The notes under the pieces are model-generated. The model made no database searches and had not been told where the DNA came from. It was given only the letters and a program-made list of their open reading frames with translations. From IMG/VR virus record IMGVR_UViG_2724679542_000011: 8,638 nucleotides of DNA. One strand, written 5' to 3'. How positions within the stretch are numbered: the first letter of the stretch is position 1; each line of letters starts with the position of its first letter. The stretch is from a virus (Duplodnaviria > Heunggongvirae > Uroviricota > Caudoviricetes). Of this stretch, positions 1 through 8,638 are shown in pieces. The position numbers and the translations under genes were made by a program.

Positions 1-11
1 ACCATCATACA

Positions 12-452
12 CTAAATCAGTAAGTTGGCAGCATTACCAGAAATTTCATGTTTTAACTCATCATTATCTATAATATTTTTATGTGCATTCTCAATATATT
101 TAGATATTGACAACTTCAAAGGAGACTGTTCGTTAATGAAAGTTTTCTCCTGTTCTTTTTCACTTAATGCTAATTGTCCTTCTTCAGTATCCCACCATTT
201 CTCAGCATATGCAGACACCAATAATTGTGCATATTCGGGTAAGTCACCATTAGATTTTGTTTTTAATTTTATATGATTTTCCCCAATTGCCTCAGCAAAA
301 TGCTTCAAAAGGTCTTGCCAACATGGCACACCAAGATAACGACGAGACACACCGGAGCCGACAAATAACACTGGGGATGCTTCGAACTGCTTAAAATGCT
401 CTTCGAGTTTTTTCTTAAAATTCATACGGATACTATCTTTAAAAGAAATCAA
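12..452 (-). CDS. SIR2-like (ThsA-type) NAD-binding domain protein, N-terminal 146 codons only; gene continues past the window's left edge. Start is either TTG at 450-452 or ATG at 423-425.
   Basis: Seen: translation contains PVLFVGSGVSRRYLGVPCWQDLL...AEAIG, fitting the hF-x-G-x-G-x-S-(x3)-G-x-P-x-W-x-x-LL pattern found at the N-terminus of SIR2_2-type defence proteins (compare ThsA AIFAGAGLSMSVGYVSWAKLL..IAEEIG, recalled from memory). Open frame reaches the window edge with no stop. AT-rich and lysine-rich codon usage unlike the rest of the window. No clear Shine-Dalgarno for either start. Confidence 0.5.
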   Translation of the reverse strand: MISFKDSIRMNFKKKLEEHFKQFEASPVLFVGSGVSRRYLGVPCWQDLLKHFAEAIGENHIKLKTKSNGDLPEYAQLLVSAYAEKWWDTEEGQLALSEKEQEKTFINEQSPLKLSISKYIENAHKNIIDNDELKHEISGNAANLLI

Positions 453-526
453 GCCCCTTTATACTGATTACATTAAGATATTGCGGCTTACACCACCAGT
501 AAATTGGTCAATTTTACGTAAGAAAT

Positions 527-570
527 TTAATTATTTAGATTCAATTAATTATTAGATTAACTAATTGACT
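527..570. repeat. Tandem AT-rich direct repeats (TTAATTATTTAGATT / TTAATTATTAGATT / partial third) about 75-145 bp upstream of the cargo gene start
   Basis: Seen directly in sequence. Function (operator or promoter UP-like element) is inference. Confidence 0.4.
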
Positions 571-815
571 ATCACTCCTGATGTAGCCGAATTGCTGTAC
601 CTTTGTTACGATGTAGGGCTCAATCAAGGGTCCACTCCCCTTTTATAAGTAATCATGACTTTAAATTTAGGCTTAGGTGGAGCATTACTGCCGATTAGGT
701 TCAATAAAAAGGCTTACCTTAGTGAAAACTCGGCTATTTGGCACTGCTGACCAATTCCTCGTTTGAATAAGTCAGCAGCTTTCAATTTAGAGGCGAATGT
801 GCGCTTTTAGATAAC

Positions 816-2084
816 TCACTCGCCATTACCCCGATTGATCTTCGCATAGTCAAACGGCGTAATCCCCTTCTCCCGGTTCGCATCCAGAAAATCAGCCCAC
901 CACTGCAACATCAGCTTGCGCTCATCCAGATGTTCCGCTTTATGGATATACGCCGCCCTCACCGAATTGCGTTCCATATGGCTCATCTGCCTTTCCACCG
1001 CATCCTTCGACCATAACCCTGACTCAATCAATGAGCTACAGGCCATAGTGCGGAAGCCGTGGCCGCAAACCTCAACCTTGGTGTCATAGCCCATCACCCG
1101 CAATGCACTGTTCACCGTGTTTTCACTCATGGGCTTACTCGGATCGTGATCGCCAATAAAAATCAGCTCATGTTCGCCACAGAACTGTTTTATCTGCTTC
1201 AGGATCGCTAGCGCCTGCTTTGAAAGCGGCACCAGATGAGGTGTACGCATCTTTGCTCCTCGCTGAGAATGTTTCACACCGGGAATAGGTTCTCGCTCAG
1301 GCGGGATGGTCCACATTGACGTTTCAAAATCGATTTCTGACCAGCGAGCAAAACGCAGCTCACTGGATCGAATAAAAATAAGCAGGGTAAGTTCGGTTGC
1401 CCAGCGGGTTAGTAGCCTGCCGGTGTATTCATCGATTTTCTGGAGTAATTCCGGGATACGCTTTAACTCCAGCGCCGGACGATGCTGTCGATTACTGGAA
1501 GCTACCGCCCCCGCCATCTCTTGCGCCGGATTGTAATCAATTAACCCGCTTTGCACTGCATAACGCATGATGGCCGTGGTGCGCTGTTGAAGGCGGGAAG
1601 CCACTTCAAGACGTCCGGATTTCTCCACGGCTTTAATAGGAATTAACAGATCGCGGGTGCCCAGTTCAGCAATATTGTGGGAACCAATTGCCGGGAAGAT
1701 ATTGTCCTCCAGGCTCTTTTTTACACGATTAGCATGCTCTTCCGACCATTTTTGGTTGGTTACGAGCCACTCTCTGGCAACCTTCTCGAAAGTAATAATC
1801 TCTTTCGCCTGCTCTTCTTTCACAGCACGCTTATGCTCACGAGGATCGATACCAGCAGCTACCAGCTTTCTGGCCTCTTCCCTTTTCTTCCGCGCATCCG
1901 CCAGCGAAACATCCGGGTAAACGCCGAACGCCATCAAATGTTGTTTACCGCCAAAACGGAAACGAAATCGCCAATACTTTGAACCGCCAGGTTTTACAAG
2001 TAAGGACATGCCGTCGCCGTCAACAAGTGAATACTCTTTCTCCTCAGGTTTCGCAGAGCGAACTTTAGTATCCGTTAGGGCCAT
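816..2084 (-). CDS. int: P4-type tyrosine recombinase/integrase (422 aa from ATG at 2082-2084)
   Basis: Seen: N-terminal arm-binding-like region (KYWRFRFRFGGKQHLMAFGVYP), C-terminal catalytic motifs HGFRT and RAAYIH (His-x-x-Arg and catalytic Tyr). The ORF track begins at an upstream GTG (2162), but the conserved N-terminus MALTDTKVRSAKP starts at the ATG 26 codons in. Confidence 0.9.
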   Translation of the reverse strand: MALTDTKVRSAKPEEKEYSLVDGDGMSLLVKPGGSKYWRFRFRFGGKQHLMAFGVYPDVSLADARKKREEARKLVAAGIDPREHKRAVKEEQAKEIITFEKVAREWLVTNQKWSEEHANRVKKSLEDNIFPAIGSHNIAELGTRDLLIPIKAVEKSGRLEVASRLQQRTTAIMRYAVQSGLIDYNPAQEMAGAVASSNRQHRPALELKRIPELLQKIDEYTGRLLTRWATELTLLIFIRSSELRFARWSEIDFETSMWTIPPEREPIPGVKHSQRGAKMRTPHLVPLSKQALAILKQIKQFCGEHELIFIGDHDPSKPMSENTVNSALRVMGYDTKVEVCGHGFRTMACSSLIESGLWSKDAVERQMSHMERNSVRAAYIHKAEHLDERKLMLQWWADFLDANREKGITPFDYAKINRGNGE

Positions 2085-2247
2085 AATGGTCTTCCTTCCA
2101 TTGGTATCTCGTGAGTATACAAGCAATATCGAATCGGCAAATATACTCATTAGTATACTCACAAGCCTGTTGATGTGGGTTGAGTCAGGTTGACTTCAGT
2201 TGAGGGGAAAAGCTGGAAAAGCCTTGTGTAGCGCGGATTTCAGGCAT

Positions 2248-2270
2248 AAAAAAAGACCTCAGTTGAGGTC
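2248..2270 (-). terminator. Intrinsic terminator (minus strand): 6-bp stem GACCTC/GAGGTC, 4-nt loop, followed by a run of 7 U
   Basis: Seen: plus-strand AAAAAAAGACCTCAGTTGAGGTC; on the minus strand it reads hairpin then TTTTTTT. It lies about 14 nt downstream of the tRNA-like att core in the same orientation. Confidence 0.5.
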
Positions 2271-2282
2271 TATTTACATACT

Positions 2283-2306
2283 TTTGGTGCGAAGGCCGGA
2301 CTCAAA
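2283..2306 (-). other. attP core: about 20 nt identical or near-identical to the 3' end of a tRNA-Leu gene (T-arm 3' half, acceptor 3' strand, CCA)
   Basis: Seen: minus strand reads TTTGAGTCCGGCCTTCGCACCAAA. Established knowledge (from memory): the E. coli leuX 3' end is ...GGTTCGAGTCCGGCCTTCGGCACCA and P4 integrates there via a short core. No complete tRNA is present, since the upstream sequence is AT-rich and non-tRNA-like. Confidence 0.6.
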
Positions 2307-2449
2307 TATCAAAATAAGTTAATGATAAAAAACAAATAATAAAACACAACAATGAAATATGCCCCCTTTTGTGCCCCCACTGTTTTTCTGACCAATCTAT
2401 TTTCAGCCCATCAATAAATCGGAAAGTTAAATAATTTTTAATCAGTAAG

Positions 2450-2475
2450 TTTGGATCCGTAGCCCGGATCCAAAC
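2450..2475. repeat. Near-perfect 10-bp inverted repeat TTTGGATCCG ... CGGATCCAAA with a 5-nt spacer, between attP and crr
   Basis: Seen directly. Function unknown. Confidence 0.4.
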
Positions 2476-2519
2476 CAGTGCATCTTTTATCCACATAAAA
2501 AATTTTTTTTCGAAAGAAC

Positions 2520-2611
2520 TGTTCACACTGTTCACCTTTCATTTTTCTCTTTTAATTTCAGTGTGATAACGGGTGAATATACGGTGAAGGGTGAACAGTG
2601 GATTGTTCACC
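2520..2611. repeat. crr-like iteron cluster: at least 6 copies of the octamer TGTTCACC (or its complement GGTGAACA, some 6-7 of 8 matches) in both orientations
   Basis: Seen: TGTTCACA 2520-2527, TGTTCACC 2529-2536, GGTGAATA 2572-2579, GGTGAAGG 2583-2590, GGTGAACA 2590-2597, TGTTCACC 2604-2611. Established knowledge: P4 alpha binds type-I iterons TGTTCACC at ori and crr. Confidence 0.7.
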
Positions 2612-2629
2612 TTCGGGGGAGGTCGGGAT

Positions 2630-2654
2630 AAAAAAAGACCGGCAGATGCCGGTC
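2630..2654 (-). terminator. Intrinsic terminator of the alpha/left operon (minus strand): 7-bp stem GACCGGC/GCCGGTC, 4-nt loop, run of 7 U
   Basis: Seen: plus strand AAAAAAAGACCGGCAGATGCCGGTC beginning 8 nt after the alpha stop (2662-2664). Confidence 0.55.
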
Positions 2655-2661
2655 AGGTGGG

Positions 2662-4995
2662 TCAGGTTGTTGCAGGGTCGTCACATTTTGGCAGCCAGTC
2701 GCCGTAGCTTTCCTCTTTCAGTGTCAGGTTGGTCTGTATCCCCTGTTTGGTATGGCGCTTCTCGTAATTCAGTCCGTATTCCTTCAGCATCACCGGCAGC
2801 CCCAGCCCGAACATTTTCAGACTGAGTACATTCCGGTAGCCGTTTGCCTCCATGTAGGCCAGATAGGCGTGATAGAGGTATTTACGGTAATTACGCGGGA
2901 TGATACTGGCGTTCCCCATATACATGCCGCTGGTCTGCGGCAGGGTTTCCAGATAGCCGATAAAATCAAACGTCGGGTCGGCATCCCGTTTGATGTTCAG
3001 CGCCTCGTCTGAGTTCTGCTGGGACTGAAGCAGTGACCGGGCGAGCATCGGGTCGCTGAACTTCTGCATCAGGTGACGCACGATGACCGCCAGCTCGCGG
3101 GTGATTTTGTCCTTAAGCTGCGGGTCGCGCTCCTGCGGGGCTATCTGTTCCGGGAAGTGAATAATCACCCGCCGGCGTGACACGCCGCCGCTGCGGTCGG
3201 TGAAGCGCATCGGGTTATTGTTCACGGCCAGAATCACCGCCGGGATATGCGTGGAGTACGCATCCCGGTATTTCGGGTCCACGGACACCGCATCGCCGCC
3301 GGTGATGGCCTTGAGTCCGGCACCGTCGCCGCTCCATTTTTCCTGGTCCGGCAGGCGTATCAGTGAGAAGCCAGTTAACGCGGCACGTTCACGCGGGGAT
3401 TCCAGCGTCTCAATGGTGGCCGACGTGGCGTTATCCTCCCCGGCCAGCAGGGTGGCGATTTCGGCCATGATACTTTTGCCGCTGCCGCCGGGACCGGTCA
3501 CCTCCAGAAAGAGCTGCCAGTCGTAGCGGTTTGCCAGCACCATAAACAGTGCGGCCAGAATCACGTCGCGTTTTTCCGCACGGCCACCGGCGGCACGGTC
3601 AAGCCAGCGCCAGAACGCGGGGGCGTGGGTTTCCAGCGTTTCCCCTTCCACCGGTGGGGTGAAATCCACATCGCACAGGGTACGCATCCAGTGTGACGGA
3701 CTGTGCGGGTGGAACGTGCCGTTCTGTGTGTCGAGCACACCGTTACGAAAGCCAATCAGGCGGCGGGAGGGGGCTTCCTGCTGCGGAATAATCAGCTTCA
3801 GGGTGTCCACCACGGAGGCCACCTTCCCGGAGGAGAACGGCGCGCGCAGACGCTGAAACAGCCCGGCCACATCCCGGGCAAAGTCCAGTGGCGGCAGCAC
3901 CTTCCAGACACCATTTTCATAGCGGGACAGAAGCTGGCCGTTGGCATCGACCGCGAGCGCCTCGCCGTAATGCTCATAGATACGCATGGCCTTTTCGCTG
4001 GTACTCATGGCGGAAAACTCTGCTTCGCTCATGGTGTCGAACGGGCTTTCAGCCGGTGGCCGGATGGCATCGTAAATGGCCTTACGGGTGACCTCCCCGC
4101 CGTACTGCGTGAAGGCATCATTCCAGTCACCGAAGACCGGCGGCAGGGCAACAACACCTTCACACGCATCTGCGGCTGCGGCGGCTTTTTTCTGGCCGTC
4201 ACCGCTGAGGTCACGGTCTGCGGCAAGGACAATCTGACAGGCCGGATGCTTCTGCCGGGCAAGGCTGGCCAGAGAAAGGAGGTTCACGGAAGAAAGCGCC
4301 ACCATCACCGTTTCACCGGTCAGGTGATGTACGGTAAGTGCGGTCGCGTATCCCTCCGCTATCCACAGACGTTTTCCGGCCTGATTCTGTCCTTCAAGGG
4401 TGTGACAGGTGCCCCTGACCTGTCCGCCTTTCAGGGTGCGCTTACGGCCGTCAGCACTGATTAACTGAAGGTTAACCAGTTCGCCGCTGTCGTCATACAG
4501 TGGCACCACAAGGTCACCGGCGCGCCAGCTCACGCCACCGGCTCTGTGTGTGCCGGTCAGCATCCGGCATTCCCGGCCGGGAAAGCCCTTGCGGGTCAGG
4601 TAGGCGTTACCGGTTCCGGGACGGGTTTTTGCCATCAGGGTTTGTGCCAGTGCGGCGGCGTTCTTCCGGGCAGCGTCTGTTTCAGCAACGGCGGCGGCCG
4701 TCACTGCCGGGTCAGCCGGGGGCAGACTGCCGGTCACGGCAGCCACCTTTGCGGCCACGTCGGACGGGGAGACACCAAACACCTTTTCAACCAGTTTCAG
4801 GCCGTCACCGGCACCACACTGATTGCAGTACCAGGTGCCGCGCCCCTCCCTGTCATCAAAACGGAAGCGGTCACTCCCGCCACAGACCGGACAGGGCTGA
4901 TGATGGTTCTTCAGCACCTGAATCCCCAGCGCCGGGAGAATACGCGGCCAGTGGCCGAGCGCATGGCTGACGGTGGCGGTTACGTTCATTTTCAT
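2662..4995 (-). CDS. alpha: Alpha-type bifunctional primase-helicase (777 aa)
   Basis: Seen: N-terminal zinc-binding CPVCGG...YCNQCG, primase/Toprim-like acidic motifs (LAADRDLSGDG), Walker A GPGGSGKS of a D5/SF3-type helicase. AAGGAG Shine-Dalgarno 9 nt upstream of the ATG, overlapping the stop of the upstream gene. Confidence 0.9.
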   Translation of the reverse strand: MKMNVTATVSHALGHWPRILPALGIQVLKNHHQPCPVCGGSDRFRFDDREGRGTWYCNQCGAGDGLKLVEKVFGVSPSDVAAKVAAVTGSLPPADPAVTAAAVAETDAARKNAAALAQTLMAKTRPGTGNAYLTRKGFPGRECRMLTGTHRAGGVSWRAGDLVVPLYDDSGELVNLQLISADGRKRTLKGGQVRGTCHTLEGQNQAGKRLWIAEGYATALTVHHLTGETVMVALSSVNLLSLASLARQKHPACQIVLAADRDLSGDGQKKAAAAADACEGVVALPPVFGDWNDAFTQYGGEVTRKAIYDAIRPPAESPFDTMSEAEFSAMSTSEKAMRIYEHYGEALAVDANGQLLSRYENGVWKVLPPLDFARDVAGLFQRLRAPFSSGKVASVVDTLKLIIPQQEAPSRRLIGFRNGVLDTQNGTFHPHSPSHWMRTLCDVDFTPPVEGETLETHAPAFWRWLDRAAGGRAEKRDVILAALFMVLANRYDWQLFLEVTGPGGSGKSIMAEIATLLAGEDNATSATIETLESPRERAALTGFSLIRLPDQEKWSGDGAGLKAITGGDAVSVDPKYRDAYSTHIPAVILAVNNNPMRFTDRSGGVSRRRVIIHFPEQIAPQERDPQLKDKITRELAVIVRHLMQKFSDPMLARSLLQSQQNSDEALNIKRDADPTFDFIGYLETLPQTSGMYMGNASIIPRNYRKYLYHAYLAYMEANGYRNVLSLKMFGLGLPVMLKEYGLNYEKRHTKQGIQTNLTLKEESYGDWLPKCDDPATT

Positions 4996-5009
4996 GGTGT
5001 TGTTCTCCT

Positions 5010-5330
5010 TCAGTGCAGTACCGGCGCTTTTATGTGACGGGCACAGAGTTCATCCATCACAACCAGCCCGAGAAAGGACAGCGACGGTGCGGCCTTCAGG
5101 GGGCCGGATTCCATTAAATCTTCCAGCAGGGCACAGGCTATCTGACGCCCTTTTTCCTCACCGTGCTGGCGCAGATAAAAGCCTTCCAGCTCAGCGGCGA
5201 TGGCCGCCTCCAGTGACTCAAGGGTGAGATGCGGGTAGCGGTGCTGACGTTCGCACACGGTCAGCCAGGCACAGGCGACAGCACGACGGTAAAGGGCTGC
5301 GCGTAAGACGGGCGGTAAGGGTGTTTTCAT
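5010..5330 (-). CDS. Left-operon small protein, 106 aa (P4 orf106-like by size and position); function unknown
   Basis: Seen: ATG with GGAGG Shine-Dalgarno 7 nt upstream; stop overlaps the alpha Shine-Dalgarno (translational coupling). No family recognised from sequence. Confidence 0.7.
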
Positions 5331-5465
5331 TTGCTTTCCTCCCTGTGACAGATGACTGCATTCCGTGCCGGTTGCATTAACTGATAAGGCATATCTGCGT
5401 CTCCTGAAGACGTGCGTATCCCTGCGCGAATACGCACATTTAATTTTTCGGGTGTCGTTTTTTAA

Positions 5466-5921
5466 TTACAGATAATTGCGGTAACTGTTATCCGGGGTGA
5501 TTTCCGGGTCAGGCTCCGTGCGGGGAATTTCCCGCCATTCCCGCGCTACCGGTGCTGCCCGGCTGACCGGAACAGTGTCCTGCGGGTAAATATCCTGATA
5601 TTTCTCCCGCCATTTCTGTAATTCCGGGTCTCCGGCCATTTCTTTCAGTACCGCATGCCGGTTTACGGGGCTGCGTTTAAACAGGTCAGGACGGTCACAG
5701 GTAAATTCCCGCAGAAAACGCCCCAGCGGGATGTCTGTGGTGCGCCCGTCGGCGAGGATACGCACAAGGATACTGAATTTACGGCGGTACGGGTTCCAGA
5801 CAATGTCCGGGCAGCGGTACGGCATTTCCCACGGAATACCGTCTTCCAGAATGCCGACCACGGCCACATCGGGAAAACCGGCAGAACGGTAAATCTCACC
5901 GGGCTGGGGAAAATCAAACAT
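5466..5921 (-). CDS. Left-operon protein, 151 aa (P4 orf151-like by size and position); function unknown
   Basis: Seen: ATG at 5919-5921 with GGGGAGA Shine-Dalgarno 8 nt upstream; start overlaps the stop of the upstream 95-aa gene (ATGTTTGA). Confidence 0.7.
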   Translation of the reverse strand: MFDFPQPGEIYRSAGFPDVAVVGILEDGIPWEMPYRCPDIVWNPYRRKFSILVRILADGRTTDIPLGRFLREFTCDRPDLFKRSPVNRHAVLKEMAGDPELQKWREKYQDIYPQDTVPVSRAAPVAREWREIPRTEPDPEITPDNSYRNYL

Positions 5922-6201
5922 GCGTCCTGTCTCCCCGGTCTTTCTGCTGGGCGAGAAAATCGCGGCACAGGCCTTTGGCTTTCAGCTCATTCAGCACAAA
6001 ATCAATATCTTCATTCAGGTAGCTGAAAATATGCGGAATGTAGAGCTGATGCAGGCCGGAGAGTTCACGGTGAATCAAATCACCCCCAACAAACTGGGAT
6101 ACGGCGCTGGCGCGGTTGAGCTTATGGTAAGCCTCAATGCTGAGGTGTTCACGGGCGTCATGACGTGCTGAGACGGTCTGAGGGGCTTTTTTATTACGCA
6201 C
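5914..6201 (-). CDS. Left-operon small protein, 95 aa, GTG start (positionally equivalent to P4 epsilon; not verified by sequence)
   Basis: Seen: GTG at 6199-6201 preceded by GGAGG at a 6-nt spacing; the open frame extends upstream, but only this start has a ribosome-binding site. Overlaps the 65-aa gene by 8 nt. Confidence 0.55.
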
Positions 6202-6391
6202 GGGACACCTCCACCACCGGCAGACGGGCAGCAAGGGAGAGCACATAGTCACGGACAAGGGAACGGCGGGCACTGCGTTCATCACCGGCCACGGTGCGAA
6301 GCATACAGATACGGGGATGACGGTCTGCGCGACGGACAGCCGCAAACACAAAGACAAATTCAGGGTGTGAGGGGGTAAGGGTTGTAGCCAT
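6194..6391 (-). CDS. Small protein, 65 aa ([21 protein letters not shown]...); first well-supported translated gene after the leader; Kil/Icd-like by size and position
   Basis: Seen: ATG at 6389-6391 with AGGAGG 8 nt upstream. Established knowledge (from memory): P4 kil encodes a 65-aa product and is the first translated gene of the left operon. Sequence identity to Kil not verified. Confidence 0.55.
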
Positions 6392-6789
6392 GATGGCAGC
6401 CTCCTGTGAATAGCAAATAACGCTATCGCCGGAGTTCTCACGCTCGATGGCGATAGCCCAGACGGGGGTGAGAATACCGGCTTCACAGGATACCGGCCAG
6501 CCCGGAGGCTGCCCCGCCTGAGCTACCATTGACTCTGCGGCATAATGAGCGGACGCGGGCAGGATGCACGGAATGCCATCTGCACGACTGACCACACACC
6601 ACACCATAATCTGGCGCTCTGTGGCATTGATTGCGACACAAAAAAAGACGCGTGGCGCGTCATATGTCGCCTGTGAATTGCTCGGGTTCTCACGCCCGGC
6701 TGCCGATTTTGCGGCAGCGGAAAAACTATATCCGCAAATGCCGGAAAAAGGCAAGCCAGAAAAAGGGAGTTTTTGCAGAGCGGGCATCA
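6392..6789 (-). promoter_or_regulatory. Left-operon leader between vis and the 65-aa gene: GC-rich hairpins, an intrinsic terminator, repeated GCGTGAGAAC segments and a complementary TTCTCACC segment; candidate immunity (cI-like RNA) control region
   Basis: Seen: the structures listed (detailed in findings). Inference: analogy to P4 RNA-based immunity with seqA/seqB/seqC pairing and premature termination. Confidence 0.4.
6640..6661 (-). terminator. Intrinsic terminator inside the leader (minus strand): 6-bp stem GACGCG/CGCGTC, 3-nt loop, run of 7 U
   Basis: Seen: plus strand ACAAAAAAAGACGCGTGGCGCGTC; on the minus strand hairpin then TTTTTTT. Confidence 0.5.
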
Positions 6790-7056
6790 TCATGCGTCGT
6801 ACCCCCGTTTGCGTCCGGCAATGCGTCCGGCCATCCATGCGGTGACTTCAGAGTGCAGCCAGGCCACATTTTTACCGCCAAGACTCACCTGCGGCGGAAA
6901 TTCCCCCTTACGGATGAGTTCATAGATGGTCGAGCGTGACAGGCCGCACAGGTGCATCACTTCCGGCAGACGTAAAAAACGCTCCTGCGTGATGTCCGGC
7001 AGCGGCATCAGTGGCGTCACAGGGGCGGGAGACGGGGAAGAAAAAACAGCTTGCAT
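6790..7056 (-). CDS. alpA: AlpA/Vis-family helix-turn-helix regulator (88 aa)
   Basis: Seen: HTH segment [29 protein letters not shown] resembles the AlpA/excisionase-like fold; GAGG Shine-Dalgarno 7 nt upstream of the ATG at 7054-7056. Size matches P4 vis (orf88) as I recall it. Confidence 0.8.
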
Positions 7057-7158
7057 CAGGCTACCTCGTTAATGTCCATACAGCACCGGATAAGTCCGTC
7101 CGGCTTCGGGTAGCGCTTTATTTTGTGAATATTTTTGGCAGATGCAACAGGGGGGATT

Positions 7159-7176
7159 TGTTCCGGCAGTCTTACA
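7159..7176. promoter_or_regulatory. TGT-N12-ACA box (candidate Ogr/Delta activator site) in the divergent region, plausibly for the leftward late promoter upstream of vis
   Basis: Seen: TGTTCCGGCAGTCTTACA. Established knowledge: P2/P4 late promoters carry TGT-N12-ACA centred near -55. Orientation and target promoter are inference. Confidence 0.4.
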
Positions 7177-7334
7177 ATGGCTGTGTATTTTTTATACATC
7201 AGCGCCAGATGGCTTTAAAACGCTCTGGAAGGAGCTGGAAAAAATTATAGTGAAATACAAATTGTTTTTTCTTATTTATTTCAGTGGATTAATAAAAATA
7301 AAAAGTAATAAACAGCACAAAAAGTCTATGAGCG

Positions 7335-7428
7335 GGTGAACAGACGGTGAACAGTCATTACTGCGATTGTTCACCCTTTAACTTACTGTATTACTTATCT
7401 TTTTTCTTATGGTGAACAGAGGTGAACA
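7335..7428. repeat. ori-like iteron cluster: 5 copies of GGTGAACA/TGTTCACC (4 direct, 1 inverted) next to an AT-rich tract (7250-7320)
   Basis: Seen: GGTGAACA at 7335-7342, 7346-7353, 7411-7418, 7421-7428 and TGTTCACC at 7368-7375; 10-11 bp spacing within pairs. Same octamer as the crr cluster about 4.8 kb away. Confidence 0.7.
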
Positions 7429-7507
7429 GTAAAATATAAAAAAACAAACAGTAAGCCGGTTTTTCCTGCGACCTTTTCCTGGCTTGCCGGTCTGAGGATG
7501 AGTCTCC

Positions 7508-7525
7508 TGTGTCAGGGCTGGCACA
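7508..7525 (+). promoter_or_regulatory. TGT-N12-ACA box upstream of sid (Psid-like Delta/Ogr-dependent late promoter)
   Basis: Seen: TGTGTCAGGGCTGGCACA centred about 80 nt upstream of the sid ATG, consistent with a -55 activator site and a short 5' UTR. Confidence 0.5.
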
Positions 7526-7597
7526 TCTGCAATGCGTCGTGTTGTTGTCCGGTGTACGTCACAATTTTCTTAACCTGAAGTGACGAGGAGCCGGAAA

Positions 7598-8332
7598 ATG
7601 TCTGACAACACCATCCCTGAATATCTGCAACCCGCACTGGCACAACTGGAAAAGGCCAGAGCCGCCCACCTTGAGAACGCCCGCCTGATGGATGAGACCG
7701 TCACGGCCATTGAACGGGCAGAGCAGGAAAAAAATGCGCTGGCGCAGGCCGACGGAAATGACGCTGACGACTGGCGCACGGCCTTTCGTGCAGCCGGTGG
7801 TGTCCTGAGCGACGAGCTGAAACAGCGCCACATTGAGCGCGTGGCACGCCGGGAGCTGGTACAGGAATATGACAATCTGGCCGTGGTGCTGAATTTTGAA
7901 CGTGAACGCCTGAAAGGGGCGTGTGACAGCACGGCCACCGCCTACCGGAAGGCACATCATCACCTGCTGAGTCTGTATGCAGAGCATGAGCTGGAACACG
8001 CCCTGAATGAAACCTGTGAGGCGCTTGTCCGGGCAATGCATCTGAGTATCCTGGTACAGGAAAATCCGCTCGCCAACACCACCGGCCATCAGGGCTACGT
8101 CGCACCGGAAAAGGCTGTCATGCAGCAGGTGAAATCATCGCTGGAACAGAAAATTAAACAGATGCAAATCAGCCTCACCGGCGAGCCGGTTCTCCGGCTG
8201 ACCGGACTGTCAGCGGCAACACTCCCGCACATGGATTATGAGGTGGCAGGCACACCGGCACAGCGCAAGGTGTGGCAGGACAAAATAGACCAGCAGGGAG
8301 CAGAGCTTAAGGCCAGAGGACTGCTGTCATGA
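7598..8332 (+). CDS. sid: Sid-type capsid size determination (external scaffold) protein (244 aa)
   Basis: Seen: ATG at 7598 with GAGGAG 7 nt upstream (the track's upstream GTG start is rejected); long predicted helical, alanine/glutamate-rich protein; stop overlaps the delta start (ATGA). Position and size match P4 Sid. Confidence 0.85.
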   Translation: MSDNTIPEYLQPALAQLEKARAAHLENARLMDETVTAIERAEQEKNALAQADGNDADDWRTAFRAAGGVLSDELKQRHIERVARRELVQEYDNLAVVLNFERERLKGACDSTATAYRKAHHHLLSLYAEHELEHALNETCEALVRAMHLSILVQENPLANTTGHQGYVAPEKAVMQQVKSSLEQKIKQMQISLTGEPVLRLTGLSAATLPHMDYEVAGTPAQRKVWQDKIDQQGAELKARGLLS

Positions 8333-8616
8333 TTTACTGCCCGTCGTGTGGACATGTTGCTCACACCCGTCGCGCACATTTCATGGACGATGGCACCAAG
8401 ATAATGATTGCACAGTGCCGGAATATTTATTGCTCTGCGACATTTGAAGCGAGTGAAAGCTTTTTCTCTGACTGTAAAGATTCAGGAATGGAATACATTT
8501 CAGGCAAACAGAGATACCGCGATTCACTGACGTCAGCCTCCGGCAGTATGAAACGCCCGAAAAGAATGCTTGTTACCGGATATTGTTGTCGGAGATGTGA
8601 GGTGTACTGGCAATAG
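8329..8616 (+). CDS. delta: Ogr/Delta-family zinc-finger late transcription activator (95 aa)
   Basis: Seen: N-terminal CPSCGHVAHTRRAH...CRNIYCSATF, the C-x2-C ... C-x4-C Ogr/Delta finger; start overlaps the sid stop. Confidence 0.8.
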   Translation: MIYCPSCGHVAHTRRAHFMDDGTKIMIAQCRNIYCSATFEASESFFSDCKDSGMEYISGKQRYRDSLTSASGSMKRPKRMLVTGYCCRRCEVYWQ

Positions 8617-8638
8617 CGGACACTACCATTTGTTCTTT

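Follow-up and report, generated by a model that had tools for sequence, protein, structure and literature searches.

A SIR2-family gene of the PDC-S25 type truncated by IS1 in a leuX island, next to a tandemly integrated P4-like satellite

The window, i.e. the whole 8,638-nucleotide stretch of DNA analysed here, contains a P4-like satellite represented by alpha, the C4 RNA, sid and delta in its right part. To the left of these genes lie an intact tyrosine integrase gene of the P4 type and an AT-rich region, which carries the 5' remnant of a SIR2-family gene and ends within an insertion sequence (Table 1). The compositional step at the stop codon of the integrase gene is real, with GC contents of 0.353 at positions 39–815, 0.507 in the integrase gene and 0.609 in alpha. 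This agrees with the original prediction, which had noted an abrupt GC drop at this point and had described the region as AT-rich cargo next to the integrase gene; the region is laterally acquired and lies 3' of a P4-type integrase. The ORF at 12–452 on the minus strand, which contains PVLFVGSGVSRRYLGVPCWQDLL, is the sole credible ORF of the AT-rich part. Apart from it, only two ORFs of at least 40 aa are present in positions 39–815, both antisense to the SIR2 ORF, and the earlier view that this part holds a single gene thus stands. No match to any Rfam family was obtained in positions 39–815, and neither an ORF nor an RNA family was detected between the SIR2 start and the integrase stop. This intergenic region presumably includes the SIR2 promoter; one weak promoter-like site was found at 575–548 on the minus strand, the number of such sites being no higher than expected by chance.

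Table 1. Features identified in the left part of the window
Feature	Position	Strand	Remarks
Outer 38 bp of IS1 (insA-proximal inverted repeat)	1..38	-	Matches the final 38 bp of IS1A from strain MG1655 at 37 of 38 bases
TAG stop codon ending the truncated ORF, within the IS1 end	12..14	-	Last eight codons (GNAANLLI) and the stop are IS1 sequence
5' remnant of SIR2-family gene, PADLOC candidate family PDC-S25	39..425	-	Codons 1–129 of 529; assigned by DNA identity and PADLOC
AT-rich intergenic region, integrase stop to SIR2 start	426..815	-	GC 0.359; in E. coli relatives, conserved along with the gene
P4-type tyrosine integrase of the resident leuX island	816..2087	-	Intact; Pfam Arm-DNA-bind_3, Phage_int_M and Phage_integrase
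Hairpin resembling a terminator, immediately 3' of the leuX fragment	2254..2271	-	Identical sequence downstream of intact leuX in satellite-free loci
Last ~20 nt of leuX (tRNA-Leu CAA), with a 1-nt deletion; att core	2285..2303	-	End of the L006 alignment and start of the P4 match

The SIR2 ORF had been taken for the ~146 visible codons of a SIR2-like (ThsA-type) candidate gene extending past the left edge of the window. Its start codon is the ATG at position 425, which is the start annotated in relatives, and the visible coding sequence consists of 129 native codons, eight codons contributed by IS1 and a stop codon. The native part (39–425) shows 96–97% DNA identity to intact E. coli genes annotated as 'SIR2 family protein', and this identity ends at base 39. 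The fragment matched the PADLOC family PDC-S25 (PDLC04968) with an E-value of 1.2e-37 over profile positions 4–131 of 517, and ThsA1 with an E-value of 1.3e-4. The GxGxS NAD-binding motif is retained as FVGSGVS, and residues 18–27 (PVLFVGSGVS) align with the GxGxS region of KomC (ILFVGAGVS); G23, G25 and S27 are invariant among 56 homologues. Judged from these similarities, the N-terminus is a genuine SIR2-family match rather than a chance resemblance, as had been proposed from its motif.

The remnant therefore retains the N-terminal Rossmann strand followed by GxGxS that is seen in SIR2_2 NADases; the catalytic Asn (TTN[YW]D) and His (KxHG) of these enzymes are absent from it. In the intact protein, N143, D145 and H179, which are invariant in the 56 diverse homologues, are all encoded beyond codon 129, and the AF2 model places a single strand of the Rossmann sheet (residues 19–22) within residues 1–129. 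The ORF in the window matched no Pfam family and did not reach the gathering score of SIR2_2 (PF13289), because PF13289 models residues 138–260 of the intact protein. The proposed Pfam check thus failed for the fragment and succeeded for an intact relative, which scored 89.9 bits over these residues, and the PADLOC check identified PDC-S25 in both (E = 1.7e-164 for the intact protein, end to end). The full-length PDC-S25 architecture of ~520 aa, with a SIR2 domain and a C-terminal helical domain, is not found in the window copy. Having lost the Rossmann core along with the catalytic Asn, Asp and His, the product is unable to hydrolyse NAD+. The locus is thus a pseudogene, a dead copy of a catalogued candidate defence gene.

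The left boundary of the remnant coincides with the end of an IS1 element. Alignments to intact SIR2 alleles stop at base 39, BLAST matches in 28 E. coli genomes begin at base 39 or 40, and the 38 bp outside this boundary correspond to the IS1 terminal inverted repeat. When the 815-bp AT-rich segment including these 38 bp was used as the query, ~70,000 match places were found in E. coli, in contrast to the 28 genomes matching the remainder, as would be expected if the 38 bp represent the end of a high-copy IS. The gene does not continue past the edge of the window, as the original prediction had assumed, but is closed by an in-frame TAG within the IS1 end. A contig collection lists the truncated 137-aa product, with exactly this sequence, in 431 blocks, complete chromosomes included, and the sequence, which is named as a protein of Shigella, is seen on 351 contigs; therefore, the IS1/SIR2 junction is real and not an assembly artefact. 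Other entries in the 90% cluster of this protein bear the species labels S. flexneri, S. boydii and S. dysenteriae. The loci spanning the junction were recovered through an exact look-up of the truncated protein; a search for the exact junction in one genome-contig collection, which possibly holds one genome per species and no Shigella, gave no match.

In all eight IS1-spanning loci (L005–L012), a 768-bp IS1 containing the InsA and InsB ORFs follows nucleotide 387 of the SIR2 gene. This copy, which sits at ~10388–11155 in these loci, is 91% identical to IS1A. On the far side of the IS, the gene resumes at nucleotide 822 in L005, L009, L011 and L012 and at nucleotide 737 in L006, L007, L008 and L010, and the deleted codons are accordingly 130–274 or 130–245. 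Either deletion has removed the whole Pfam SIR2_2 match together with N143, D145 and H179, in every complete genome that carries the junction. No target-site duplication flanking IS1 was found in the junction genomes. Insertion accompanied by an adjacent deletion is classical IS1 behaviour, and an IS1-adjacent deletion has as its signature one junction that is fixed and a far one that varies. Compared with the classical cases, the fixed end (nucleotide 387), the variable far end and the lack of a duplication are the same, and nothing unusual is seen. The presence of two right junctions and a single left one fits serial IS1-adjacent deletions. The nucleotide 822 junction occurs in satellite-bearing genomes and the nucleotide 737 junction in satellite-free genomes.

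Since the window ends 38 bp into IS1, the far side of the element in the source genome was deduced from the two loci (L009 and L012) that are 99.86% identical to window positions 1–8598. The far side being invisible in the window itself, IS1 might have inserted there without any deletion, in which case the other 400 codons would lie beyond the IS and the gene could be restored by precise excision or recombination. The two right junctions also imply an earlier state with less or no deletion. However, a deletion is present in every IS1-spanning locus, the two closest ones resume at nucleotide 822, no duplication is present beside the IS, and the C-terminal remnant of the gene is annotated as a separate Shigella protein (90% cluster, n = 180). 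We therefore regard a simple insertion as improbable, and even a simple insertion would leave the gene interrupted.

The integrase adjacent to the remnant is only 57% identical to the satellite's own integrase and shows no DNA match to P4. Homology to the P4 reference begins at the annotated attP core, corresponding to window position 2285, and extends from there to the right into crr and alpha; the sequence left of this position has no match to the reference. Conversely, the alignment with the satellite-free locus L006 ends at this att core. No complete tRNA gene is present within the window. In satellite-free Shigella chromosomes (L006–L008 and L010), an intact leuX is directly followed by the same integrase gene and SIR2'::IS1. 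The att core in the window is thus an attR-type junction, with the P4-like satellite to its right and a leuX island to its left, the two elements being arranged in tandem at one tRNA gene. Because the P4 match starts at the att core and genomes lacking a satellite have the module too, the integrase in the window is not that of the satellite, and it is the resident leuX island that carries the SIR2 gene as cargo. The hairpin next to the leuX fragment is probably the native leuX terminator. A free or plasmid form of P4 with an intact attP between its own integrase gene and alpha was also considered, and was ruled out by the att junction, the presence of two integrases and the occurrence of the module in satellite-free genomes.

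Complete genomes show the arrangement on both sides of the window. In L016 and L017, read in the orientation of the window, hsdS, the SIR2 C-terminal remnant, IS1, SIR2' and the integrase gene (422 aa) are followed by alpha through sid, delta and psu, and beyond psu by a three-gene cargo, a second integrase gene (421 aa) and ahr. A scan covering L003, L006 and L007, and not L016 or L017, confirmed an intact tRNA-Leu gene between ahr and the neighbouring integrase gene both with the satellite (L003) and without it (L006 and L007). The leuX island continues into a type I restriction-modification operon (hsdS-hsdM-hsdR). In the satellite-free lineage, the SIR2 C-terminal remnant is frameshifted in L006 and hsdR is split in three of the four loci (L006, L008 and L010), indicating that the whole island is decaying. 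E. coli EC16 has the same tandem layout with other island cargo. Its island integrase is 96.7% identical to that of the window, and its integrase-proximal slot (L003, 3721–7788) holds other defence-type genes, namely an HNH/type IV-like 'phosphorothioated DNA-binding restriction endonuclease' gene, a PDC-S08 5'-nucleotidase-like gene and two hypothetical genes, with the same type I restriction-modification operon upstream. Thus the leuX island, too, has a variable slot, located between its integrase gene and hsdS.

On the satellite side, Rfam models for the C4 antisense RNA (74.9 bits), isrK (69.7 bits) and the c4 a1b1 target (49.5 bits) matched positions 6446–6731 on the minus strand. The C4 antisense RNA is the P4 CI immunity RNA, and the immunity region of the satellite looks intact. 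At the right end of the window, the last 41 bases (8598–8638) are the terminus of an IS600-family (IS3-like) element, which interrupts the delta gene (Ogr/Delta) after codon 90 of 166, so that the ORF ends in ...CCRRCEVYWQ and a stop codon. Because delta is cut in this way, late-gene activation by the satellite in the source genome is probably defective. As both ends of the window consist of IS sequence, it has the appearance of a short-read contig delimited by two repeats.

The hotspot of P4-like satellites is the region between psu and the satellite integrase gene, next to cos (Rousset et al. 2022, PMC9122126), and SIR2-domain genes do occur in P4 hotspots (PMC9122126). According to the L016 and L017 maps, the true psu–int hotspot of this satellite lies beyond the right end of the window, on the opposite side of the satellite. 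In the closest complete genomes, it contains three genes encoding 359, 178 and 336 aa (L016, 12276–14853). The first two match PADLOC PDC-M18A (E = 6e-39) and PDC-M18B (E = 3e-15); for the third, PADLOC gave no match, and no Pfam domain is on record for any of the three. An uncharacterized satellite defence module is better sought in this hotspot than in the window. The SIR2 gene itself does not lie between psu and the satellite's own integrase gene next to cos, and the slot 3' of the integrase gene, which had been regarded as the accessory slot of the satellite, belongs to the leuX island. Features shared with a P4-like hotspot are cargo of the defence type next to an integrase of the P4 family at leuX, and the presence of a P4-like satellite in the window. 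The locus differs in that the att junction stands between the cargo and the satellite, that the cargo adjoins the divergent integrase described above, and that the actual hotspot of relatives holds genes other than SIR2.

These observations bear on the reading that the window shows an intact ThsA-type or other SIR2 gene in the accessory slot of the satellite, continuing past the left edge, possibly with partner genes. Such a gene would account for the genuine N-terminal SIR2 motif and for AT-rich cargo located 3' of a P4-type integrase that adjoins alpha, and would have precedents in the SIR2-domain genes known from P4 hotspots. However, the ORF is closed by a stop codon in the IS1 end where the homology breaks off, the att core separates the two elements and assigns the adjacent integrase to the island, the same module is found without any satellite, and the psu–int hotspot is located elsewhere and carries PDC-M18-like genes. 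In addition, the intact relatives have no SLOG domain, and a ThsB-like TIR gene is present in only one of the 28 E. coli genomes. We consider this reading very unlikely indeed. An equally slim chance is given to the possibility that the 137-aa remnant has been kept for a function as a decoy, a regulator or a dominant-negative partner of another SIR2 protein: the identical truncated ORF and its intact upstream region do persist in several Shigella species and on hundreds of contigs, but this is explained by shared descent in close, IS-rich lineages, and the fragment has a single Rossmann-sheet strand and no recognizable Pfam domain and stands among decaying neighbours (the split hsdR of L006, L008 and L010 and the frameshifted C-terminal remnant of L006).

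It is therefore very probable that the window represents the decayed integrase-proximal end of a leuX island in a Shigella-type genome, in which a PDC-S25 gene was cut by IS1 and partly deleted, and next to which a P4-like satellite has integrated in tandem. In the proposed course of events, the island would once have held a 529-aa PDC-S25 gene directly 3' of its own P4-type integrase gene, followed by hsdS-hsdM-hsdR. IS1 would have inserted after codon 129, and an IS1-adjacent deletion would then have taken codons 130–274 in the lineage nearest to the window or codons 130–245 in a sister lineage. What is left in the window is the presumed promoter region, 129 codons specifying the first beta-strand, GxGxS and several helices, eight IS1 codons and a stop. 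The P4-like satellite would have entered leuX in tandem at a later time, placing its alpha/crr end and a duplicated 3' fragment of leuX beside the island integrase gene. This tandem adjacency is the reason why the island cargo looked like satellite cargo.

The window feature is thus an ordinary pseudogene of an already known family, in an IS-riddled leuX region of Shigella: what appeared to be a strong defence-gene lead had also been assigned to the wrong mobile element. Two lessons may be drawn from this case. An IS terminus at the edge of a contig signals a truncated gene and not a gene that runs off the window, and where elements are integrated in tandem at one tRNA gene, an integrase gene located beside alpha identifies neither the satellite's own integrase nor its hotspot. 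The locus also adds one further case of IS-driven decay of defence genes in Shigella. Its remaining value lies in the intact PDC-S25 alleles of E. coli, which represent a single-gene SIR2 candidate with an uncharacterized C-terminal domain.

Intact alleles encode proteins of 529 aa that are named 'SIR2 family protein' in RefSeq (e.g. WP_096037622.1) and were found in 28 of 5,426 complete E. coli genomes, where the gene is located 3' of the leuX island integrase gene and adjoins the type I restriction-modification operon. The end-to-end match of the intact protein to PDC-S25 does not support the view that the window marks an undescribed module, because PDC-S25 is already catalogued in PADLOC as a single-gene candidate. 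The intact protein has no NCBIfam match. Its closest PDB relatives by sequence are KomC (E = 1.6e-11) and ThsA (E = 6e-8), and H179 aligns with H146 of KomC, the residue altered in the deposited H146N variant. An AlphaFold model of the intact protein has a pLDDT of 85.7, and only generic helical repeats were found for its C-terminal part. Homologues of ~520–530 aa with 35–79% identity are present in Vibrio, Aeromonas, Pseudomonas, Marinobacter, Tenacibaculum, Variovorax and others, and the family extends over the Gammaproteobacteria, Betaproteobacteria and Bacteroidota.

The neighbours of the gene are not conserved across genera; it stands alone on islands, beside toxin-antitoxin pairs or transposases, or inside a prophage. 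As no recurrent partner gene was detected in the neighbourhoods of E. coli and of distant homologues that were examined, the family is a single-gene module. In two Pseudomonas loci (L023 and L024, 7573–8148), a 191-aa ORF without a Pfam domain starts 4 nt after the PDC-S25 homologue and could be a lineage-specific partner; no counterpart is present beside the E. coli, Aeromonas, Marinobacter and Variovorax genes. In the literature searched, PDC-S25 is named once, in a list of predicted systems, and no experiment assigning NADase activity or phage protection to any PDC-S25 protein was found. Intact members have a fold of the SIR2 NADase type with invariant catalytic residues, and their genes reside on mobile elements and beside restriction-modification systems. 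By analogy with ThsA, KomC, DSR2 and Avs5, the intact proteins would be NAD+-depleting abortive-infection effectors. Each may act as a stand-alone effector, with an N-terminal SIR2 NADase of KomC/ThsA-like fold and a family-specific C-terminal alpha-helical domain that restrains the NADase or is coupled to it, so that sensing of a phage cue would lead to NAD+ depletion. On the basis of sequence, we tentatively suggest, as a possibility on which we would not yet rely, that intact PDC-S25 is a self-contained abortive-infection system of this kind whose C-terminal domain senses a trigger new for SIR2 effectors.

The system type had previously been left among Thoeris-like, SIR2-HerA, DSR-like and unclassified SIR2 fusions, and the intact relatives now allow a comparison with each known system. 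Thoeris ThsA carries a SLOG/STALD domain, whereas the intact PDC-S25 relatives have neither SLOG/STALD nor Macro-TM as a signal-binding domain, and ThsA matches stop at ~213 of 478 profile positions. No adjacent ThsB TIR gene was found in L001, in the Shigella loci or near distant homologues, and the label ThsA-type is therefore not appropriate. The island of E. coli EcPF16 does encode a 323-aa TIR protein that matches PADLOC ThsB1 end to end (E = 2.8e-179). Its gene is located 6.5 kb from SIR2, across hsdRMS, and is immediately followed by an HTH-WYL regulator gene (L002, 1–1251; L029, 14471–16020); no ThsA-type effector is adjacent, and homologues of the TIR protein are present in 58 complete E. 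coli genomes. This protein was rejected as a partner of SIR2, because it accompanies the full SIR2 gene in one of the 28 E. coli genomes and was not found near the distant homologues examined.

The SIR2-HerA (Nezha) operon requires an adjacent gene for the HerA ATPase, and the neighbours of SIR2 are the integrase gene and hsdS; yjgR, a gene with a HerA_C domain, is not part of the island, being located on the chromosomal side of leuX and ahr. DSR1 and DSR2 are proteins of >1000 aa with a large C-terminal sensor, in contrast to the 529 aa of the intact protein, which matched Dsr1 (E = 1.7e-12) only at profile positions 27–223 of 1227. None of the three named systems thus applies. KomC is the SIR2 NADase effector of Kongming and acts with KomA and KomB via a dITP signal (PMC13454610). 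KomC (PDB 8zsf and 9v0g) has 264 aa, whereas the PDC-S25 protein is twice as long and has its own C-terminal helical domain. In further contrast to Kongming, no recurrent partner was seen beside PDC-S25 in the neighbourhoods examined, homologues of KomA and KomB not having been searched for by name. PDC-S25 is thus not Thoeris, SIR2-HerA, Kongming or DSR. The window copy shares with PDC-S25 of PADLOC both a significant match to the family profile and the setting 3' of the leuX island integrase gene, next to the type I restriction-modification operon, and differs from it in having 129 of 529 codons, with the catalytic core deleted and the gene interrupted by IS1.

Follow-up and report, generated by a model that had tools for sequence, protein, structure and literature searches.

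The window, by which we mean the whole 8,638-nt stretch of viral DNA analysed here, carries a small gene, kil, which is preceded on the minus strand by a promoter and a structured RNA leader (Table 1). The genes around the leader are those of phage P4, found in the same order and on the same strands (ORF88/vis, epsilon, ORF151, ORF106 and alpha); among them are an AlpA/Vis-like ORF88, epsilon (the derepression protein), DUF5375/ORF106 and the alpha primase. Window positions 2285-8598 are 97.6% identical to P4, and the part that surrounds the leader, 6150-7100, corresponds to P4 8124-9074 with 99.2% identity over 951 nt. When the leader itself (6380-6717, minus strand) is aligned to P4, as the original prediction had proposed, there are zero base differences. 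Judging by sequence, then, the window is a P4-type satellite prophage and its leader is the P4 immunity region. The RNA immunity module is not a new system; it is P4's own and already known. The RNA-based immunity of P4 is a textbook system that was worked out between 1992 and 2002.

Over the 391 nt aligned, the window departs from P4 at one place only, the CG/GC dinucleotide 6719-6718, which reads CG in the window and GC in the P4 GenBank records. Base 6718 is G in 71 of 73 aligned leaders (the window included) and A in two (L060 and L062), in an alignment, A2, that covers 6718 but not 6719. G at 6718 supplies the seventh pair of leader hairpin 1, and it would be the first base of the transcript. 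The P4 record of the 1980s may contain a transposition error at these two positions.

Elsewhere, the window differs from P4 by another integrase allele to the left of the attP core and by the probable end of an insertion sequence in sid. Homology to P4 starts exactly at the 20-bp attP core (window 2285-2304), and to the left of it lies a different tyrosine integrase of 448 aa (816-2162). Window positions 1989-2306 match a Salmonella tRNA-Leu flank; an ARAGORN search of the window detected no intact tRNA. The break in homology at the attP core is due either to replacement of the integrase module there or to the element being joined to an adjacent island. On the other side, homology to P4 stops at 8598, within sid, and the final 40 nt of the window (8599-8638, beginning with TGAGGTGTACTGGCAATAGCGGACAC) match many records of Stx phages and resemble the terminus of an IS3-family element; sid is therefore probably interrupted by an insertion sequence.

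Table 1. Features of the immunity leader and adjoining reading frames, with positions in the window
Feature	Position	Strand	Description	Evidence
PLE promoter	6725..6754	minus	-35 TTGCCT 6754-6749, 18-nt spacer, -10 TATAGT 6730-6725	promoter scan
eta ORF	6194..6793	minus	199 codons, in frame with kil, covers the entire RNA leader	
Short leader RNA (isrK family / P4 seqA element)	6640..6718	minus		Rfam isrK and c4-a1b1, fold
Leader hairpin 1	6718-6699	minus	7 bp, GCUGCCG/CGGCAGC, CAAAAUC loop	
Leader hairpin 2	6698-6683	minus	4 bp, loop carries GUGAGAA; single-stranded stretch 3' of the hairpin	
Upstream target a1 (core of seqA)	6687..6693	minus	GUGAGAA in the loop of leader hairpin 2; full 10-mer GCGTGAGAAC 6695-6686	
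Upstream target b1	6670..6677	minus	UUCACAGG, complement of b' in CI hairpin 2	
Intrinsic terminator	6640..6661	minus	stem-loop GACGCG-CCA-CGCGTC 6661-6647 and U7 6646-6640	terminator scan, fold, conservation
CI RNA (C4 antisense RNA family)	6446..6533	minus		Rfam C4, fold, comparative pairing
b' specificity loop of CI	6482..6490	minus	UCCUGUGAA, loop of CI hairpin 2; core CCUGUGAA 6489-6482	
a' specificity bulge of CI	6468..6474	minus	UUCUCAC, core of seqB, single-stranded between CI hairpin 2 and closing stem	
9-bp stem	6422..6457	minus	GCUAUCGCC (GCTATCGCC) 6457-6449 with GGCGAUAGC (GGCGATAGC) 6430-6422; a2 in the 18-nt loop	
Downstream target a2 (core of seqC)	6435..6441	minus	GUGAGAA; full 10-mer (GCGTGAGAAC; GCGUGAGAAC) 6443-6434	
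Downstream target b2	6402..6410	minus	UUCACAGGA, i.e. the second UUCACAGG (6410-6403) plus A6402	
kil	6194..6391	minus	65 aa, ATG 6391	NCBIfam NF033153

The short leader and the CI RNA

PLE is a sigma-70 promoter, and its -10 element is also annotated in the P4 record X02534. We infer that transcription starts near G6718, the same position at which the isrK model begins. Directly 3' of the promoter, the leader has the architecture of isrK RNAs, with two hairpins at the 5' end and an intrinsic terminator behind them. The GC-rich hairpin of the original prediction lies exactly where it had been placed, and the strong hairpin with its U7 tail was recovered at the predicted position by the terminator scan as well. 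This U7 terminator we take to be, most likely, the t1 of Briani et al. (2000), the CI-dependent terminator of P4. Next to it, a helix between 6670-6665 and 6638-6633 is paired in 84% of cases, with little covariation.

Three Rfam families match the leader. Its first part belongs to isrK (RF01394; 69.7 bits against a gathering threshold of 50, model positions 1-77 of 77, window 6718-6641, minus strand) and, by a small margin, to c4-a1b1 (RF03163; 49.5 bits against 46.7, window 6731-6679, minus strand). Farther downstream, an 88-nt segment corresponding to P4 8420-8507 matches the C4 antisense RNA (RF01695; 74.9 bits against 45, model positions 1-87 of 87). In P4-like prophages, the isrK and C4 homologues are the seqA element and the CI RNA, respectively, of the P4 literature (PMC3632133; PMC4825925; PMC10111431). 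The original prediction had located the cI RNA within this leader and given no boundaries for it; these can now be set at 6533-6446.

The fold of CI is that of the C4 type, with a long closing stem (16 bp, 6527-6512 with 6467-6452) that holds together two hairpins, hairpin 1 (6511-6498) and hairpin 2 (6497-6476), and leaves a single-stranded bulge 3' of the second one. RNA folding, one of the checks proposed at the outset, gives CI a free energy of -49.3 kcal/mol and a z score of -5.2; none of 200 shuffled sequences is as stable, and the minimum-energy fold is the same as the centroid. The 339-nt leader as a whole has a z score of -4.35. Like other members of the C4 family, CI is placed within the leader of a repressed operon, 5' of an icd/kil-type gene with a targeted ribosome-binding site.

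To compare the leader with its relatives, we collected 80 loci around homologues of the alpha primase (57%-99% protein identity), taking one genome per species, with hosts ranging from Enterobacter to Yersinia, Serratia, Pectobacterium and Pantoea. An isrK element followed by C4 was found by Rfam in all 13 diverse loci, and nhmmer detected both elements, in the same order, in 75 of the 80; covariation was counted on the 73 sequences of alignment A2, one of which is the window. Across these 73 relatives, CI helices are 99.8-100% paired, with compensatory changes that affect chiefly hairpin 1 (4/5 pairs) and some stretches of the closing stem, and the helices of the short leader are 96-100% paired. 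All cis helices together (two leader hairpins, terminator and three CI helices) are 99.4% paired. Taken one at a time, the leader hairpins (z -1.8, weaker than the CI fold) and the 9-bp hairpin downstream of a' (z -2.4) have weak z scores, and it is the comparative data that support them instead.

The spacer between the terminator and CI (window 6534-6639) is 107 nt long solely in the lineage of P4 (the window, L004, L014, L022, L038 and L042); it is 98 nt in L003 and 59-68 nt in the remaining P4-like elements, so that the excess of the P4 lineage is about 45 nt.

Pairing of CI with four target sites

Two segments of CI, the bulge a' and the loop b', are exposed in the fold, and each is complementary to one site upstream and another site downstream of CI in the same leader. 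The first set, a, involves a repeat that the original prediction had picked up. In the whole window there are exactly two copies of the 10-mer GCGTGAGAAC, against an expectation of 0.01, and none of 200 shuffles reaches two. Its copies had been predicted at about 6682-6691, which is 4 nt off the actual location of the first one, and at 6435-6444, again slightly displaced; likewise, the TTCTCAC segment assigned to about 6468-6476 is present as TTCTCACC at 6474-6467 (minus strand). The proposal that both GTGAGAA copies can pair with TTCTCAC is borne out in the relatives: in a fixed register, a' forms 7/7 Watson-Crick pairs with a1 in 63 of 64 loci, and with a2 in all 64 (100% paired), and in either case double changes are seen at six of the seven pairs. 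Non-cognate a' pairings average 3.2/7. There are six types of the a' core (ACGCCAA, TTCCTAC, TTTCCAC, CTGCAAA, TTCTCAC and CTGCTAA). Modelled local duplexes have energies of -15.3 kcal/mol with a1 and -9.2 kcal/mol with a2.

The second set, b, was missed by the original prediction. ATTCACAGG is found in two copies in the window, where 0.04 are expected. Target b1 is 99.0% paired with b', matching it at 8/8 positions in 47 loci and at 7/8 in another 16, with double changes at six of the eight pairs, and about 15 types of b' can be distinguished among the loci. Of 64 loci, 50 carry the exact b2 8-mer, which in 48 of these 50 ends 11 nt 5' of the ATG; the 14 loci that do not have it mostly substitute a G-U wobble at one end. 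In the window, b2 covers four (A6405-A6402) of the six bases of the kil Shine-Dalgarno sequence, AGGAGG (6405-6400), which provides a direct structural reason for the block of kil translation. The modelled duplexes are -11.8 kcal/mol for b1 and -14.0 kcal/mol for b2. Between a2 and b2 there is a small hairpin (6426-6410) that is 74.8% paired, in a region where the alignment has register shifts.

Taken together, CI and its upstream targets are 99.4% paired, with 12 of 15 pairs changed on both sides, against 36-49% in slid controls; for the downstream targets, the figures are 98.4%, 12 of 16 pairs, and 35-47%. Hence the covariance analysis across P4-like elements that the original prediction had called for comes out clearly in its favour (98-99% paired versus 35-49% for slid controls), and there is strong evidence that CI loops and their targets change together across diverged leaders. 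By their positions and by secondary sources, a1/b1, a'/b' and a2/b2 would correspond to the published extents of seqA, seqB and seqC, respectively, and the U7 terminator to t1.

In one locus, L054, and only there, neither a1 nor b1 matches the element's own CI. Positions 1-118 of L054 are identical to positions 1-118 of L053, from the same genome, and both loci are at contig ends; the mismatch is probably an artefact of assembly and not a natural hybrid.

The two specificity segments appear in many combinations. At least six types of a' and about 15 types of b' form 43 combinations among 75 elements, and elements that reside in one genome (L007/L018/L032, L012/L045, L060/L062, L024/L025, L028/L029, L010/L038 and L065/L069) never share both a' and b'. 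Such a distribution would fit heteroimmunity.

The 9-bp stem named in the original prediction is real and conserved, with 98.9% pairing in the 73 relatives and double changes at three pairs; one of its arms had been placed 1 nt away from its actual position (6457-6449). Nor is it independent of CI: its 5' arm consists of 3 nt and the 3' strand of the base of the CI stem, so that the 9-bp stem can form only in place of the lowest 6 bp of CI. For a modelled precursor (6533-6415), the state with the full CI stem has -57.0 kcal/mol and the state with the 9-bp stem -56.4 kcal/mol, a gap of 0.6. In this model, formation of the 9-bp stem would disrupt the stem that is presumed to be recognised by RNase P. 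An atypical terminator, t4, was reportedly described downstream of cI by Briani and co-workers in 2000. The 9-bp stem and the GUUAUUU that comes after it in P4 were weighed as a candidate for t4; among relatives in alignment A2 this U-rich tail is not conserved, and we do not make that assignment. It is possible, and we put it forward tentatively, that two things seen here are undescribed: what looks like a two-part code of immunity specificity that reassorts, and a 9-bp helix that competes, at nearly equal energy, with the bottom of the CI stem and might either gate CI maturation or form an atypical terminator.

The same alternative helices invite a different reading, in which the leader is a purely cis-acting attenuator, with the repeats and TTCTCAC forming exclusive structures in one transcript and no diffusible RNA taking part. 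The original prediction had likewise spoken of mutually exclusive structures. In favour of the cis reading, the minimum-energy fold of the full leader pairs a1 with a' in cis, and the 9-bp stem and the base of the CI stem genuinely exclude each other, at the nearly equal energies given above. However, superinfection immunity needs a diffusible factor, and CI supplied from a plasmid has been reported in the P4 literature to confer immunity on infecting P4. Moreover, the terminator hairpin is part of the minimum-energy fold of the nascent leader, with a pair probability of 0.8-0.9, and no antiterminator structure rivals it, and CI is a very stable, self-contained fold whose family is processed and acts in trans (PMC5499578, PMC4825925). 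In the literature, it is the processed CI RNA, acting in trans, that does the pairing. We consider a solely cis-acting device very improbable. A riboswitch was also entertained and rejected, since no riboswitch family of Rfam matched and no competing antiterminator was found.

The kil gene and the coding frame across the leader

The 65-codon gene downstream of the leader, which the original prediction had left without the Icd-like identity, matches NF033153 with 76.1 bits against a cutoff of 25, over residues 12-59 of 65; a Pfam search of the 65-aa protein matched no family. By these sequence matches it is Kil, the Icd-like inhibitor of cell division, whose gene is translated before any other on PLE transcripts, and the identification of Kil in P4 is backed by PMC10111431.

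The kil frame extends far upstream, as the eta ORF, another feature that the original prediction had overlooked. The ATG of eta (6793-6791) overlaps the TGA stop codon (6792-6790) of the AlpA/Vis-like ORF88. In 67 of 75 relatives, no stop codon interrupts the kil frame anywhere in the leader; in seven more, which belong to the Pectobacterium/Dickeya group, it is the +1 frame that is open instead, and the third frame is closed in every locus. The frame usually starts with an ATGA, in which the start codon overlaps the end of the gene upstream. Most differences among the lengths of the spacer between terminator and CI (59, 62, 65, 68, 98 and 107 nt) are multiples of three. In P4, eta, the kil gene nested in it and the coupling to the alpA homologue have all been described, and ribosomes make eta solely on transcripts of the late promoter (PMC10111431).

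Does the leader, then, merely code for protein, the RNA features being incidental? An ORF that spans the entire leader and is conserved in relatives would be in line with this, as would existing protein annotations, namely "cI gene product" for ORF137 in the old P4 GenBank record and the Icd-like protein of PGAP. Against it, variation in the leader follows the rules of base pairing, with compensatory double changes, and not the rules of codons; the Icd-like domain is confined to the last 65 aa of the eta ORF; and the region contains three Rfam families above their thresholds. We give the protein-only interpretation next to no credence; published work has both functions side by side, with translation of eta limited to late-promoter transcripts (PMC10111431). 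A single stretch of DNA thus carries both a structured RNA module and the coding sequence of a protein, eta.

In database annotation the RNA side of this arrangement is hidden, because the labels are for proteins only. PGAP calls an ORF of the length of eta (196-199 aa) a "host cell division inhibitor Icd-like protein" in two E. coli RefSeq loci (L083, 8062-8652, and L085, 9469-10068), and in these two loci its annotation has no ncRNA for CI or for the isrK-like leader.

Proposed mechanism and relation to known systems

The explanation that accounts best for these observations, to which we assign a probability of about 0.93, is that a satellite prophage of the P4 type has its immunity region here, with a CI RNA that has two pairing segments and four targets. 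In such a region, the constitutive PLE would start a transcript near 6718, the first 79 nt of which would fold into the two hairpins and the intrinsic terminator of the isrK-family, or seqA, element. Transcripts that read through would contain CI (6533-6446), and RNase P and 3' trimming, known from the literature, would release it as a stable small RNA. CI would present a' (UUCUCAC) and b' (CCUGUGAA) as single strands, each with one complementary site upstream (a1 or b1) and one downstream (a2 or b2). Pairing upstream would enhance termination at the U7 terminator, and CI would thereby regulate its own synthesis; pairing downstream would mask the kil Shine-Dalgarno sequence, and the untranslated RNA would terminate before the replication genes, leaving the prophage immune and silent. 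On transcripts from the late promoter, ribosomes would translate eta across the leader and so override immunity, as reported for P4 (PMC10111431; PMC4825925).

Several of these steps come from published work on P4. CI RNA is derived from an untranslated leader and pairs with seqA upstream and with seqC downstream of cI, which results in premature termination (PMC4825925; PMC10111431); it acts in trans (PMC4825925; PMC5499578); and it is excised by RNase P at the 5' end and trimmed at the 3' end to a stable RNA of approximately 70-80 nt (PMC5499578, citing Forti 1995). For the window, trans action and processing of CI would follow by analogy with this literature, as covariation fits cis and trans pairing alike. 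Termination effects, and the names t1, t4 and timm, are likewise those of the P4 literature. In our own modelling, when a1 and b1 are blocked, pair probabilities in the terminator hairpin rise modestly, from 0.80-0.91 to 0.87-1.0 (also given as 0.88-0.91 to 0.97-1.0), a small effect that points toward CI-enhanced termination. The immunity logic put forward in the original prediction (a cI RNA, two repeats, termination and a block of kil) is borne out by identity to P4, by the Rfam matches to C4 and isrK, and by covariation.

The transcript from 6718 to 6640 might itself be a functional small RNA, like IsrK of Salmonella, for instance by sequestering CI in trans as a decoy or by activating the long transcript. 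In favour of this are its match to the isrK family (69.7 bits), its end in a terminator hairpin with a U-tail that is typical of Hfq-binding sRNAs, and its two CI-complementary sites. The loop of its hairpin 1, CAAAAUC, is near-invariant over all 73 relatives and has no complementarity to CI; hairpin 1 must therefore do something else, for example bind Hfq or another protein, or stabilise the transcript. In Gifsy-1, IsrK works in trans (PMC4825925), and IsrK-like elements of P4-like prophages are required in S. Typhi (PMC3632133). The secondary sources used here, however, describe P4 seqA only as a target, and we regard a trans-acting short leader as doubtful; if real, it would add to the CI-based immunity set out above and not contradict it.

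Among known systems outside P4, a close analogue is immI of phages P1 and P7, the c4 organisation of which was reportedly described by Citron and Schuster. It belongs to the same Rfam family and clan (C4 and c4-a1b1) and shares the plan of two loops and four targets (a'/b', a1/b1, a2/b2), an RNA processed from the leader of the operon that it represses, and an Icd-like first downstream gene, the ribosome-binding site of which is overlapped by a downstream target. The two differ in what is controlled: c4 of P1 acts on the antirepressor ant (icd-ant), whereas P4 CI acts on replication genes; P4 has, in addition, intrinsic termination that depends on CI and an eta ORF that overlaps the module. 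At the DNA level, the window and P1-like phages have only about 72-75% similarity over about 180 nt. The other relative is IsrK/STnc1160 of Gifsy-1. The window leader fits the full-length isrK covariance model, and in Gifsy-1, too, IsrK arises by termination of some of the transcripts, with a processed C4-like RNA located after it (PMC4825925). IsrK of Gifsy-1, however, is reported to activate in trans the translation of a downstream antiterminator pathway, a function that is only putative for the P4 leader.

As a discovery, the locus has small value, since it is the textbook system of P4 and is already represented by three Rfam families; what may be new is the reassortment of CI loops, a modest side observation, and the conserved alternative stem. 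The outcome also indicates that an RNA immunity module of this kind can be recognised by a reading of sequence alone. For P4-like satellites as a group, the antisense code of two loops and four targets could serve to predict cross-immunity between them.
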